Shown: positions 1 to 64,000, counted from the first letter of the stretch. The stretch: DNA of 64,000 nucleotides from Bacilli bacterium (GCA_045627525.1 JAZQNW010000011.1:4549-68548), one strand, 5' to 3'. Numbers and translations: made by a program. Notes: a model not told the origin generated them from the sequence alone.

Positions 1-2
1 CA

Positions 3-299
3 GCTATTTTTGTCTCTAATAATTCTTATAGTGATATGATAGATTATGCTAAGGATTTTATAATTAATGGTAAAGTTATTGATACTGAAGTTAATTCATT
101 TTATATTAATGGTTATCAAAGTTTTGTTATTAATAAGAATCTTTATTATATAGATAATAATGATAATACTAATTTTTATATAATACTTGTTAATCTTAAT
201 GATAGTGTTTTGGTATATTCTTTTGAAGTTCCTAATAGAAATCATAATAGAGTATATAAAAATGTGTTAAAAGGGTTAAAAAAAATAAAGAAAAACTAG
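3..299 (+). CDS. 3' part of a hypothetical protein (frame stays open to the window edge upstream of ATG 36)
   Basis: No stop in frame from position 3 to TAG at 297-299; followed by hairpin aaaaactag/ctagttttt. Confidence 0.55.
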   Translation, partial: AIFVSNNSYSDMIDYAKDFIINGKVIDTEVNSFYINGYQSFVINKNLYYIDNNDNTNFYIILVNLNDSVLVYSFEVPNRNHNRVYKNVLKGLKKIKKN

Positions 300-317
300 A
301 AAAACTAGTTTTTTTGA

Positions 318-346
318 TTGCAAAAAATTAGATAATATGATATAAT
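318..346 (+). promoter_or_regulatory. Sigma-A promoter, extended -10
   Basis: TTGCAA(318-323)-17 nt-TATAAT(341-346) with TG at 338-339. Confidence 0.7.
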
Positions 347-379
347 TTGCATTGCCCGTAAAAAAGGGAGGTGCTTTTT

Positions 380-826
380 ATGTTTGGTTCTAATGTAATT
401 AAAGGAACTAGTTTTAACAAGTTAGATAGTAAATGTAGAATATTATTACCTAAGTTTACATATGCTGAAACAGGTGATAGTGTTGTACTTTGTCATGATG
501 AAAAAAATAGATTTATAGATGTTTTTTCTTCTGAATATTATGAAAGTAAATTAGAAAAATATACTTCTATTGCTGATAAGACTTTAATTGCTGATAATGC
601 TGAAAGAGTTTTGAAAATTAGAAATAAGATGCTTTCTGATTTTCAAAAAAAATCATCAGTAGATAAAAGACGCAGAATTAATATTGGATCACGTTTAGTT
701 GAAATGTTTGTTGAAGGAGAAACAGCTGTTATAGTTGGTATGACAAATCGTGTTAGAATTTTTGCAACAGAAAATGATTATAATCAATATATAAAAAAAT
801 TAATAAGAGAGGAAGATATTAAATGA
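380..826 (+). CDS. Divergent MraZ-like (duplicated SpoVT/AbrB) transcriptional regulator
   Basis: Two repeats KLDSKCRILLP and SVDKRRRINIG resembling MraZ DxxGR repeats; ~148 aa; RBS GGGAGG before ATG 380. Confidence 0.6.
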   Translation: MFGSNVIKGTSFNKLDSKCRILLPKFTYAETGDSVVLCHDEKNRFIDVFSSEYYESKLEKYTSIADKTLIADNAERVLKIRNKMLSDFQKKSSVDKRRRINIGSRLVEMFVEGETAVIVGMTNRVRIFATENDYNQYIKKLIREEDIK

Positions 827-1431
827 TAAAATATAATCAAGAAGAAATGGAAATGAACAATCCAGAATATGAATTAGTTATAAGTGAAGATAAATATAGT
901 AAATTTTATGGAGTTAAGGATAAAGATTTAGATGATCTTTCAAGAACTGCAAAAAAAATAGAAAAAGAATCATACGAGTGGGGCCCTGTTTTTAAATCTG
1001 AAATATTTGATTGGGCTAAGGATGATGATGAATTAGCAGAAGTTTTTGAATCTTATATTGAAAATGCCAAGGATATTTTAGGAGAAGATGCTCAATATGA
1101 TAGCATTATTTTAGAACCACAATTTGGTGTTTTTGTAGATCGTAATAATGATATTTTTAAATATATTTTAGCATTACGTATTCCAGATTTTAAATATAAA
1201 AATGGAGATTTTGAAAGTGGATCAATTAAATTTTCGGATGAAAAAAGAAGAGAAACATTTGTTACTAGCTATATAGATTTTAGAATAGGTGTAAGTATTG
1301 CTGAATCTAAGCTAGAAGGTTTGTATGATTTTGAAGATGTAGAAAAAAGTGCTTTATCAGATATACCTGTATGCAAAATAGTTAAAAGTAATCAACCTGT
1401 TAAAAATTATTGGAAAGTATCAGATAGATAA
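823..1431 (+). CDS. Hypothetical acidic protein, coupled to upstream gene
   Basis: 202 aa ORF, ATGA-type overlap, followed by terminator ataaaatgata-gaaa-tatcattttat-T-tract; no family recognised. Confidence 0.7.
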   Translation: MIKYNQEEMEMNNPEYELVISEDKYSKFYGVKDKDLDDLSRTAKKIEKESYEWGPVFKSEIFDWAKDDDELAEVFESYIENAKDILGEDAQYDSIILEPQFGVFVDRNNDIFKYILALRIPDFKYKNGDFESGSIKFSDEKRRETFVTSYIDFRIGVSIAESKLEGLYDFEDVEKSALSDIPVCKIVKSNQPVKNYWKVSDR

Positions 1432-1515
1432 AATGATAGAAATATCATTTTATTTTTTTGACAATTTTTAATAATAATTATTTTATTTATGTTATAATTA
1501 GTATGGAGTGATTAT

Positions 1516-2235
1516 ATGAAAATCAAGATAGATAATATTAATATCAATTACATACAATATGGTAAAGGCCCTGATGTATTATTGTTACATGGTTGGGGTC
1601 AAAATATTCAAATGATGAAACCTATAGGTGATGGTTTATGTAGTAATCATAGGATTACGATAATAGATTTTCCTGGTTTTGGTGAATCAGATGAATTACA
1701 AAGTCCTTGGGCAATATCAGATTATACTTTATTCTTAGAAAAATTAATTAATGAATTAAAAATAAAAAAACCTACTATTATGGGACATTCATTTGGTGGA
1801 AGAGTTGCGATTAGTTATTCTGCAGATCATCCTATTACTAAGCTTGTTTTATTTGGTAGTCCATGTATAAGAGTTACAAAAGATTTGCCTTTATATGTAA
1901 AGATTTTGAAAAAATTAAAAACTTTACCTGGTTTAGATAAATTTGGTGAATATATGAAAAAATATATAGGTTCACGTGATTATAAAGCTGCAAGTCCCGT
2001 AATGAGACAAACACTAGTTAATGTTGTTAATGAGGATTTGTCCTCTTGTGCTAGAAGGATTGAAGAGCCAACACTTTTAATATGGGGTGAAATGGATGAT
2101 GAAGCACCTTTATCTGAAGCAAAAGAATTAGAAAAAATTATGATTGATGCTGGGCTTATTATTTTACCAGGTACACATTATGCGTATTTGGAAAATTTAG
2201 GTCAAGTTATTAATATATTAAATAATTTTATTTAG
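1516..2235 (+). CDS. Alpha/beta fold hydrolase
   Basis: LLHGWG, DFPGFG, nucleophile GHSFGG, LIWGEMD, GTHY catalytic His. Confidence 0.9.
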   Translation: MKIKIDNININYIQYGKGPDVLLLHGWGQNIQMMKPIGDGLCSNHRITIIDFPGFGESDELQSPWAISDYTLFLEKLINELKIKKPTIMGHSFGGRVAISYSADHPITKLVLFGSPCIRVTKDLPLYVKILKKLKTLPGLDKFGEYMKKYIGSRDYKAASPVMRQTLVNVVNEDLSSCARRIEEPTLLIWGEMDDEAPLSEAKELEKIMIDAGLIILPGTHYAYLENLGQVINILNNFI

Positions 2236-2244
2236 GAGGATTTT

Positions 2245-3855
2245 ATGTTTGTAGCTTGTTTAGTAATTTTATCATTTATATATGTAGTTTTTTATAAATC
2301 TAAGAGATTTTTACATATGCTTCAACAAAATTTATATAATGAAAATAATAGATATATAAAATGGATAATTAAAAATAAGAGTGTTTTTGTTGATACTGAT
2401 TTGTTTATATTATTGGCTTCTTTAATTGGTTTTTTAGTGGCTTATAATATTAGTAAGGTAAGTATTTTTCTTAAAATAGTAATCATTATTTTGAATTTTT
2501 ATTTAGGTTACAAGTGGAAAAAGAGAATAGTTAATGATCAAAAAAAGAAACCATTAGTAGTTACTAAAAGAGTAAAAAGACTTATTTGTACAAATGTTAT
2601 TTTGTATTCATTACCTCTGGTTTTTGGAATGATTAATTATGAAAATAAATTTGTATGGCTAATGATATTAGTGCTTTCTATTATGTCTTATTTAAATATG
2701 ATAGTAGTATTTATTTGTAATATAATTAATTTTCCAATAGAAAGATTAGTATATTTACATTATAAACGAATGGCTCAAAGTAAACTTAAAAGTATGAGTA
2801 ATTTAAAAATTATTGGCATTACTGGTAGTTATGGTAAAACTAGTAGTAAAAATATTTTAAGTGAAATACTTAATATTAAATATAATTGTTTACCAACACC
2901 TAGAAATTTAAATACATATAATGGTTTAATTATGACTGTTAATAATAATTTAGATAAGTTTGATGATATTTTTATTGCTGAAATGGGAGCTTATGTTAAA
3001 GGGGAAATAAAAGGACTTTGTAATTTGGTTAAGCCTCATTATGGTATTTTAACTAAGATAGGTACAGCTCATTTAGAAAGTTTTGGTAGTGAAGAAAATA
3101 TTATTGAAGGAAAATTTGAACTTATTGAATCTTTACCTAAGGATGGATTTGGTATTTTAAATGGTGATGATCCAAAACAAGTTAATTATAAATTAAAAAA
3201 TAAGGTAAAAATTATTTGGGTTGGTATAGATAATAAAGATGTTGATGTTAGGGCTTCTAATATTAAATGCTCTTCTAAAGGAACAACTTTTGATGTTACT
3301 TTTAAGGGTGATAATAAAAAATATAAGTTTGAAACTAAATTGTTAGGTAAACATAATGTATATAATATTCTTGCTGGATTAGCATGTGGACAACAATTTG
3401 GTATTACACCTGATGAATTAATATCAGCAGTGAGCATGATAAAACCTGTTGAACATAGGTTGGAATTAAAGAAGCTAGGTAATTTTTATCAAATAGATGA
3501 TGCCTATAATTCAAATCCTGATGGGGCCCAAAGAGCTGTTGAAGTTCTTAATATGATGGATGGAATTAAAGTTGTTGTTACTCCAGGTATGATAGAATTA
3601 GGAGATAAAGAGGAATATTACAATAAAATATTTGGTGAACAAATATCAGAAGTTGCTGATTATGCTGTTTTGATTGGCAAGAATAGAACAAAGCCAATAT
3701 ATGATGGATTATTAGAAAAGGGATTTGACAAAGATAAAATTATAGTATTTAATGATGTTAGAGAGTCATTTAAATTTATAAATGGATTATGTGATGGAAA
3801 GAAAAATGTATTTGCGTTATTTGAAAATGATTTACCAGATACATATAATGAATAG
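2245..3855 (+). CDS. murF: MurF-family Mur ligase with N-terminal transmembrane region
   Basis: GITGSYGKTS P-loop, AEMGA, NGDD, EHRLE, DDAYNSNP motifs; ~150 aa hydrophobic N-terminus. Confidence 0.85.
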   Translation: MFVACLVILSFIYVVFYKSKRFLHMLQQNLYNENNRYIKWIIKNKSVFVDTDLFILLASLIGFLVAYNISKVSIFLKIVIIILNFYLGYKWKKRIVNDQKKKPLVVTKRVKRLICTNVILYSLPLVFGMINYENKFVWLMILVLSIMSYLNMIVVFICNIINFPIERLVYLHYKRMAQSKLKSMSNLKIIGITGSYGKTSSKNILSEILNIKYNCLPTPRNLNTYNGLIMTVNNNLDKFDDIFIAEMGAYVKGEIKGLCNLVKPHYGILTKIGTAHLESFGSEENIIEGKFELIESLPKDGFGILNGDDPKQVNYKLKNKVKIIWVGIDNKDVDVRASNIKCSSKGTTFDVTFKGDNKKYKFETKLLGKHNVYNILAGLACGQQFGITPDELISAVSMIKPVEHRLELKKLGNFYQIDDAYNSNPDGAQRAVEVLNMMDGIKVVVTPGMIELGDKEEYYNKIFGEQISEVADYAVLIGKNRTKPIYDGLLEKGFDKDKIIVFNDVRESFKFINGLCDGKKNVFALFENDLPDTYNE

Positions 3856-3867
3856 GAGGATAATTTT

Positions 3868-5082
3868 ATGAAGATTAAAGTAGGTGTAGTTTTTGGTGGT
3901 GAAACAGTTGAACATGAAGTAAGTATTATTTCAGCCATTCAAGCTATGAACAAAATGGATCAAGAAAAATATGAAATAGTTCCAATTTATATTACAAAGA
4001 ATAGAGAATGGTATACAGGAGATATGTTGAAAGATATTGATGTGTATCAAGATTTATCATTAATAAAAAAGTATGCTACTAATGTAGTGTTATATTATAA
4101 AAATGGTAGTTATGTATTACAAAAAAAGAGTTTCCCTAAAAGAGTAGTTAAGGAAATAGATATAGCTTTTCCAATTGTACATGGTACTAACGTTGAAGAT
4201 GGAGTTTTACAAGGTTATTTTCAAACAATTGGAATTCCATTTGTAGGTGGAAATGTTTATGCCTCAGTTGTAGGACAAGATAAGGCTTATATGAAAGATG
4301 TATGGGCAGAGAAAAATTTACCAATGACTAATTATGTATGGTTCTATGATGTTGATTATAAGAAAGATAAGGATGAAGTTCTTAAAGATGTTTCAAAATT
4401 AAAATATCCAGTTATTGTAAAACCAGCAACTACTGGATCTAGTGTTGGTATTAGTGTATGTGAAAATAAAGAAAAATTGATAGAAGGTATAGATGAAGCA
4501 ATTCAATATGACACTAAGATTGTTGTAGAGGAAGTAGTTAAAAACTTAAAAGAAGTTAATATTGCTGTTATGGGAAATTATGAACATCAAAAGGTTAGTG
4601 AAATTGAAGAGGTTTTATCTGGCAATAAATTCTTAACATATGCTGATAAATATATCGGTGGTGGAAAAGCAAAAGGTGCAAAGGTACCAGTTAAAGGTTC
4701 AAAAGGTATGGCATCTACTAATCGTAAATTACCTGCTGATTTAAGTGATAAAATGCGTAAAGAGGTTGAAGAAGTTGCTATAAAGGCATTCAAAGCTTTA
4801 GGTTCTGCTGGTAATTGTCGTATTGATTTTCTAATTGATGAGAAAGCTAAGAAAGTTTATATTAATGAAATAAATTCTATTCCAGGAAGTTTAGCTTTCT
4901 ATTTATGGGATGCTAAGGGAATTGACTTTACTAGTATGTTAGATGAAATGATTAATATTGGAATTAAGGACTATAAGAAAAGAGTTAGTAAAACTCATTC
5001 ATTTGATTCAAATATTTTAAAAGGTTTTGCTGCTAATGGTGGAGTTAAAGGAATGAAAGGTGCTAAAGGAAAACTAAGATAG
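3868..5082 (+). CDS. ddl: D-alanine--D-alanine ligase family ATP-grasp protein
   Basis: VFGGETVEHEVSIISA, HGTNVEDG, VKPATTGSSVG, RIDFL, NEINSIPG motifs. Confidence 0.88.
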   Translation: MKIKVGVVFGGETVEHEVSIISAIQAMNKMDQEKYEIVPIYITKNREWYTGDMLKDIDVYQDLSLIKKYATNVVLYYKNGSYVLQKKSFPKRVVKEIDIAFPIVHGTNVEDGVLQGYFQTIGIPFVGGNVYASVVGQDKAYMKDVWAEKNLPMTNYVWFYDVDYKKDKDEVLKDVSKLKYPVIVKPATTGSSVGISVCENKEKLIEGIDEAIQYDTKIVVEEVVKNLKEVNIAVMGNYEHQKVSEIEEVLSGNKFLTYADKYIGGGKAKGAKVPVKGSKGMASTNRKLPADLSDKMRKEVEEVAIKAFKALGSAGNCRIDFLIDEKAKKVYINEINSIPGSLAFYLWDAKGIDFTSMLDEMINIGIKDYKKRVSKTHSFDSNILKGFAANGGVKGMKGAKGKLR

Positions 5083-5125
5083 TTTTCCTTTTTTTGTGTA
5101 TATAAAAAGCTTCTTTTGAAGCTTT

Positions 5126-5836
5126 TTATAATTCTTCTGTATCATCTAATTCTTCATTTGTTTTCTTATATTCATAGCGTCGTATTTTGAATTCATCAAC
5201 AATAGTATTTACAAATTTATTTATTTTCTTTTCTGCTGCTTTTTTGATTATAATATCAAATTCTATTACATCATCATCAACTATATAGTTTGTTATTTCA
5301 ATGTTATTATCTTCTTCAGCATATTCATTTATTCTTTTTGTTATTTTATCTATTTCTCTTGCATTTAGTACAATATTAAATGTTTCAATTGTTGAATTTG
5401 ATACTGCTTTATTATTTACAAAGTGATTAACATATCGTAGAACAATATTAGCAAATAATACAAATAATGTTGCAATAATTGCTTCACCAATAAAACCACC
5501 TGCACATAATACACCTATAGCAGCATCACACCACATGGTTGCTGCGGTAGTTAATCCTTTTATTTTATTTTTATTATCTTTTATTATTACGCCGGCTCCA
5601 AAAAAACCGATTCCAGCAACTACTTGTGATGCAATTCTTGTTATGTCAAATCCTTCATAACCATAATTTTTTAATAGAAATGCGAAGCTAACAAACATGA
5701 ATGAACCCATTGATATTAAAATCATTGTTCTAAGTCCTAATGCTCTTCTGCGATATTGCCTTTCAATTCCCAGTATAAAGCTAAGTAAAAAACAAAATAA
5801 TAAATTTATTAAAAATCCACTATAACTAATTTCCAT
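5126..5836 (-). CDS. MgtC/SapB family membrane protein
   Basis: LGIERQ, GLRTM, RIASQVVAGIGFFGAG, GLTTAATMW, AAIG motifs. Confidence 0.92.
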   Translation of the reverse strand: MEISYSGFLINLLFCFLLSFILGIERQYRRRALGLRTMILISMGSFMFVSFAFLLKNYGYEGFDITRIASQVVAGIGFFGAGVIIKDNKNKIKGLTTAATMWCDAAIGVLCAGGFIGEAIIATLFVLFANIVLRYVNHFVNNKAVSNSTIETFNIVLNAREIDKITKRINEYAEEDNNIEITNYIVDDDVIEFDIIIKKAAEKKINKFVNTIVDEFKIRRYEYKKTNEELDDTEEL

Positions 5837-5956
5837 TTTATCCTCCTACTATATGATATTATATTATCATTTTTTTTTTACAATAACAAGATGTTATATT
5901 GAAATAAATATATTACCATGCTATTATATTTTTAATTTATTTTATTGGGGGATTAT

Positions 5957-6598
5957 ATGAGAATAGTAAAAAATTGTAGTATATATGATTTAAAAAATGA
6001 AGAAATAGGGAAGATACATCAAATAGCTTCTTGTGGTTATCCTAAGAAGATTTATAATGATTATTATTCTTCTTTAAATAGTCCAAGAGATTTTGAAGAT
6101 TTATTTAATAGTGATCATTTACTTGATTTATTTGTTACTCTGGGTGAAGATTGGTTTTTATTCTATGCTACTTCTGAGAGTGTTCCGGGAGTTATATTAA
6201 TTGATGACTGGGTTTCTACTTGTTCTAAGGAAGATATGCCATTACGTATTAAGGAAATGCTAGTGGCTTTTAAAGAATTACTTTTTAATAATAGAGATAG
6301 TTATATTTTGGCTAATTTAAGACACAATACGACTTTTAAATTATATACTAAAATGTTAGAAAAAGGTTATATTGAGCAAAATCCTCCATTTTTAAATATG
6401 GTTGATGTTCCTGATGATGCTATGGATGTAATTTGTACTAATGCAGAAAGATATCCTGGAATAGAAGATTATTTAGATTCTAAAGAATCATTTTTTGATC
6501 CAGCTACTAATTATGTTTTACATAGTGTTGATTTTAAATTTACAGATAATTTTTTTGAAAAGTTTGAGAAACATTATCAAAAAGAAATAAAAAAATAA
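5957..6598 (+). CDS. Hypothetical protein
   Basis: Long ORF with GGGGGA RBS, followed by hairpin aaaagcaac/gttgctttt; no family recognised. Confidence 0.7.
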   Translation: MRIVKNCSIYDLKNEEIGKIHQIASCGYPKKIYNDYYSSLNSPRDFEDLFNSDHLLDLFVTLGEDWFLFYATSESVPGVILIDDWVSTCSKEDMPLRIKEMLVAFKELLFNNRDSYILANLRHNTTFKLYTKMLEKGYIEQNPPFLNMVDVPDDAMDVICTNAERYPGIEDYLDSKESFFDPATNYVLHSVDFKFTDNFFEKFEKHYQKEIKK

Positions 6599-6629
6599 AA
6601 AGCAACATAAGTTGCTTTTGTTTTAATAT

Positions 6630-6705
6630 TGGTGGGCTGTTAGGGATTCGAACCCTAGACCCACTGATTAAGAGTCAGTTGCTCTACCAACTGAGCTAAC
6701 AGCCC
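6630..6705 (-). tRNA. tRNA-Lys(CTT)
   Basis: Reverse complement gives GGGCTGT acceptor, anticodon arm CTGAC-TCTTAA, TTCGAAT T-loop and encoded CCA. Confidence 0.95.
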
Positions 6706-6972
6706 GTAAAATTAATTTACTCGTTTAGTATAGCACAAAAAGTATTAAAAATAAATAGAAAATTTTAGTTTTTTAAATTTTTATATATATAAAGTTGAAA
6801 TAATAATAATTTTTTTAATAAAAGAAGGGTAAAATAATAAAAAACACTTGACTTTAATCCTTTTTTTATAGTATTCTATTATTGCAATTTGTGATATTTG
6901 TATTAAAAATGTAATTTTGGTATTGCAAATGCATAAGTTTTATTGTAAACTAGAGTAGTATTATGAATTTTT

Positions 6973-7049
<77 letters not shown>

Positions 7050-7054
7050 TATTT

Positions 7055-7131
7055 GCCTCAATAGCTCAGTTGGTTAGAGCACTTGACTGTTAATCAAGGG
7101 GTCCTAGGTTCAAGTCCTAGTTGGGGCGCCA
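7055..7131 (+). tRNA. tRNA-Asn(GTT)
   Basis: Anticodon arm cttga-ctGTTaa-tcaag, CCA end. Confidence 0.96.
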
Positions 7132-7140
7132 TTTTTATTT

Positions 7141-7217
7141 GGCGAGTTGGTGAAGTGGCTTAACACACTGCCCTTTCACGGCAGCATTCACGGATTCGAA
7201 TTCCGTACTCGTCACCA
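7141..7217 (+). tRNA. tRNA-Glu(TTC)
   Basis: Anticodon arm ctgcc-ctTTCac-ggcag, CCA end; followed by terminator aactcc-gtag-ggagtt-T-tract. Confidence 0.95.
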
Positions 7218-7291
7218 TTTGTTTATTAACTCCGTAGGGAGTTTTTTGTTTTGTTTTTTATGTAGCAGAGAAGTCTTTTTTTTATTAATAG

Positions 7292-7320
7292 TTGACATAT
7301 TTATATAAATAATGTAATAT
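7292..7320 (+). promoter_or_regulatory. Sigma-A promoter of tRNA-Ser
   Basis: TTGACA(7292-7297)-17 nt-TAATAT(7315-7320). Confidence 0.7.
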
Positions 7321-7347
7321 TGTATATGCGGACGCAATGTGAGTCAT

Positions 7348-7438
7348 GGAGTAGTACTCAAGAGGCTGAAGAGGCGCCCCTGCTAAGGGTGTAGGTCGGG
7401 CAACTGGCGCGAGAGTTCAAATCTCTCCTACTCCGCCA
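7348..7438 (+). tRNA. tRNA-Ser(GCT)
   Basis: Anticodon arm cgccc-ctGCTaa-gggtg, long variable arm, CCA end. Confidence 0.95.
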
Positions 7439-7514
7439 TTATAAAATTAACCTTGATTATCAAGGTTTTTTTGTGCATAAAATATGTTATAATAAATGTG
7501 TGAGTGTGATATTG

Positions 7515-8129
7515 ATGAAAAGGAAAAATAAAATCATTATAATTTTGATGTTAATTATCTTTTTTATAATGTTTGGCTTGGTTTTTTTTGACAAAAATAG
7601 AGTATTTGATGAAGGCATTTATAATTTTATTATTAACTTTAGATGTGCTTTTTTAGATAATTTTTTTAAAACCATTACTAAATTAGGAAATACTAGCTCT
7701 ATTTTAGTAGTCGTTATTGTTATATCTTTATTTTTTCATAATAAAAATAGTTTATTATTAATTATATCAGCGTTTGATTCAGCTCTTGTTAATTTTATAT
7801 TAAAACGTGTTATAAAAAGACCACGTCCAGCGCATTTAAGATTAATTTCTCAGGGAGGATATTCATTTCCAAGCGGACATGCAATGTTATCTATCTGTGT
7901 TTATGGATTTTTGTTGTATTTATCTTTTAAAATAAAAAATAAATATTTAAGATATTTGTTAATTTTTATTTTTAGTTTTATAATATTAGCAATTGGTATA
8001 AGTCGTATTTATGTAGGGGTACATTATCCAACTGATGTTATTGCGGGTTATGCACTAGCTATAATAGAAATAGTTTTTATAGATGAAGTTATTAGATTAT
8101 GGGGGAATGAAAAATGTATAATGCAGTAG
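7515..8129 (+). CDS. PAP2 family membrane phosphatase (undecaprenyl-pyrophosphate phosphatase-like)
   Basis: KRVIKRPRP, SFPSGH, SRIYVGVHYPTDV catalytic motifs; multiple TM segments. Confidence 0.92.
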   Translation: MKRKNKIIIILMLIIFFIMFGLVFFDKNRVFDEGIYNFIINFRCAFLDNFFKTITKLGNTSSILVVVIVISLFFHNKNSLLLIISAFDSALVNFILKRVIKRPRPAHLRLISQGGYSFPSGHAMLSICVYGFLLYLSFKIKNKYLRYLLIFIFSFIILAIGISRIYVGVHYPTDVIAGYALAIIEIVFIDEVIRLWGNEKCIMQ

Positions 8130-8842
8130 TTAGTTCTTTTGATGGTACACTAGTTGATAATTATGGTTCAATTGATGTATCAACAATATTGGAGATTGAT
8201 AGAATCAGAAGAAAAAAAATATTATTTATCATAGCAACAGGCAGAGATTTAAATTATGTATTAGAATATAATAGAGATTTTCCGTTTATAGATTATATTA
8301 TTTCTTTAAATGGTGCTTATGTATATAATGTTAATAAAAGAAAGGTTATATATAAAAAGAAAATAAGTATTACAGTAATAAGAAAGTTATTTAAAAAATT
8401 TAATAGTAATGTTATTTATGGATATGATGAATATAGTAAGTTTAGAATTTTAAATTTAGATAATTTAGATAATATTTATAAAATAGATATTATGAGTGAT
8501 AGGGATAATATAGATAATTTAATTGATGAAATTAGTAATTTAAATTTGAATATAACTTTTAATAAGCAATTTAGAGATGGCGATTATTTTGTTGAAATAA
8601 CTATGTTAGATACTAATAAATATACGGGATTATTAAAAATATGTAATAAAGAAAAAATAGATTCTAAAGAAGTAATTGCGATTGGTGATTATTATAATGA
8701 TATAGATCTTGTAAATAATGTTGGTTTGGGTGCTGCTGTAGAAAATGCAATTTCTGAAGTAAAAAAGAAAAAAATGAAAACAAGTTCTAATGAAGAAAAA
8801 GGTGTCGAATTATTATTAAAGAAAGTTTTTAAAGATAATTAA
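8114..8842 (+). CDS. Cof-type HAD-IIB hydrolase homologue with altered motif I
   Basis: SFDGTL (motif I, Asp to Ser), ATGR, LNGAYV, NK, IGDYYND motifs. Confidence 0.8.
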   Translation: MYNAVVSSFDGTLVDNYGSIDVSTILEIDRIRRKKILFIIATGRDLNYVLEYNRDFPFIDYIISLNGAYVYNVNKRKVIYKKKISITVIRKLFKKFNSNVIYGYDEYSKFRILNLDNLDNIYKIDIMSDRDNIDNLIDEISNLNLNITFNKQFRDGDYFVEITMLDTNKYTGLLKICNKEKIDSKEVIAIGDYYNDIDLVNNVGLGAAVENAISEVKKKKMKTSSNEEKGVELLLKKVFKDN

Positions 8843-8896
8843 TATCTTTTCTTTTTTTTAGTTAAGTTTTATAATATTAGTGGAAAGAGAGGTAGT

Positions 8897-9742
8897 ATGA
8901 AATTAAAAGTTAAACAAGATGGATATTTATTAGATTATTTATATAATAATTTAGATATGCCAAAAAAGAGAATAAAACAATATTTAACACATGGTTCAAT
9001 ATATGTTAACAATGTTAAGGTTACTAAGTATGATTATCGAGTGGTTACGGGAATGCTAATTGTTATTGATACTGATAATAAAAATAAAAAAGTATTACCT
9101 TTCGATATATTATTTGAAGATGATCAAATTATAGTAGTTAATAAACCTAGTGGATTGCTAACTATTTCAACAAATAAGGAAAAGGAAAAAACACTTTATC
9201 ACATTGTTTCCGATTATTTAAAAAGTACTAATAAATATGCTAAGGTGTTTATTGTTCATAGATTGGATAAAGATACTAGCGGAATTGTTATATTAGCAAA
9301 AAATGAGAAAATTAAGAATCAACTACAGGAAAATTGGAATGAATATGTTAGATTACGAGAATATGTTGCTATATGTCATGGGAAGTTTAAAGAAAAGACA
9401 GGTCGAATAGTTCAAAAATTAGCAGAAACAAAAACAAATTTAGTTTATGTTAGCAAAAAGAATGATGGAAAAGAAGCAATTACAAATTATAAGGTTGTTA
9501 AGGAAAATGATAAATATTCAATGCTTTCTATTGAAATAGAAACAGGAAGAAAAAATCAAATTAGAGTAGCGATGTCTACTTTAAAAAATCCAATTGTTGG
9601 TGATGATAAATACGGTTTTAAAGATAAAGAAAGTAGATTATATTTACATGCTAATCGTTTAAAAATATATTATCCAGTAATAAAAAAGGATATTTTGTTT
9701 GAAACATCTATACCTCAAGAGTTGAAAAAGAAAATGAATTAA
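8897..9742 (+). CDS. RluA/RluD family pseudouridine synthase
   Basis: N-terminal S4-like domain, VNKPSGL, HRLDKDTSG, GRKNQIR, LHA motifs. Confidence 0.93.
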   Translation: MKLKVKQDGYLLDYLYNNLDMPKKRIKQYLTHGSIYVNNVKVTKYDYRVVTGMLIVIDTDNKNKKVLPFDILFEDDQIIVVNKPSGLLTISTNKEKEKTLYHIVSDYLKSTNKYAKVFIVHRLDKDTSGIVILAKNEKIKNQLQENWNEYVRLREYVAICHGKFKEKTGRIVQKLAETKTNLVYVSKKNDGKEAITNYKVVKENDKYSMLSIEIETGRKNQIRVAMSTLKNPIVGDDKYGFKDKESRLYLHANRLKIYYPVIKKDILFETSIPQELKKKMN

Positions 9743-9755
9743 TATGGGGAAAGAT

Positions 9756-10922
9756 ATGAAAAAAATCAAAATAATTAAAATTGTTTTTTATTTTTTGTTA
9801 GTAGGATTAATTTTTTTTGTAGCTTATAATAAGATTAATTTTAAAAGTAATGGTGCTGTTAAAAAAGAGTATATTAGTCATGAATTATTCGGTAATTATT
9901 ATGATCAGGCTGACTTATTGCTAGAAAATATGTCATTGGAAGAAAAAGTGGGACAATTATTTTTAGTTGGTTATGATAGTGAATTAGCATCAAAACAAGT
10001 AAAAGAATATCATCCTGGGGGATTTATATTATTTGCTAAAGATTTTGAAAATCATACTAAGGATTCAATAAAAAGTGAATTGTCAAGTCTTCAAAAGAAT
10101 AGTAATATTCCACTTGCTTTGGGTGTTGATGAAGAAGGTGGTTATGTAGTAAGAGTTAGTAAATTTACTAATTTTAGGAATGAAAGATTTGAATCACCAA
10201 GAAATTATTATGATCAAGGTGGATATGAGCTTTTGGAAACGGTTGAAAAGGATAAAGCAAATTTATTGCTAAGTTTGGGTTTGAATTTAAATTTAGCACC
10301 TGTTGCTGACATATCTACAGATGAAAAAGATTTTATTTATAATAGAAGTTTTGGAATGGATGCTCATAATACGTCTTTATATATAAAAAATATGGTTAAA
10401 TATGCAAATGAATCTGGTATATCATCTACTTTAAAGCATTTTCCTGGATATGGAAATAATGTTGATACTCATACTGGAGTGGCTATTGATAACAGAAGTT
10501 ATGATGAATTTTTAACTAATGATTTTTTACCATTTGAAAGTGGAATAGAAGAAAAAGTTCCTGTGATATTAGTTTCTCATAATATTATTAATTGTATCGA
10601 TCAACAATATCCGGCGACTCTTAGTAAAAAAGTTATAGATATTTTAAGAAAAGATCTTAATTTTAGTGGGTTAGTTATTACTGATGATTTATCAATGGAT
10701 GCTGTTTCTAAATATGTAAATGATGGAACAGCAGCTGAATTAGCTATAAATGCTGGTAATGATATGATTATTACTTTCAATTTTGAAGAAATGTATTATA
10801 ATATATTAGAAGCGGTGCAAAATAAAAGCGTAGATATTGATGCTATTAATACAGCAGTTAGAAGAATATTAGCTTGGAAATTATCTTATGGAATTATGGA
10901 GGAGGTAAATTATGATTATTGA
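9756..10922 (+). CDS. GH3 beta-N-acetylhexosaminidase (NagZ-like), membrane anchored
   Basis: EEKVGQL, VDEEGG, NLAPVAD, KHFPG..DTH, ITDDLSM motifs; N-terminal TM. Confidence 0.88.
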   Translation: MKKIKIIKIVFYFLLVGLIFFVAYNKINFKSNGAVKKEYISHELFGNYYDQADLLLENMSLEEKVGQLFLVGYDSELASKQVKEYHPGGFILFAKDFENHTKDSIKSELSSLQKNSNIPLALGVDEEGGYVVRVSKFTNFRNERFESPRNYYDQGGYELLETVEKDKANLLLSLGLNLNLAPVADISTDEKDFIYNRSFGMDAHNTSLYIKNMVKYANESGISSTLKHFPGYGNNVDTHTGVAIDNRSYDEFLTNDFLPFESGIEEKVPVILVSHNIINCIDQQYPATLSKKVIDILRKDLNFSGLVITDDLSMDAVSKYVNDGTAAELAINAGNDMIITFNFEEMYYNILEAVQNKSVDIDAINTAVRRILAWKLSYGIMEEVNYDY

Positions 10923-12291
10923 TGTAAAAAAATTATATGAAGATATAGATAAATATATGGGTAAAGAAATTACTTTACAAGGATGGATTCGTAATCATCG
11001 TAAGCAAAAGGAATTTGGATTTATTGATTTTAATGATGGTACATTTTTTAAGACTACTCAAATAGTTTATGATGATAAATTAGAAGATTTTTCAGAAATA
11101 CAAAAATTAAAGATAGGTTCAGCTATTGAAGTTGTTGGAAATGTAATAGAATCACCAGCAAAAGGTCAAAAATTTGAACTACAAGCTGTTTCTGTAAAAT
11201 TATTAGGTGATTGTCCAGATGATTATCCTATTCAGCCTAAACGTCATACAAGGGAATTTTTAAGAGAGCAGGCATATCTTAGACCTAGAACTAATTTGTT
11301 TAGTGCAGTATTTAGAGTAAGAAGTGTTGCTGCTTATGCTATTCATAAATATTTTCAAGATAATGGATATGTTTATTTTCATGCACCTTTAATCACTGCT
11401 AGTGATTGTGAAGGAGCAGGTGAAATGTTTCAAGTAACTACTTTGGATTTGGAAAAAGTAGCTAAAAGTGGAAAAGTTGATTACAGTAAAGACTTTTTTG
11501 GAAAACAATCTGCTCTTACAGTTAGTGGACAGTTACAGGCTGAAACTTTTGCTTTATCATATAAGAAGACTTATACTTTTGGACCAACATTTAGAGCAGA
11601 AAATTCTAATACAAAAACTCATGCTAATGAATTCTGGATGATTGAACCAGAAATTGCTTTTTGTGATTTGGATGGCGATATGAAAATAATGGAGGAAATG
11701 TTAAAATATATAGTTAAATATGTGTTAGACAATTGTCCTGAAGAAATTGATTTCTTTGATAATTTTGTGGAAAAAGGATTAAAAGAAAAATTAAATAAAT
11801 TAGTAACAAGTGAGTTTGTTAGAATTGATCATAAAGATGTTATAAAAATATTAAAGGAAGCACCAGTAAAATGGGAATTTGAACCAGAATATGGTGAAGA
11901 TATAGCTAAAGAACATGAAAAATATATTACTGAATATTTTGGAGGACCTGTATTTATTAAAAATTGGCCAAAAGACATAAAAGCATTTTATATGAAATTA
12001 AATCCAGATGGAGAAACAGTTGCAGCAGTTGATTTGGAAGTTCCTGGAGCAGGTGAATTAATGGGTGGTTCTCAAAGAGAAGAAGATTATGAAAAATTGG
12101 TTAATCGAATGGATGAATTAAAGATGGATAAGTCTGGATTGGAATGGTATTTAAATTTACGTAAGTTCGGTGGATGCTATCATTCAGGATTTGGAATGGG
12201 CTTTGAAAGATTACTTATTTATTTAACTGGTGTTGAAAATATACGTGATGTTATACCTTTCCCTAGAACTCCTGGTAATTGTGACTTTTAA
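10912..12291 (+). CDS. asnS: Asparagine--tRNA ligase
   Basis: OB-fold N-terminus, LTVSGQL, FRAENSNT..HANEFWMIEPE, GFGMGFERL. Confidence 0.97.
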   Translation: MIIDVKKLYEDIDKYMGKEITLQGWIRNHRKQKEFGFIDFNDGTFFKTTQIVYDDKLEDFSEIQKLKIGSAIEVVGNVIESPAKGQKFELQAVSVKLLGDCPDDYPIQPKRHTREFLREQAYLRPRTNLFSAVFRVRSVAAYAIHKYFQDNGYVYFHAPLITASDCEGAGEMFQVTTLDLEKVAKSGKVDYSKDFFGKQSALTVSGQLQAETFALSYKKTYTFGPTFRAENSNTKTHANEFWMIEPEIAFCDLDGDMKIMEEMLKYIVKYVLDNCPEEIDFFDNFVEKGLKEKLNKLVTSEFVRIDHKDVIKILKEAPVKWEFEPEYGEDIAKEHEKYITEYFGGPVFIKNWPKDIKAFYMKLNPDGETVAAVDLEVPGAGELMGGSQREEDYEKLVNRMDELKMDKSGLEWYLNLRKFGGCYHSGFGMGFERLLIYLTGVENIRDVIPFPRTPGNCDF

Positions 12292-12367
12292 AATTACAAA
12301 TTAATTTTTGTAATTTTTTTTGTATAAAATTTATAGTTTTGTAAATGTTATTAATGGGAGGAATATT

Positions 12368-13003
12368 ATGAAAAAACTGTTAATTAGTTTATCTTTAGTT
12401 ATTATTTTACTTACTGGATGTGGAGTGAAAATGAATACTCCTACTGCCAAAGTAGAAGAGTTTTTTGGTAAATATCAATCAATGGATAGTTCTGTATTAG
12501 CTCAACTTGATAGTATTATTTCTAATGATGCGATGATGAATGATGAACAAAAAAATGACTATAAAGCAATTATGGAAAAACAGTATCAAAATATCTCATA
12601 TAAAATAAAAAATGAAGAAATAAATGGTGAAACAGCAACTGTTACTGCTGAAATAGAAGTTTTTGATTATGTTACGTCAATAAATGAATCAGAAAAATAT
12701 TATAATGAACATAAAGATGAGTTTATGAATAATAAGTCAGAAGAAAATGATTCTAAAAATGATGATACAAATACAAATGATAATGGTAATGACAAAGATG
12801 ATAATTCTATTGCTAACGAAGTTGGAGATTTGATTGATAGTAGTAGTAAATATATAGATTATAAAATTAAACAATTAAAAGATGTAACAAATAAGAAAAA
12901 ATATGACATTACGTTTTATTTAACTAAAGATAATGGTGAATGGATTTTAGAAAATATCAGTGATATTGATAGACAAAAAATACATGGATTATATGAAGAT
13001 TAA
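12368..13003 (+). CDS. Lipoprotein of unknown function
   Basis: Signal peptide with lipobox LLTGC; Asn/Asp-rich internal linker. Confidence 0.8.
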   Translation: MKKLLISLSLVIILLTGCGVKMNTPTAKVEEFFGKYQSMDSSVLAQLDSIISNDAMMNDEQKNDYKAIMEKQYQNISYKIKNEEINGETATVTAEIEVFDYVTSINESEKYYNEHKDEFMNNKSEENDSKNDDTNTNDNGNDKDDNSIANEVGDLIDSSSKYIDYKIKQLKDVTNKKKYDITFYLTKDNGEWILENISDIDRQKIHGLYED

Positions 13004-13127
13004 AAATACATTATGTATTTTTTTCTTTTTGTTAAAAAAACGTAAAATTTTTATTATTTAAATTAATATCTTTTAATTTGTTTTGTTTTTTGATATACTC
13101 GTTATAAGAGTAAAAGAGGGTGTTAAC

Positions 13128-14975
13128 ATGATAGGTAATATTATTGAAATAGTGGATAATAGAGTAACATTAAGCTTGGCTATTGATATTAATAAACAGC
13201 CTAATTTGGTTGGATTACATCTTGTTTTTGAAGATGGAGTTAAAAGAATAGCGGCTGAAATTGTTAATGTTACTAAAACAACTATGATTTCAAATGTCGT
13301 TGGAGAATTTACCAGTAACATGTTTATACCTGGTTCATCAAAAAGACCATCATTTAAATCTGTTGTTAGATTGATAAAATTAGATGAATTAGAATTAATG
13401 TTAGGTAATCAAAAAATAGGCCCTAATGAGACTAATTTTGGTACTAGTAATGTTTATGATGGTTATAAAATTAATGTTGATGTTAATGAGTTCTTTAGCA
13501 ATCATTTTTCTGTTCTTGGTAATAGTGGATCTGGAAAGAGCTGTACAGTTGCTTCAATTTTACAAAAATTATTTACTGGTCCTAGAACTCCTGTAAATTC
13601 TAATTTCTTTTTCTTTGATGCATATGGTGAATATAGTAATGCTTTTTCAGGATTACATAAAGCATCACCTAGTATAAACTATAAATCTTATACTACTAAT
13701 TTAGAAGCTACAGATGGAGAAATTTTAAAAATACCAGTTTGGTTACTTGATGTTGATGATATTGCTTTATTGTTAGATGCAGATAGTCCATCACAATTAC
13801 CAATAATTGAGAAAACATTAAAATTAGTTCCAATTCTTACTGGTAATTCTGATGCTGTAGTAAAAAGAAAAAATGATATTATAGCTAGAGCATTGCAGGA
13901 TATATTACTTAGTGGTAATGATTCTACAAAAATTAGAGATCAAGTTACAGCAGTTCTTACAAAATTTAATACTCCAGATCTTAATTTGGAAAGTACTATT
14001 GCACAGCCAGGATATGTTAGAAATTTAAAACAATGTTTATATATTGATAAGACTGGTAAAATGCAAGAAATGGAATTGGTTGTTGAATTTGTTAGAGGAT
14101 ATATTTTGGATGAGACAGAAGATATTCCTCCAGAGGACTTAAATCCATTTTATACTTTGGCTGATTTGGAATTGGCCATGGATTTTGCTCTTGTTAATGA
14201 AGGTATTTTGAAAAGTGAAAAAGTGTTTGATTATGCTAATATATTAAGTGTAAGATTACATACTTTAGTAAATAGTGATTATAAAACTTACTTTTCATAT
14301 CCTAATTTTGTTAATAGAGATCAGTTTATTCATGCTTTGTCTACTGACAGTGCAGGTAATAAGTGTCAAATTGTTAATTTTAATATAAATTATATAGATG
14401 ATAGATTGGCTAAAGTTATAACAAAGATTATTTCAAAAATGTTATTTAATAAAGCCAGTGTTACAATGCCTAGAGGAAGTAAAGCATTTCATATAGTAAT
14501 AGAGGAAGCTCATAGATATGTTATGAGAGATAGAGATGTTGATTTACTTGGATATAATATATTTGAACGTATTACTAAAGAAGGTCGTAAATATGGTATA
14601 TTCTTAGGATTAATCACTCAAAGACCTAGTGAACTTTCTGATACATGTATTTCACAATGTACTAATTTCGTTATTCTTAGAACACTTCATCCTAAGGATT
14701 TAGATTATATTAAAAATATGGTTCCTAATGTTTCTATGGAAATAGTACAGCAATTAAAAAATTTGAAACCTGGAAATTGTATAGCTTTTGGTAATGCATT
14801 TAAAGTTCCTGTTTCAATGTATATAGATTTACCAAATCCTCGCCCTATGAGTAATAATGTTGATATAGGTGCAGTTTGGTTTACACCTAACGTTAATACA
14901 TCTAATCAAGTTGTTCAAGCACCAACTACAAATAGATTTATTAATGTAAATAATGCTACACATGATGGAATTTAA
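13128..14975 (+). CDS. HerA-family ATPase (DUF87/FtsK-HerA superfamily)
   Basis: N-terminal HAS-barrel-like region, HFSVLGNSGSGKS Walker A, FDAYGEY, IEEAHRY Walker B, KEGRKYG arginine finger, TQRPSEL. Confidence 0.9.
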   Translation: MIGNIIEIVDNRVTLSLAIDINKQPNLVGLHLVFEDGVKRIAAEIVNVTKTTMISNVVGEFTSNMFIPGSSKRPSFKSVVRLIKLDELELMLGNQKIGPNETNFGTSNVYDGYKINVDVNEFFSNHFSVLGNSGSGKSCTVASILQKLFTGPRTPVNSNFFFFDAYGEYSNAFSGLHKASPSINYKSYTTNLEATDGEILKIPVWLLDVDDIALLLDADSPSQLPIIEKTLKLVPILTGNSDAVVKRKNDIIARALQDILLSGNDSTKIRDQVTAVLTKFNTPDLNLESTIAQPGYVRNLKQCLYIDKTGKMQEMELVVEFVRGYILDETEDIPPEDLNPFYTLADLELAMDFALVNEGILKSEKVFDYANILSVRLHTLVNSDYKTYFSYPNFVNRDQFIHALSTDSAGNKCQIVNFNINYIDDRLAKVITKIISKMLFNKASVTMPRGSKAFHIVIEEAHRYVMRDRDVDLLGYNIFERITKEGRKYGIFLGLITQRPSELSDTCISQCTNFVILRTLHPKDLDYIKNMVPNVSMEIVQQLKNLKPGNCIAFGNAFKVPVSMYIDLPNPRPMSNNVDIGAVWFTPNVNTSNQVVQAPTTNRFINVNNATHDGI

Positions 14976-15045
14976 ATAAAATACTTTTGTTTTTTTAATA
15001 AATATGATAGAATTGATTATTATAATCGATTAATTGGAGGTTAAT

Positions 15046-15483
15046 ATGGCTTTAAATAGATTTATTGATAAATTAGTAGGTGGAGAAGAAGAAACTGAGG
15101 TTACTCCTGAAGAAGAATTTTATTCTGTATCAAGAGAAGAATTTCAGTCAAAAAATGGTACAGGTAAAAGTAAAATGATGTTACTTGAACCTCGAGCTTT
15201 TTCTGAAAGTCAACAAATTGCTGATTATTTAAAAAGTAGAATATCAGTTGTTGTAAATTTAAAAAGGGTTACACCTGATCAAGCAAAAAGAATAGTAGAT
15301 TTTTTATCTGGTACTATTTATGCTATTGGCGGTAAAATGCAAAAATTAGGTGGAGGTATTTTCCTATGTGCACCTAATACTGTAAATATTGAGGGAGTTA
15401 TTAGTGATGAAAATCAAAATGCTAAGGCTTCAGCAAAATCTAAAAAAACTAGTACAAATGAAGAAGAAGACGATTTCTTTTAA
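15046..15483 (+). CDS. sepF: Cell division protein SepF
   Basis: [34 protein letters not shown] core motifs. Confidence 0.93.
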
Positions 15484-15511
15484 GAGTTAGTTTTATTCTG
15501 AGGTGATCATA

Positions 15512-15943
15512 ATGGAAAAATTTAGTTATGAAGCTAATGGATATAATCGTAATGAAGTTAATCAATTTATATCTGATGTGATTACTCAGACAGAGGGTAT
15601 TATTTCTAAATGTCATGAACAATCTTCAGAAATTGAAAGATTAAAAAGTCAATTGAATCGTTATAATTCAATGGAAGATACATTAAAAAATGCGGTTATG
15701 AGAGCTGAGACAACGGCGAATGATATTAAGCAAGTAGCAAATAGAGAAGCAGAAATGATTATTACTAACGCTAAGCATAATGCTAGTAGGATTGTTAATG
15801 AAGCTTTACTTAAGGCTAATCACATTGAAAATAAGACAGAAATTTTGAAAAATAATACCAAAATATTTAAACGTAAGCTAGAACTAATAATGGAACAACA
15901 AAAGGCTGTTGTAGAAGAAATAGAAGTTTTAGAATTAGATTAG
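15512..15943 (+). CDS. divIVA: DivIVA domain protein
   Basis: KFSYEANGYNRNEVNQFI DivIVA motif and coiled coil; follows sepF. Confidence 0.85.
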   Translation: MEKFSYEANGYNRNEVNQFISDVITQTEGIISKCHEQSSEIERLKSQLNRYNSMEDTLKNAVMRAETTANDIKQVANREAEMIITNAKHNASRIVNEALLKANHIENKTEILKNNTKIFKRKLELIMEQQKAVVEEIEVLELD

Positions 15944-16009
15944 TGAAAGACAATTTAGTCTTTCTTTTTTTGTAATATTATGATATAATATGCGCCAATA
16001 GGTGATGTT

Positions 16010-18109
16010 ATGGGGACTAAAGAATTATTGAGTTTTTATTTGAATGAAAAAAAGGATATTGGTTCTTCTTATGATTTAAGTGCTTTAGAAACTTTAAATC
16101 GAGTTTTAAACGATGATGAATATTCATGTAATATTGATGATGTTCGTAATTTATTGGATTTTATAAATTGTGAAGATGTTAAGTTTAATTTATCTGATTC
16201 AGAGTATGTTTCATTATTAAAAAATCTAAAAGGAAGATTTGAGAGTTATTTAAACTTTGCAGAAGATGATTCTAATTTAACTTTACTAGCAATTAGTGTA
16301 GGTCAAAAAAAGAATGAAATTGTTAATAAATTTTATCAATTTGAAAAATTTGAACAAACACTTGTTAATAGTTCTCAAAAGAAAAAAGCACTTTTAGTTT
16401 CTTTATGTTATAGATCATATGATAGGAGCTTTTTAGACCAATATGGTGATATTTCGGTAACTGCATATGATGTTTGTAGATTTGTTAATTCATATGAGAA
16501 AACAGGAAAAATATTGAGTGCCTCACAAATAAAAAATTTACTTGATGGTTTTAGGCAATATTACTTAGACAAAAATGAATTATTGAATGAAGAAAAAGAA
16601 ATGTCATCAAGAATAAGAGAAAAATATTTACAATTTAGAAAGAAAAATTATACTGCATCAGTAAATAGATTTATTGCAAGTATTAATTTGCAAACTAGAT
16701 GCTATAATTTTAAAGGCATTTATGAACCATTTAATTATAAAATGTTTGAGCAAATAATTAATGGTAATAATTTATATGGTTTTGAATGGTTAATTAATAC
16801 TAGGTCTTTTAAAAACTATAGTAACGTTACTGGTTATACTTTAGAAAGCTCAGAAAAAGCAAGCGAACGTTATAGAAGCTCTTCTATTCATAGAGCAGCA
16901 ATTTACAATAGATATTATAAAAAATTATCTGATTATGAAAAAAATACTGGAGAGACAATGCAATATTTTATAAGAGAAAATGTTAGTCCTTATGATATGG
17001 ATGATTTTATGGATATAATGCGTTGGTATGAAAATAGAGATGATTTTAATGGTTGGAATTTAAGTCCTGAAATTTATGAAGCAACGGCATGTAAATTACA
17101 AAAGGATTTATATGAGAAATTAAAAAAATGTCGATTTAAGGATAGAAAAAAAGTATTTGAAAAGTATCTATTATATATAAAAGAAGATGGTATTGATAGT
17201 TATGTAAGTTCATCTAATCTTGAATTGATACTTTCTAAATATGAAGAAGAATATATAGAAGAAAATAGTGAAAATTTGTTTGAAGCTATAAAGAAAAAAT
17301 ATGATAAATTTAAAAATTTATTGGATACTTTAGAATATTTAGGATTAGATAGTAATCATGTTGAAAAAATATTTGAATTAGTTTTAGAGAAAGATCCTAC
17401 TAAGGATTCTGCCGTGAGATTAATAAGGAAAGCATTAGAAGTTGATACTGATTTTGAAAAAAGTGAACTTTCTGATGAAGAAAGATCAAAATTATCTAGA
17501 AAGTATTTGAGAAAGTTTTTGGATGGTAATTATACATCTTTAACTGATTTTTATGTTAGGGAAGGAACAAAAGTGAAAGCTCTTTTTATTGATTCAATTG
17601 CATATGTTAAAGATAATGATCCTGATCTTTATCAAGAATTTGTTGATAAAAAAGAATCATTATTAAGTAAGAGTATGAGTGATGAAATTCCTAATTTAGA
17701 AAATATTGTTAATGGTATTTGTAATGGTGTAAAAACAAAAGATGGCCACACTAGAGATTTTACTTATTTAGATTATTGTTTGATGACAAGTATTTCGCTT
17801 AATACTTTTATGAAGCAAGGTGTAAAGTATGCAAAAGAGCATGAGATGAATACAACTGTACTTTTTAATTTTCAAGAAAAATACGATATGAAAAATCCGT
17901 TTAGTTTAAAAGGCATTTTTAAAGAAAATTTTGTTTTTAAGATTAATGGGGAAGATCATAGTGTAACAGAAGAAGAAAAAATTATAGCTCTTGATTATAT
18001 AAGAGATAAGGAGCTACCTAGAGAATATAGAATTTTTGGTGATGTCGTTAAGGCACATTTAAGTGGTGAATTGTCATATGATGGTAAAATAAAAGTAAAT
18101 ATCAAATAA
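16010..18109 (+). CDS. Large hypothetical soluble protein
   Basis: 699 aa ORF, own TGATATAAT promoter and AGGTGA RBS; no family recognised. Confidence 0.75.
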   Translation: MGTKELLSFYLNEKKDIGSSYDLSALETLNRVLNDDEYSCNIDDVRNLLDFINCEDVKFNLSDSEYVSLLKNLKGRFESYLNFAEDDSNLTLLAISVGQKKNEIVNKFYQFEKFEQTLVNSSQKKKALLVSLCYRSYDRSFLDQYGDISVTAYDVCRFVNSYEKTGKILSASQIKNLLDGFRQYYLDKNELLNEEKEMSSRIREKYLQFRKKNYTASVNRFIASINLQTRCYNFKGIYEPFNYKMFEQIINGNNLYGFEWLINTRSFKNYSNVTGYTLESSEKASERYRSSSIHRAAIYNRYYKKLSDYEKNTGETMQYFIRENVSPYDMDDFMDIMRWYENRDDFNGWNLSPEIYEATACKLQKDLYEKLKKCRFKDRKKVFEKYLLYIKEDGIDSYVSSSNLELILSKYEEEYIEENSENLFEAIKKKYDKFKNLLDTLEYLGLDSNHVEKIFELVLEKDPTKDSAVRLIRKALEVDTDFEKSELSDEERSKLSRKYLRKFLDGNYTSLTDFYVREGTKVKALFIDSIAYVKDNDPDLYQEFVDKKESLLSKSMSDEIPNLENIVNGICNGVKTKDGHTRDFTYLDYCLMTSISLNTFMKQGVKYAKEHEMNTTVLFNFQEKYDMKNPFSLKGIFKENFVFKINGEDHSVTEEEKIIALDYIRDKELPREYRIFGDVVKAHLSGELSYDGKIKVNIK

Positions 18110-18152
18110 ATCTTGTAAAATGATTTTATTTATGATATATTTCTATATAAAG

Positions 18153-18360
18153 CAAGTGCGAAAGACGTAATATTAATTAATTTGTAGAGAGCTTGTGGAT
18201 GGTGAAAACAAGTATGAAATTAATATTAAGATCACTTTCAAGTTGTGATTTATGGATAAGATAAATACGGTAACGCGTTATAGTTATAAGTGTATAAGTT
18301 TTCTTATAAATTAAGGTGGTACCGCGAACTATTCGTCCTTATAGGCGAGTAGTTTTTTTT
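18153..18360 (+). promoter_or_regulatory. T-box riboswitch (Ile) with canonical terminator
   Basis: AGAGA bulge and GGTG loop, specifier ATC at 18231-18233, T-box AAGGTGGTACCGCG 18313-18326, terminator ACTATTCGTC/GGCGAGTAGT plus T-tract. Confidence 0.93.
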
Positions 18361-18380
18361 GTTTAAGAAAAGGAGGGAAT

Positions 18381-19331
18381 ATGTTTTTAAATATAATTTT
18401 ATTAATAGTAGGATTTGTAATATTAATAAAAGGTGCTGATTGGTTTGTTGATGGAGCTTCAAATGTTGCGATTAATTTTAATTTATCTAAAATGTTGATT
18501 GGTTTAACAATTGTTTCATTTGGTACATCGGCTCCTGAATTAGCCGTTAGTATTAAGGCATTAATTTCTGGCAATGGTGATATAGTTTTAGGCAATGTTA
18601 TTGGTAGTAATGTATTGAATATATTATTAATATTAGGAGTTGCTTCAATGGTTCATCCATTGACAGTAAAAAATAATACAGTAAAAAAAGAATTACCAAT
18701 TACGGTATTAATTACAACATTATTTGCAGTACTTTTATCAGATAATATATTTGATAAAGGTGTTATTAATTCATTTACTAGAAGTGATGGAGTGATATTA
18801 ATATTATTTTTCTTAATATTTATTTATTATTTAATTACGTTGATGCGTAATAAAGTAGAGGATGATAATAATTCTGAAAAGATGCCAATGATAAAAGCTA
18901 TCGGTTTTACATTACTTGGTTTATTAGGAATTGTTCTTGGAAGTAACTTTGTTGTTGATTCAGCAAGTTATTTAGCAAAGGCAATAGGCGTTAGTGAAAG
19001 AATGATAGGTTTAACTATTGTTGCTTTAGGAACTTCGTTACCAGAATTAGTTACATCTGTTGTTGCTACACGTAAAGGAGAATATGATATAGCTATAGGT
19101 AATGTTGTAGGAAGTAATATATTTAATATAGGTATTGTTGTTGGTATTCCTGTTGCAATATTAGGCGGTATTAAGTCTATTACGTTTAGTTATATTGATT
19201 TAGTTGTTATGGTTATAGCAGCTGGATTATTATATATATTTTCCCGTAATGATTATAAGATAAGTAAAAAAGAGGGAATTACGTTTTTAATTTTATTTGT
19301 TATATATTATAGTTATGTTATTTTAGGTTAG
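18381..19331 (+). CDS. Calcium/sodium antiporter (CaCA, YrbG-like)
   Basis: Two alpha repeats GTSAPELAVS/GTSLPELVTS and GNVIGSN/GNVVGSN. Confidence 0.93.
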   Translation: MFLNIILLIVGFVILIKGADWFVDGASNVAINFNLSKMLIGLTIVSFGTSAPELAVSIKALISGNGDIVLGNVIGSNVLNILLILGVASMVHPLTVKNNTVKKELPITVLITTLFAVLLSDNIFDKGVINSFTRSDGVILILFFLIFIYYLITLMRNKVEDDNNSEKMPMIKAIGFTLLGLLGIVLGSNFVVDSASYLAKAIGVSERMIGLTIVALGTSLPELVTSVVATRKGEYDIAIGNVVGSNIFNIGIVVGIPVAILGGIKSITFSYIDLVVMVIAAGLLYIFSRNDYKISKKEGITFLILFVIYYSYVILG

Positions 19332-19341
19332 GAGGATGTTT

Positions 19342-22300
19342 ATGAAATTTAAAAAATTAGAAACAGGTACAAATGCAGAAGTAGAAGATGAATATGTAAA
19401 ATATTGGAATAAAGTAGATATTTTAAAAAGAAGTATTGAAACAAGAGAAGAAAATGATTTGTTTGTTTTCTATGATGGACCAGCAACAGCTAATGGTCAT
19501 CCTGGATTACATCATATGTTAGCTAAATTTTTGAAAGATACTTTTTGTAAATATAAAACCATGAAGGGATATCAAGTATACCGTAAAGTAGGTTGGGATA
19601 CTCATGGTTTACCAGTTGAATTACAAGTTGAAAAGGAATTAGGTTTTACTGGTAAAGGTGATATTGAAAAATATGGTATTTCAGAGTTTAATCAAAAATG
19701 TCGTGAAAATGTTTGGAAAAATGAAAAGTCTTTTTCAGATTTAACAGAAAAAATGGGTCAATTTATTGATTTAAAAAATCCATATGTTACTTATGATAAT
19801 AATTATATAGAAACTGAATGGTGGATTTTAAAGAAATTTTTTGACGAAGGACTATTCTATGAAGGAAGTAAAATTTTACCATATTGTCCTAGATGTGGTA
19901 CTGGTCTTGCTTCTCACGAAGTTGCTCAAGGATATAAAGAAATTCCTGTTAATTCAGTTTATGTTCCATTTAAAGCTAAGGGAATGGAAAATACATATTT
20001 CTTAGTATGGACTACAACTCCTTGGACATTAATTGCTAATTTAGCACTTTGTGTTAATCCTAATGAAAAATATATTAAGTGTTTATCTAAGGGATATAAT
20101 TTTATTGTTGCTGAAAGTTTAGCTAATGGTTTATTAGGTGATGACTATGAGGTTGTTGAAGAATATTTAGGTAAAGATTTAGAATATATGGAATATGAAC
20201 AATTTTTACCATTTATTAAAGTTAATAAAAAAGCATTTTATGTTACATGTGATAACTATGTAACAATGACTGATGGTACTGGTATTGTTCATATGGCTCC
20301 AGCATTTGGTGCTGATGATGCAGCTGTTTGTCAAAGATATGGTTTACCTTATTTAAATCCAGTAGGTGAAGATGGATGTTTTATGGAAGGTCCATGGAAA
20401 GGTAGACTTGTTGTTGATCCAGAACTTGAAATTGATATTGTTAAATATTTGGCAAAGAATGATTTGTTATTTAAAAAACAAAAAATAATGCATGATTATC
20501 CACATTGTTGGAGATGTAATACACCATTAATTTATTATTCAAAACCATCGTTCTATTTAGCTGTTACAAAAATTAAAGATACAATTGTTGAGGCTAATAA
20601 GAAAGTTAATTGGTATCCAGAATATGTTGGTGAAAAACGATTTGGTAACTGGCTAGATAATATGATTGATTGGGCTATTTCTAGAAGCCGTTATTGGGGT
20701 ACACCACTTCCTTTATGGAGATGTGAATGTGGTCATGATATTATGGTAGGATCTCGTGAAGAACTTTCTAAATTAGCAGAAGAAAAAGTAGATCCTAATA
20801 CTATTGATTTACATAGACCATATGTAGATGATATTCATATTAAATGTCCAAAATGTGGTAAATTAATGAACCGTGTTCCTGATGTAATTGATTGTTGGTT
20901 TGATTCTGGTTCTATGCCATTTGCACAATATCATTATCCATTTGAAAATCAAGATTTCTTTGAAAAACAATTCCCAGCTGATTTTATTTGTGAAGGCGTT
21001 GATCAAACTCGTGGTTGGTTCTATACATTACTTGTAATTTCTGCTTTTGTTAAAGGATGTAGTCCATATAAAAATGTATTAGTAAATGATTTGATACAAG
21101 ATGCTGAAGGTAAGAAGATGAGTAAATCTAAAGGTAATATTGTAGAACCATTTACAACAATAAAAAAATATGGAGCAGATGCAGTTAGATTTTATTTACC
21201 TTATGTTTCTCCAGTTTGGACACCTTTAAAGTTTGACGAAGAAGGTTTAAAAGAAATTTATTCTAAATATGTTTCAACATTTAAAAATGCATATTCATTC
21301 TTTGAAATGTATGCAAATGCTGATAATATTGATCCTAGAAAATATGATATTCCAGTAAAAGATAGAGAATTAATTGATAGATGGATGATATCTAAATTAA
21401 ATAAATTAGTTAAAAATGTAACAGTTGCTTATGAGGAATATGATTTAAATAAAGTTGCTAGAATGATAGTTCCATTCTTAAATGATGACTTATCTAATTG
21501 GTATATCCGTAGTAATAGAAGAAGATTCTGGGATAGTGAGTTGACAGAATCTAAGAAAGCTGTTTATTTGACTACATATGAAGTTTTATTAACATTATCT
21601 AAATTATGTGCTCCAATTACTCCTTTTATTACAGAAGAAATTTATCAAAAATTAACTGGTGAAGAATCAGTTCATTTAGCTGAATTCCCTGTAGAAGTTG
21701 AAGAATTAATAGATGAAGTTATTGAAGAAAGAATGGATTTAGTAAGAGATATTTGTTCTTTAGGTAGATTTGCTAGAGAAGAGGCTAATATTAAAGTACG
21801 TCAACCAATTAGTAGTTTAATTTTACCAAAGAGTGATGAGGCTGTTATTGGAGATTTGGTTGGTGTTATTAAAGAAGAATTAAATGTTAAAAATGTTGAA
21901 TTTAAGCAAGATATGAGTCAATATCTTGAATATACTGTAAAACCTAATTTTAAAGTTTTAGGTAAAACAATGGGTCCTAGAATTAAATTATTACAAGAAG
22001 TTCTTGCTGGTTTGAGTAGTAAGGATGTTAATAAGATTCAAGAAGAAGGTTTAGTTATTTCACTTGGTGGAGATGATTATACATTAACTGAAGATATGGT
22101 ATTAATTTCTTTAAAACAAAAAGAAGGCTATGCATCAAGTAGTAATAATCGTACTTGTGTAGTTTTAAATACAGAACTTACTGAAGATTTAATTTTAGAA
22201 GGGTTAGCAAGAGAATTTGTAAGAAAAGTTCAAAGTTTGAGAAAAGATAGTGATTTTGTAATTACTGATCATATTAAGGTTTATTATAAAGGTACTGATG

Positions 22301-22440
22301 CAATTAATAAAATGTTAAAAGTACATTATGATTATGTAATGGGTGAAATCCTTGGCGATGAATTGATAGAAGATGATTCGTTAACAGAAGAATATGAATT
22401 AAACGATGAAAAAGCTTATATTAAAGTTGAGAGAATTTAA
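19342..22440 (+). CDS. ileS: Isoleucine--tRNA ligase, type 2 (IleRS2)
   Basis: DGPATANG-HPGLHH, GWDTHGLP, WTTTPWTL, KMSKS; ~1030 aa with IleRS2-type C-terminus lacking the type-1 Zn motif. Confidence 0.96.
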   Translation: MKFKKLETGTNAEVEDEYVKYWNKVDILKRSIETREENDLFVFYDGPATANGHPGLHHMLAKFLKDTFCKYKTMKGYQVYRKVGWDTHGLPVELQVEKELGFTGKGDIEKYGISEFNQKCRENVWKNEKSFSDLTEKMGQFIDLKNPYVTYDNNYIETEWWILKKFFDEGLFYEGSKILPYCPRCGTGLASHEVAQGYKEIPVNSVYVPFKAKGMENTYFLVWTTTPWTLIANLALCVNPNEKYIKCLSKGYNFIVAESLANGLLGDDYEVVEEYLGKDLEYMEYEQFLPFIKVNKKAFYVTCDNYVTMTDGTGIVHMAPAFGADDAAVCQRYGLPYLNPVGEDGCFMEGPWKGRLVVDPELEIDIVKYLAKNDLLFKKQKIMHDYPHCWRCNTPLIYYSKPSFYLAVTKIKDTIVEANKKVNWYPEYVGEKRFGNWLDNMIDWAISRSRYWGTPLPLWRCECGHDIMVGSREELSKLAEEKVDPNTIDLHRPYVDDIHIKCPKCGKLMNRVPDVIDCWFDSGSMPFAQYHYPFENQDFFEKQFPADFICEGVDQTRGWFYTLLVISAFVKGCSPYKNVLVNDLIQDAEGKKMSKSKGNIVEPFTTIKKYGADAVRFYLPYVSPVWTPLKFDEEGLKEIYSKYVSTFKNAYSFFEMYANADNIDPRKYDIPVKDRELIDRWMISKLNKLVKNVTVAYEEYDLNKVARMIVPFLNDDLSNWYIRSNRRRFWDSELTESKKAVYLTTYEVLLTLSKLCAPITPFITEEIYQKLTGEESVHLAEFPVEVEELIDEVIEERMDLVRDICSLGRFAREEANIKVRQPISSLILPKSDEAVIGDLVGVIKEELNVKNVEFKQDMSQYLEYTVKPNFKVLGKTMGPRIKLLQEVLAGLSSKDVNKIQEEGLVISLGGDDYTLTEDMVLISLKQKEGYASSSNNRTCVVLNTELTEDLILEGLAREFVRKVQSLRKDSDFVITDHIKVYYKGTDAINKMLKVHYDYVMGEILGDELIEDDSLTEEYELNDEKAYIKVERI

Positions 22441-22514
22441 TTAAAATTCTCTCTTTTAATTTAGTAAATACTAGAATAAAAAAATTTTTTATAGTAAAAT
22501 ATAATTAATATAGG

Positions 22515-22955
22515 TTGGTGATAATAGTGAGAAATCCTGAGGTAATTGAATTTAGAAATAGAATATTATTATCGTTATTTTTAATATTAGTAATATCAAT
22601 AATAATTATTTTCTTTGTAATTAATCGATTTGGTGGTAATAAGTCAGATTTTTTGAAAGTTTTATATAATGATGATACAGCTCTTGTTTTACTATTAGAT
22701 TCAAAAAATTGTGATTATTGTAGCAATGTAAAAAAAATTTTAGATGAAAGAAATTTGAAATATATTATATATGATACTTATAAAGAACAAGATGAAGATG
22801 CTGTTTTTTTTAAATTAGAAATCAGTCAAAATAAGATATTGTTGCCAGCACTTATTTATGTTGAAAATGGTAAAATGAGGTATAGTATTGATAATATAAA
22901 TGATGATGAGATAGTTAATAATTTTTTGGATAGTTTAAGTTCAAATATAGAATAA
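22515..22955 (+). CDS. Membrane-anchored thioredoxin/glutaredoxin-like protein
   Basis: N-terminal TM, CDYC motif, cis-Pro LPAL; start may be GTG 22527. Confidence 0.7.
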   Translation: MVIIVRNPEVIEFRNRILLSLFLILVISIIIIFFVINRFGGNKSDFLKVLYNDDTALVLLLDSKNCDYCSNVKKILDERNLKYIIYDTYKEQDEDAVFFKLEISQNKILLPALIYVENGKMRYSIDNINDDEIVNNFLDSLSSNIE

Positions 22956-22968
22956 TGGAGTTGAGTTT

Positions 22969-23712
22969 ATGGGAAAATATGTAGCATTAGTAACAGGTAG
23001 TAATAGGGGAATAGGAAAAAGTATAGTAATAGAGTTAGCTAAAGCCGGTGTTAATGTTGTTATTAATTATTGTCATCATGAAGAAGAGGCTTTAGAACTT
23101 GAAAAATTTATTATAGATAATTATAATGTAGGAGTTATGTGTATTAAGTGTGATATTTCAAAAGAGGATGAAGTAGAAAATATGGTTAATAGTATTGTTG
23201 ATCATTTTGGAACTATTGATATTTTGATTAATAATGCTAGCGTGTGTAGAGATAATTTATTACTTGATAAATCTATAAAAGAATTTAAGAGAGTTTTGGA
23301 TGTTAATTTAATTGGAACGTATTTATGTAGTAGATATGTTGGAAAAGTCATGTTAGAAAATAAGAAGGGGAAGATAATTAATATTTCATCAACTAATGCT
23401 ATAGATACATATTATCCTGAAAGTTGTGATTATGATGCATCTAAAGCAGGTGTTATTTCATTAACTCATAATCTAGCAAGAGAATTTGCTCCTTTCATTA
23501 CAGTTAATTGTATTTGTCCAGGATGGGTTAAAACAGATATGAATAAAGATTTATCAATAGATCAGATAACAGAAGAGAGAAAAAAAATATTGTTAGGAAG
23601 ATTTGCTGAGCCAAAGGAAATAGCTAATGTAGTATTGTTTTTAGTTAGTTCTAAATCTAATTATATTAATGATTCTATAATTAGAGTAGATGGTGGAAAA
23701 TATAATAATTAG
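22969..23712 (+). CDS. SDR oxidoreductase (FabG-like)
   Basis: TGSNRGIG, NNAS, YDASK, VNCICPG, RVDGG. Confidence 0.92.
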   Translation: MGKYVALVTGSNRGIGKSIVIELAKAGVNVVINYCHHEEEALELEKFIIDNYNVGVMCIKCDISKEDEVENMVNSIVDHFGTIDILINNASVCRDNLLLDKSIKEFKRVLDVNLIGTYLCSRYVGKVMLENKKGKIINISSTNAIDTYYPESCDYDASKAGVISLTHNLAREFAPFITVNCICPGWVKTDMNKDLSIDQITEERKKILLGRFAEPKEIANVVLFLVSSKSNYINDSIIRVDGGKYNN

Positions 23713-23721
23713 GGTGATTTT

Positions 23722-24969
23722 ATGTATAATAATTTAGGAATTTCGAATGATGTAGTTGAATTGGTAGATAAGTGTGAAGTGGATTGTTTAGAAGAATTTG
23801 CTAAAATTGATGAAGCTTGTATGTATAATAGTTTAAAAGTTTTAACAAGTTTTCATAAAAATAAAATAAATGAGTCACATTTTAATATGACTACTGGATA
23901 TGGTTATAATGATATAGGAAGAGAAGCAATAGAAGATGTTTTTAAAGATGTTTTGGGAGCTGAAGATGCTTTGGTTAGAAATCAATTTATTTCAGGTAGT
24001 CATGCTTTAACAGTTTGTTTATTTGGTTTACTTAGACCTGGTGATTTATTACTTAGTATTAGTGGAAAACCATATGATACTTTGGATGAAGTAATAGGTA
24101 TAAAAGATAATCCAAGTTCTTTAAAAAGCTTTGGGGTAGAATATAAAGAAATTGATTTAGTTGATAATGATTTTGATTATGTAAATATTGAGAAGTATTT
24201 GCATAAACATAAAGTTAAAGTTATTGCTATTCAAAGAAGCAAAGGCTATTCAACTAGAAAAAGTTTAGATTTGGTTAAACTTGGTAAAGTAATTAAGATG
24301 ATTAAAAAAGTTGATAAAGACATTATTGTAATGGTCGATAATTGCTATTGTGAATTTGTTTCTGAAAGTGAACCGCTTAGTGTTGGTGCTGACATAATTG
24401 TTGGTTCTTTAATTAAAAATTTAGGTGGTGGAATTGCTCCAAATGGTGCTTATATTGCAGGACGTCATGATTTGGTAAAATTGTGTGCTGAAAGGTTAAC
24501 TGTTCCTGGGTGTGGTAAAGAAGTAGGTCCAACTCTTGGAATTAATAAACAAATATTACAAGGTATATATATGGCACCTTCTGTTGTAGCATCATCTTTA
24601 AAAGTTGCGGTATTAACTAGCAGAGTCTTGGAAGAATTAGGTTATGAAGTTGAACCCAAGTATGATGAAGGAAGAGTAGATATAGTTCAAAATATTGTTT
24701 TTAATGATGCTAATAAATTAATAGAATTTACTAGAGGTATTCAAGAGGCTTCAGCAATTGATTCAAACGCAGTAGTTGAACCTTCTGAAATGCCAGGATA
24801 TGATAATCAAATTATTATGGCTAGTGGTTCTTTTACTCAAGGGTCTTCGATAGAACTTTCATGTGATGGTCCAATAAGAGAACCATATATTGCATATATG
24901 CAGGGTTCATTAACTTATCCATATGGTAAACTTGGACTAATGAAAGCTGTAAGTAAAATTATTAAATAG
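23722..24969 (+). CDS. PLP-dependent YnbB / aluminium-resistance (methionine gamma-lyase family) protein
   Basis: TTGYGYND, SGSHA, DNCYCEF, GSLIKNLGGG (PLP Lys), FTQGSSIELSCDGP. Confidence 0.92.
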   Translation: MYNNLGISNDVVELVDKCEVDCLEEFAKIDEACMYNSLKVLTSFHKNKINESHFNMTTGYGYNDIGREAIEDVFKDVLGAEDALVRNQFISGSHALTVCLFGLLRPGDLLLSISGKPYDTLDEVIGIKDNPSSLKSFGVEYKEIDLVDNDFDYVNIEKYLHKHKVKVIAIQRSKGYSTRKSLDLVKLGKVIKMIKKVDKDIIVMVDNCYCEFVSESEPLSVGADIIVGSLIKNLGGGIAPNGAYIAGRHDLVKLCAERLTVPGCGKEVGPTLGINKQILQGIYMAPSVVASSLKVAVLTSRVLEELGYEVEPKYDEGRVDIVQNIVFNDANKLIEFTRGIQEASAIDSNAVVEPSEMPGYDNQIIMASGSFTQGSSIELSCDGPIREPYIAYMQGSLTYPYGKLGLMKAVSKIIK

Positions 24970-25028
24970 AATATTTTAGAATATTCTATTTTTTTTTTCA
25001 TATAGTTAATTAGAATAAGGAGGATGTT

Positions 25029-25523
25029 ATGAATAAGCAAAGTTTATGGTTTTTAACATTATTTAGTTTAATACTTGTACTTAGTGTCTATTATATTACT
25101 ATGCCTAATGATTTACTTAAATCCAGTGGAGAAGTTACAACAAAGCAAACTTTAACAAAAGAGAAAATTAAGGAGACATCTTCTTTAGTTGCTATGAGAG
25201 TCAGCTTAGAGGAAGAAAGACAGAGTAAAATGGATGCTATTCAAGAACAATTAACTAATAAGGATGTAAGTGGTGAAGAAAAAAATACATTATATGAACA
25301 ACTAAAATATTTAAATGAATTAGAAGGTAAAGAAGAAGGTATTGAAAAAAATATTAAAAAAGCTTATGGATTAGAATGTTTTGTAAAAATAGATAATAGT
25401 AATGTTAATGTTGTTTGTATTTCTAATAAACATGATGGAACTTTAGCTAATAATATAATGAGATTAGTTCAGCAAAATTATAAATCTAAAATGTATATAA
25501 CAGTTAAGTTTCAAAAAAGTTAG
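25029..25523 (+). CDS. spoIIIAH: SpoIIIAH-like engulfment protein
   Basis: N-terminus KQSLWFLTLFSLILVLSVYY typical of SpoIIIAH; coiled coil and C-terminal ring-building motif. Confidence 0.85.
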   Translation: MNKQSLWFLTLFSLILVLSVYYITMPNDLLKSSGEVTTKQTLTKEKIKETSSLVAMRVSLEEERQSKMDAIQEQLTNKDVSGEEKNTLYEQLKYLNELEGKEEGIEKNIKKAYGLECFVKIDNSNVNVVCISNKHDGTLANNIMRLVQQNYKSKMYITVKFQKS

Positions 25524-25581
25524 GTAAATATCTTTCAACAAATTAGCTATTTTTCATAGAATATCTTAGGTGATGATAAAA

Positions 25582-25788
25582 ATGGCTAATACAATATTAA
25601 CAGCTAGGGAGAGAAAAGTCTTTGAGCTTTTGATAAATAATAAAAGTACTAAAGAAATAGCTAATGAATTAGGAATTAGTGAAAAAACAGTAAGAAATCA
25701 TATCTCTAATGTTATGCAAAAACTTGGCGTAAATGGTAGAGCTGGTGCTGTAGTTGAATTATTAAAACTTAAAGAATTGTCATTATAA
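25582..25788 (+). CDS. gerE: Sporulation transcription factor GerE (stand-alone LuxR HTH)
   Basis: LTARERKVFELL..KSTKEIANELGISEKTVRNHISNVMQKLGV.GR..AVVELL closely matches GerE; adjacent to gerM. Confidence 0.88.
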   Translation: MANTILTARERKVFELLINNKSTKEIANELGISEKTVRNHISNVMQKLGVNGRAGAVVELLKLKELSL

Positions 25789-25835
25789 TCGTGCTAAATT
25801 AGCACGATTTTTCATATATATTTATAGGTGATAAA

Positions 25836-26780
25836 ATGTTAAGAACTAGAGCAATAAAAAAGATATTTAAAACTACTTTAATGATATTTATACTTATAGT
25901 TGCTGTTAGTTTTTATAATGTAGAAACTGTACCAGTATTAAAAACTGATTTAGAAATTGAAGAGATTAATAAATTGAATATTTCTAGTATTTATTTATTA
26001 AATAGTGATAATTATTTAGTAAAGAGTACTACATTAATAAAAGATGTTTCAAAGAAAGAAAATATAAATAATATCATAAATAGTTTAAAAGTTAATAGTA
26101 ATGATTTACCTAATGGATTAAAAGGCATAATTCCAGAAAAAACGGTTGTAAAAGAAATAATAATAGGTAATGATTTAATAACTATTGATTTTTCTAAGGA
26201 ATTACTAAATATTTCTTTAGAATTAGAAAAACAAATGATTCAGTCAATTGTTTATAGTATAATAGATTGTACAAATGCCAAGGGAGTTAGTATATTAGTA
26301 GAAGGTGAAAGCTTATTAAAATATCCAATAAGTGGAGAAAAATTAAATCCTGTTTTGGATAAAAGTATTGGAATAAATAATAGTTTTAATTTAACATCAA
26401 GGGATAATATTTCAAAAGTAGTTATATATTATTTAGAAGATATAAATAATAGTCTTTACTATGTTCCTGTTACTAAATATATTAATGATGATAGGGAAAA
26501 AATAAAGATAATAGTTGAAGAATTATCGTCTAGCTATATTTATGAGAGTAATTTGATGAGTTTTTTAAATAATAATGTTGAATTATTAAATTATAATGAG
26601 GAAAATGGTGTAATGATATTAAACTTTAATGACTATTTATTTGATGGTAATGATAAAGTATTAGAAGAGGTTATTTATAGTTTGGCTTATTCAGTATTTG
26701 ATAATTATGATGTATCTATGGTTATGTTTGAAGTTAATTCTAACAATATTAAATATGTTAAATTAGAAGACTTAGATTGA
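25836..26780 (+). CDS. gerM: GerMN-domain sporulation protein (GerM-like)
   Basis: N-terminal anchor, two GerMN repeats (YLLNSDNYLV, YYVPVT); upstream of tRNA-Arg as in Bacillus. Confidence 0.8.
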   Translation: MLRTRAIKKIFKTTLMIFILIVAVSFYNVETVPVLKTDLEIEEINKLNISSIYLLNSDNYLVKSTTLIKDVSKKENINNIINSLKVNSNDLPNGLKGIIPEKTVVKEIIIGNDLITIDFSKELLNISLELEKQMIQSIVYSIIDCTNAKGVSILVEGESLLKYPISGEKLNPVLDKSIGINNSFNLTSRDNISKVVIYYLEDINNSLYYVPVTKYINDDREKIKIIVEELSSSYIYESNLMSFLNNNVELLNYNEENGVMILNFNDYLFDGNDKVLEEVIYSLAYSVFDNYDVSMVMFEVNSNNIKYVKLEDLD

Positions 26781-26798
26781 AAAAATTTTAAAAAGCAC

Positions 26799-26827
26799 TT
26801 GCAAGAAAAGTGCTTTTATTGTATAAT
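26799..26827 (+). promoter_or_regulatory. Sigma-A promoter of tRNA-Arg, overlapping the gerM terminator hairpin
   Basis: TTGCAA(26799-26804)-17 nt-TATAAT(26822-26827); hairpin AAAAGCACTT/AAGTGCTTTT at 26791-26817. Confidence 0.7.
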
Positions 26828-26848
26828 CTTAGTTGTCAGTTGTGATAT

Positions 26849-26925
26849 GTCTGCGTAGCTCAGCTGGATAGAGCAATCGCCTTCTAAGCGATCGGTCAGG
26901 CGTTCAAGTCGCCTCGCGGACACCA
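26849..26925 (+). tRNA. tRNA-Arg(TCT)
   Basis: Anticodon arm atcgc-ctTCTaa-gcgat, CCA end. Confidence 0.95.
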
Positions 26926-27008
26926 TTTTGACATAGAAAAGAAACTAATTTAGTTTCTTTTTTGTTTTGTTTTGATATAATTAATGTATCTATAATAGGG
27001 AGTGTAAT

Positions 27009-27356
27009 ATGTTTTTTGTTATTGGAATTATATCTTTTTATTTGTCTTTAGTTGGTTTTGCTAGTAAAGCTGGGCATCCTTTTTGGTATGGATTAATTCC
27101 AATTTTTAATTTAGCTATTTTTTTCTATGATATTGAAATCAATCCTATTTTATTGGTTTTATTTGGATTGGGTTTAATTTTTCTTCCAGATCCTATGATA
27201 TTAGTAACATGTATATACATATTTATGCCATTTTTAGTTTCTGAAGCTTATGGTAAGGGAATAGGATGGGGTATTGTTGGATTGTTTATGCCTTTTATTA
27301 TTTACCCAGTTATTGCTTATTTTATAGGTGAATATGCGTATAGTGTGGAGGCATAA
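27009..27356 (+). CDS. Small multi-pass membrane protein (DUF5684-like)
   Basis: SKAGHPFWYGLIPIFN and AYGKGIGWGIVGLFMPFI motifs; hydrophobic. Confidence 0.75.
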   Translation: MFFVIGIISFYLSLVGFASKAGHPFWYGLIPIFNLAIFFYDIEINPILLVLFGLGLIFLPDPMILVTCIYIFMPFLVSEAYGKGIGWGIVGLFMPFIIYPVIAYFIGEYAYSVEA

Positions 27357-27357
27357 T

Positions 27358-28245
27358 ATGAGATTTTTTAAAAATAAAAAAATGCTAACAATTCTTTTAT
27401 TAGTTTTAACTATTTTTATTTATTTGAAATATACAAGGAAAATAGAAGGAAATAATTTAATTAATAAAAATGATAAATTATATGTAAATAATTTATATAT
27501 GTCTGATGGCAGAATTTATAATAACTATTTGTCAAAATCAGAAAAGAAAATGTATGATAGGTTTATGGAATATATAGCAAAACATAAAATTAATGTAGAA
27601 GGAAGCCCTGAATCTTTTGGATGTAAAGATTTTAATGATTGTTTTTCATTATTTAGTAAAGCACATTATGCTATTTTAATAGATCATCCTGAACTGGTTG
27701 TTTATTCTAGTTTTAGTGTTATTTATGATGAAAATTTAAAGTTACGTTTTCAATATGCACTACCATTTAATTTTATGGGAGATATAGGAGAAGCTAGAAT
27801 TAATAGAATTATTGATGATATTAAAAAGAAAACTAAAAATATGTCTGATAAAGATAAAATTAGATATGTATACAATTGGATGGGAAGCAATGCTAAATAT
27901 GATTTGACTTTTACATATAATTCAAAGAATCAATCACTATATACTGTGTTCATGCATGGTACAGCTGTATGTGCAGGATTTGCTAAAGCTAGTCAAATAA
28001 TATTACAAAATATTGGTATTAAGTCATATATAGCAGTTGGTTCTAGTACTGGACCCCATATGTGGAATATAGTTGAATATAATGGCAAATATTATTATTT
28101 TGATTCTACTGTTGCAACATGTATTAAAGATAAAAAAAGTAAATATTATTATGACGGATTAAATCAAGAATATATGAATACGTATACTTTGGATAATCCT
28201 AAATGGTATCCAAAAATAGAAAAAGATAATCTTTTTGAAAGTTAA
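27358..28245 (+). CDS. Membrane-anchored transglutaminase-like (Cys-His-Asp) protein
   Basis: N-terminal TM; VCAGFAK, PHMWN, YYFDST triad. Confidence 0.85.
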   Translation: MRFFKNKKMLTILLLVLTIFIYLKYTRKIEGNNLINKNDKLYVNNLYMSDGRIYNNYLSKSEKKMYDRFMEYIAKHKINVEGSPESFGCKDFNDCFSLFSKAHYAILIDHPELVVYSSFSVIYDENLKLRFQYALPFNFMGDIGEARINRIIDDIKKKTKNMSDKDKIRYVYNWMGSNAKYDLTFTYNSKNQSLYTVFMHGTAVCAGFAKASQIILQNIGIKSYIAVGSSTGPHMWNIVEYNGKYYYFDSTVATCIKDKKSKYYYDGLNQEYMNTYTLDNPKWYPKIEKDNLFES

Positions 28246-28294
28246 TGATAGTAAATCTATTGTTTACATTTAATTGCTGTGATATTATATATAT

Positions 28295-28408
28295 GTAGGA
28301 AGTATATTTTAATCAAATATTTATTTCTCATATTAAAATATATTTTTTTAGAATAACGCGATCTAATCATTAATTCCTACAGAAGAACTTGAAAAAGTTC
28401 TTTTTTTT
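28295..28408 (+). ncRNA. Candidate structured small RNA or attenuator leader
   Basis: Promoter-like TTTACA-17-TATATA upstream; GTAGGAA(28295-28301) pairs with TTCCTAC(28374-28380); internal 11-bp hairpin; terminator AAGAACTT-GAAA-AAGTTCTT plus T-tract. Confidence 0.4.
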
Positions 28409-28464
28409 GTGGGATGAGTAATTTTTTTTAGAATAATTAAATAGGAAGTGATGAAAATAAGTCT

Positions 28465-30540
28465 ATGAAAATTGTCTTACAAGATGGAATAAAAGATTGT
28501 GGTATTTGTTGTTTACTTTCAATAATTAGATTTTATGGTGGTGATGTATCTAAAGAATATTTGAGAGAAATTACTAATACTAATAAATCTGGTGTAACAG
28601 CTTATGATTTGATAGAAGGTTCTAAAAAGCTTGGGTTTATATCAGAAGGTGTGAGTGGTGACTTGACAAAAATAGAAAACAATAACTTACCTTGTATTGC
28701 TCATGTCGTTGTTAATAAAAGCTATAAACATTTTGTAGTAATTTATGATATAAATTTAAAAAGTAAAAGAGTTATAATAATGGATCCGGCTAAAGGAAAA
28801 AGAGTATTAAGTTTAGCTGAGTTTAAACTATTTTCAACTGGAAAATATATATTTTTAAAACCTATAAAGCAATTGCCTATAGTATTTAAAAAGAAAATCA
28901 TTAGTAAGGAAATTAAGAAATTTATTGTTTATAATAGAAAAAAATTATTATTTATTTTTATTTTAACGTTTGTATATTTTGTTTTTCATATCATACTTGC
29001 CTTTCATTTTAAATATCTTTTAGACTATTCAATTAACTATAATTTAACTAATCCAATATATTTTCTTAGTATTTGCTTATTAATAATATATATATTTAGA
29101 GAATTAGCAATTGTTTTTAGGAATTTTTTATTAAATAAATGTTTAAGCATATTAGATTATAATTTGACAATTAGAATATATAGACAGCTTTTATTACTTC
29201 CTTATTTATATTATCGTAATAGAACAACTGGAGAAATTATTTCAAGATTTAAAGATTTAAATATTATTAAAACTTTTCTTGTTCATTGCTTTCCTACTAT
29301 TGTTGATTTATTTGGTGTAATTGTATTTGGTATGATTATGTTTAAAATAAATAGCAAATTAGCTCTAGGTGTAATTATTATAGGAATTGTCATGATAGTG
29401 ATCCAATTTATTTTTAATGGTATAAAAGAGAAAAAGATAAAGATTATAAGTAATAATAGTGATAGAACTAACTCATATTTAATTGAATCTGTTTCTAATA
29501 TGGATACAATTAAAGGAAGTCATTTGGAAAAAAGATTTATTGATATATTTTCGTTAAAATATCAAAAGTTACTAGAAAATATTTATGATTATCAGTCTTT
29601 GAATGAATTGTTTATTTTTATAAAAAATATTTGTCATGATATTTTAATTATAATTATTTTAGGGTTGGGAAGCTATCTAGTAATTAAAAAGAGGTTATCA
29701 ATAGCTTTATTAGTAGTATTTCAAAGTGTATTTAGCTATTTTTTGGTTTGCTTAGATAATTTATTGGATTTGTTTAATGAATATGGAAAGTTTAAAATAG
29801 CACTTGGTCGAATTGAAGATATGTTCATGATAACTTGTGAAAATTTTGTGGGTTCTTCTTATTATTTATTTTATGATTTGAAAGGTAAAATTGTATTTAA
29901 TAATTTGTCTTATCAAGTTTCTAATAAAAAACTTTTTTCTGACTTAAGTATTTCTATAAATGATGGGGATAAAATTTTGATGATTGGAAGTAGTGGTTCA
30001 GGAAAGAGTACTTTAGTTAAAATGTTGATGAGATATTTTGAAGTTCCTTATGGAAAAATAAGTATTGGTGATATTGATATTAATCATTATCATTTGGAGG
30101 TTCTTAGAAATAACATAACTTATGTTGGTAATTTGGATTCTTTATTTACTGATACTGTTTATAATAATATAACTTTGAATAAAGAAGTTTCAGATGAATT
30201 ATTTAAGAAAGTTGCTGATATTACGATGGTATCTGAAATAGTTTTGGATGATATTCTAGGTTATCAAAAGATGATTGAAGAAAATGGCTATAATTTGAGT
30301 AATGGTGAAAGACAACGGATTATTTTAGCACGTGCATTACTTAGAAAAAGTAATATTTATATATTTGATGAGGCTTTTAGTCAGATTGATTATTATAGAA
30401 CTAGAAAAATATTGAAAAATATATTTAATTATTTAAGTGATAAGACCATAATAGTTATAAGTCATAGATATCAAAAAAAATTGTTTGAAAGAGTATTGAA
30501 ATTAGAAAATGGTAAAATATATGAAATTGAAAAAATATGA
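28465..30540 (+). CDS. Peptidase C39-containing ABC transporter (PCAT, bacteriocin/peptide exporter)
   Basis: QDGIKDCG catalytic Cys, AHV..HFVV His, TM domain, GSSGSGKST, LSNGERQR, FDEA. Confidence 0.93.
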   Translation: MKIVLQDGIKDCGICCLLSIIRFYGGDVSKEYLREITNTNKSGVTAYDLIEGSKKLGFISEGVSGDLTKIENNNLPCIAHVVVNKSYKHFVVIYDINLKSKRVIIMDPAKGKRVLSLAEFKLFSTGKYIFLKPIKQLPIVFKKKIISKEIKKFIVYNRKKLLFIFILTFVYFVFHIILAFHFKYLLDYSINYNLTNPIYFLSICLLIIYIFRELAIVFRNFLLNKCLSILDYNLTIRIYRQLLLLPYLYYRNRTTGEIISRFKDLNIIKTFLVHCFPTIVDLFGVIVFGMIMFKINSKLALGVIIIGIVMIVIQFIFNGIKEKKIKIISNNSDRTNSYLIESVSNMDTIKGSHLEKRFIDIFSLKYQKLLENIYDYQSLNELFIFIKNICHDILIIIILGLGSYLVIKKRLSIALLVVFQSVFSYFLVCLDNLLDLFNEYGKFKIALGRIEDMFMITCENFVGSSYYLFYDLKGKIVFNNLSYQVSNKKLFSDLSISINDGDKILMIGSSGSGKSTLVKMLMRYFEVPYGKISIGDIDINHYHLEVLRNNITYVGNLDSLFTDTVYNNITLNKEVSDELFKKVADITMVSEIVLDDILGYQKMIEENGYNLSNGERQRIILARALLRKSNIYIFDEAFSQIDYYRTRKILKNIFNYLSDKTIIVISHRYQKKLFERVLKLENGKIYEIEKI

Positions 30541-30931
30541 AAAGACTTTTCTTCTTTATTTTTTTATTTATTTGTTTTTAGCTGGAATTTTAATATTATT
30601 ATTTTATTGCTTTTCTGGAAAGTTTAATAATTATTATGCTATTAATGGAGTTGTTTTTGGTAATGATATAGTAGAAGTTATGGTAACTTCTAGTGAATTG
30701 AAAATTTTATACAAAAATGGATTTTTATATTTAGATGATAAAAAGAAAAATTACGATATAGTAAAAGTTAATAAAAATATTTTAAAAACTAAGAATAAAA
30801 AGTATCATGAAGTACTAATCAGTTTAGACGTTGATAATATGAAAGAAAATGATATTTTGCAGTTGGTTTTTTGTGATGAAAGGATTAAAATATTTGAAAT
30901 ATTTAAAAGTATTTGGAAGGAGGATAAGTGA
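30521..30931 (+). CDS. Short membrane-anchored accessory protein of the PCAT locus
   Basis: One N-terminal TM and ~100 aa beta-rich domain; overlaps PCAT stop and peptide start. Confidence 0.65.
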   Translation: MKLKKYEKTFLLYFFIYLFLAGILILLFYCFSGKFNNYYAINGVVFGNDIVEVMVTSSELKILYKNGFLYLDDKKKNYDIVKVNKNILKTKNKKYHEVLISLDVDNMKENDILQLVFCDERIKIFEIFKSIWKEDK

Positions 30932-31071
30932 GGTCTTTAGCTAATGATGAATTAAGAAATGTTACAGGTGGTTTTTCTGTACTTGGTGCTATATCAATAG
31001 CTGCAATAATTGTGTTTTTATCAGGTGTTCTTAATGGTTTTACTGATCCGGCGGTGGACAGTAGTGGATAA
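30928..31071 (+). CDS. Double-glycine leader peptide 1 (47 aa; not in ORF track)
   Basis: GGAGG RBS, GTG start; MRSLANDELRNVTGG / FSVLGAISIAAIIVFLSGVLNGFTDPAVDSSG. Confidence 0.85.
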   Translation: MRSLANDELRNVTGGFSVLGAISIAAIIVFLSGVLNGFTDPAVDSSG

Positions 31072-31231
31072 AAATAGCAATGAAGAACTAAAAAACATAA
31101 GTGGTGGTCAAACTATTAATGGACCAATTATATCAGCATGTACTGATTTTATTGAAATGTTATACAATGTAGGTAGAGGTGTAGGAATCGCTATAAGGCG
31201 AATTTATGAGAATAATTTGGGACCGTTATAA
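31064..31231 (+). CDS. Double-glycine leader peptide 2 (55 aa)
   Basis: GTG start overlapping the peptide 1 stop; MDKNSNEELKNISGG / QTINGPIISACTDFIEMLYNVGRGVGIAIRRIYENNLGPL. Confidence 0.85.
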   Translation: MDKNSNEELKNISGGQTINGPIISACTDFIEMLYNVGRGVGIAIRRIYENNLGPL

Positions 31232-31388
31232 TAGTTATTAATAAGTGATTTTTAACAATTTTTAGATAAAAATGACTAAATTTTGATAAAAATTATAAAA
31301 AAACACGAAAAATGTTGGAAAAGTTGTTGAAAAATAATATTTCTTTTGTTATAATTCTTTTTAGTTAAAAACGAAGGGAGGGATAATG

Positions 31389-31589
31389 ATGGCAACTAAA
31401 GTAACCGTTAGAGGAAATTTGGACCAAGCTCTAAGAAAGTTCAAACAAAAAGTCGCAAGAGATGGTGTCCCTTCAGAATGTAGAAAAAGAGAAGCTTATG
31501 ATAAGCCAGGGGTAAGAAGAAGAGCAGCTAAAAAAGAGGGAATTAAAAACTCTCAAAAGAGAAATCGTGCTAATAATAGAGACTATTAA
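31389..31589 (+). CDS. rpsU: 30S ribosomal protein S21
   Basis: LDQALRKFK, RKREAYDKPGVRRR. Confidence 0.93.
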   Translation: MATKVTVRGNLDQALRKFKQKVARDGVPSECRKREAYDKPGVRRRAAKKEGIKNSQKRNRANNRDY

Positions 31590-31656
31590 GATAGTCTCTA
31601 TTTTATTTTAAATATAAATATGTTATAATAAATAATAAATTAAAGGAGATGAGACA

Positions 31657-32094
31657 ATGGTAGAAAAATTAAAAAATGATATGATTGTTGCAATGAAAAA
31701 TAAGGAAAAAGAAAAATTAACAGTTATTCGTATGGTTAAAGCTGCTATGGATCAGGAACACATTGATCATAAGAAAGAAATTAATGATGATTTGTTAATA
31801 GATGTTGTTAACAAGCAAATAAAAATGAGAAGAGATTCTATTGTAGAATTTGAAAAAGGTAATAGAGAAGATTTAATTGAAAAAGTTAAAAGTGAAATAG
31901 AAATATTAATGACATATTTACCTGAGCAATTATCAATGGAAGATGTTATAAAAATAATTGATGAAATATTTGCTGAAGTTAAACCTGAAGGCCAAAGAGA
32001 TATGGGAAAAATTATGAAAGAAGCACAAGCTAAATTAAAAGGTAAAGCAGATATGAAATCTGTTAGTGAAATTATTAAAGGAAAATTACAATAG
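31657..32094 (+). CDS. yqeY: GatB/YqeY domain protein
   Basis: LKNDMIVAMK, KMRRDSI, YLPEQLS, MGKIMK, GKADM; follows rpsU. Confidence 0.92.
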   Translation: MVEKLKNDMIVAMKNKEKEKLTVIRMVKAAMDQEHIDHKKEINDDLLIDVVNKQIKMRRDSIVEFEKGNREDLIEKVKSEIEILMTYLPEQLSMEDVIKIIDEIFAEVKPEGQRDMGKIMKEAQAKLKGKADMKSVSEIIKGKLQ

Positions 32095-32152
32095 AAATGC
32101 AAAGTTTGCATTTCTTTTTTATTTTATTTCATATAATTTTATAGGTGATATT

Positions 32153-32392
32153 ATGATTGATAAAATAAAAAAATATATTAACGATAATGAATTTAAGTTA
32201 ATCTTGTTTTTAAACTGTGTTTATATTACTAATTATGATCAAATTCTTACATTAGATAATGATAGAATATCCTTAAGTGTAAGTAATAGATTGATAGTTA
32301 TTAAAGGTAATAATTTAGTTCTTAGTAGATTACTTGAAAAAGAAATATTAATTTCTGGTGAAATATTTAATATCGAGGAATTGTATGACTAG
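32153..32392 (+). CDS. yqfC: YabP/YqfC family sporulation protein
   Basis: ITNY..I, IVIKGNNL, ILISGEI pattern; upstream of yqfD. Confidence 0.75.
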   Translation: MIDKIKKYINDNEFKLILFLNCVYITNYDQILTLDNDRISLSVSNRLIVIKGNNLVLSRLLEKEILISGEIFNIEELYD

Positions 32393-33539
32393 TAAATATA
32401 AATTAAGAATTACTGGTAAAAGAGTAGAATATTTTATTGGTCAATTGATAAGTAATAAGATTAATATTTATAAAATAGAAAAAGATGATAATAGTTATAT
32501 TATAATAGTTGATGATTTAGGATTAGATAGTATTAGAAAAATGAAGACTAGTTATAAATTTAAAGTCATTGGTTATTATGGTATAGCAAGAATTAAATAT
32601 TTATTGAATAAATATAGTATGTTTTTGATATTTTGTTTTTTTGGAATATTATTAAATATATTTTTAAGTAATATTATTTTTGATGTGGAAGTTATTCATA
32701 ATAATTCATATATTAGAGATTTAGTTTATAATGATTTATCTAGTATGGGTATTAAAAAATATCATTTTAAAGTTAATTTTGATGAAAAAGAGAAAATTGA
32801 AAAAAGAATTTTAAATAAAGAAACTAATGATATAGAGTGGTTAGAAATTGAAGAAGTTGGTACTAAGTATATTGTAAAAGTTGAGCAAAGGAAAAAAAAT
32901 AAAGAGATAGATAATTGTAGTAGAAGAAATATTGTTGCGGCAAAAGATGCTATGATTCTTAAAATAAATGCTGTAGAAGGAGAAGTGGTTAAGAAAAAGT
33001 TTGATTATGTAAAAAAAGGTGATGTAATTATTAGTGGTATTATTCATAATAAAGAGGATATTGTATCTGTAAAGTGTGCTGATGGTATAGTTTATGGTGA
33101 AGTTTGGTATCAGGTTACTGTAGAATTACCTAAACAATATATAGAAGAAAATGTAACTGGAAAAGTAAAAAGACAATTGGAATTTAATTTATTAGATAAA
33201 GATTATACTTTATTTAATAAATTTAATACTTATAAAAAAGAGAGTATTAGTTTAATTAATTCTAATATATTACCAATAGGAATAAATTTTACAAATTATT
33301 TGGAAACTAATATAAAAAAGAAAAATTATAGTATTTATAATTCGGAAAACGATGCTTTAAAAATAGCAGAGGTGAAATTATTTAATAAGCTTCCTAAGAA
33401 AAGTAAGGTTATAACTAAAAAAGTTTTGAAAAAGTTTGATAAAAATAGTAAAATAATAATAGAAGTATTTATTAAAACTTATGAGGATATAACAGAAGTT
33501 AGTGATATTTTAGAACTAGATATTGAAACTAAGGAGTGA
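32385..33539 (+). CDS. yqfD: Sporulation protein YqfD (SpoIV)
   Basis: TM after N-terminal domain, IEWLEI, NIVAAKDAMI, KKGDVIISG, ADGIVYGEVWY. Confidence 0.88.
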   Translation: MTSKYKLRITGKRVEYFIGQLISNKINIYKIEKDDNSYIIIVDDLGLDSIRKMKTSYKFKVIGYYGIARIKYLLNKYSMFLIFCFFGILLNIFLSNIIFDVEVIHNNSYIRDLVYNDLSSMGIKKYHFKVNFDEKEKIEKRILNKETNDIEWLEIEEVGTKYIVKVEQRKKNKEIDNCSRRNIVAAKDAMILKINAVEGEVVKKKFDYVKKGDVIISGIIHNKEDIVSVKCADGIVYGEVWYQVTVELPKQYIEENVTGKVKRQLEFNLLDKDYTLFNKFNTYKKESISLINSNILPIGINFTNYLETNIKKKNYSIYNSENDALKIAEVKLFNKLPKKSKVITKKVLKKFDKNSKIIIEVFIKTYEDITEVSDILELDIETKE

Positions 33540-33545
33540 TATTTA

Positions 33546-34145
33546 ATGTTTGAGCCACTTTCAAATACAATTTTAGGTGTTGTTAGTTTTACTTGGCCAA
33601 TGGTAATTATTTCGTGTGTAGTTTTAATATCTTTACGCCTTAGTTATATAGTAAAAAATAAGATGCATTTTACTTTGTATAGGGAATTATTATTGCTTAG
33701 TTTTGTTATTTATATTATGTGTTTATTCCAAGTTGTTACTTTTCAAGATGATATTACATGGTCTACTAATAATTTTATTCCTTTTAAAGAAATATTGCGT
33801 TATAATATAACGGATCGATTATTTTATAAAAATGTTTTAGGTAATATGTTAATGTTTTTACCATATGGTTTTTTTGTAAGTTATTTACTTGATAATAAAA
33901 AATCGACTGTTCCATTGATACTTACAATTATAGCGTCTTGTTCAATTGAATTTGTTCAACTATCAATTGGGAGAGTATTTGACATTGATGATATTATCTT
34001 AAATATATGTGGTGGACTATTAGGATATTTTATTTATCATTTGTTGGATAGTATAGGGGATAAATTACCGAAGATATTTAAAGATGAGTGGTTCTTAAAT
34101 GCTATTTCAGTAATAATTTTAATAGGAATAATTTGTATGTTGTAG
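33546..34145 (+). CDS. VanZ family membrane protein
   Basis: NFIPFKEI, GNMLMFLPYGF, IEFVQL..GRVFDIDDIILN. Confidence 0.9.
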   Translation: MFEPLSNTILGVVSFTWPMVIISCVVLISLRLSYIVKNKMHFTLYRELLLLSFVIYIMCLFQVVTFQDDITWSTNNFIPFKEILRYNITDRLFYKNVLGNMLMFLPYGFFVSYLLDNKKSTVPLILTIIASCSIEFVQLSIGRVFDIDDIILNICGGLLGYFIYHLLDSIGDKLPKIFKDEWFLNAISVIILIGIICML

Positions 34146-34153
34146 GAGGATAA

Positions 34154-34603
34154 ATGAATAACGTAGAAATATTTAATCAAACGGAAATTAAAATAAAGGA
34201 GTTAGAAACAGTTTCAAAAGTTTTAGATAGTGCGATAGAAAAGGAAAAACTTGAGAATGTTACCTTTAATCTTATTATAGTTGATAATAATTTTATACAT
34301 GAGCTTAATAAAAATTATCGTAATATTGATAGAGAAACAGATGTTATAACATTTGCTTTAGAAGATGATGATACAATGATATTACCAGATGGAGTTAGAG
34401 TTTTAGGAGATATATATATTTCAATTGATAAGGCAAAATCTCAAGCTTTGGAATATAATCATTCTTTATTAAGAGAATTATCTTTTTTAGCAGTTCATGG
34501 ATTTTATCATTTATTAGGTTATGATCATATGACTAAAGAAGAAGAAAAGATAATGTTTACTAAACAAGAGGAGGTACTTGAAGCTTATGGGATTGTTCGG
34601 TAA
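34154..34603 (+). CDS. ybeY: rRNA maturation endoribonuclease YbeY
   Basis: LNKNYRNIDRETDVITF, LGDIYIS, HGFYHLLGYDH. Confidence 0.96.
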   Translation: MNNVEIFNQTEIKIKELETVSKVLDSAIEKEKLENVTFNLIIVDNNFIHELNKNYRNIDRETDVITFALEDDDTMILPDGVRVLGDIYISIDKAKSQALEYNHSLLRELSFLAVHGFYHLLGYDHMTKEEEKIMFTKQEEVLEAYGIVR

Positions 34604-35003
34604 AAAGAAAAATTTATATGTTAGGCCTGATTATAAAAGATTGACTAATAGTTTTAAATACGCATTTAAAGGTGTTAAGCAAGCTTATGATGGTGAACAA
34701 AATTTAAAGATTCATACTATCATGGCAGTAATTGTTATTATTAGTGGTTTTTTATTTAAGATAAGTTATGTTGAATGGTTAGTTTGTTTAATACTTATTG
34801 GTTTAGTAATAATGGCTGAATTTTTTAATACTGCTATTGAAAAAGTTGTTGATTTAGCATCTCCAGAAATTCATCCTCTAGCAAAAGCAGCTAAGGATAT
34901 ATCTTCATCAGGAGTATTAATTATGGCTATTATGTCAGCTATTATAGGATTAATAATATTTGTACCAAAAATAATTTTATTAGTAGGAGGAATTATATGT
35001 TAA
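34587..35003 (+). CDS. dgkA: Diacylglycerol/undecaprenol kinase
   Basis: SFKYAFKG, EQNLKIH, EFFNTAIEKVVD, AKAAKD. Confidence 0.92.
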   Translation: MGLFGKKKNLYVRPDYKRLTNSFKYAFKGVKQAYDGEQNLKIHTIMAVIVIISGFLFKISYVEWLVCLILIGLVIMAEFFNTAIEKVVDLASPEIHPLAKAAKDISSSGVLIMAIMSAIIGLIIFVPKIILLVGGIIC

Positions 35004-35386
35004 ATAGATTATTAGAATTACATAAAAATAGTTATGTTCCAATTTCTAACTATCCGGTTTCAGCTATAGTTGTAGCAAAAGATGGAAGAGAATTTCCAGG
35101 TGTAAATGTAGAAGATGCATCTACTAGAGCAGGTACTTGTGCTGAAAGAACAGCTATATTTTCAGCTTTAACAGCAGGTGTTAAAAAAGGTGAGTTTGAT
35201 TGTATCCATGTATTAACATCTTCAAGTGAGAGCATAGGAATGCCTTGTTTTGTATGTCGACAAATGATTTCAGAGTTATTTGATAAAGATTGCAAAATTA
35301 TTTGTTATAATACTAAAGGTGAAAGTATTACTCATACTGTTGAAGAGCTTTGTCCTTATCCTTTTGGAGAGGAAGATTTAAAATGA
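34997..35386 (+). CDS. cdd: Cytidine deaminase
   Basis: CAERTAI, PCFVCRQ zinc motifs. Confidence 0.94.
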   Translation: MLNRLLELHKNSYVPISNYPVSAIVVAKDGREFPGVNVEDASTRAGTCAERTAIFSALTAGVKKGEFDCIHVLTSSSESIGMPCFVCRQMISELFDKDCKIICYNTKGESITHTVEELCPYPFGEEDLK

Positions 35387-36273
35387 GATGCGGCTTTGTT
35401 AGTTTAGTTGGAAGACCAAATGTTGGAAAGAGCACTTTACTTAATAGTGTATTGGGAATGAAATTAGCTATTACTTCAGATGTTAGTGGTACTACAAGAA
35501 ATGTTATTCAGGGTATTTATAATGATGATTCTTCACAAATAGTATTTGTTGATACTCCAGGTATTCATAAGCCAACACATAAGTTAGGAAATTTAATGAA
35601 TAAGAAAGCTTATACATATACAGAAGGTGTTGATGTAATTTTATTTTTGATAGATATTTCTAAAGGATTTGGTAAAGGTGATGAATTTATTCTTAATAAA
35701 ATAAAAGATAGTGAAGTTCCCGTTTTTTTATTGCTAAATAAGATTGACCAAGTAAAAAATAAAGAATTATTATTAGAAAAAATAAATGAATTAAAAGATC
35801 TTTATAGTTTTTCTGAAATTATTCCAATTAGTGCAGCAAAAAAAGATAATATAAATGTTTTGATTGATTGTATAAAAAAATATATTCCTGAACAGGATGC
35901 TATATATTCTGAAGATGAATTAACTAATGTAACTACAAGATTTATAATGGCTGAGTTTGTAAGAGAAAAGATATTAGAACTTACTCATGATGAGATACCA
36001 CATACTGTTACTTGTTATGTGGAAAATTATGAAGAAGATGATGATAAAGTTCATATACAAGTATTGATTGTTGTTGATAGAGATAACTTAAAGAAAATTA
36101 TTATTGGAAAAAATGGCTCTATGTTAAAAGAAGTTGGAACTAGAGCAAGGATAGATATGGAGAAATTTTTAGGAAAAAAAGTATTTTTAGAGACTTATGT
36201 AAAAACATTAAAAAATTGGCGTGATCAAGAAAAATATTTCTTGGAATTAGGTTTAAAAGATGATGATGAATAA
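35383..36273 (+). CDS. era: GTPase Era
   Basis: GRPNVGKST, DTPG, NKID, KH domain GKNGSMLKEVG. Confidence 0.97.
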   Translation: MRCGFVSLVGRPNVGKSTLLNSVLGMKLAITSDVSGTTRNVIQGIYNDDSSQIVFVDTPGIHKPTHKLGNLMNKKAYTYTEGVDVILFLIDISKGFGKGDEFILNKIKDSEVPVFLLLNKIDQVKNKELLLEKINELKDLYSFSEIIPISAAKKDNINVLIDCIKKYIPEQDAIYSEDELTNVTTRFIMAEFVREKILELTHDEIPHTVTCYVENYEEDDDKVHIQVLIVVDRDNLKKIIIGKNGSMLKEVGTRARIDMEKFLGKKVFLETYVKTLKNWRDQEKYFLELGLKDDDE

Positions 36274-36314
36274 AAAATGATAAAAATCACCACTATATTA
36301 ATAGAGGTGATTTT

Positions 36315-36395
36315 ATGGCAGATATTTTATGGGATTTATTTAAAAAAACTGGGGATATAAAATATTATAATTTATTACAATTATTAAAGAAGTGA
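36315..36395 (+). CDS. yqzL: YqzL-like microprotein (26 aa; not in ORF track)
   Basis: MADILWDLFKKTGDIKYYNLLQLLKK; W.LF.KTG.I..Y pattern; syntenic between era and recO. Confidence 0.75.
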   Translation: MADILWDLFKKTGDIKYYNLLQLLKK

Positions 36396-36399
36396 TTAA

Positions 36400-37140
36400 A
36401 TGAAAATAGAAAATTTTGAAGGATTAGTATTAAGTGAAACTAATTATAGTGAATCAAGTAAAATTTTAAATGTTTTTACTAAGGAATATGGTCTTATTGG
36501 AATTATGTCTAAAGGTTGTCGTGGTGTAAAAAGTAAACTACGAGGTGTTAGCAGGAAACTCATTTATGGTAAATTTCATGTCTATTATAAGGAAAATGGT
36601 TTATCTACTTTAATTAGTGTTGATTTGATTAATTCTTATTCCAATACGTTAATGGATTTAGAAAGAGTTAGTTATGCTTCTTTTTTGATTGATTTAGTTC
36701 TTCAAGTGGTAAGACAAAATGCTAATTCCGAGATTTTTGATTTAATAATTAGTACCTTAGATAAAATAGATACTGGTCTTAGTCCTATTGCGTTATCAAA
36801 TATTTTAGAATTAAAATTACTAGATTATTTAGGAGTTAAACCCTGTATAGATTGTTGCAGTAAATGTGGAAGCGATAAAGCAATTGTTACTTTATCTAGT
36901 GATAGTGGCGGATACGTTTGTAAGAATTGTTATCAAAATGAGGGACTAGTTAGTGATAAAACAATAAAAATGATTAGAATGTATTATTATGTTGATATAA
37001 AAAATATTACTAAATTAGATGTTTCTTCAGAGGTTACAAAGGAAATAAATATGTTTTTAGATGATTATTATGAAAGATATACTGGACTATATTTAAAAAG
37101 TAAAAATTTTATTAAGAAAATTCAAAAATTATCTTCATAA
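36400..37140 (+). CDS. recO: DNA repair protein RecO
   Basis: NYSESSKIL..FTKEYG, C4 zinc finger CSKC/CKNC. Confidence 0.94.
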   Translation: MKIENFEGLVLSETNYSESSKILNVFTKEYGLIGIMSKGCRGVKSKLRGVSRKLIYGKFHVYYKENGLSTLISVDLINSYSNTLMDLERVSYASFLIDLVLQVVRQNANSEIFDLIISTLDKIDTGLSPIALSNILELKLLDYLGVKPCIDCCSKCGSDKAIVTLSSDSGGYVCKNCYQNEGLVSDKTIKMIRMYYYVDIKNITKLDVSSEVTKEINMFLDDYYERYTGLYLKSKNFIKKIQKLSS

Positions 37141-37153
37141 TATTATTTATGAC

Positions 37154-37181
37154 TTGACATAAAAATAATTAAAAGTATAAT
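37154..37181 (+). promoter_or_regulatory. Sigma-A promoter of glyQS leader
   Basis: TTGACA(37154-37159)-16 nt-TATAAT(37176-37181). Confidence 0.7.
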
Positions 37182-37189
37182 AATACTTA

Positions 37190-37318
37190 TATGTGTGATG
37201 ACTGAGGCGGAAACTCACGAGCAGTATAAAACAAAGATGATTCTTCTAGAATAAATAAGGTGGAACCGCGCAATAATATTTCGTCCTTACATATTCTAGA
37301 ATTTTTTTATTATAAGGA
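37190..37318 (+). promoter_or_regulatory. Atypical short T-box riboswitch (Gly)
   Basis: T-box AAGGTGGAACCGCG 37257-37270 with TTCGTCCTT partner; mini stem TGAG-GCGGAAA-CTCA containing Gly codons; upstream of glyQS. Confidence 0.8.
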
Positions 37319-37326
37319 GTGATAAT

Positions 37327-38697
37327 ATGGAAAAAATGACAATGGAAAAGTTAGTTAATTATTGTAAACAATATGGTTTTATATTTCAAGGAAGTGAAAT
37401 ATATGGTGGATTAGCAAATACTTGGGATTATGGACCATTAGGATCAAGATTAAAAAATAATATTAAAGATTCATGGAGAAAAAGGTTTATTCAAGAAAGA
37501 CCAAATGCTTATGAAGTAGATGCTGCCATCCTTATGCATCCTAGAGTATGGGAAGCTAGTGGTCATGTTGGTAGTTTTTCAGATCCTCTTGCTGATTGTA
37601 AGTCATGTAAAACAAGACATCGTATTGATAATTTAATAAATGATTTTTCTAATTCATCAATTGGTGATGCAATGAGTAATGAAGAAAGATATAAATATTT
37701 AATTGATAATAAAGTACCATGCCCAAATTGTGGAAAAACAGATTTTACTGAAATTAGAGAGTTTAATCTTATGTTTGAAACTCAAAGAGGTGTAGTAAAA
37801 GATGCTAAAAGTACAATCTATTTAAGACCAGAAAATGCTCAAGGTGAATATGTTAATTTCTTAAATGTTCAAAGAAGCATGAGAGCAAAGTTACCATTTT
37901 CAATAGGGCAAATTGGTAAAGCTTTTAGAAATGAAATTACTCCAGGAAATTTTACTTTTAGAACAATTGAATTTGAACAAATGGAATATCAAACTTTCTG
38001 TAAGGAAGGATCTGATAGTGATTTATATGATTATTTTAAAGAGTATGCTAAAAAATATTTTATGGATTTAGGTATAAGCGAAGAAAAGCTAAGATATCAT
38101 AATCATGAAAAATTAGCTCATTATGCAAAAGAAGCTTGTGATATTGAATATAAATTTAATTTTGGATGGGGCGAAATAAATGGTACTCATAATCGTACAA
38201 ATTACGATTTAAGTCGTCACCAAGAATTTTCTGGAACTTCTCAAGAATATTTAGATCCAGAAACAAATGAAAAATTTATACCATATATTATTGAATCTAC
38301 CGTAGGTTGTGATAGAGCAGTATTAGCAGTTCTTGACAATAGTTATTGTGAAGAAGAATTAGAAGATGGTACAACTCGTGAAGTTATGAAATTTCATCCA
38401 GCAATTGCACCATATAAGGTAACTGTATTACCATTAGCTAAAAAATATCATAGTGAAAAAGCAATGGAAATATATAATATGTTAAGCAAATATTTTATGG
38501 CAAGTTATGATGAAACTGGAAGTATTGGTAAACGTTATAGAAGAAGTGATGCTGTAGGAACACCATGGTGTATAACAATCGATGATGAAACTATTAATAA
38601 TAATACAGTAACAATTAGAGATAGAGATACAATGGAACAAGTTGTATTGAAAGTAGACGAATTAGTATCATATATCGAAAGTAAAATCAATTTTTAG
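37327..38697 (+). CDS. glyQS: Glycine--tRNA ligase (alpha2 type)
   Basis: YGGLANTWDYGPLG, YLRPENAQG, FRNEITP, GINGTHNRT-like motif 3 region, anticodon-binding domain SIGKRYRR. Confidence 0.96.
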   Translation: MEKMTMEKLVNYCKQYGFIFQGSEIYGGLANTWDYGPLGSRLKNNIKDSWRKRFIQERPNAYEVDAAILMHPRVWEASGHVGSFSDPLADCKSCKTRHRIDNLINDFSNSSIGDAMSNEERYKYLIDNKVPCPNCGKTDFTEIREFNLMFETQRGVVKDAKSTIYLRPENAQGEYVNFLNVQRSMRAKLPFSIGQIGKAFRNEITPGNFTFRTIEFEQMEYQTFCKEGSDSDLYDYFKEYAKKYFMDLGISEEKLRYHNHEKLAHYAKEACDIEYKFNFGWGEINGTHNRTNYDLSRHQEFSGTSQEYLDPETNEKFIPYIIESTVGCDRAVLAVLDNSYCEEELEDGTTREVMKFHPAIAPYKVTVLPLAKKYHSEKAMEIYNMLSKYFMASYDETGSIGKRYRRSDAVGTPWCITIDDETINNNTVTIRDRDTMEQVVLKVDELVSYIESKINF

Positions 38698-38792
38698 AGG
38701 CTAATTAAGTCTCTTTTTTTCGCGTTATATTGCAATTATATATTTAATATGTTATAATATCTAAGCATTTGTAATAAGGAGGAATTGATAAT

Positions 38793-39713
38793 ATGTTAGT
38801 TAATGGCATATCTTCAAAATGCAGTGGTTTTTTTATGAGTGATGAATTAAATCCCTCTATATTAAATAATAAAAGATATAAATCTATAGTTGAAAAAATA
38901 GAATCAATTATTACTGAACAATTTATTTCTTTAGATTTAACGGATATTAGTACTTTTTCTAATTTTGATGATATTTTTAGTAAAAAAATTAAAATAGATA
39001 TGGAAGAAGACGGTAATGGTTTTAAATTTGAATTTCAAAATAAGTCAAAAGAAGATGATTCATTAATTATAAATTATAAATCTATTAGAGTTAGACTTTT
39101 GAAAAATGGAGATATAGATTTTAAAGATTTACCAGATGATAGTTTAATGGTAACTGAAAAATCTGCTGATGCTAGTATTAGTGGCAATACTATTAAGTGT
39201 TCAATGCCAATAGTTGAAAAAACTATATTTGATAAAAATGGTAAACAATTAGATTTTGAAAAAAAGGTTTTATTTGATAAAACGGAAATATTAGATGATA
39301 CTTCATCTTCATATAGAAAATTGATAAGAATTTTAAGTGAAGAATTAGATAGAATTGATAATACAAAGGATGATGTTTGTGAACATATTTATCTTTATAG
39401 AAAAGATTCTGATACTAGTTGCGTAACATTTAATGGAGAAGATGGCAATATTTTAGAGAGAAGTTTTTCAATTAATCTAAATGATGCTGTTACTTCTAAG
39501 TATTTAGCTTCAGTTTGTTCTATCAGTGGTAGAAAGTTAGATTATAAAGATTTAACAAAGTTTTTAGTTAGTTTAGATGATGCACAAATTACTAGAGTTA
39601 TAAGTAATATGATAGATGAGAAATCAACATTTGCGTTTAATAGAGATCACAATGTACCATGTTATGGAACAAGAAATAGTTTTCAAAAGCAAAAAAATTC
39701 TAAAAATAACTAA
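38793..39713 (+). CDS. Hypothetical acidic protein
   Basis: 306 aa ORF with TGTTATAAT promoter and AAGGAGG RBS; no family recognised. Confidence 0.72.
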   Translation: MLVNGISSKCSGFFMSDELNPSILNNKRYKSIVEKIESIITEQFISLDLTDISTFSNFDDIFSKKIKIDMEEDGNGFKFEFQNKSKEDDSLIINYKSIRVRLLKNGDIDFKDLPDDSLMVTEKSADASISGNTIKCSMPIVEKTIFDKNGKQLDFEKKVLFDKTEILDDTSSSYRKLIRILSEELDRIDNTKDDVCEHIYLYRKDSDTSCVTFNGEDGNILERSFSINLNDAVTSKYLASVCSISGRKLDYKDLTKFLVSLDDAQITRVISNMIDEKSTFAFNRDHNVPCYGTRNSFQKQKNSKNN

Positions 39714-39729
39714 AAAAGTTAAAAAAATG

Positions 39730-39758
39730 TTGACAAATAAAGCTTAAATGCATATAAT
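39730..39758 (+). promoter_or_regulatory. Sigma-A promoter of infC operon
   Basis: TTGACA(39730-39735)-17 nt-TATAAT(39753-39758). Confidence 0.8.
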
Positions 39759-39764
39759 TGTACT

Positions 39765-39900
39765 AGTCGAGAGAAAAAGGAAAGAGATTTATATCCACCT
39801 GATCAGCGAATAGCGATAGGTCAAATGCCAATTAGAAATAATGCGATTAATTATTTAAAAGGTTTTTGAGTGGGTATAATGTTTATATCCGCTTTTTCTT
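39765..39900 (+). promoter_or_regulatory. Ribosomal protein L20 leader (autoregulatory RNA)
   Basis: CCACCTGATC..GATAGGTC core and GTGGGTATAA..TTATATCCGC-T-tract hairpin upstream of infC-rpmI-rplT. Confidence 0.65.
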
Positions 39901-39919
39901 ATTTATGGAGGTGTTAGGT

Positions 39920-40450
39920 ATCGCAAACAATAAAAATAACATGTTGATTAATGATCAAATTAAAGCTAGAGAGGTTCTAGTAATTGGCCCAAATGGTGAG
40001 CAAGTAGGAATTAAATCTATTCAGGATGCATTAACTTTAGCTAGTTATGCAGCATTAGATTTAGTGCTTATCAGTCCAAATGCTAACCCACCTGTTTGCA
40101 AAGTAATGGATTACAATAAATATCGTTATGAAAAGCAGAAAAAAGAAAAGGAAGCATTAAAAAGACAAAAGGCCAATATGTCTGAATTAAAGGAATATCG
40201 TTTATCACCAGTTATTGATGTGGGAGATTTCGAAACAAAACTTAGAAATGCTACTAAGTATTTAGAAAAAGGCGATAGAATTAAACTTACAATTCGTTTT
40301 AAGGGAAGACAACTTGCACATACAGAATTAGGTAAGGAAGTTCTAGAACGTTTTGCATCTCGAGTTTCAGATTATGCGGATATAGAGCAAAAGCCTAAGT
40401 TAGACGGAAAAACTATGACTATGTTATTAGTACCAAAGAAAGATAAATAA
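39920..40450 (+). CDS. infC: Translation initiation factor IF-3, non-canonical ATC start
   Basis: GGAGG 39907-39911 followed 8 nt later by in-frame ATC; INDQIKAREV, PPVCKVMDY, IRFKGRQ. Confidence 0.95.
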   Translation: MANNKNNMLINDQIKAREVLVIGPNGEQVGIKSIQDALTLASYAALDLVLISPNANPPVCKVMDYNKYRYEKQKKEKEALKRQKANMSELKEYRLSPVIDVGDFETKLRNATKYLEKGDRIKLTIRFKGRQLAHTELGKEVLERFASRVSDYADIEQKPKLDGKTMTMLLVPKKDK

Positions 40451-40465
40451 TAGGAGGAGTTAAAT

Positions 40466-40651
40466 ATGCCAAAAATTAAAACACATAAGGGAACAGCAAA
40501 AGTTTTAACAGTACGTAAAAATGATTGCAAAATTGGAAAACCAGGAAGTCGTCATAACACTGGTTCAAAATCAACATCTTTTAATAGAAGTTGTAGAAAG
40601 GGATCAAGCCTTAGTAAAGCTGATCAAAATAGATTAAAAAATATAATCTAA
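40466..40651 (+). CDS. rpmI: 50S ribosomal protein L35
   Basis: MPKIKTHKGTAK; lies between infC and rplT. Confidence 0.9.
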   Translation: MPKIKTHKGTAKVLTVRKNDCKIGKPGSRHNTGSKSTSFNRSCRKGSSLSKADQNRLKNII

Positions 40652-40670
40652 GTATTAAGGAGGAAGAATC

Positions 40671-41264
40671 ATGGCAAGAGTTAAGAATGGAGCAGTTACA
40701 AAAGCTCGTCATAAAAAAGTATTAAAAGCTGCTAAAGGTTACTTTGGTAGTAAACATAGACTTTATAAGTCAGCTAAAGAACAATTAATGCATTCAGGAC
40801 AATATGCATTCAGAGATAGAAAACAAAAGAAGAGAGATTTTAGAAAATTATGGATTACAAGAATCAATGCTGCATGTCGTCAAAATGATATTAGTTATTC
40901 TAGATTTATTGAAGGTTTAAATAAAGCTGGTGTTGAAGTTAACCGTAAAATGTTATCAGAAATAGCTATCAACGATCCTAAAATGTTTAGTGAATTTGTA
41001 AAAGTAGCTAAAGATGGTAAAGCTGGAAAAATAACTAAGGCTACAGAAGTTGCTGGAAAAGAAGTTACAATAAATGCTTCAAAAACTGCAAAAGCTCCAG
41101 CAAAAAAAGCTGAAGTAAAAGAAGAAAAAAAGACAGCTACTAAAGCAGAAAAAGTTGACTATTCTAAAATGACAGTAGCTGAATTAAAAGAAGTAGCAGC
41201 TAAGAAAAAAGTTGATGTTGCTGGTATGAAAAAAGCTGAAATTATTGCAGCTTTAGAAAAATAA
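40671..41264 (+). CDS. rplT: 50S ribosomal protein L20 with C-terminal Rho_N-like extension
   Basis: [32 protein letters not shown]; ~80 aa extra tail. Confidence 0.96.
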
Positions 41265-41355
41265 ACATATTAGTGAATTTACTAATCTAGTGCCTTAATG
41301 GTGATTAGTTTTAGAAACTAATAGAAGATTAAAAAACGAAGGAGAAAATTAAATT

Positions 41356-42306
41356 ATGACAATAGTATCAATGAATTATTTATTAGAAGCTGGTGTTCAT
41401 TTTGGACATCAAAAAAGAAGATGGAATCCAAAAATGAAGGAATACATCTATACTACAAGAGATGATATTTATATTATCGATTTACAAAAAACAGTAAAAA
41501 AATTAGAAGAAGCATATGCAGCTATGAAAGAAATAGCTGAAGCAGGTGGAAAAGTTTTATTTGTAGGAACTAAGAAGCAAGCTCAAGAAGCAGCTGAAGA
41601 ATCTGCTGTTAGAACTAACATGTATTTCGTTAATGAAAGATGGTTAGGTGGAACTTTAACTAACTTTAAAACTATTCGTTCAAGAGTTAGAAGAATGGAA
41701 GAAATTGAAAACATGGAAAAAGACGGTGTTTTTGAAATGCTTCCAAAAAAAGAAGTTATTCAAATTAGAAAAGAATATGAAAAATTAAACAAAAACTTAA
41801 GAGGAATTAGAGATATGAAGAAAATGCCTCAAGCATTAGTAATCGTTGATCCTCGCAAAGAAGAAATAGCTATAAAAGAAGCTCATATATTAGGAATTCC
41901 AGTATTTGGTATAGTAGATACTAACTGTGATCCAGATGTTGTTGATTATGTAATTCCTGGTAACGATGATGCTGTACGTTCAGTTAAACTTTTAATCGGA
42001 GTTTTAACAAATGCAATTGCTGAAGTTAATAATAATGAAGTGTTAGACTTTATTACTGAAGATGATAAAGCAAAAGCTGAAAAGAAAATGGCAAAAAAAG
42101 AAGCAAAAGAAGAAAATAAAAAAGAAGAAGTTGTAGAAACTAAAAAAGAAGTTGAAGTTAAAGAAGAAAAAGTTGAGTCAAAAAAAGAAGAAAAAGATTT
42201 AGCTAGTTTAACATTAACTGAATTAAAGACTATGGCTAAAGAAGCTGGAGTTAAAGGTTATTCTGCAATGAAAAAAGCTGAAATCATTGAAGCTTTAACA
42301 AAATAA
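41356..42306 (+). CDS. rpsB: 30S ribosomal protein S2 with C-terminal Rho_N-like extension
   Basis: [35 protein letters not shown]; ~85 aa extra tail. Confidence 0.96.
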
Positions 42307-42328
42307 TTTGATAATTATGTTTTTTAGG

Positions 42329-42355
42329 AGGGTGGATGGGATTCACCCTTTTTTA
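42329..42355 (+). terminator. Intrinsic terminator between rpsB and tsf
   Basis: GGGTGGAT-GGG-ATTCACCC followed by T-tract. Confidence 0.7.
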
Positions 42356-42389
42356 TTTTAAATAAGTTAGTTAAAGAGGAGGATTTTAA

Positions 42390-43277
42390 ATGTTTAGTGC
42401 AAAAGATGTAAAAGAATTAAGAGAAAAGACTGGAGCTGGTATGCTTGATTGCAAAAAAGCATTGGAAGCTACAGAAGGAAAAATGGAACAAGCTATAGAT
42501 TGGCTAAGAGAAAAAGGTATAGCAAAAGCAGCTAAGAAAGAAAGCAGAATAGCAGCTGAAGGATTATGCCAAATCGTTGTAAAAGAAAATAAAGCAGTTA
42601 TTCTTGAAGTTAATTCAGAAACTGATTTCGTTGCTAAAAATGAAGAATTTACAAATTTCGTTGATTATTTAGCAGAAGTAATATTAAATGAAGAAGTAGA
42701 AACAGTTGATGATGTTTTAGCTGTAAAAGATGGTAATGAAACAATTGGAGATAAATTAGTAGCATTAGTAGCTAAAATAGGTGAAAAAATTAGTTTTAGA
42801 CGTTTTGAAAAAATAACTAAAAATGATGATGAAATTTTTGGTACATACAAGCATATGGGTGGAAAAATCGGTACTGTTGTAGTAGTAAAAGGATCAAATG
42901 AAGAAGTTGCTAAAGATGTTGCAATGCAAGCTTGTGCAATGAATCCAACTGCATTAAATAGAGATGGTGTTCCTGCTGATATGGTTGAACATGAAAAAGA
43001 AGTTATTAAGGCAGAAATTAAAAATGATGAAAAGAATGCTGGTAAGCCAGATGAAATCATTGAAAAAATGTCTATTGGTAGATTAAATAAATTTTATAAA
43101 GAAATTTGTTTAGAAGAACAAGACTTTATTAAGGAAAATAAATTAACTGTAAAAGATTATGTAAAGAATAATGGCGGAGAAATTATTTCTATGGTTAGAA
43201 TAGCTGTTGGTGAAGGTATTGAAAAGAAAGAAGAAAACTTTGCTGATGAAGTAATGAGCCAAATTAATAATGCATAG
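42390..43277 (+). CDS. tsf: Elongation factor Ts
   Basis: VKELREKTGAGMLDCKKAL, EVNSETDFVA. Confidence 0.97.
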   Translation: MFSAKDVKELREKTGAGMLDCKKALEATEGKMEQAIDWLREKGIAKAAKKESRIAAEGLCQIVVKENKAVILEVNSETDFVAKNEEFTNFVDYLAEVILNEEVETVDDVLAVKDGNETIGDKLVALVAKIGEKISFRRFEKITKNDDEIFGTYKHMGGKIGTVVVVKGSNEEVAKDVAMQACAMNPTALNRDGVPADMVEHEKEVIKAEIKNDEKNAGKPDEIIEKMSIGRLNKFYKEICLEEQDFIKENKLTVKDYVKNNGGEIISMVRIAVGEGIEKKEENFADEVMSQINNA

Positions 43278-43415
43278 TTTTAATTAGATATTTATATGAA
43301 AGAATGTATTTTTTAGTACATTCTTTTATTCAATTATTTTCTTGATTACTTTTGTTTATATAATAATAGAATTTTTTATGATAATATTATTATAATTAAT
43401 TAAGGAGAAATAAAT

Positions 43416-43765
43416 ATGATTTGTAAAAATTGTAAAAAGAAAATTAATGATACTGCGGTTTTTTGTGAATATTGTGGAATGAGAGTTTTTAGTGAAGATA
43501 GTAGTAAAGAATATAAGACACATAATATTGATGAAGATAAATTTGATTTAATTATTTTAAAAATTTTAAAATACTTTTTTTAGTGTTAGCTATTGTATTA
43601 TTTTTCAAAAGTTTTATATGGGTTATGTTAGTAGGAATTTTTAGTTTATTTGCAATTCCTAAAATACTTAATTTATTATTTGTGGTTTTTATTTTATTTG
43701 GATTAATTTGTGGTCTACCATTAGCATTATTTTTCTTTTTTAGACATTTAATTAATAAGAAATAA
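43416..43765 (+). pseudogene. Zinc-ribbon membrane protein split by a frameshift in a T7 run
   Basis: ATG 43416 MICKNCKKKINDTAVFCEYCG ends at TAG 43581; one extra T at 43575-43581 would fuse it to the hydrophobic ORF 43583-43765. Confidence 0.65.
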
Positions 43766-43821
43766 TACTTTATTTTAGGTAATATTTATAATATAATATT
43801 TTTAAGGAGAGATTGATTACA

Positions 43822-44370
43822 ATGGACATAGAAATGATTATGTTAGAATTTAGTGAAAAATTAGATAAGGCTTTAGAAAATTTAGAAAAGCGTTTTACTA
43901 CAGTTAGAGCTGGGAGAGCAAATCCTTCTAGTTTGGATGGTATTATGGTTGAATATTATGGTAGTATGACACCATTGAAACAACTTGCTACTATTTCTGT
44001 ACCTGAAGCTAGACAATTACTGATTAAGCCTTTTGATAAGAGTTGTTTAAAAGATATTGAAAAAGCAATTTTGACCTCTAATTTAGGTTATAATCCAGGT
44101 AATGATGGAGAGACTATTAGAATTGTTATTCCAGAACTTACTGAAGAAAGAAGAAAGGAACTTGTAAAGCAAGTTAAGGCTTTGTCAGAAGAAGCTAAAG
44201 TATCTGTTAGAAATGTTAGACATGATACTTTGGAAAATTTGAAGAAGTTAGAACTTTCTGAAGATGAAGAAAAAGCTTATGAAAAAGATATTCAAGATGA
44301 AATTAATGAATATAACAAAAAAATAGAAGGTTTATTAAAAGAAAAAGAACAAGAATTGCTTACTGTATAG
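43822..44370 (+). CDS. frr: Ribosome recycling factor
   Basis: VRAGRANP, LATISVPEAR, PELTEERRKELVK, VRNVR. Confidence 0.96.
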   Translation: MDIEMIMLEFSEKLDKALENLEKRFTTVRAGRANPSSLDGIMVEYYGSMTPLKQLATISVPEARQLLIKPFDKSCLKDIEKAILTSNLGYNPGNDGETIRIVIPELTEERRKELVKQVKALSEEAKVSVRNVRHDTLENLKKLELSEDEEKAYEKDIQDEINEYNKKIEGLLKEKEQELLTV

Positions 44371-44402
44371 TAAGCATTTTTCTTTTTTGAGGGGGTAGTA
44401 TT

Positions 44403-44933
44403 ATGAATAATGTTAAGAATACTTTTGACAAAGGAGTTTTTGGTGAACTTAGAGCTTTATGTAATGACAGTAAAGCTAGTGATATTATTAAAAAATGGAA
44501 AGAAGAAAAAGTACTTACAAGTTTGGAATATCAAGAATTATTAAATTATATATATGAAGATGCCAATAAAAAAGCGACTACCTTTTCAACTTTTGATTTA
44601 AATAATAAATCTAAAAATAGAGAAGTTTCAAAAATGTCAAATTTAATTATTGATAATTATCAAAGGGTTTGTGAAGGGGTAAATATAACAAGACAAAATA
44701 TGACTTATCATAATATTACTATATTGGTTGATCAAATTAGTCAATCTGATAAATATTTTAGCTGTTTTATAAATTTTTGTGCTTTATTGAAGTTAAGGTT
44801 AGATGAAAAAAGCTTTATACCTGATATTATGACTATGAATTATTGCAGAAATCAAATTGAATGTGCTAGTAAACAATATAAGTCATTTCTTAGGAATGGA
44901 AAAAGGCATCATCTAGTAAAAAAAACAGTTTAA
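44403..44933 (+). CDS. Hypothetical protein
   Basis: 176 aa ORF with GAGGGG RBS; no family recognised. Confidence 0.65.
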   Translation: MNNVKNTFDKGVFGELRALCNDSKASDIIKKWKEEKVLTSLEYQELLNYIYEDANKKATTFSTFDLNNKSKNREVSKMSNLIIDNYQRVCEGVNITRQNMTYHNITILVDQISQSDKYFSCFINFCALLKLRLDEKSFIPDIMTMNYCRNQIECASKQYKSFLRNGKRHHLVKKTV

Positions 44934-44964
44934 TATTTTTAATTTTTATGTTATAATACCGTTA

Positions 44965-45174
44965 TCGATGTTGATTAAGGAGTAGTAGTAATTGATGCTT
45001 CTAAAGAGAGCTTGTGGTTGGTGCAAACAAGTGAAGATAAATTATGAATTCGCCTTAGGAGTTCTTATTAATAGTAAGCGTAGCTCGCGTTAAGAGTTTT
45101 AAGTGTATAGTAATAACTATAAAATAAGGTGGTACCGCGAATATTCGTCCTTATATTTATAGTTATTTTTTTTT
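44965..45174 (+). promoter_or_regulatory. T-box riboswitch (Phe)
   Basis: AGAGAG/GGTG stem I motifs, specifier TTC 45049-45051, T-box AAGGTGGTACCGCG 45126-45139. Confidence 0.92.
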
Positions 45175-45186
45175 AAGGTGGTGACT

Positions 45187-45813
45187 ATGGATAAATTTAT
45201 TTTTGATTTAGATGGAACTTTATTAAATGCGGATTTTTCATTTGAAATTGATTATTTTGCTTCTGTTTTAGATAAAGGTGTTGCTAAAGAATTTGATTTA
45301 ATTAGATTTCCATTATTAACTGAATATGAGAACAGTCATTATAAATATGATATTATGGAACTCAGTGAATTTTTTTATTCAAAATCTGGAATTAATATTA
45401 CACCTTTAATGATTAAGGAATGGATTAGAAGAGGTGCTAATTGTTCTGATACTATTATTGATGGTGTAGAAGAGGTTTTAAAATATTTAAAATCTAAAAA
45501 TAAAAAAATAGTATTATTAACTAATTGGTTTAGTGAATGCCAATTATCTAGATTAAAAAGAGCTGGTATTTATGATTATTTTGATGAATTTTATTGTGGA
45601 GATAGTTGTTTAAAACCAAATTTAGATAGTTATAAATTAGCTTGTGGTAATACGCCATATGATAGATGTGTAATCATAGGTGATACATTTAAAAACGATG
45701 TTTTGGCTCCTAGTGAATTAGGAATAACTGCAATATATTTTTGTCCTAATGGTGATGGTATAGAGTTTGAAAATAAGATAGATAAATTAATTAAAATAAA
45801 GGAGATGTTTTAA
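45187..45813 (+). CDS. HAD-IA family hydrolase
   Basis: FDLDGTL, LLTN, LKP, IIGDTFKNDV motifs. Confidence 0.9.
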   Translation: MDKFIFDLDGTLLNADFSFEIDYFASVLDKGVAKEFDLIRFPLLTEYENSHYKYDIMELSEFFYSKSGINITPLMIKEWIRRGANCSDTIIDGVEEVLKYLKSKNKKIVLLTNWFSECQLSRLKRAGIYDYFDEFYCGDSCLKPNLDSYKLACGNTPYDRCVIIGDTFKNDVLAPSELGITAIYFCPNGDGIEFENKIDKLIKIKEMF

Positions 45814-46851
45814 GTGAAGTTAGAAGATGTAAAAGAATTATTAGAAAATGATTTGAAAAAGAATTATACAATTAATGAATTAAATGATTTAAAAGTAAAA
45901 TATTTAGGAAAAAAGGGATTGATTACAGAATTAAATCAAGAAATAAAAAATATTCCAAATGAGAGAAAAAAAGAATTTGGTCAAAAAGTTAATGAACTTA
46001 GAAATGACTTTAATCTTTTTTATGACTCTGCTAAAAAGAAAATGGAAGCTGATATTTTAAATGAAAAATTGAGTAAAGAAGCTATTGATATTAGTTTACC
46101 TTCTATAAAAATTAATAATGGTGCTCCTAATATTTTGGAAAAAGTAATAGAAGAGGTAGAAGAAATCTTTATGTCTATGGGCTTTGATGTTGTAGACGGG
46201 CCTGAAGTAGAAGAAGATAAATTTAATTTTGAAATGTTAAATATTCCTAAAGGTCATCCAGCTAGAGATGCACAAGATACTTTTTACATTGAAGGTGAAG
46301 AAACTTTGCTTCGTAGTCAAACTTCTCCTGTTCAAGTTAGAACAATGTTAGATGGAAATGGCGTTTCACCTATTAGAATGATTTGCCCTGGTAAGACATA
46401 TCGTCGTGATGATGATGATGCTACTCATTCACATCAGTTTATGCAAATTGAAGGATTACTTATTGATAAAGAGGTTAGCCTTTCAGATTTAAAAGGAATA
46501 ATTGATATATTAGTTAAAAAATTATTTGGTGAAAAAGTTCAAACTCGTTTTAGACCAAGTTATTATCAGTTTACAGAGCCTTCTGTTGAAATAGATATAA
46601 GCTGTTTTAATTGTCATGGAGATGGTTGCTCATTATGTAAGCATACAGGATGGATTACAATAGCTGGAGCTGGAATTGTTCATCCTAATGTTCTTAGAAT
46701 GAGTGGATATGATCCTAATATTTGGAGTGGATTTGCTTTTGGATTTGGTGCTGAAAGAGTAGCAATGTTGAAATATGATATTAATGATATTAGAGTATTT
46801 TATAATACAGATTTAAGAGAAAATAGAGTATTTGATAGGAGGGATGATTAA
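45814..46851 (+). CDS. pheS: Phenylalanine--tRNA ligase alpha subunit
   Basis: HPARDAQDTFY, LLRSQTS, ATHSHQFMQIEG, FAFGFGAER. Confidence 0.97.
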   Translation: MKLEDVKELLENDLKKNYTINELNDLKVKYLGKKGLITELNQEIKNIPNERKKEFGQKVNELRNDFNLFYDSAKKKMEADILNEKLSKEAIDISLPSIKINNGAPNILEKVIEEVEEIFMSMGFDVVDGPEVEEDKFNFEMLNIPKGHPARDAQDTFYIEGEETLLRSQTSPVQVRTMLDGNGVSPIRMICPGKTYRRDDDDATHSHQFMQIEGLLIDKEVSLSDLKGIIDILVKKLFGEKVQTRFRPSYYQFTEPSVEIDISCFNCHGDGCSLCKHTGWITIAGAGIVHPNVLRMSGYDPNIWSGFAFGFGAERVAMLKYDINDIRVFYNTDLRENRVFDRRDD

Positions 46852-46853
46852 TT

Positions 46854-49226
46854 ATGATTAGTTTAGAATGGGTTAAAGATTATATTGATATTGATGATCA
46901 AGATTTAAAAGATTTGGCTGTTAAGATTACACAAGCAGGAATTAATGTTGAAAAAGTAATTTCTAATCATATTGATAATCTAGTTATTGGAAAAGTTGTT
47001 GAATGCAGTAATCATCCTGATAGTGATCATTTACATGTTTGTCAAGTTGATATAGGACAAGAAGATTCGCTACAAATTGTTTGTGGTGCTTCTAATGTTC
47101 GTAATGGAATAAAAGTAATAGTTGCATTACCGGGTGCTATTTTGCCAGGAAATTTCGAAATAAAGAAAAGTAAAATTAGAGGTGTTGACTCTAATGGTAT
47201 GATTTGTGCTTTATTTGAAATAGGTTTAGAAGAAAAAAATGATGATACTTATGCTAAAGGAATTTGTGAACTTGATGATGATGCACCAGTAGGTGATGAT
47301 CCATTTAGTTATTTAAAAATGGATGATACATTATATGAATTAGATATACATAAGCATCGTAATAATGACTGCTATTATCATATAGGATTTGCTTATGAAA
47401 TTGCAGCTATATTAAATAGAAAAGTAACTTTACCAGATGCTATATATAAAGAAGATTCAGATGATGTAAATAATCATTTTGACTTGGATGTAGAAACAGA
47501 AAAATGTCCTTATTATTTAGCTAAAATGGTTAAAAATGTAAAAATAGGGGAATCACCTGAATTTATTAAAAGACGTCTTATTGCAGCAGGAATGAGACCA
47601 ATAAATAATGTTGTAGATATTTCTAATTATGTAATGCTTGAATATGGACAACCTCTTCATTTCTTTGATAAGGATAAGCTAGGTAGTTATGTTTTAGTTA
47701 GAGATGCTAAAGATGGTGAAGAAATAGTTACACTTGATGGTAAAAAAAGGACTTTAAAACACAGTGATATTGTTATTACTAATGGTGATGAAGTTGTTTG
47801 TGTTGCTGGTGTTATGGGTGGAGAAAATACAGAAGTCACTGAAGAAACTCATAATATTTTAATTGAAAGTGCTATTTTTGATTCTGTAAGTATTAGATAT
47901 ACAGCAAGTAATTTGGATTTAAGAAGTGAAGCATCTATTAGATATGGTAAGGGTTTAAATTATGAATATACAAAAAAAGCCATTGATAGGGCTTGTAGTT
48001 TATTAGAAAAGTACGCCTCAGCAACAGTACTTAGTGGAACTGTTTGCCATGATAAGATTGATAAATCACCTAAAATAGTTGAATTTTATCCAACTGATGT
48101 TGATAAAATTTTAGGTATTACAATTAGTGAAGAAGATATGAAAGTTGAATTAGGTCGATTGGATTTTCCATATGAGTTGAATGATGGTAAATTTAAAGTT
48201 ACAATTCCAAGAAGAAGACTAGATATTGATCCTAATGTTAATGATATAGCAGAAGAAATAGGGCGTTTATATGGATATCAAAATTTAATTTCCACAGTTC
48301 CTGTTACTCCAATTAGAAGGGGTCAATATGTTGGAGCTGTTAAATATCGTAAACTTATTTCTAGGAGACTTAGAAGTTTAGGCCTTAATGAGTCAAAAAC
48401 ATATACTTTAACATCACCAGCTATGGCTCAAACATTTGATTATGATCAAAAGGATAAAATAATTTTACCTAATCCAATGAGCATTGATAAAAGTGTAGTT
48501 AGAACTAGTATTATTCCATCTTTGTTAAATGTTTATGAATATAATAAAGCTCGTAAAGTAAAAGATGTATTGTTATATGAAGTTAGTAATACTTATGATA
48601 AATATTATAATGAATATCCAAAAGTAGCAGGTTTACTTTCTGGTAATTATTTATCTAGTGATTGGACTAAGCCTGTAAAAGTAGATTTTTATTTAGTTAA
48701 AGGAATTGTTGAAAATTTACTTAATTATATGGGATTTGAGTCTAGATATAGTTTTGAAGTTGGTAATATTGCTGATTTACATCCAGGCATTAGTGCTAAT
48801 ATTTTAATTGATAAAAAAGTTGTAGGTATTATTGGAAAAGTTCATCCTAATATTTCTAAAGATGATATTTATGTATTTGAACTAGATATTAATAGTTTAA
48901 TGATTAATACAAGGACATTAAAATACAAAGAAGCACCTAAATTCCCAGGAATGGAAAAAGATATGGCTTTTGTTGTTGATAAAAGTGTAGAAGCTGGTAA
49001 TATTATTTCTACTATTCATCGTACTGCTGGTAAAATTGTTGATAATATATCTGTTTTTGATGTATATACCGGTGATAATGTTGGCGAAAATGAAAAGTCT
49101 TTAGCTTTTAAGTTACATTTTTCTGATCCTACTAGAACATTAACCGATGAAGAAGTTATGAAAGTGTTTAATAAAGTTATTGAACAAGTAGAAAATGTTC
49201 ATAAAGCAAAATTAAGAGATAAATAA
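46854..49226 (+). CDS. pheT: Phenylalanine--tRNA ligase beta subunit
   Basis: tRNA-binding HPDSDHL/IVCGA, PINNVVDISNY, GQPLHFFD, C-terminal FDX-ACB KSLAF. Confidence 0.97.
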   Translation: MISLEWVKDYIDIDDQDLKDLAVKITQAGINVEKVISNHIDNLVIGKVVECSNHPDSDHLHVCQVDIGQEDSLQIVCGASNVRNGIKVIVALPGAILPGNFEIKKSKIRGVDSNGMICALFEIGLEEKNDDTYAKGICELDDDAPVGDDPFSYLKMDDTLYELDIHKHRNNDCYYHIGFAYEIAAILNRKVTLPDAIYKEDSDDVNNHFDLDVETEKCPYYLAKMVKNVKIGESPEFIKRRLIAAGMRPINNVVDISNYVMLEYGQPLHFFDKDKLGSYVLVRDAKDGEEIVTLDGKKRTLKHSDIVITNGDEVVCVAGVMGGENTEVTEETHNILIESAIFDSVSIRYTASNLDLRSEASIRYGKGLNYEYTKKAIDRACSLLEKYASATVLSGTVCHDKIDKSPKIVEFYPTDVDKILGITISEEDMKVELGRLDFPYELNDGKFKVTIPRRRLDIDPNVNDIAEEIGRLYGYQNLISTVPVTPIRRGQYVGAVKYRKLISRRLRSLGLNESKTYTLTSPAMAQTFDYDQKDKIILPNPMSIDKSVVRTSIIPSLLNVYEYNKARKVKDVLLYEVSNTYDKYYNEYPKVAGLLSGNYLSSDWTKPVKVDFYLVKGIVENLLNYMGFESRYSFEVGNIADLHPGISANILIDKKVVGIIGKVHPNISKDDIYVFELDINSLMINTRTLKYKEAPKFPGMEKDMAFVVDKSVEAGNIISTIHRTAGKIVDNISVFDVYTGDNVGENEKSLAFKLHFSDPTRTLTDEEVMKVFNKVIEQVENVHKAKLRDK

Positions 49227-49231
49227 AAGGA

Positions 49232-49459
49232 TTAGCTGTTTTCAGCTAGTCCTTTTTCAACTCTTTTTTGAATTATTTCGATAATTTTATTTTTTAGTTC
49301 TTGATCGGCATTTTCCCAAACTAATTCAAAAAATACTCCTAATCCAGGTAAAGTTACTTCATCATTTGATTCTACCGATTCATCAATAGCATTTTTTAAA
49401 GTTTCATAATTATCACCTTTGAAGTTATTAATAATATGTTCTCTAATACTCATTTCCAT
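49232..49459 (-). CDS. sspI: Small acid-soluble spore protein SspI
   Basis: SIREHII, DEVTLPGLGVFFELVWE matches the SspI LPGLGV.FE..W motif; near pheST/trmH as in Bacillus. Confidence 0.88.
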   Translation of the reverse strand: MEMSIREHIINNFKGDNYETLKNAIDESVESNDEVTLPGLGVFFELVWENADQELKNKIIEIIQKRVEKGLAENS

Positions 49460-49559
49460 AGTTTTCCTCCTCATATATATATTGGGTTAAAATAAATGAT
49501 TTTATACGCCAAACTTTTCTTTTTGGTTATTTTAGTGTAAAATATTTTTTGGTGATATA

Positions 49560-50198
49560 ATGCAATTAGAAGTAGATGGAAAATCATATGATATTGTTAT
49601 AGAAAAAAAGCCTAGTACTAAAAATACTTATATTAGAGTAAAGAAAGATTTGAAAATACATGTTACTACTAATACATTTACAAGTAATAGATTTATTAAA
49701 AATCTGATAAAAGAAAATTATGATAATTTAGTTAAGATGATTGATACGCAACTAAAGAAAAAAGAAAATAATTCGGGATTTTTCTATTTAGGTAAAAAAT
49801 ATGATATTGTTTATGTTGAGAATGATGATATTTTCTTTGGTGATGATAAAGTATTTATAAGTAAGGATTTTGATATAGATAAATGGTATAAAAAGCAAGC
49901 TAAAAAAATATTTAAGGAACATCTAGATATTCAATATAATAAATTTACAAAGAAGATACCGTATCCAGATTTAAAAATACGAAAAATGACCAGTAGATGG
50001 GGAGTTTGTAATTTTGTTTATTATATAGTTACTTTGAATTTAGAATTGATAAAAAGAGATACTAAATATTTAGATTATGTAATAGTGCATGAGCTTTCAC
50101 ATTTAATACATGCTGATCATTCGCCTGACTTTTGGGAACTAGTAGAAGAAAATATGCCTGATTATAAAAAATATAGGAAGGAGATGAAAGATTTTTAA
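49560..50198 (+). CDS. YgjP/SprT-like zinc metallopeptidase (DUF45)
   Basis: MTSRWGVC, YVIVHELSH..HADHSPDFW. Confidence 0.9.
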   Translation: MQLEVDGKSYDIVIEKKPSTKNTYIRVKKDLKIHVTTNTFTSNRFIKNLIKENYDNLVKMIDTQLKKKENNSGFFYLGKKYDIVYVENDDIFFGDDKVFISKDFDIDKWYKKQAKKIFKEHLDIQYNKFTKKIPYPDLKIRKMTSRWGVCNFVYYIVTLNLELIKRDTKYLDYVIVHELSHLIHADHSPDFWELVEENMPDYKKYRKEMKDF

Positions 50199-50932
50199 TG
50201 GTTGTTACAAGTTTAGAAAATGAAAAAGTAAAAAAATTCAAAAAATTACAGAAAAAAAAATATAGGGATCAGTATGGAGAATTTATTATTGAGGGTGAAC
50301 ACTTAATTTATGAAGCTTTTAAGAAAGGTTTACTTATAGAATTGATTTTAGAAGAAGGAGTTTCCTTATCACTTCCAGTTCCATATACTTATTATACAAA
50401 GGAAGTTATGAGTAAAATATCAACTATGGATACTCCTAGCTCAATTATGGGATTGTGTAGAAAAAGGGATGATGATGATTTTTTAGGAGATAGAATATTA
50501 ATATTAGATGAAATACAGGATCCTGGTAATTTAGGAACTATTATTAGGAGTGCAGTAGCATTTAACGTTGATACAATTGTTTTATCTGAAAATACAGTAG
50601 ATTTATATAATCCTAAAGTTTTAAGAGCTACACAAGGAATGTTATTTCATATAAATATTATTAATAGAATGTCAAATGATATAATTCCTATCTTAAAGAA
50701 TATGAATATTCCTATTTATGGTACTAATGTTCATGGTGGTATTGAAGTTAAAAATTTGAGTAGTGATGAAAAAAAGAAAATTGCTATAGTTATGGGGAAT
50801 GAAGGCAATGGTGTCAGAAAAAATGTTCTTGATATGTGTGATAAATATTTATATATAAATATGAATGAAGATGTTGAAAGTTTAAATGTTGCTGTTGCAA
50901 CTAGTATCATATTATATGAATTGGAGCGATAA
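50198..50932 (+). CDS. TrmH/SpoU family RNA methyltransferase
   Basis: IQDPGNLGTIIRS, MGNEGNG, ESLNVAVA. Confidence 0.93.
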   Translation: MVVTSLENEKVKKFKKLQKKKYRDQYGEFIIEGEHLIYEAFKKGLLIELILEEGVSLSLPVPYTYYTKEVMSKISTMDTPSSIMGLCRKRDDDDFLGDRILILDEIQDPGNLGTIIRSAVAFNVDTIVLSENTVDLYNPKVLRATQGMLFHINIINRMSNDIIPILKNMNIPIYGTNVHGGIEVKNLSSDEKKKIAIVMGNEGNGVRKNVLDMCDKYLYINMNEDVESLNVAVATSIILYELER

Positions 50933-50933
50933 A

Positions 50934-51410
50934 ATGGTATATGTAGGTAAAATTGTTTCTACGCATGGAATTAAAGGTGAAATTAGAATACTTAGTGATT
51001 TTGAATATAAGGACAAAGTATTTAAAATAGGAAAAAAAATAATAGTAGATGATAAAGTATATAATATAAAAAGCTATCGTCATCATAAAAATTTTGAAAT
51101 GGTTACACTTGATGATTATCATGATATAAATGATGTTATGTTTTTAATGAAAAAGAAAGTTTATATTAATGAAGAAGAATTAGATTTAGATGATAATGAA
51201 ATATTAGATGAAGAACTTATAAATTATAATGTGTTGACTGTTTCGGGTAAATGTGGCATTATAAAGGAAATATTTTTTGGTGGACCAGGAAATAAAATAA
51301 TTAGAGTTATGTTTGATAGAGAAATTTTGATTCCAATCGATTCACCAATGGTTAAGGAGATATCAAAAAAAGATAAGAAGATAGTAGTAGATATTATAGA
51401 AGGAATGTAG
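50934..51410 (+). CDS. rimM: Ribosome maturation factor RimM
   Basis: VGKIVSTHGIKGE; precedes trmD. Confidence 0.93.
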   Translation: MVYVGKIVSTHGIKGEIRILSDFEYKDKVFKIGKKIIVDDKVYNIKSYRHHKNFEMVTLDDYHDINDVMFLMKKKVYINEEELDLDDNEILDEELINYNVLTVSGKCGIIKEIFFGGPGNKIIRVMFDREILIPIDSPMVKEISKKDKKIVVDIIEGM

Positions 51411-51419
51411 GGGATAAAT

Positions 51420-52082
51420 ATGAAAATTGATATTTTAACATTGTTTCCAGATATGTATAAGGGAATATTTGATGAATCAATAATAAAAAGAGCAATAGAT
51501 AGTTCTAAAGTTGAAATAAATCTTCACAACTTTCGCGATTATTCTAAAGATTTGCATCATAAAGTTGATGATACACCATATGGTGGTGGTGCAGGAATGG
51601 TTCTTACTTGTCAGCCAATTTTTGATTGTGTAAGATCATTAAAAACAGCTAATACTAAAGTTATATTATTAACTCCTGATGGTGAAGTTTATAAACAAAA
51701 ATATGCTTATGATTTATCTAAGGAGCAACATATAATATTAATATGTGGTCATTATGAAGGCTTTGATGATAGAATTAGAAGTATATGTGATTTAGAAATT
51801 AGTATAGGTGATTATGTTTTAACTGGTGGTGAAATTGCTAGTATGGTAATAGTTGATTCTATTGTTAGATTATTACCCGGAGTTATTTCAGATCAATCAC
51901 ATTTGAATGATTCATTTAATAATAATTTATTAGATTATCCAACTTATACAAAACCACGTGTATATGAAGGAATGGAAGTCCCTGAAGTTTTGGTTTCTGG
52001 TGATCATAAAAAAATAGAAGAATACCGTTATCAAGAAAGTTTAAATAAAACAAAATTACGTAGACCAGATTTATTAGATTAG
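51420..52082 (+). CDS. trmD: tRNA (guanine37-N1)-methyltransferase
   Basis: VDDTPYGGGAGMV, CGHYEG, SIGDYVLTGGE. Confidence 0.97.
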   Translation: MKIDILTLFPDMYKGIFDESIIKRAIDSSKVEINLHNFRDYSKDLHHKVDDTPYGGGAGMVLTCQPIFDCVRSLKTANTKVILLTPDGEVYKQKYAYDLSKEQHIILICGHYEGFDDRIRSICDLEISIGDYVLTGGEIASMVIVDSIVRLLPGVISDQSHLNDSFNNNLLDYPTYTKPRVYEGMEVPEVLVSGDHKKIEEYRYQESLNKTKLRRPDLLD

Positions 52083-52094
52083 TAGGTGAAGTAT

Positions 52095-52547
52095 ATGTAT
52101 TCTGTTAATAAGAAAAAAGTAGTTAAGAAAAAATGGAAATTTAAAGATTTTTCAGATATAGAAAATATTTCAGGTTTTTTGATGCCAAGTAGAAAAGCTT
52201 TTATAATTGGTGATGATAAAATTAGTAATGTAGTTGTTGTGTCAAAAAAATTGGCTCAGCCTATTGTTTCGACAGTTGTTTCTAAAAAATATAAAAAACT
52301 TATTAATGAATTAACAGATTTATTATTAACAGATGATACAGATGATGGTGACTGCTATAGAGAAGCTCTTAATCAAATTGAAAGATTTAGAATGATAGTA
52401 AAAAATAAATACAGAGATTTTTTATTAGACGAAGAGTTAAAAATTATGGCTAAGCAGTTAAAATTATTACAAAAAGAAGCTAAATTACAGTTTGCAGAAA
52501 TACAAAATAGTATGATTATGTATAATGAAAATTATAGGAGTAGGTAG
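52095..52547 (+). CDS. Hypothetical protein
   Basis: ORF directly after trmD with AGGTGA RBS; helical C-terminus. Confidence 0.65.
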   Translation: MYSVNKKKVVKKKWKFKDFSDIENISGFLMPSRKAFIIGDDKISNVVVVSKKLAQPIVSTVVSKKYKKLINELTDLLLTDDTDDGDCYREALNQIERFRMIVKNKYRDFLLDEELKIMAKQLKLLQKEAKLQFAEIQNSMIMYNENYRSR

Positions 52548-52627
52548 GAATTATTAAATTAATTCCTTTTTTACTTGTTAATTTTTTGTTTTTGCGTTAT
52601 TCTATCTTACTAAGAAGAGGCATTATT

Positions 52628-53398
52628 ATGAAAAAGAAGAAGTTTATAATATTAATGATTATTTTATTTTTTATGGTTATAGAATTTATTTTTATAATTA
52701 ATTTTAGTAGTGATGATGCTATTTTATATATTGATAATAATAATGCTAATTATAAAGTTTATTTAAATAATGGTGATATATATAGTTCTAATAATAAAAA
52801 TGGTGCTTTTAATGGAAAATCGATAGATAGGATAAAAATAGATTTTAATTATATTACTACATATAAAGAAAGAGCTAGCTATAATGGTAATTATTATTTA
52901 AAATCAAGATTTAAAATATTAAATGATGAAGATAAAGTATTATATACCAAAGAAGAAAATTTAACAGAAAAAAAGTCTATTGATAATGTTGATGAAATTA
53001 TAAGTACTAGTATTAATTATAAAGAATATTTAAGTAATTATAAGAAAAAAATGGAAAAATATAACGGTATAGCTTTAGTTGATATTGTAATGTGTATTGA
53101 TACTAATGGGGTTACAAAAGATGTTTCGGCTGTTACTATTCCCCTTACTGATAATTTAATAGTTATTAATTACAATGCTATGGGAAATTTCATAAATAAT
53201 AGAGCTGGTAATTTTAATTATTTCTATTTTGCATTTTTAATAGTAGGAATTGTATGTATATTAATTAATTTAAATCCAAAGGAAGAAGATATAGAAATAT
53301 TAGATGTTTTTTCACCAGTTCAGTTGTCATTTATGGATGTGTTTGGAGATTTGAATGAAAAAACTATTGATACAGAAGAAGAACTTGAAATTATATAG
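52628..53398 (+). CDS. Hypothetical membrane protein (TM at both ends of an extracellular domain)
   Basis: Basic N-terminus plus TM, second TM near C-terminus. Confidence 0.65.
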   Translation: MKKKKFIILMIILFFMVIEFIFIINFSSDDAILYIDNNNANYKVYLNNGDIYSSNNKNGAFNGKSIDRIKIDFNYITTYKERASYNGNYYLKSRFKILNDEDKVLYTKEENLTEKKSIDNVDEIISTSINYKEYLSNYKKKMEKYNGIALVDIVMCIDTNGVTKDVSAVTIPLTDNLIVINYNAMGNFINNRAGNFNYFYFAFLIVGIVCILINLNPKEEDIEILDVFSPVQLSFMDVFGDLNEKTIDTEEELEII

Positions 53399-53406
53399 TT
53401 AAAGTG

Positions 53407-53500
53407 TTGATTTTTAATACTTCTTGTGATATAATCTTGGTTGTCAGTTGAGATGATCCGCTTTTCTTATGATTATGATCATTGGTAAATATATTTTGAG
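53407..53500 (+). promoter_or_regulatory. rplS promoter and L19 leader
   Basis: TTGATT-17-TATAAT(53430-53435); GATGATCCGCT..ATGATCATT pairing typical of the L19 leader. Confidence 0.6.
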
Positions 53501-53513
53501 AGGAGAACTTAAT

Positions 53514-53861
53514 ATGAGTAATATTATTGACAAGATTAATGCTAAACAAATTAATCCTAATGTTCCTGAATTCCGTGTTGGTGATACTGTTAGAGTTGAT
53601 GTTAAGATCATCGAAGGTAAAAGAGAAAGAATCCAAGCTTTCGAAGGTGTTGTAGTTGCTCGTAAAGGTGGAAGTGTTTCAGAAACATTTACAGTACGTA
53701 AAGTATCAAGTGGTGTTGGAGTAGAAAGAACTTTTCCAATTCATTCACCAAAATTAGCTGGAATCACAGTTGTACGTACTGGTAAAGTTAGACGTGCTAA
53801 ACTTAACTTCCTTAAAGACAGAGTTGGCGGATATCGTATTAAAGAAAGAGGACAACAATAA
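53514..53861 (+). CDS. rplS: 50S ribosomal protein L19
   Basis: [34 protein letters not shown]. Confidence 0.97.
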
Positions 53862-53903
53862 TAAAATAAGGCCAATGCCTTATTTTTTGTTTAGGTGATA
53901 TTT

Positions 53904-54407
53904 ATGGATGAGAATAAAAAAGGTTATATAAAAGAATATTTATCATATTTTATAGTTATAATTGTAGTTATTTTAATAAAAATATTTATTGTTACTCCAA
54001 TTAGAGTTAATGGTCCTTCGATGAATAATACTTTAAAAAATAATGATATTATGATTTTGAATGAGATTAGTTACAAGTTTAATGGATTAAATAGATTTGA
54101 TATAGTAGTAGTACGATATAATGATGAACATTTAATTAAAAGAGTTATTGGTTTGCCTGGTGATACAATAAAATATGAAAATGATGTTTTATATGTAAAT
54201 GGAAAAAAAGTTAAAGAAAATTTTGATCATGCTGAAACTGCTGATGTAGAAGAGATTAAAATTCCAGAAGGTGAATATTATGTTATGGGAGATAACAGAG
54301 TTAATTCAACTGATAGTAGAATTATAGGTACAATTAAGTTAAAAGATATTAAAGGTACTACAAAATATACAATTTTTCCATTTAAAAGGTTTGGTAATAA
54401 AAATTAG
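53904..54407 (+). CDS. lepB: Signal peptidase I
   Basis: GPSMNNT Ser, LIKRVIGLPGD Lys, GDNRVNSTDSR. Confidence 0.95.
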   Translation: MDENKKGYIKEYLSYFIVIIVVILIKIFIVTPIRVNGPSMNNTLKNNDIMILNEISYKFNGLNRFDIVVVRYNDEHLIKRVIGLPGDTIKYENDVLYVNGKKVKENFDHAETADVEEIKIPEGEYYVMGDNRVNSTDSRIIGTIKLKDIKGTTKYTIFPFKRFGNKN

Positions 54408-54511
54408 ACACATTATAGTGTCTTTTTTTTTCTATTTAATTATAAAATATATTAAAATTTATATGAAACATTGATATTTAATGTTATAATTTTAATAGTA
54501 GAGGTGATTAT

Positions 54512-56119
54512 GTGGGTAATATTAAAAGTTATATAAAAATTCCTATTGTTTTTAGTGCTATTATACTTAGTATTTTTATATTTTTTGTCTTTGACATTAT
54601 TTTCAGACTAGTTAATGAATATACTGATAGTCAAGTGCTTACGATTTTATCTTCATATGAAAATAAAGTTGTTGAAGATGAAGTTAAAGCTTATGCAAAA
54701 AGCATTGATAAAAAAGTAGAATTTGAATATATGAGTGATTTAGATATAGTTGATGAGTTGAATAGTCATAGTCATTATTATGATGCTGTGTGGATATCTA
54801 ATTCTATGTGGTTATATATGCTTGATAATTCTTATTTAACTAGTGATTCAAAATCTATAAGTATTAGTCCTATTGTATTTGGTATTAAAAAAAGTAAAGC
54901 CCAAGAATTGGGATTAGTGAATAATGATAATATAACAAATACTACAATTCTTAATTTGATACGTGAAAAGAAAATAAAATATGTAATGAATTCTGTTACA
55001 CAAACTAATTCTGGTGCTACGGCGTATTTAGGATTTTTATCATCCCTAGCTGGTAATCCAGAGGTTTTAACTAAAGAGATGTTAGATGACGATAATTTGA
55101 TTTCTAATATGATTGATGTTTTCTCTGGAGTTGAAAGAGTTAGTGGTGATGAAGGGTATCTTCAAGAGATGTTTTTAAATGATAGTAGTTATGAAGCTGT
55201 TATTGCATCTGAAGTGACATTAATTGATATTAATAAAGCATTAAAAAATAAAGGTGAAGAACAACTATATTTAATTTATCCTACTGATGGTGTAGCGATA
55301 AATGATTCAACATTTGCTTTTATTAATAATGACAGAGAAGGTATGAAAGAGACATTTTTAGATATTCAAGAATATTTATTAAGTGATAAAGGGCAAAAAA
55401 TTCTTGAAAATAGTGGTCAGCGTACTTGGTATGGTGGTATAAGTGATAAAAGCAATTCTAAAGTATTTGATAAAAATTTAGGTATTGATACTACTAAGTA
55501 TTTAAATGTAACTAAATTCCCTTCAAAAGATGTTATTACTTATGCTTTGAATTTATATATTGATAAATTAAGAAAACCAACTCATGTAGTCTTTTGTTTA
55601 GATTATTCTGGTTCTATGGAAGGCAGTGGAGTATCAGATTTGAAAGATGCTATGAATTATATTTTAAATTATAATGAAGCATCTATTGATAATTTGCAAT
55701 TTTCTGAAAAGGATAAAATAACTGTTATTACATTTAGTAGCAAGGTTAACAATGTGTGGTCAACTGATAATGGACATGATACTGAACAGTTAATAAATAA
55801 TATTGAGAACGAATCTCCAAATGGCGCTACAAATTTATATGATGCTACAATTAAAGGGCTTAATATTTTGAGTAAAGATGATGATACATATACTAAAACT
55901 GTTATTGCTATGACAGATGGTGAAATTAATATGGGATCGTTTGATGATTTAAAATCTACTTATAGAAAATTAAAAAATCCAATACCAATTTATAGTATTA
56001 TGTTTGGTCAAGCTAATGAATCACAACTTGAAAATATTGCTGCACTTTCTAATGCAAAAGTATTTAATGGTAAGTCAGGATTGTTAGAAGCTTTTAAAGA
56101 AGTAAGAGGATATAATTAA
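54512..56119 (+). CDS. Membrane-anchored solute-binding-fold plus vWA domain protein
   Basis: N-terminal TM; SBP-like YDAVWISNS, SPIVFG, TNSG, YP; C-terminal vWA MIDAS DYSGS, GATNLY, MTDG. Confidence 0.85.
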   Translation: MGNIKSYIKIPIVFSAIILSIFIFFVFDIIFRLVNEYTDSQVLTILSSYENKVVEDEVKAYAKSIDKKVEFEYMSDLDIVDELNSHSHYYDAVWISNSMWLYMLDNSYLTSDSKSISISPIVFGIKKSKAQELGLVNNDNITNTTILNLIREKKIKYVMNSVTQTNSGATAYLGFLSSLAGNPEVLTKEMLDDDNLISNMIDVFSGVERVSGDEGYLQEMFLNDSSYEAVIASEVTLIDINKALKNKGEEQLYLIYPTDGVAINDSTFAFINNDREGMKETFLDIQEYLLSDKGQKILENSGQRTWYGGISDKSNSKVFDKNLGIDTTKYLNVTKFPSKDVITYALNLYIDKLRKPTHVVFCLDYSGSMEGSGVSDLKDAMNYILNYNEASIDNLQFSEKDKITVITFSSKVNNVWSTDNGHDTEQLINNIENESPNGATNLYDATIKGLNILSKDDDTYTKTVIAMTDGEINMGSFDDLKSTYRKLKNPIPIYSIMFGQANESQLENIAALSNAKVFNGKSGLLEAFKEVRGYN

Positions 56120-56128
56120 GGTGATGTT

Positions 56129-56752
56129 ATGAAAAATAGTGAAGTAGTATCAGCAGTAATTGGTGGAACATTTTTTGCGGTACCATATTTGGCATTAGCT
56201 GTTCCTATCGTGCCATCATTAGCTATGGGTGCAGCAGCTTTTGCAGCAGGAGAATTAGTATTTAAAAAAAATGTTATTCCGGAATTAAAAGAAAGTAATT
56301 TTAATTTGTATCAGACGTTAGAAAATGCAAAAAAACAAAATAATCATATTCTTGATATGATTCCAATGATTGAAGATGAAAATATAAGAAAAGATCTTAA
56401 TGAAATAAATGATACAGTTACTAAAATAGTTAAGACTATTGAAAAAAATCCTGATAGAGAGAAAAAGATAAAGAACTTTTTTGATTATTATTTACCAGTA
56501 ACAGTAAAATTAGTTGATAGGTTTGATGAAATAGAAAATCAAAAAATAAGTTCTAAAGAAAGTAAAAAATTTTATGAGTCAACAAGTAAAACTATAAAGG
56601 AAATAAATGATGTTTTTAAACAATTTTTAAATAATTTATATGAATCAGATATGATTGATACTAATGTAGAAATAAAAGTTCTTAATTCAATGCTAAAATC
56701 TGATGGTTTAGATAAAAATAATTTAAAAGTAGAGGAGGATAATCATGAATAA
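56129..56752 (+). CDS. XpaC-like (5-bromo-4-chloroindolyl phosphate hydrolysis family) membrane protein
   Basis: N-terminal TM hairpin, FFDYYLP, NLYESDMID..VEIKVL; lies in a telA cluster. Confidence 0.8.
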   Translation: MKNSEVVSAVIGGTFFAVPYLALAVPIVPSLAMGAAAFAAGELVFKKNVIPELKESNFNLYQTLENAKKQNNHILDMIPMIEDENIRKDLNEINDTVTKIVKTIEKNPDREKKIKNFFDYYLPVTVKLVDRFDEIENQKISSKESKKFYESTSKTIKEINDVFKQFLNNLYESDMIDTNVEIKVLNSMLKSDGLDKNNLKVEEDNHE

Positions 56753-57947
56753 GAAAAAGATAGTTGGTATTTCAATATTTGTTGCTTTAGTTTTAATAAT
56801 TATTTTAATTAAAGTATTTGGTAATGGTAATACTAATGGTAAAATTTCACATAAAAATTTAAAAGATGTATATGTAGCAACAGGTGGTGGAAAAGAAAAT
56901 TTCTTAGCTGATGAAAGAGTAAATGAGATTTTAAATGATAAATATGGAATTAATGCTGTATTTGATTCTTGGAGTAATGGTAAAACAGTTGTTAAACCAT
57001 TAATTCGTGAATCGATAGGGCAAGGTGATTCATATATTGCAGAACAACTTAATAATGGTGATAGCAGTATTGGTATAAATTCTGATGGCGTTTCTAAGTA
57101 TGATGCTTTGTTTACCTCAGATCAACGTTTTTATGATTATTATAAATTAGCTCCAAATAGATCTTTGGGTGAGGCTGAACGTTATACTGTTTTAGAGGGT
57201 GGACTTACACTAAATACACCTATAGTTATTTATTCATGGAAAGGTGTTGCTGAAAAATTAATTAGTGAAGAGATAGTTACTCAAACTGATGGTGTTTATT
57301 ATATTACTAATATGGATAAACTTATTGATTATATCTTAAATGGTAAAACATGGAACGATATTGGACTTACTGATTTATATGGTAATGTTAATATAGCATC
57401 AACTGATCCAGTTACATCTTCACCAGGAGCAACTTATTATGGATTATTATTATCTATTTTAGGTAAGGGTCAAATATCAGATGAAAATTTAGATTCTGAT
57501 CTTTCAAAATTAAAACAATTTTATCAAAAATCTGGGTATATGAATAATACACCTGCTGATTTATTTGAAAGATATTTAAAAACAGGAATGGGTGGAGAAC
57601 CTATGATTGTAGATTATGAAAAAAGTTTGATTGATTTTATTAATTCTAATCCTAATGGATTTAAGCAAGTAAAAGATGATATTGTTGTTTTATATCCAAA
57701 ACCAACTATTTGGAATTCACATTGCTTTGCTGCATTTAGTGATAATGGTAAGGAATTGTATAAAGCATTACAAGATCCAGAAATTCAACAAATTGCTTGG
57801 GAAAAATATGGATTTAGAACTGGTATAACTGGTGGAAACTATGATGTTTCATCAATAGGTATTGCTATACCAAAAACAATAAATAGTACTGTTAGTAGTC
57901 TTAAAATGGACTATTACAATAAATTGATAGGTTATTTAAGTGAATAG
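56745..57947 (+). CDS. Membrane-anchored solute-binding-fold protein
   Basis: N-terminal TM; TPIVIYSW, STDPVTSSPG, IVDYE, VVLYPKPTIWNSH, KYGFR. Confidence 0.75.
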   Translation: MNKKKIVGISIFVALVLIIILIKVFGNGNTNGKISHKNLKDVYVATGGGKENFLADERVNEILNDKYGINAVFDSWSNGKTVVKPLIRESIGQGDSYIAEQLNNGDSSIGINSDGVSKYDALFTSDQRFYDYYKLAPNRSLGEAERYTVLEGGLTLNTPIVIYSWKGVAEKLISEEIVTQTDGVYYITNMDKLIDYILNGKTWNDIGLTDLYGNVNIASTDPVTSSPGATYYGLLLSILGKGQISDENLDSDLSKLKQFYQKSGYMNNTPADLFERYLKTGMGGEPMIVDYEKSLIDFINSNPNGFKQVKDDIVVLYPKPTIWNSHCFAAFSDNGKELYKALQDPEIQQIAWEKYGFRTGITGGNYDVSSIGIAIPKTINSTVSSLKMDYYNKLIGYLSE

Positions 57948-57957
57948 GAGGTATTAA

Positions 57958-59100
57958 ATGGCTGCATTAGAATTAAAAGTAGAAGAAAAAGATGAAAAGG
58001 TAACAAAATTAGTAGAGGGTGAAGAAAAATTAACAGAGGAAAAAATAGAAAAGTCGCTTAATTATGATGAATTAAGTGCCACTGAAAAGAAAGCAGTAGA
58101 TGAGTTTAATGAAAAAATAGATGTTTTCGATTCAACTCAAATATTACAATATGGTTCTGCTGCTCAAAATAAAATTTCAGAATTTTCTGATTCTATTTTG
58201 AAAGATGTAAAAACAAAAAATACTGGTGATACAGGTGAATTGTTAGCTAATTTGGTTGCACAAATTAAAAGTTTTGATACATCAGTTGGAAGTGAACCAA
58301 AAGGTTTATCCAAATTATTCCATAGTGTTAAAAGAGAATTCGATACTATACTTGCTAAGTATAATAAAATAGAAAATAATATTGATACAATTGAAAAAGG
58401 ACTTGATAATAATAAAATTCAATTATTGAAAGATATTAGTATTTTTGATGAAATGTATCAAAAAAATTTAGATTTCTTTAAGGAAATATCTTTATATATT
58501 ATTGCTGGTGAAAGAAAATTAGATGAATTAAAAAATAAAACATTACCAGAGTTGAAGAAAAAAGCAGAAGAAACTAATGAACAATTAGATATTCAAAAAG
58601 TTCAAGATATGGAAGCTCAAATTAATAGATTTGAAAAGAAGATTTATGATTTAAAGACTACACGAATTATTTCTATTCAAATGGCTCCACAAATAAGATT
58701 ATTACAAAATAATGATGCTGAACTTGTTGAAAAAATCCAAAGTTCTATTACTAATACTATTCCATTATGGAAAAATCAAATGGTTTTAGCTTTAGGTATA
58801 AGTGATTCTAAACGTGCTTTAAAACAACAACAAGCTGTTTCAAATTTAACTAATGAGATGTTACAAAAGAATAGTGAAACATTAAAACAAGGTGCTTTAG
58901 AAGTTGCTAAGGAAAGTGAGAGAGCTATAGTTGATGTAGAAACACTTAGAAAAACTAATAAAGATTTAATCGATACTTTAGATGGTGTTATTAAAATACA
59001 TGAAGAAGGTCGTGCTAAGAGAGCTGCTGCTGAAGAAGAACTAAAGAGTATTGAAAAAGAATTAAAAGATAAAATATTAGAGATAAATGTAGAAAAATAA
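57958..59100 (+). CDS. telA: Toxic anion resistance protein TelA/KlaA
   Basis: QYGSAAQ, Q.APQIRLLQNN, NTIPLWKNQM, LKQGA, DVETL motifs. Confidence 0.92.
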   Translation: MAALELKVEEKDEKVTKLVEGEEKLTEEKIEKSLNYDELSATEKKAVDEFNEKIDVFDSTQILQYGSAAQNKISEFSDSILKDVKTKNTGDTGELLANLVAQIKSFDTSVGSEPKGLSKLFHSVKREFDTILAKYNKIENNIDTIEKGLDNNKIQLLKDISIFDEMYQKNLDFFKEISLYIIAGERKLDELKNKTLPELKKKAEETNEQLDIQKVQDMEAQINRFEKKIYDLKTTRIISIQMAPQIRLLQNNDAELVEKIQSSITNTIPLWKNQMVLALGISDSKRALKQQQAVSNLTNEMLQKNSETLKQGALEVAKESERAIVDVETLRKTNKDLIDTLDGVIKIHEEGRAKRAAAEEELKSIEKELKDKILEINVEK

Positions 59101-59104
59101 AAAT

Positions 59105-59129
59105 AAAGCATTATTTTAATGCTTTTTTT
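59105..59129 (+). terminator. Terminator-like hairpin after telA
   Basis: AAAGCATTA-TTT-TAATGCTTT plus T-tract. Confidence 0.55.
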
Positions 59130-59139
59130 AGGAGGTTTT

Positions 59140-60741
59140 ATGGACAATAATCAAACTTTGAAAGATATATATAAAGATTTCTTTGGTGGTAGTTTAAGTG
59201 ATTTTTCTACTAATTCAGATAGTGATTTTAAAGTAGATGAAGAGATAGTAGAAAATGATGAAATTAATTATATAGATAAAATAGATGAATTATTTATCAG
59301 TGATGAGTCTAAAATATTATTAAAGAAAATTATTAGTTATATGGAAAAGTATGATAAAAAGGAAGAAACTAATTATATTAGTTTTAATATTTCTTTAGAA
59401 ACAGATGATAATAATTTGAATAAAGAAATTTCTGATATATTAAATTATTATGCTAAAAAGTATAATTATGTTGATGGAAATAGTATCACTAATGTTACTT
59501 TATATAAATTAGAAAAGCCTGATGCTTTAACTGAATTTTATAATAAAAACTCTTTAATTAATATAACGGATTTAGATGCTCTTGAAATGAATGATGTTAA
59601 TTTTAAAAAGAAGTTTTTCTATATTTTAAAAGAATCTATAGGTTTGAAAAAGATTACTATTGTTACAGGCAAAAAAGAAATATTAAAATCTTTTTTACAA
59701 AACGATGATAGATTGTCTGATAGTTTTTGCTTTAATTTATTTGGTAGTATTCCAACTAATAATGATGTTTATAATGATATTTTAGATAAGATTGATAACA
59801 TGAACTTTGATAAAGAATTTAATATAAAACTATTAGATTATATTACTAATACTTATTCTAAAAGTAATTTGGATTATAGTAGTTATGTTAATGATTTATA
59901 TAAATATATTTCATTTAATAAAGATCTTCCTAAAGTAGAAGAGGTTAAGTCAGTTGATGAAGTATTTAAAGATCTTAATGAATTAGTTGGTCTTGAAAAA
60001 GTTAAAAAGACTTTATATGATTTAGTAGATTTAATTACTTTAAAAAATAAAACGCATGATGATTTGAAAATTAATAATGTTAATTTACATATGGTGTTTT
60101 TAGGTAATCCAGGTACTGGTAAGACTACTGTTGCTAGAATGATTTCAGAAATACTTTATGATTTGAAATATATTAAGCAAAATAAATTGATAGAAGTTAG
60201 TTCTAAAGATTTAGTTGCTGAGTATGTAGGCCAAACAGCAGTTAAAACAATGAATGTAGTAGAAAAAGCACTTGGAGGTATTTTATTTGTAGATGAAGCA
60301 TATGCATTAGCTGATAAGAATGGTGAAAATACTTATAATGGTGAGGCAATAGCAACTCTTATAAAAGCTATGGAAGATTATCGCGATAATTTAGTTGTTA
60401 TTTTTGCCGGTTATACTAAAGAAATGCAAGATTTTTTAGATTCAAATTCGGGAATTGTTTCTAGAATAGGTTATACCTTAGAATTTGATGATTATACTAA
60501 TCAGGAATTAATTGATATATTTAAAGGTATGGTTACAAAAGCTGGATTTATATTAGAAGATGGTGCTTTAGATGAAGTTAATAAATTAATAGATGAACAT
60601 AGGATTGATAAGAATTTTGGTAATGCAAGATTTATTAGAAATGTATATGAAAAGTCAATTATTAATCATGCTTCAAATACCAAAAATAATAAGAGTAAAA
60701 AAATTCTTAAAACAATTACAAAAAAGGACATTAAATATTAA
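59140..60741 (+). CDS. CbbX/SpoVK-like AAA+ ATPase with long N-terminal extension
   Basis: HMVFLGNPGTGKTTVAR, GILFVDEAY, IFAGY, FGNAR. Confidence 0.88.
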   Translation: MDNNQTLKDIYKDFFGGSLSDFSTNSDSDFKVDEEIVENDEINYIDKIDELFISDESKILLKKIISYMEKYDKKEETNYISFNISLETDDNNLNKEISDILNYYAKKYNYVDGNSITNVTLYKLEKPDALTEFYNKNSLINITDLDALEMNDVNFKKKFFYILKESIGLKKITIVTGKKEILKSFLQNDDRLSDSFCFNLFGSIPTNNDVYNDILDKIDNMNFDKEFNIKLLDYITNTYSKSNLDYSSYVNDLYKYISFNKDLPKVEEVKSVDEVFKDLNELVGLEKVKKTLYDLVDLITLKNKTHDDLKINNVNLHMVFLGNPGTGKTTVARMISEILYDLKYIKQNKLIEVSSKDLVAEYVGQTAVKTMNVVEKALGGILFVDEAYALADKNGENTYNGEAIATLIKAMEDYRDNLVVIFAGYTKEMQDFLDSNSGIVSRIGYTLEFDDYTNQELIDIFKGMVTKAGFILEDGALDEVNKLIDEHRIDKNFGNARFIRNVYEKSIINHASNTKNNKSKKILKTITKKDIKY

Positions 60742-60780
60742 TGTTCTTTTATGTTATAATTTAGTTAGGGAGATAAAAAT

Positions 60781-61323
60781 ATGAAAATTATTTATGAAAA
60801 AGCGAAAATAGAAGATGCTTATGATTTTGAAGAGGTTGTTGCTAATTCATGGAAAGAAACTTATGCTTCATTATTACCTGATGAATATTTAGAAGAAAGG
60901 GTTAATAATGTAGCTTTAAGAGTTCCTAAGTATGAAAAAAATTTTTTTGATACTAGAATAAAATCTTTTGTAGCAAGAGATAAAGAAAAAATTGTTGGTA
61001 TTTTAAAATATGGTATTTCAGATAATAGTAAATATAATGATTATGGTTATATTCAAGCTTTGTACGTTTTAAAAGAATATCAAGGATATGGTATTGGTAA
61101 AGAATTATTTAAAATGGCAATTTTAGGACTTAAAGAATTGGGTTATACTAAAATAATGTTGGAGTGTATGTGTGGTAATGAGACAATTAACTTTTATAAA
61201 AAATATTTAGGTAAAGTAGTTGAAACTATTGATTTTTCTATTAATAGAGTTGGAAATGTAAGAGCAGATGTTTTGATATTTACGGATTTAGATGAAACAT
61301 TAAAAAAAATATCGTTTAAATAG
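60781..61323 (+). CDS. GNAT family N-acetyltransferase
   Basis: SWKETY, LYVLKEYQGYGIGKEL, FYKK. Confidence 0.9.
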   Translation: MKIIYEKAKIEDAYDFEEVVANSWKETYASLLPDEYLEERVNNVALRVPKYEKNFFDTRIKSFVARDKEKIVGILKYGISDNSKYNDYGYIQALYVLKEYQGYGIGKELFKMAILGLKELGYTKIMLECMCGNETINFYKKYLGKVVETIDFSINRVGNVRADVLIFTDLDETLKKISFK

Positions 61324-61331
61324 CGATATTT

Positions 61332-61925
61332 TTATTTTTGATTATCAAAGTCGATATTAATTAATAGGTTTTGGGTTACTGCTTCTCTTTCATTTTTTAT
61401 TTCACTAAAATTATAAATAAATAAGTCACAAGCTTCCCAAATAGAGAAAGAAAATATAAAACTAAATACTTCACGAATAAATGCTGCCTCTTGAATTCCA
61501 TATATTTGAATGTAACAAATTACTAGAAATAATCCTAAGCATAGAAGTGTTATTATTTTATTTCGGCATTTAATATAAGCTTTTTCAATTTTATATAATT
61601 CAATAGCATAGTGTTGTTTTACTATTTGCCTTATCAAATTTTGTTTATCTATATTTATTGAAATTCCTTTTATATGTAATTTTATTTGAATATCATTTTC
61701 TAGCATTGATGTTTTTCTTTCTATATAATCATATATTTCTGGATTTAAATCAGTTTGTTTATTTGAAGTTTTTGGGTCAATTAATTCATTTATATTGTCT
61801 ACTGTTAAGTATATATCAGCAATATTAGAAGTTGATAAAAATTCTTTTTTTATGTAGTTATCTAGATATTCTCTTTTAGAATATTGTTTTATCTTTTCAT
61901 TCATTTTCTTTTTAAACTCATTCAT
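61332..61925 (-). CDS. Hypothetical membrane protein
   Basis: 197 aa, two C-terminal TM segments. Confidence 0.7.
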   Translation of the reverse strand: MNEFKKKMNEKIKQYSKREYLDNYIKKEFLSTSNIADIYLTVDNINELIDPKTSNKQTDLNPEIYDYIERKTSMLENDIQIKLHIKGISINIDKQNLIRQIVKQHYAIELYKIEKAYIKCRNKIITLLCLGLFLVICYIQIYGIQEAAFIREVFSFIFSFSIWEACDLFIYNFSEIKNEREAVTQNLLINIDFDNQK

Positions 61926-62099
61926 ATATAATCACCTACTATGTTGATTATAATATAAAATATATAAAAATAAAATTATTATTTTAATGATTTAATTTTT
62001 TTACAATTCATTTACTTATAATATGTTAATTATAGAAATTTTTTTTACTGACAAATTAATGAGCATTTATTATAATAGTTATATAAAGTTGGTGATATT

Positions 62100-62843
62100 A
62101 TGAAAAAATTAAAATGGATTATAATAATATTTTTAGTAGTGGTAATTACGTTATCGTATTTGTATGGAAGAAATTTTTATGAAGCAAAACCTATTTGTGA
62201 TAAATATTTACAATCTACTGATAAGATTAATGTTATAGAGGAAAAAAAATATATATTTTTCGATAGTGAAGAGGCAAATAGAGCATTGATTTTTTATCCT
62301 GATTCACGAGTTGAAGCTAAGAGCTATGCTAAATTAATGCATAAATTTGCTCAAAAAGGATTTGATGTTTTCTTATTAAAGTTTCCATGTAGAATGCCAT
62401 CATTAGGAACTAATTATCCTAATAAAATAATTAGCAAATATAATTATGATGAAGTATATTTAGGTGGACATTCAAATGGTGGAGTAGTTGCAGCTAATTA
62501 TTTATTTAAAACAAATAAAAATATTAATGGAATAATATTTTTAGCTTCCTATTCTAATTATAAGATAAAAAATGATATAAAAATAATATCAATATATGGT
62601 GAAAATGATAGAGTACTAGATATAGAAAAATATAATGAATTAAAGAATAATTATAATGATAATTTTAAGGAATTTATAATAAAGGGAGGAAATCATTCTG
62701 GTTTTGCTAATTACGGAAGATATAAAAAAGATGGTTATGCATCTATTACTAGTAATTGGCAACAAAATAGAACTGTAAAACTTGTTAATAAAACAATTGG
62801 TAATAAAACCAGTAAAATTAAAATTATTAATAGAAAAAATTAA
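62100..62843 (+). CDS. Membrane-anchored alpha/beta hydrolase
   Basis: IFYP, GGHSNGG nucleophile, GENDRV, GGNHSGF. Confidence 0.85.
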   Translation: MKKLKWIIIIFLVVVITLSYLYGRNFYEAKPICDKYLQSTDKINVIEEKKYIFFDSEEANRALIFYPDSRVEAKSYAKLMHKFAQKGFDVFLLKFPCRMPSLGTNYPNKIISKYNYDEVYLGGHSNGGVVAANYLFKTNKNINGIIFLASYSNYKIKNDIKIISIYGENDRVLDIEKYNELKNNYNDNFKEFIIKGGNHSGFANYGRYKKDGYASITSNWQQNRTVKLVNKTIGNKTSKIKIINRKN

Positions 62844-62996
62844 AATAGTTATATTTTAAAAAGACATTGTTTCTTTTAAACTGCGGGGACTAAAAATATA
62901 AGCATATTAGATATCAATCCATATACTCGATTTTATTTTTCCTTTATTGTGAATTAAATTTTTAATTTTATCCATACTAATGGTGAGGAGGAATTT

Positions 62997-63188
62997 ATGA
63001 CACAAAAAGAATTATCATATATGGAAGATGCTATTGGTCATGAAGATAATATTGTTAAAATAATATCTGATATGATAGAAAAAATAGACGATCAAAATGT
63101 AATAACTTTTTTAAATAATGAACAAAGTAAGCATAGTACAATTAGAGAAAATTTAGTTTCTAAATTGAGAGGAAAATTGAATGAATAA
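62997..63188 (+). CDS. Small spore coat (Coat F-like) protein
   Basis: MTQKELSYMEDAI.HE helical ferritin-like pattern; AGGAGG RBS. Confidence 0.65.
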   Translation: MTQKELSYMEDAIGHEDNIVKIISDMIEKIDDQNVITFLNNEQSKHSTIRENLVSKLRGKLNE

Positions 63189-63429
63189 TCAAATTGTATT
63201 AGATGAGTATTTGCTTATTTTAAAAAGTACAGTTGAAGTTTATGTTCATGGTACGCTAGAAAGTTCAAATAAAGATATAAAAGAGTTATTACAAAATAGT
63301 TTGGTGGATATTTTAAAAAGTCAAGAAGATACATATAATATGATGGTATCTTATGGATACTATAATGTTAAGAATGTAGATAATAGTATAATTAAAACTA
63401 CATTAGATGAAATTGAAAATAAAAATTAG
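63181..63429 (+). CDS. Spore coat (Coat F domain) protein
   Basis: YVHGTLESSN, Q..TYNMMVSYGYY matches Coat F pattern. Confidence 0.7.
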   Translation: MNNQIVLDEYLLILKSTVEVYVHGTLESSNKDIKELLQNSLVDILKSQEDTYNMMVSYGYYNVKNVDNSIIKTTLDEIENKN

Positions 63430-63538
63430 AGTATTACTTTTATTTAATGAAAAGCATATTAGTTTAAAATATGCTTTTTTTATGTTATATTAATATTATA
63501 TTTTTATTTATAAAAATTTTTTGAAAGTGGTGCTTTTT

Positions 63539-64000
63539 ATGAATATACCTAAAGTTAATTTTAAAAAGATGTCTTTGGATGAAAATATAGAAACAATTAA
63601 ATGGGCTTTTTTTGAAGATGGTGAAGATTTGGACGTTCATAATTTTACTATTCAATATTTTCCCGAATTAAAAGATATAGATACAAATTTATCAACGGAT
63701 GAAATTAATATAAGAATAGCTGAAGTCGTTGCTAATGATTATTATCAATATGAAAAAAGAATTGAATCTGAAGTTGAAAGATATAATAAATTATGGGAAT
63801 CTTTTAACGATAAATATTTTGAAACTTTATTTGATTTTTTTGATTGTACTTTTCCTAGTGATATTAATGAAATAGAGGCATCTGTTGGATTAATTCCCGT
63901 TTTTCCAAGATACTTGGATACTTTAACTTTTTCTGTATCAACAGGTATTGATGATGATAAATTAGTTGAAATAGTAGCACATGAGACACTTCATTTTATA
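63539..64000 (+). CDS. 5' part of a putative zinc metallopeptidase-like protein (truncated by window end)
   Basis: ATG 63539, open to the end; terminal AHETLHF HExxH motif; not in ORF track. Confidence 0.65.
   Translation, partial: MNIPKVNFKKMSLDENIETIKWAFFEDGEDLDVHNFTIQYFPELKDIDTNLSTDEINIRIAEVVANDYYQYEKRIESEVERYNKLWESFNDKYFETLFDFFDCTFPSDINEIEASVGLIPVFPRYLDTLTFSVSTGIDDDKLVEIVAHETLHFI

Follow-up and report, generated by a model that had tools for sequence, protein, structure and literature searches.

A five-gene operon joining two outward-facing SBP-fold proteins to XpaC, TelA and a dedicated AAA+ ATPase in small-genome gut Bacilli

Within the window analysed here, a single stretch of 64,000 nucleotides, an earlier note had described an envelope operon of four genes between positions 54512 and 59100. 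All four genes (g1 to g4) are present on the plus strand, as are the fifth gene, the terminator and the promoter-like site described below, and they are as tightly linked as proposed, with gaps of 9, −8 and 10 nt and a strong ribosome-binding site in front of each. The extent of the unit was drawn too short, as a fifth gene (g5), which encodes an AAA+ ATPase and begins 39 nt after the TelA gene, is conserved with the cassette. The upstream boundary is marked by the intrinsic terminator of lepB (54406..54423, with a T9 run after its GC-containing stem of 6 bp), after which comes the cassette's own promoter-like site with an extended −10 element (ATGAAA-16-TG-TATAAT, 54463..54490). The same succession of terminator and TGnTATAAT 5′ of g1 was seen by eye in most of 14 related upstream regions that were printed. 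The downstream boundary is a new promoter serving a GNAT gene. The promoter before g1 is of the sigma-A type with its extended −10 and nothing else: a palindrome scan of 63 loci gave no conserved operator upstream of g1, no Lia/Ces-type operator or known stress-regulator site was recognized there, and Rfam had no match in 53300-61400. The locus is a self-contained five-gene operon that combines two outward-facing proteins of the substrate-binding protein (SBP) fold with XpaC/TelA and a dedicated AAA+ ATPase.

The first gene (g1, 54512..56119) encodes a membrane-anchored extracytoplasmic protein that joins an SBP_bac_11 domain to a vWA domain, as judged from domain matches, a transmembrane (TM) segment and motifs. 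The N-terminal TM segment (residues 4-37) is followed by a class-II binding domain spanning about residues 40-330, within which SBP_bac_11 is matched at residues 52-302 (E = 3e-7), and by a VWA match at residues 359-519 (E = 4e-17). The binding domain carries the motifs SSYEN (54650-54664), DAVWISNS (54782-54805) and TQTNSGA (54998-55018). The metal-binding MIDAS site of the vWA domain is intact, as had been claimed, with D364-x-S-x-S in DYSGS (55601-55615), T440 in GATNLY (55823-55840) and D469 in MTDGE (55910-55924) all in place, and its conservation exceeds 90% across 74 homologues. The weak PDB matches of this domain are to vWA domains of the inter-alpha-trypsin-inhibitor type.

The third gene (g3, 56745..57947), which overlaps the second by 8 nt, has no Pfam match. 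Its N-terminal TM segment and predicted fold bear out the proposal of a second anchored SBP-fold protein: the AlphaFold2 (AF2) model (pLDDT 92) resembles class-II, cluster-D SBPs, with Foldseek matches to FbpA, sulfate-BP, ModA and FutA (E ~1e-11); its fold matches also include 6lkg, an SBP that serves a two-component system as sensor. The protein is paralogous to the SBP domain of g1 (hhalign probability 98.7, E = 2e-16) and shares pocket-type motifs with it; its own motifs are GGGKE (56883-56897), STDPVTSSPGA (57399-57431), VDYEKS (57609-57626) and LYPKPTIWN (57690-57716). A positive N-terminal tail and a single TM segment occur in all 89 of 89 diverse g3 homologues, and the Clostridial, Sphaerotilus and Deinococcus orthologues of g1 bear lipoprotein lipoboxes. 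Furthermore, one member of the g3 family is a SARP-wHTH/BTAD-TM-SBP2 fusion, a one-component regulator in which the domain therefore serves as an extracellular sensor. Together, the N-terminal features, the lipoboxes and this fusion show both proteins to be extracytoplasmic, so that each presents its SBP-fold domain on the outside of the membrane, and that of g1 is joined to a vWA domain with a MIDAS.

Between these two genes lies g2 (56129..56752), whose assignment to the XpaC family is upheld by a match to XpaC/Halogen_Hydrol PF10112 (E = 2e-23; 84.1 bits, the cut-off being 29.8) and by an N-terminal hairpin of two TM segments (residues 5-45). The hairpin is followed by a cytoplasmic helical domain with a conserved FFxYYL motif. 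XpaC has almost no extracellular loop, and any transfer of a signal to it would therefore need to be intramembrane. The fourth gene (g4, 57958..59100) is indeed telA, of the toxic anion resistance family (PF05816, E = 4e-117; 391.5 bits against a Pfam gathering cut-off of 30). It is the best-conserved gene of the cassette and encodes the only TelA of the genome, a cytoplasmic, all-alpha protein with very long helices. The low-confidence AF2 model (pLDDT 61) gave no Foldseek match below E = 1e-3; its weak recurring fold matches, to ClyA-family pore formers and F-BAR proteins, are non-significant and serve as no more than a lead. A search with 55 TelA sequences gave no PspA/Snf7 match at any E up to 10, the weak Pfam matches of TelA were dismissed as coiled-coil noise, and neither TelA nor XpaC has a sequence-level relative in the PDB.

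The fifth gene (g5, 59140..60741) encodes an AAA+ ATPase of the CbbX/SpoVK/EccA type. Its reading frame is open from 59119, and a GGAGG ribosome-binding site serves the ATG at 59140, the likely start. Residues 269-533 form an AAA+ module with AAA_lid_6, in which Walker A (GNPGTGKT, 60103-60126), Walker B (ILFVDE, 60280-60297) and the pore loop YVGQT are all intact. In its motif content this C-terminal module shows 40-50% similarity to CbbX, EccA and SpoVK, with which it shares the Walker motifs, the pore loop and the lid; the match to CbbX has E = 4.5e-50 and that to EccA1 E = 6e-43. Of the NCBIfam models, spore_V_K (TIGR02881, E = 4e-74) fits g5 best, and scores of 249, 218 and 202 bits fall below all of the equivalog cut-offs for SpoVK, CbbX and EccA (423, 459 and 467, respectively). 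The rest of the protein, residues 1-268, is a fast-evolving N-terminal domain of unassigned family with no match in Pfam or the PDB; it is not the TPR domain of EccA, whereas in CbbX and SpoVK it has no counterpart, and the genomic partner of g5 is TelA. Aligned with the protein's own AAA module by hhalign, the N-terminal domain is colinear at Walker A, Walker B and sensor-1, but weakly so (E = 0.022, probability 2%), and it is possibly a degenerate AAA module. A MoxR-vWA pair was considered and rejected, the ATPase being of the CbbX type rather than MoxR (AAA_3) and the vWA domain extracytoplasmic rather than cytoplasmic.

Conservation of the four-gene order had been set beforehand as a point on which the earlier proposal could fail, and it holds far beyond synteny. 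An 18-sequence alignment gathered 80 related loci, all close relatives; in 67 of them all five genes follow one another in this order, mostly with little space between them, amid about 50 different flanking genes. The order of the first four genes is also kept in six of six long distant contigs (g3 at 32-36% identity) whose flanks are unrelated, a short fragment agrees, and the four-gene core retains its order at only 19-46% identity in Lachnospiraceae, a Treponema metagenome-assembled genome and other contigs. The cassettes on the long distant contigs are without g5. Megaplasmids of Sphaerotilus and Deinococcus carry this gene set with its order permuted and, in Deinococcus, with no TelA adjacent, and one distant locus has the SBP-vWA and SBP2 pair without XpaC or TelA; from these two cases, the receptor pair can exist without the proposed effector adjoining it. 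The four-gene core is widespread in bacteria and had earlier been hinted at computationally.

Among the host's relatives the cassette is patchy. It occurs in 17 of 201 genera (~8%) of the host's family, can be missing from some members of a genus that others carry it in, and changes location between genomes, and it is essentially the sole source of TelA in the family; searches of genomes at class and phylum level returned 3-4 matches, all in that same family. For gut Bacilli with such small genomes it represents an accessory trait, kept by about 8% of genera in spite of genome reduction.

That XpaC and TelA are envelope-stress genes, as the earlier note held, is established in published work. 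The LiaR/CesR regulons include both genes, which help cells to tolerate nisin and tellurite, and the published phenotypes of xpaC/telA comprise nisin, daptomycin, Lcn972 and tellurite. In E. faecium, deletion of xpaC leads to daptomycin sensitivity only when telA is intact, and unrestrained TelA is deleterious (PMC6811118). The xpaC-telA (xpaC-yaaN) pairs of B. subtilis, L. monocytogenes (lmo1966-1967), E. faecium and L. lactis (llmg1115) show the same PF10112 two-TM hairpin and PF05816 protein. As in these Bacillota pairs, whose role is presumably at the cytoplasmic membrane, xpaC here lies upstream of telA on the same strand; the cassette differs from them in its two SBP-fold proteins, one of them vWA-fused, in the insertion of g3 between xpaC and telA, and in the AAA+ gene that follows. 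Our literature searches found no experimental work on a TelA/XpaC/vWA/SBP cassette and nothing relevant on TelA with XpaC and vWA, or on TelA with vWA and periplasmic binding. Anantharaman, Iyer and Aravind are said to have predicted in 2012 that TelA acts in membrane-linked sensory complexes, maybe with periplasmic-binding-protein-II and OmpA domains; such a neighbourhood, in which TelA is joined to membrane-linked proteins of the PBP-II fold, is conserved here.

Two further kinds of system are reminiscent of the cassette. Flytrap SBPs serve for sensing, coupled to a membrane partner, in LuxP-LuxQ, TorT-TorS and GlnH-GlnX-PknG, and the SBP2 family has its own such case in the SARP fusion. In contrast to these SBP-dependent receptors, the output here is XpaC/TelA rather than a kinase or transcription factor, and there are two paralogous SBPs, each with its own TM or lipid anchor. 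Ravi et al. 2024 (PMC11237479) describe PspA/Snf7 operons that encode ABC components, PBPB-OmpA proteins and a tandem AAA+ ATPase whose N-terminal copy is inactive. The likeness extends to a helical membrane-stress protein in the cytoplasm, a small partner protein with TM segments, a classical AAA+ protein with an extra, possibly inactive N-terminal module, SBP folds on the outside and a proposed ATP-dependent membrane remodelling. Unlike those operons, however, the cassette has a vWA domain and no PspA/Snf7 domain, ABC transporter or OmpA, and the likeness is one of analogy, not membership.

On the basis of these features, we moderately favour the reading that the locus is an autonomous, non-transport sensor-effector module spanning the membrane, in which the SBP pair and vWA domain gate XpaC/TelA from the outside in. 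The products of g1 and g3 would act as a receptor pair that binds a small and probably anionic ligand, or engages a protein or wall partner by way of the MIDAS and its metal, or does both, and their state would pass through the two TM anchors to the two-TM hairpin of XpaC. XpaC, putatively coupled to a TelA scaffold, would hold or gate the helical TelA at the inner face of the membrane, as the published genetics in part suggest; these also point to TelA as the probable effector that protects or remodels a membrane under attack from agents such as cationic peptides, lipopeptides or toxic anions. The ATPase, presumably added in the lineage of small-genome gut Bacilli, may disassemble or recycle TelA or XpaC-TelA assemblies, a role modelled on that of Vps4 for ESCRT-III or of the tandem AAA+ proteins in some PspA/Snf7 operons.

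A bolder version, which we consider speculative, would make TelA the effector of an unrecognized ligand-gated membrane machine. Here the flytrap pair and MIDAS vWA domain would form an integrin-like receptor, XpaC an intramembrane gate, TelA a long-helical, membrane-active polymer (like PspA/ESCRT-III in function or of ClyA type in structure) and the tandem AAA+ protein a Vps4-like recycler. If true, such a machine would explain the effects of TelA/XpaC on resistance to lipopeptides, lantibiotics, tellurite and phages.

TelA and XpaC recur where bacteria resist daptomycin, nisin, bacteriocins or tellurite, and the cassette gives a way to ask which stimulus TelA answers. It provides candidate partners both outside and inside the membrane, namely a receptor pair whose ligand can be sought by screening, a MIDAS open to mutation and, in the host lineage, an ATPase whose action on TelA can be assayed. 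The core cassette is present in the culturable Faecalicatena contorta, Sphaerotilus sulfidivorans, Deinococcus taeanensis and Variovorax, which makes TelA function directly testable.

The distribution of the cassette bears on a rival explanation, since a patchy and relocating gene set is as much in keeping with an accessory or defence trait as with a stress module. The operon could be an anti-phage or anti-bacteriocin system, in which the SBP and vWA proteins recognize an invader outside the cell (phage adsorption or a colicin-like toxin), TelA is a membrane-active, possibly abortive effector and the AAA+ protein its controller. Its occurrence in few genera, variable within one genus and with varying flanks, would agree with this, as would the Clostridial copies, one of which lies among recombinase, MobC, RepA_N and IS genes and another beside DUF2397/DUF2398/SMC genes, a set that we take to be Wadjet-II-like. 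The ter and telA loci have historically been tied to phage inhibition and colicin resistance, and the kilA genes of RK2 are host-lethal when derepressed, which can be set beside the harm done by unrestrained TelA in E. faecium, the weak similarity of g5 to IetA/TRIP13 and the fold matches of TelA to ClyA-family pore formers. Those fold matches, however, are non-significant and come from the low-confidence model. PADLOC has no match for g1-g4, and for g5 only weak, generic AAA matches to IetA/TRIP13. Phage records contain no g3 homologue, most contexts are ordinary chromosomal genes, and the published phenotypes concern envelope-acting antibiotics rather than phages. We therefore judge a defence role unlikely.

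The MIDAS itself invites another reading, in which the vWA domain binds host ligands, matrix ligands or wall polymers as an adhesin, the SBP folds are scaffolds, and XpaC and TelA contribute anchoring or stress buffering only. The complete and highly conserved extracellular MIDAS, the weak resemblance of the vWA domain to those of the inter-alpha-trypsin-inhibitor type and the gut or rumen association of the carriers of the related loci are consistent with surface adhesion or wall organization. Yet the same cassette is found in free-living bacteria of soil and water (Sphaerotilus, Deinococcus and Variovorax), the proteins have no wall-sorting or repeat domains, and the component conserved best is TelA, so that we hold adhesion to be improbable.

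The two SBP-fold proteins might instead be ordinary SBPs that feed an ABC importer encoded elsewhere, with XpaC and TelA as merely co-regulated neighbours. The nearest structures of the cluster-D fold are indeed SBPs for the transport of oxyanions, iron and phosphonates, and TM-anchored SBPs occur in Gram-positive importers. However, the operon has neither an ABC permease nor an ABC ATPase, as the earlier note observed, and neither was found in the 67 complete five-gene loci or in 7 distant ones. A cognate permease elsewhere, which would have counted against the earlier proposal, did not emerge either: the sole type-I ABC permease (BPD_transp_1) of the 94%-complete genome belongs to a NitT/TauT-type system (C13:142405-144932), the only candidate importer, and has its own SBP and ATPase in its operon, which argues that g1 and g3 are not transport SBPs. 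A vWA fusion and strict linkage to XpaC/TelA at 19-46% identity would be unexpected for transport SBPs, and a transcription regulator uses a member of this family as its sensor. This makes a transport function quite improbable.

The weakest alternative, in which g5 is the organism's sporulation SpoVK, placed here by chance, and g1-g4 form the functional unit, can appeal to its top NCBIfam match, to the lack of another such AAA+ protein in the genome and to the distant cassettes without g5, but it was rejected as very improbable on score and phyletic pattern, given the bit score well under the SpoVK cut-off, the extra 268-residue N-terminal domain, the absence of a SpoVK-like gene from 175 of 201 genomes of the host's family and the restriction of full-length g5 orthologues to cassette-bearing genomes, where they adjoin TelA directly on its 3′ side while both flanks of the cassette vary.

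Five closely packed genes on the + strand span 54512-60741 of the window. The first four had been described in the earlier note as an SBP-vWA / XpaC / SBP / TelA operon, an observation that is correct but incomplete, as the unit comprises five genes and the last was left out. The first gene, g1 (54512-56119, +), encodes a protein of 535 aa that begins with a single TM segment. An SBP_bac_11 domain occupies aa 52-302 and a vWA domain aa 359-519; the MIDAS of the latter is complete (D364-x-S-x-S, T440 and D469), and its residues are conserved at more than 90% in 74 homologues. This gene is followed by g2 (56129-56752, +), an XpaC-family protein (PF10112) with a two-TM hairpin, and by g3 (56745-57947, +), which overlaps g2 by 8 nt, carries one N-terminal TM segment and had no match in a Pfam search of the window proteins. 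TelA (g4; 57958-59100, +; PF05816, E 4e-117) and an AAA+ ATPase (g5; +, from a probable start at 59140 with a GGAGG RBS to 60741) complete the cassette. Upstream of g1, a terminator (54406-54423) precedes a predicted extended -10 promoter (54463-54490) and, by eye, the same succession of a terminator and a TGnTATAAT or TGnTATACT extended -10 recurs in most of 14 regions from close relatives (L008-L022). This common layout suggests transcription by a housekeeping sigma factor rather than by a dedicated stress regulator. The downstream GNAT gene has a separate predicted promoter, and an Rfam search found no elements in the cassette region.

A pattern scan of species-representative genomes for relatives of g3 returned at least 590 matching stretches, the best 80 of which (65-78% identity) come from small-genome gut and rumen Bacilli MAGs. 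All five genes are present in 67 of these 80 loci, 64 of them in the exact order g1-g2-g3-g4-g5, and the remaining loci are mostly cut by contig ends. Gaps within the cassettes are short and the flanks diverse, with 50 gene clusters represented on the upstream side and 43 on the downstream side; the five genes therefore move or persist as a unit, inherited together with its own predicted promoter. Identity between the window and Clostridial proteins is 33-40% for g1, 19-27% for g2, 32-36% for g3 and 42-46% for g4. Six of six long distant contigs, with unrelated flanks, keep the order SBP-vWA / XpaC / SBP2 / TelA, where SBP2 is the g3-type domain, and one short distant fragment agrees; the four-gene order is thus conserved in close and distant loci alike. 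Faecalicatena contorta is among the distant carriers, as is a Treponema-labelled MAG. The AAA+ gene is absent from the cassette in all six long contigs and, judged by gene content, the AAA+-bearing cassette is a lineage-specific variant of the four-gene core.

Variants of this arrangement were also found. In one distant locus (L088, 3-2021), the SBP-vWA gene is directly followed by SBP2 and then rlmL, with no XpaC in between and no TelA downstream. The megaplasmid of Sphaerotilus sulfidivorans carries a permuted SBP2-TelA-SBPvWA-2TM cassette, and that of Deinococcus taeanensis SBP2-SBPvWA-2TM, where 2TM denotes a two-TM protein. In a single case, on the Sphaerotilus plasmid (NZ_CP035710.1, 3681-10324), a PhoX-family phosphatase gene lies directly upstream of the permuted cassette, a curious neighbour given the historical X-phosphate hydrolysis phenotype of XpaC and the anion-type SBP fold. 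The four-gene core is a widespread module that had already been noted computationally, and our literature searches found no experimental paper on it. Anantharaman, Iyer and Aravind reportedly predicted TelA-centred membrane sensory complexes in 2012, possibly with PBP-II and OmpA domains. Specialists in Ter/TelA comparative genomics would hardly be surprised by the cassette; it does offer a concrete, testable way into an old open question on TelA.

In a sample of the source organism's family (201 genomes, 200 genera), 17 genomes have g3 and 16 have TelA; the two sets are nearly identical, and the genes are adjacent. Full-length orthologues of g5 are limited to cassette-bearing genomes, where they directly follow TelA; paralogues of its AAA module alone occur in 14 other family genomes, and there are none in 175. 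By this co-occurrence, g5 is a component of the cassette. An assignment of g5 to sporulation SpoVK was rejected, with 249 bits against a cut-off of 423 and orthologues tied to the cassette. In one congeneric species the cassette sits downstream of lepB as it does here, a second has rplS-lepB followed by different genes, and in a third the contig ends at this site. No paralogues of g1-g5 were found elsewhere in the source genome. Taken together, the patchy occurrence and the lack of paralogues indicate an accessory, self-contained trait and the only source of TelA in this organism.

A defence-type role fits this patchy, relocating distribution, as well as two genomic contexts. One Clostridial cassette (L092, 1856-17056) sits among SymE toxin, holin, serine recombinase, MobC, RepA_N and IS21/IS3 genes, and is therefore probably on an integrated element; another (L093, 10335-17062) adjoins DUF2397, DUF2398 and SMC-type genes, which we take to be a Wadjet-II-like set. 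PADLOC models and phage records, however, gave no direct support for defence.

The AF2 model of g3, built from 89 diverse homologues, is confident (pLDDT 92, pTM 0.87) and matches class-II cluster-D binding proteins (E ~1e-11, TM 0.6-0.67), including ferric-binding FbpA/FutA, sulfate-binding protein, ModA and a phosphonate-type SBP. In a profile-profile comparison, the SBP domain of g1 and the family of g3 align over 258 columns (probability 98.7%, E 1.9e-16). On both model and profile evidence, g3 is a real SBP-fold protein and a paralogue of the g1 domain, in line with the second anchored SBP of the earlier note. Both share GSEN/GGEK after the first strand, D-x-V/L-W-P-x-S-S, SP(V/I)V, T-x-x-SNSG, Y-E and Y-P motifs, which probably mark typical SBP pocket positions. 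Anions, or iron together with a synergistic anion, are the ligands of the closest structural relatives, which makes an anionic ligand a reasonable guess. In the small-genome Bacilli lineage, g3 has a first-lobe insertion of ~30-40 residues (aa ~77-118; window 56970-57100) without counterpart in Clostridial homologues, modelled at a lower pLDDT of 73-86.

That these SBPs serve transport is disfavoured. No permease or ABC ATPase was found in any cassette examined, and the gene set is conserved across close and distant loci. The source genome (1.15 Mb, 94% complete) encodes a single BPD_transp_1 permease, on another contig (C13, 144123-144932), whose operon supplies it with an NMT1-like SBP and an ATPase; the genome thus shows no cognate permease outside the cassette, although docking of g1 or g3 onto this importer is a formal possibility. 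Beside this sole type-I ABC importer lie a sortase-like gene and the gene of a repeat surface protein (523 aa, anchored at its C-terminus; C13, 139922-144932), which suggests a walled organism with very few importers. An adhesion role would leave both the strict TelA linkage and the presence of the cassette in free-living bacteria unexplained.

Membrane topology places the two paralogous SBP domains and the MIDAS vWA outside, XpaC in the membrane, and TelA and the AAA+ protein, both of which lack TM segments, inside. All 89 diverse g3 homologues have a short positive N-tail and one TM helix, with no lipoproteins among them. Orthologues of g1 from Clostridial, Sphaerotilus and Deinococcus sources carry a lipoprotein signal and lipobox (LTGC, FSGC, SAC, NSC, LSGC, LGGC or LLGC) in place of the TM anchor, and the SBP-vWA protein is therefore outside the membrane. 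In the metagenomic protein P0153, a SARP wHTH and BTAD regulator is joined through a TM segment to an SBP2 domain. By this architecture, it is a predicted one-component regulator, the same sensor fold wired straight to transcription, and places SBP2 outside the cell as a sensor input. Both XpaC termini should be cytoplasmic by the positive-inside rule.

Pairs of xpaC and telA belong to LiaR/CesR-type envelope-stress regulons and influence tolerance to nisin, Lcn972, daptomycin and tellurite. In E. faecium, cells deleted for xpaC show an 8-fold lower daptomycin MIC and an altered distribution of anionic lipid domains, and deletion of telA, alone or with xpaC, has no effect (PMC6811118), which suggests that XpaC restrains or organises TelA. 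The PDB search found no solved structures of either family. Our low-confidence model of TelA is all-alpha, and its helices span 83, 108 and 49 residues; among the non-significant best PDB fold matches of this model, ClyA-family pore-forming toxins and F-BAR domains recur, a resemblance we regard as a lead.

The C-terminal half of g5 is a CbbX/SpoVK/EccA-type AAA+ module with AAA_lid_6, in which Walker A, Walker B and the pore loop are all intact. The N-terminal 268 aa of g5 had no match in Pfam or the PDB; in a weak profile alignment (E 0.022), they are colinear with the protein's own AAA module, NYISFNISLETDD aligning with the Walker A region, SLINITDLDAL with Walker B and KKITIVTGKKE...FL with sensor 1. 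The N-domain may plausibly be the dead first copy of a tandem AAA. The closest published analogue is the PspA/Snf7 operons with tandem AAA+ proteins (N-terminal copy inactive), ABC components and PBPB-OmpA proteins, interpreted as ATP-dependent membrane remodelling (Ravi et al. 2024, PMC11237479).

The earlier note had proposed an extracellular ligand-sensing pair coupled via XpaC to cytoplasmic TelA, which is consistent with all tests made, its mechanism being a proposal. On this sensing scheme, the outer SBP pair would act as a receptor that recognises a small and perhaps anionic ligand, an acidic partner bound by the MIDAS, or both, and the signal would reach the hairpin of XpaC by an intramembrane route. 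XpaC would then gate TelA at the inner leaflet, where TelA may protect or remodel the membrane and, in the source lineage, be recycled by g5.

Four ORFs near the cassette lack Pfam matches. Two of them lie downstream, at 61332-61925 (-, 197 aa) and 63521-64000 (+, more than 160 aa, cut by the end of the window). Between trmD and rplS (52086-53398), two ORFs of 153 aa (GTG start) and 270 aa (TTG start) match neither Pfam nor NCBIfam, and the 153-aa ORF is kept at the same position in two congeneric genomes.
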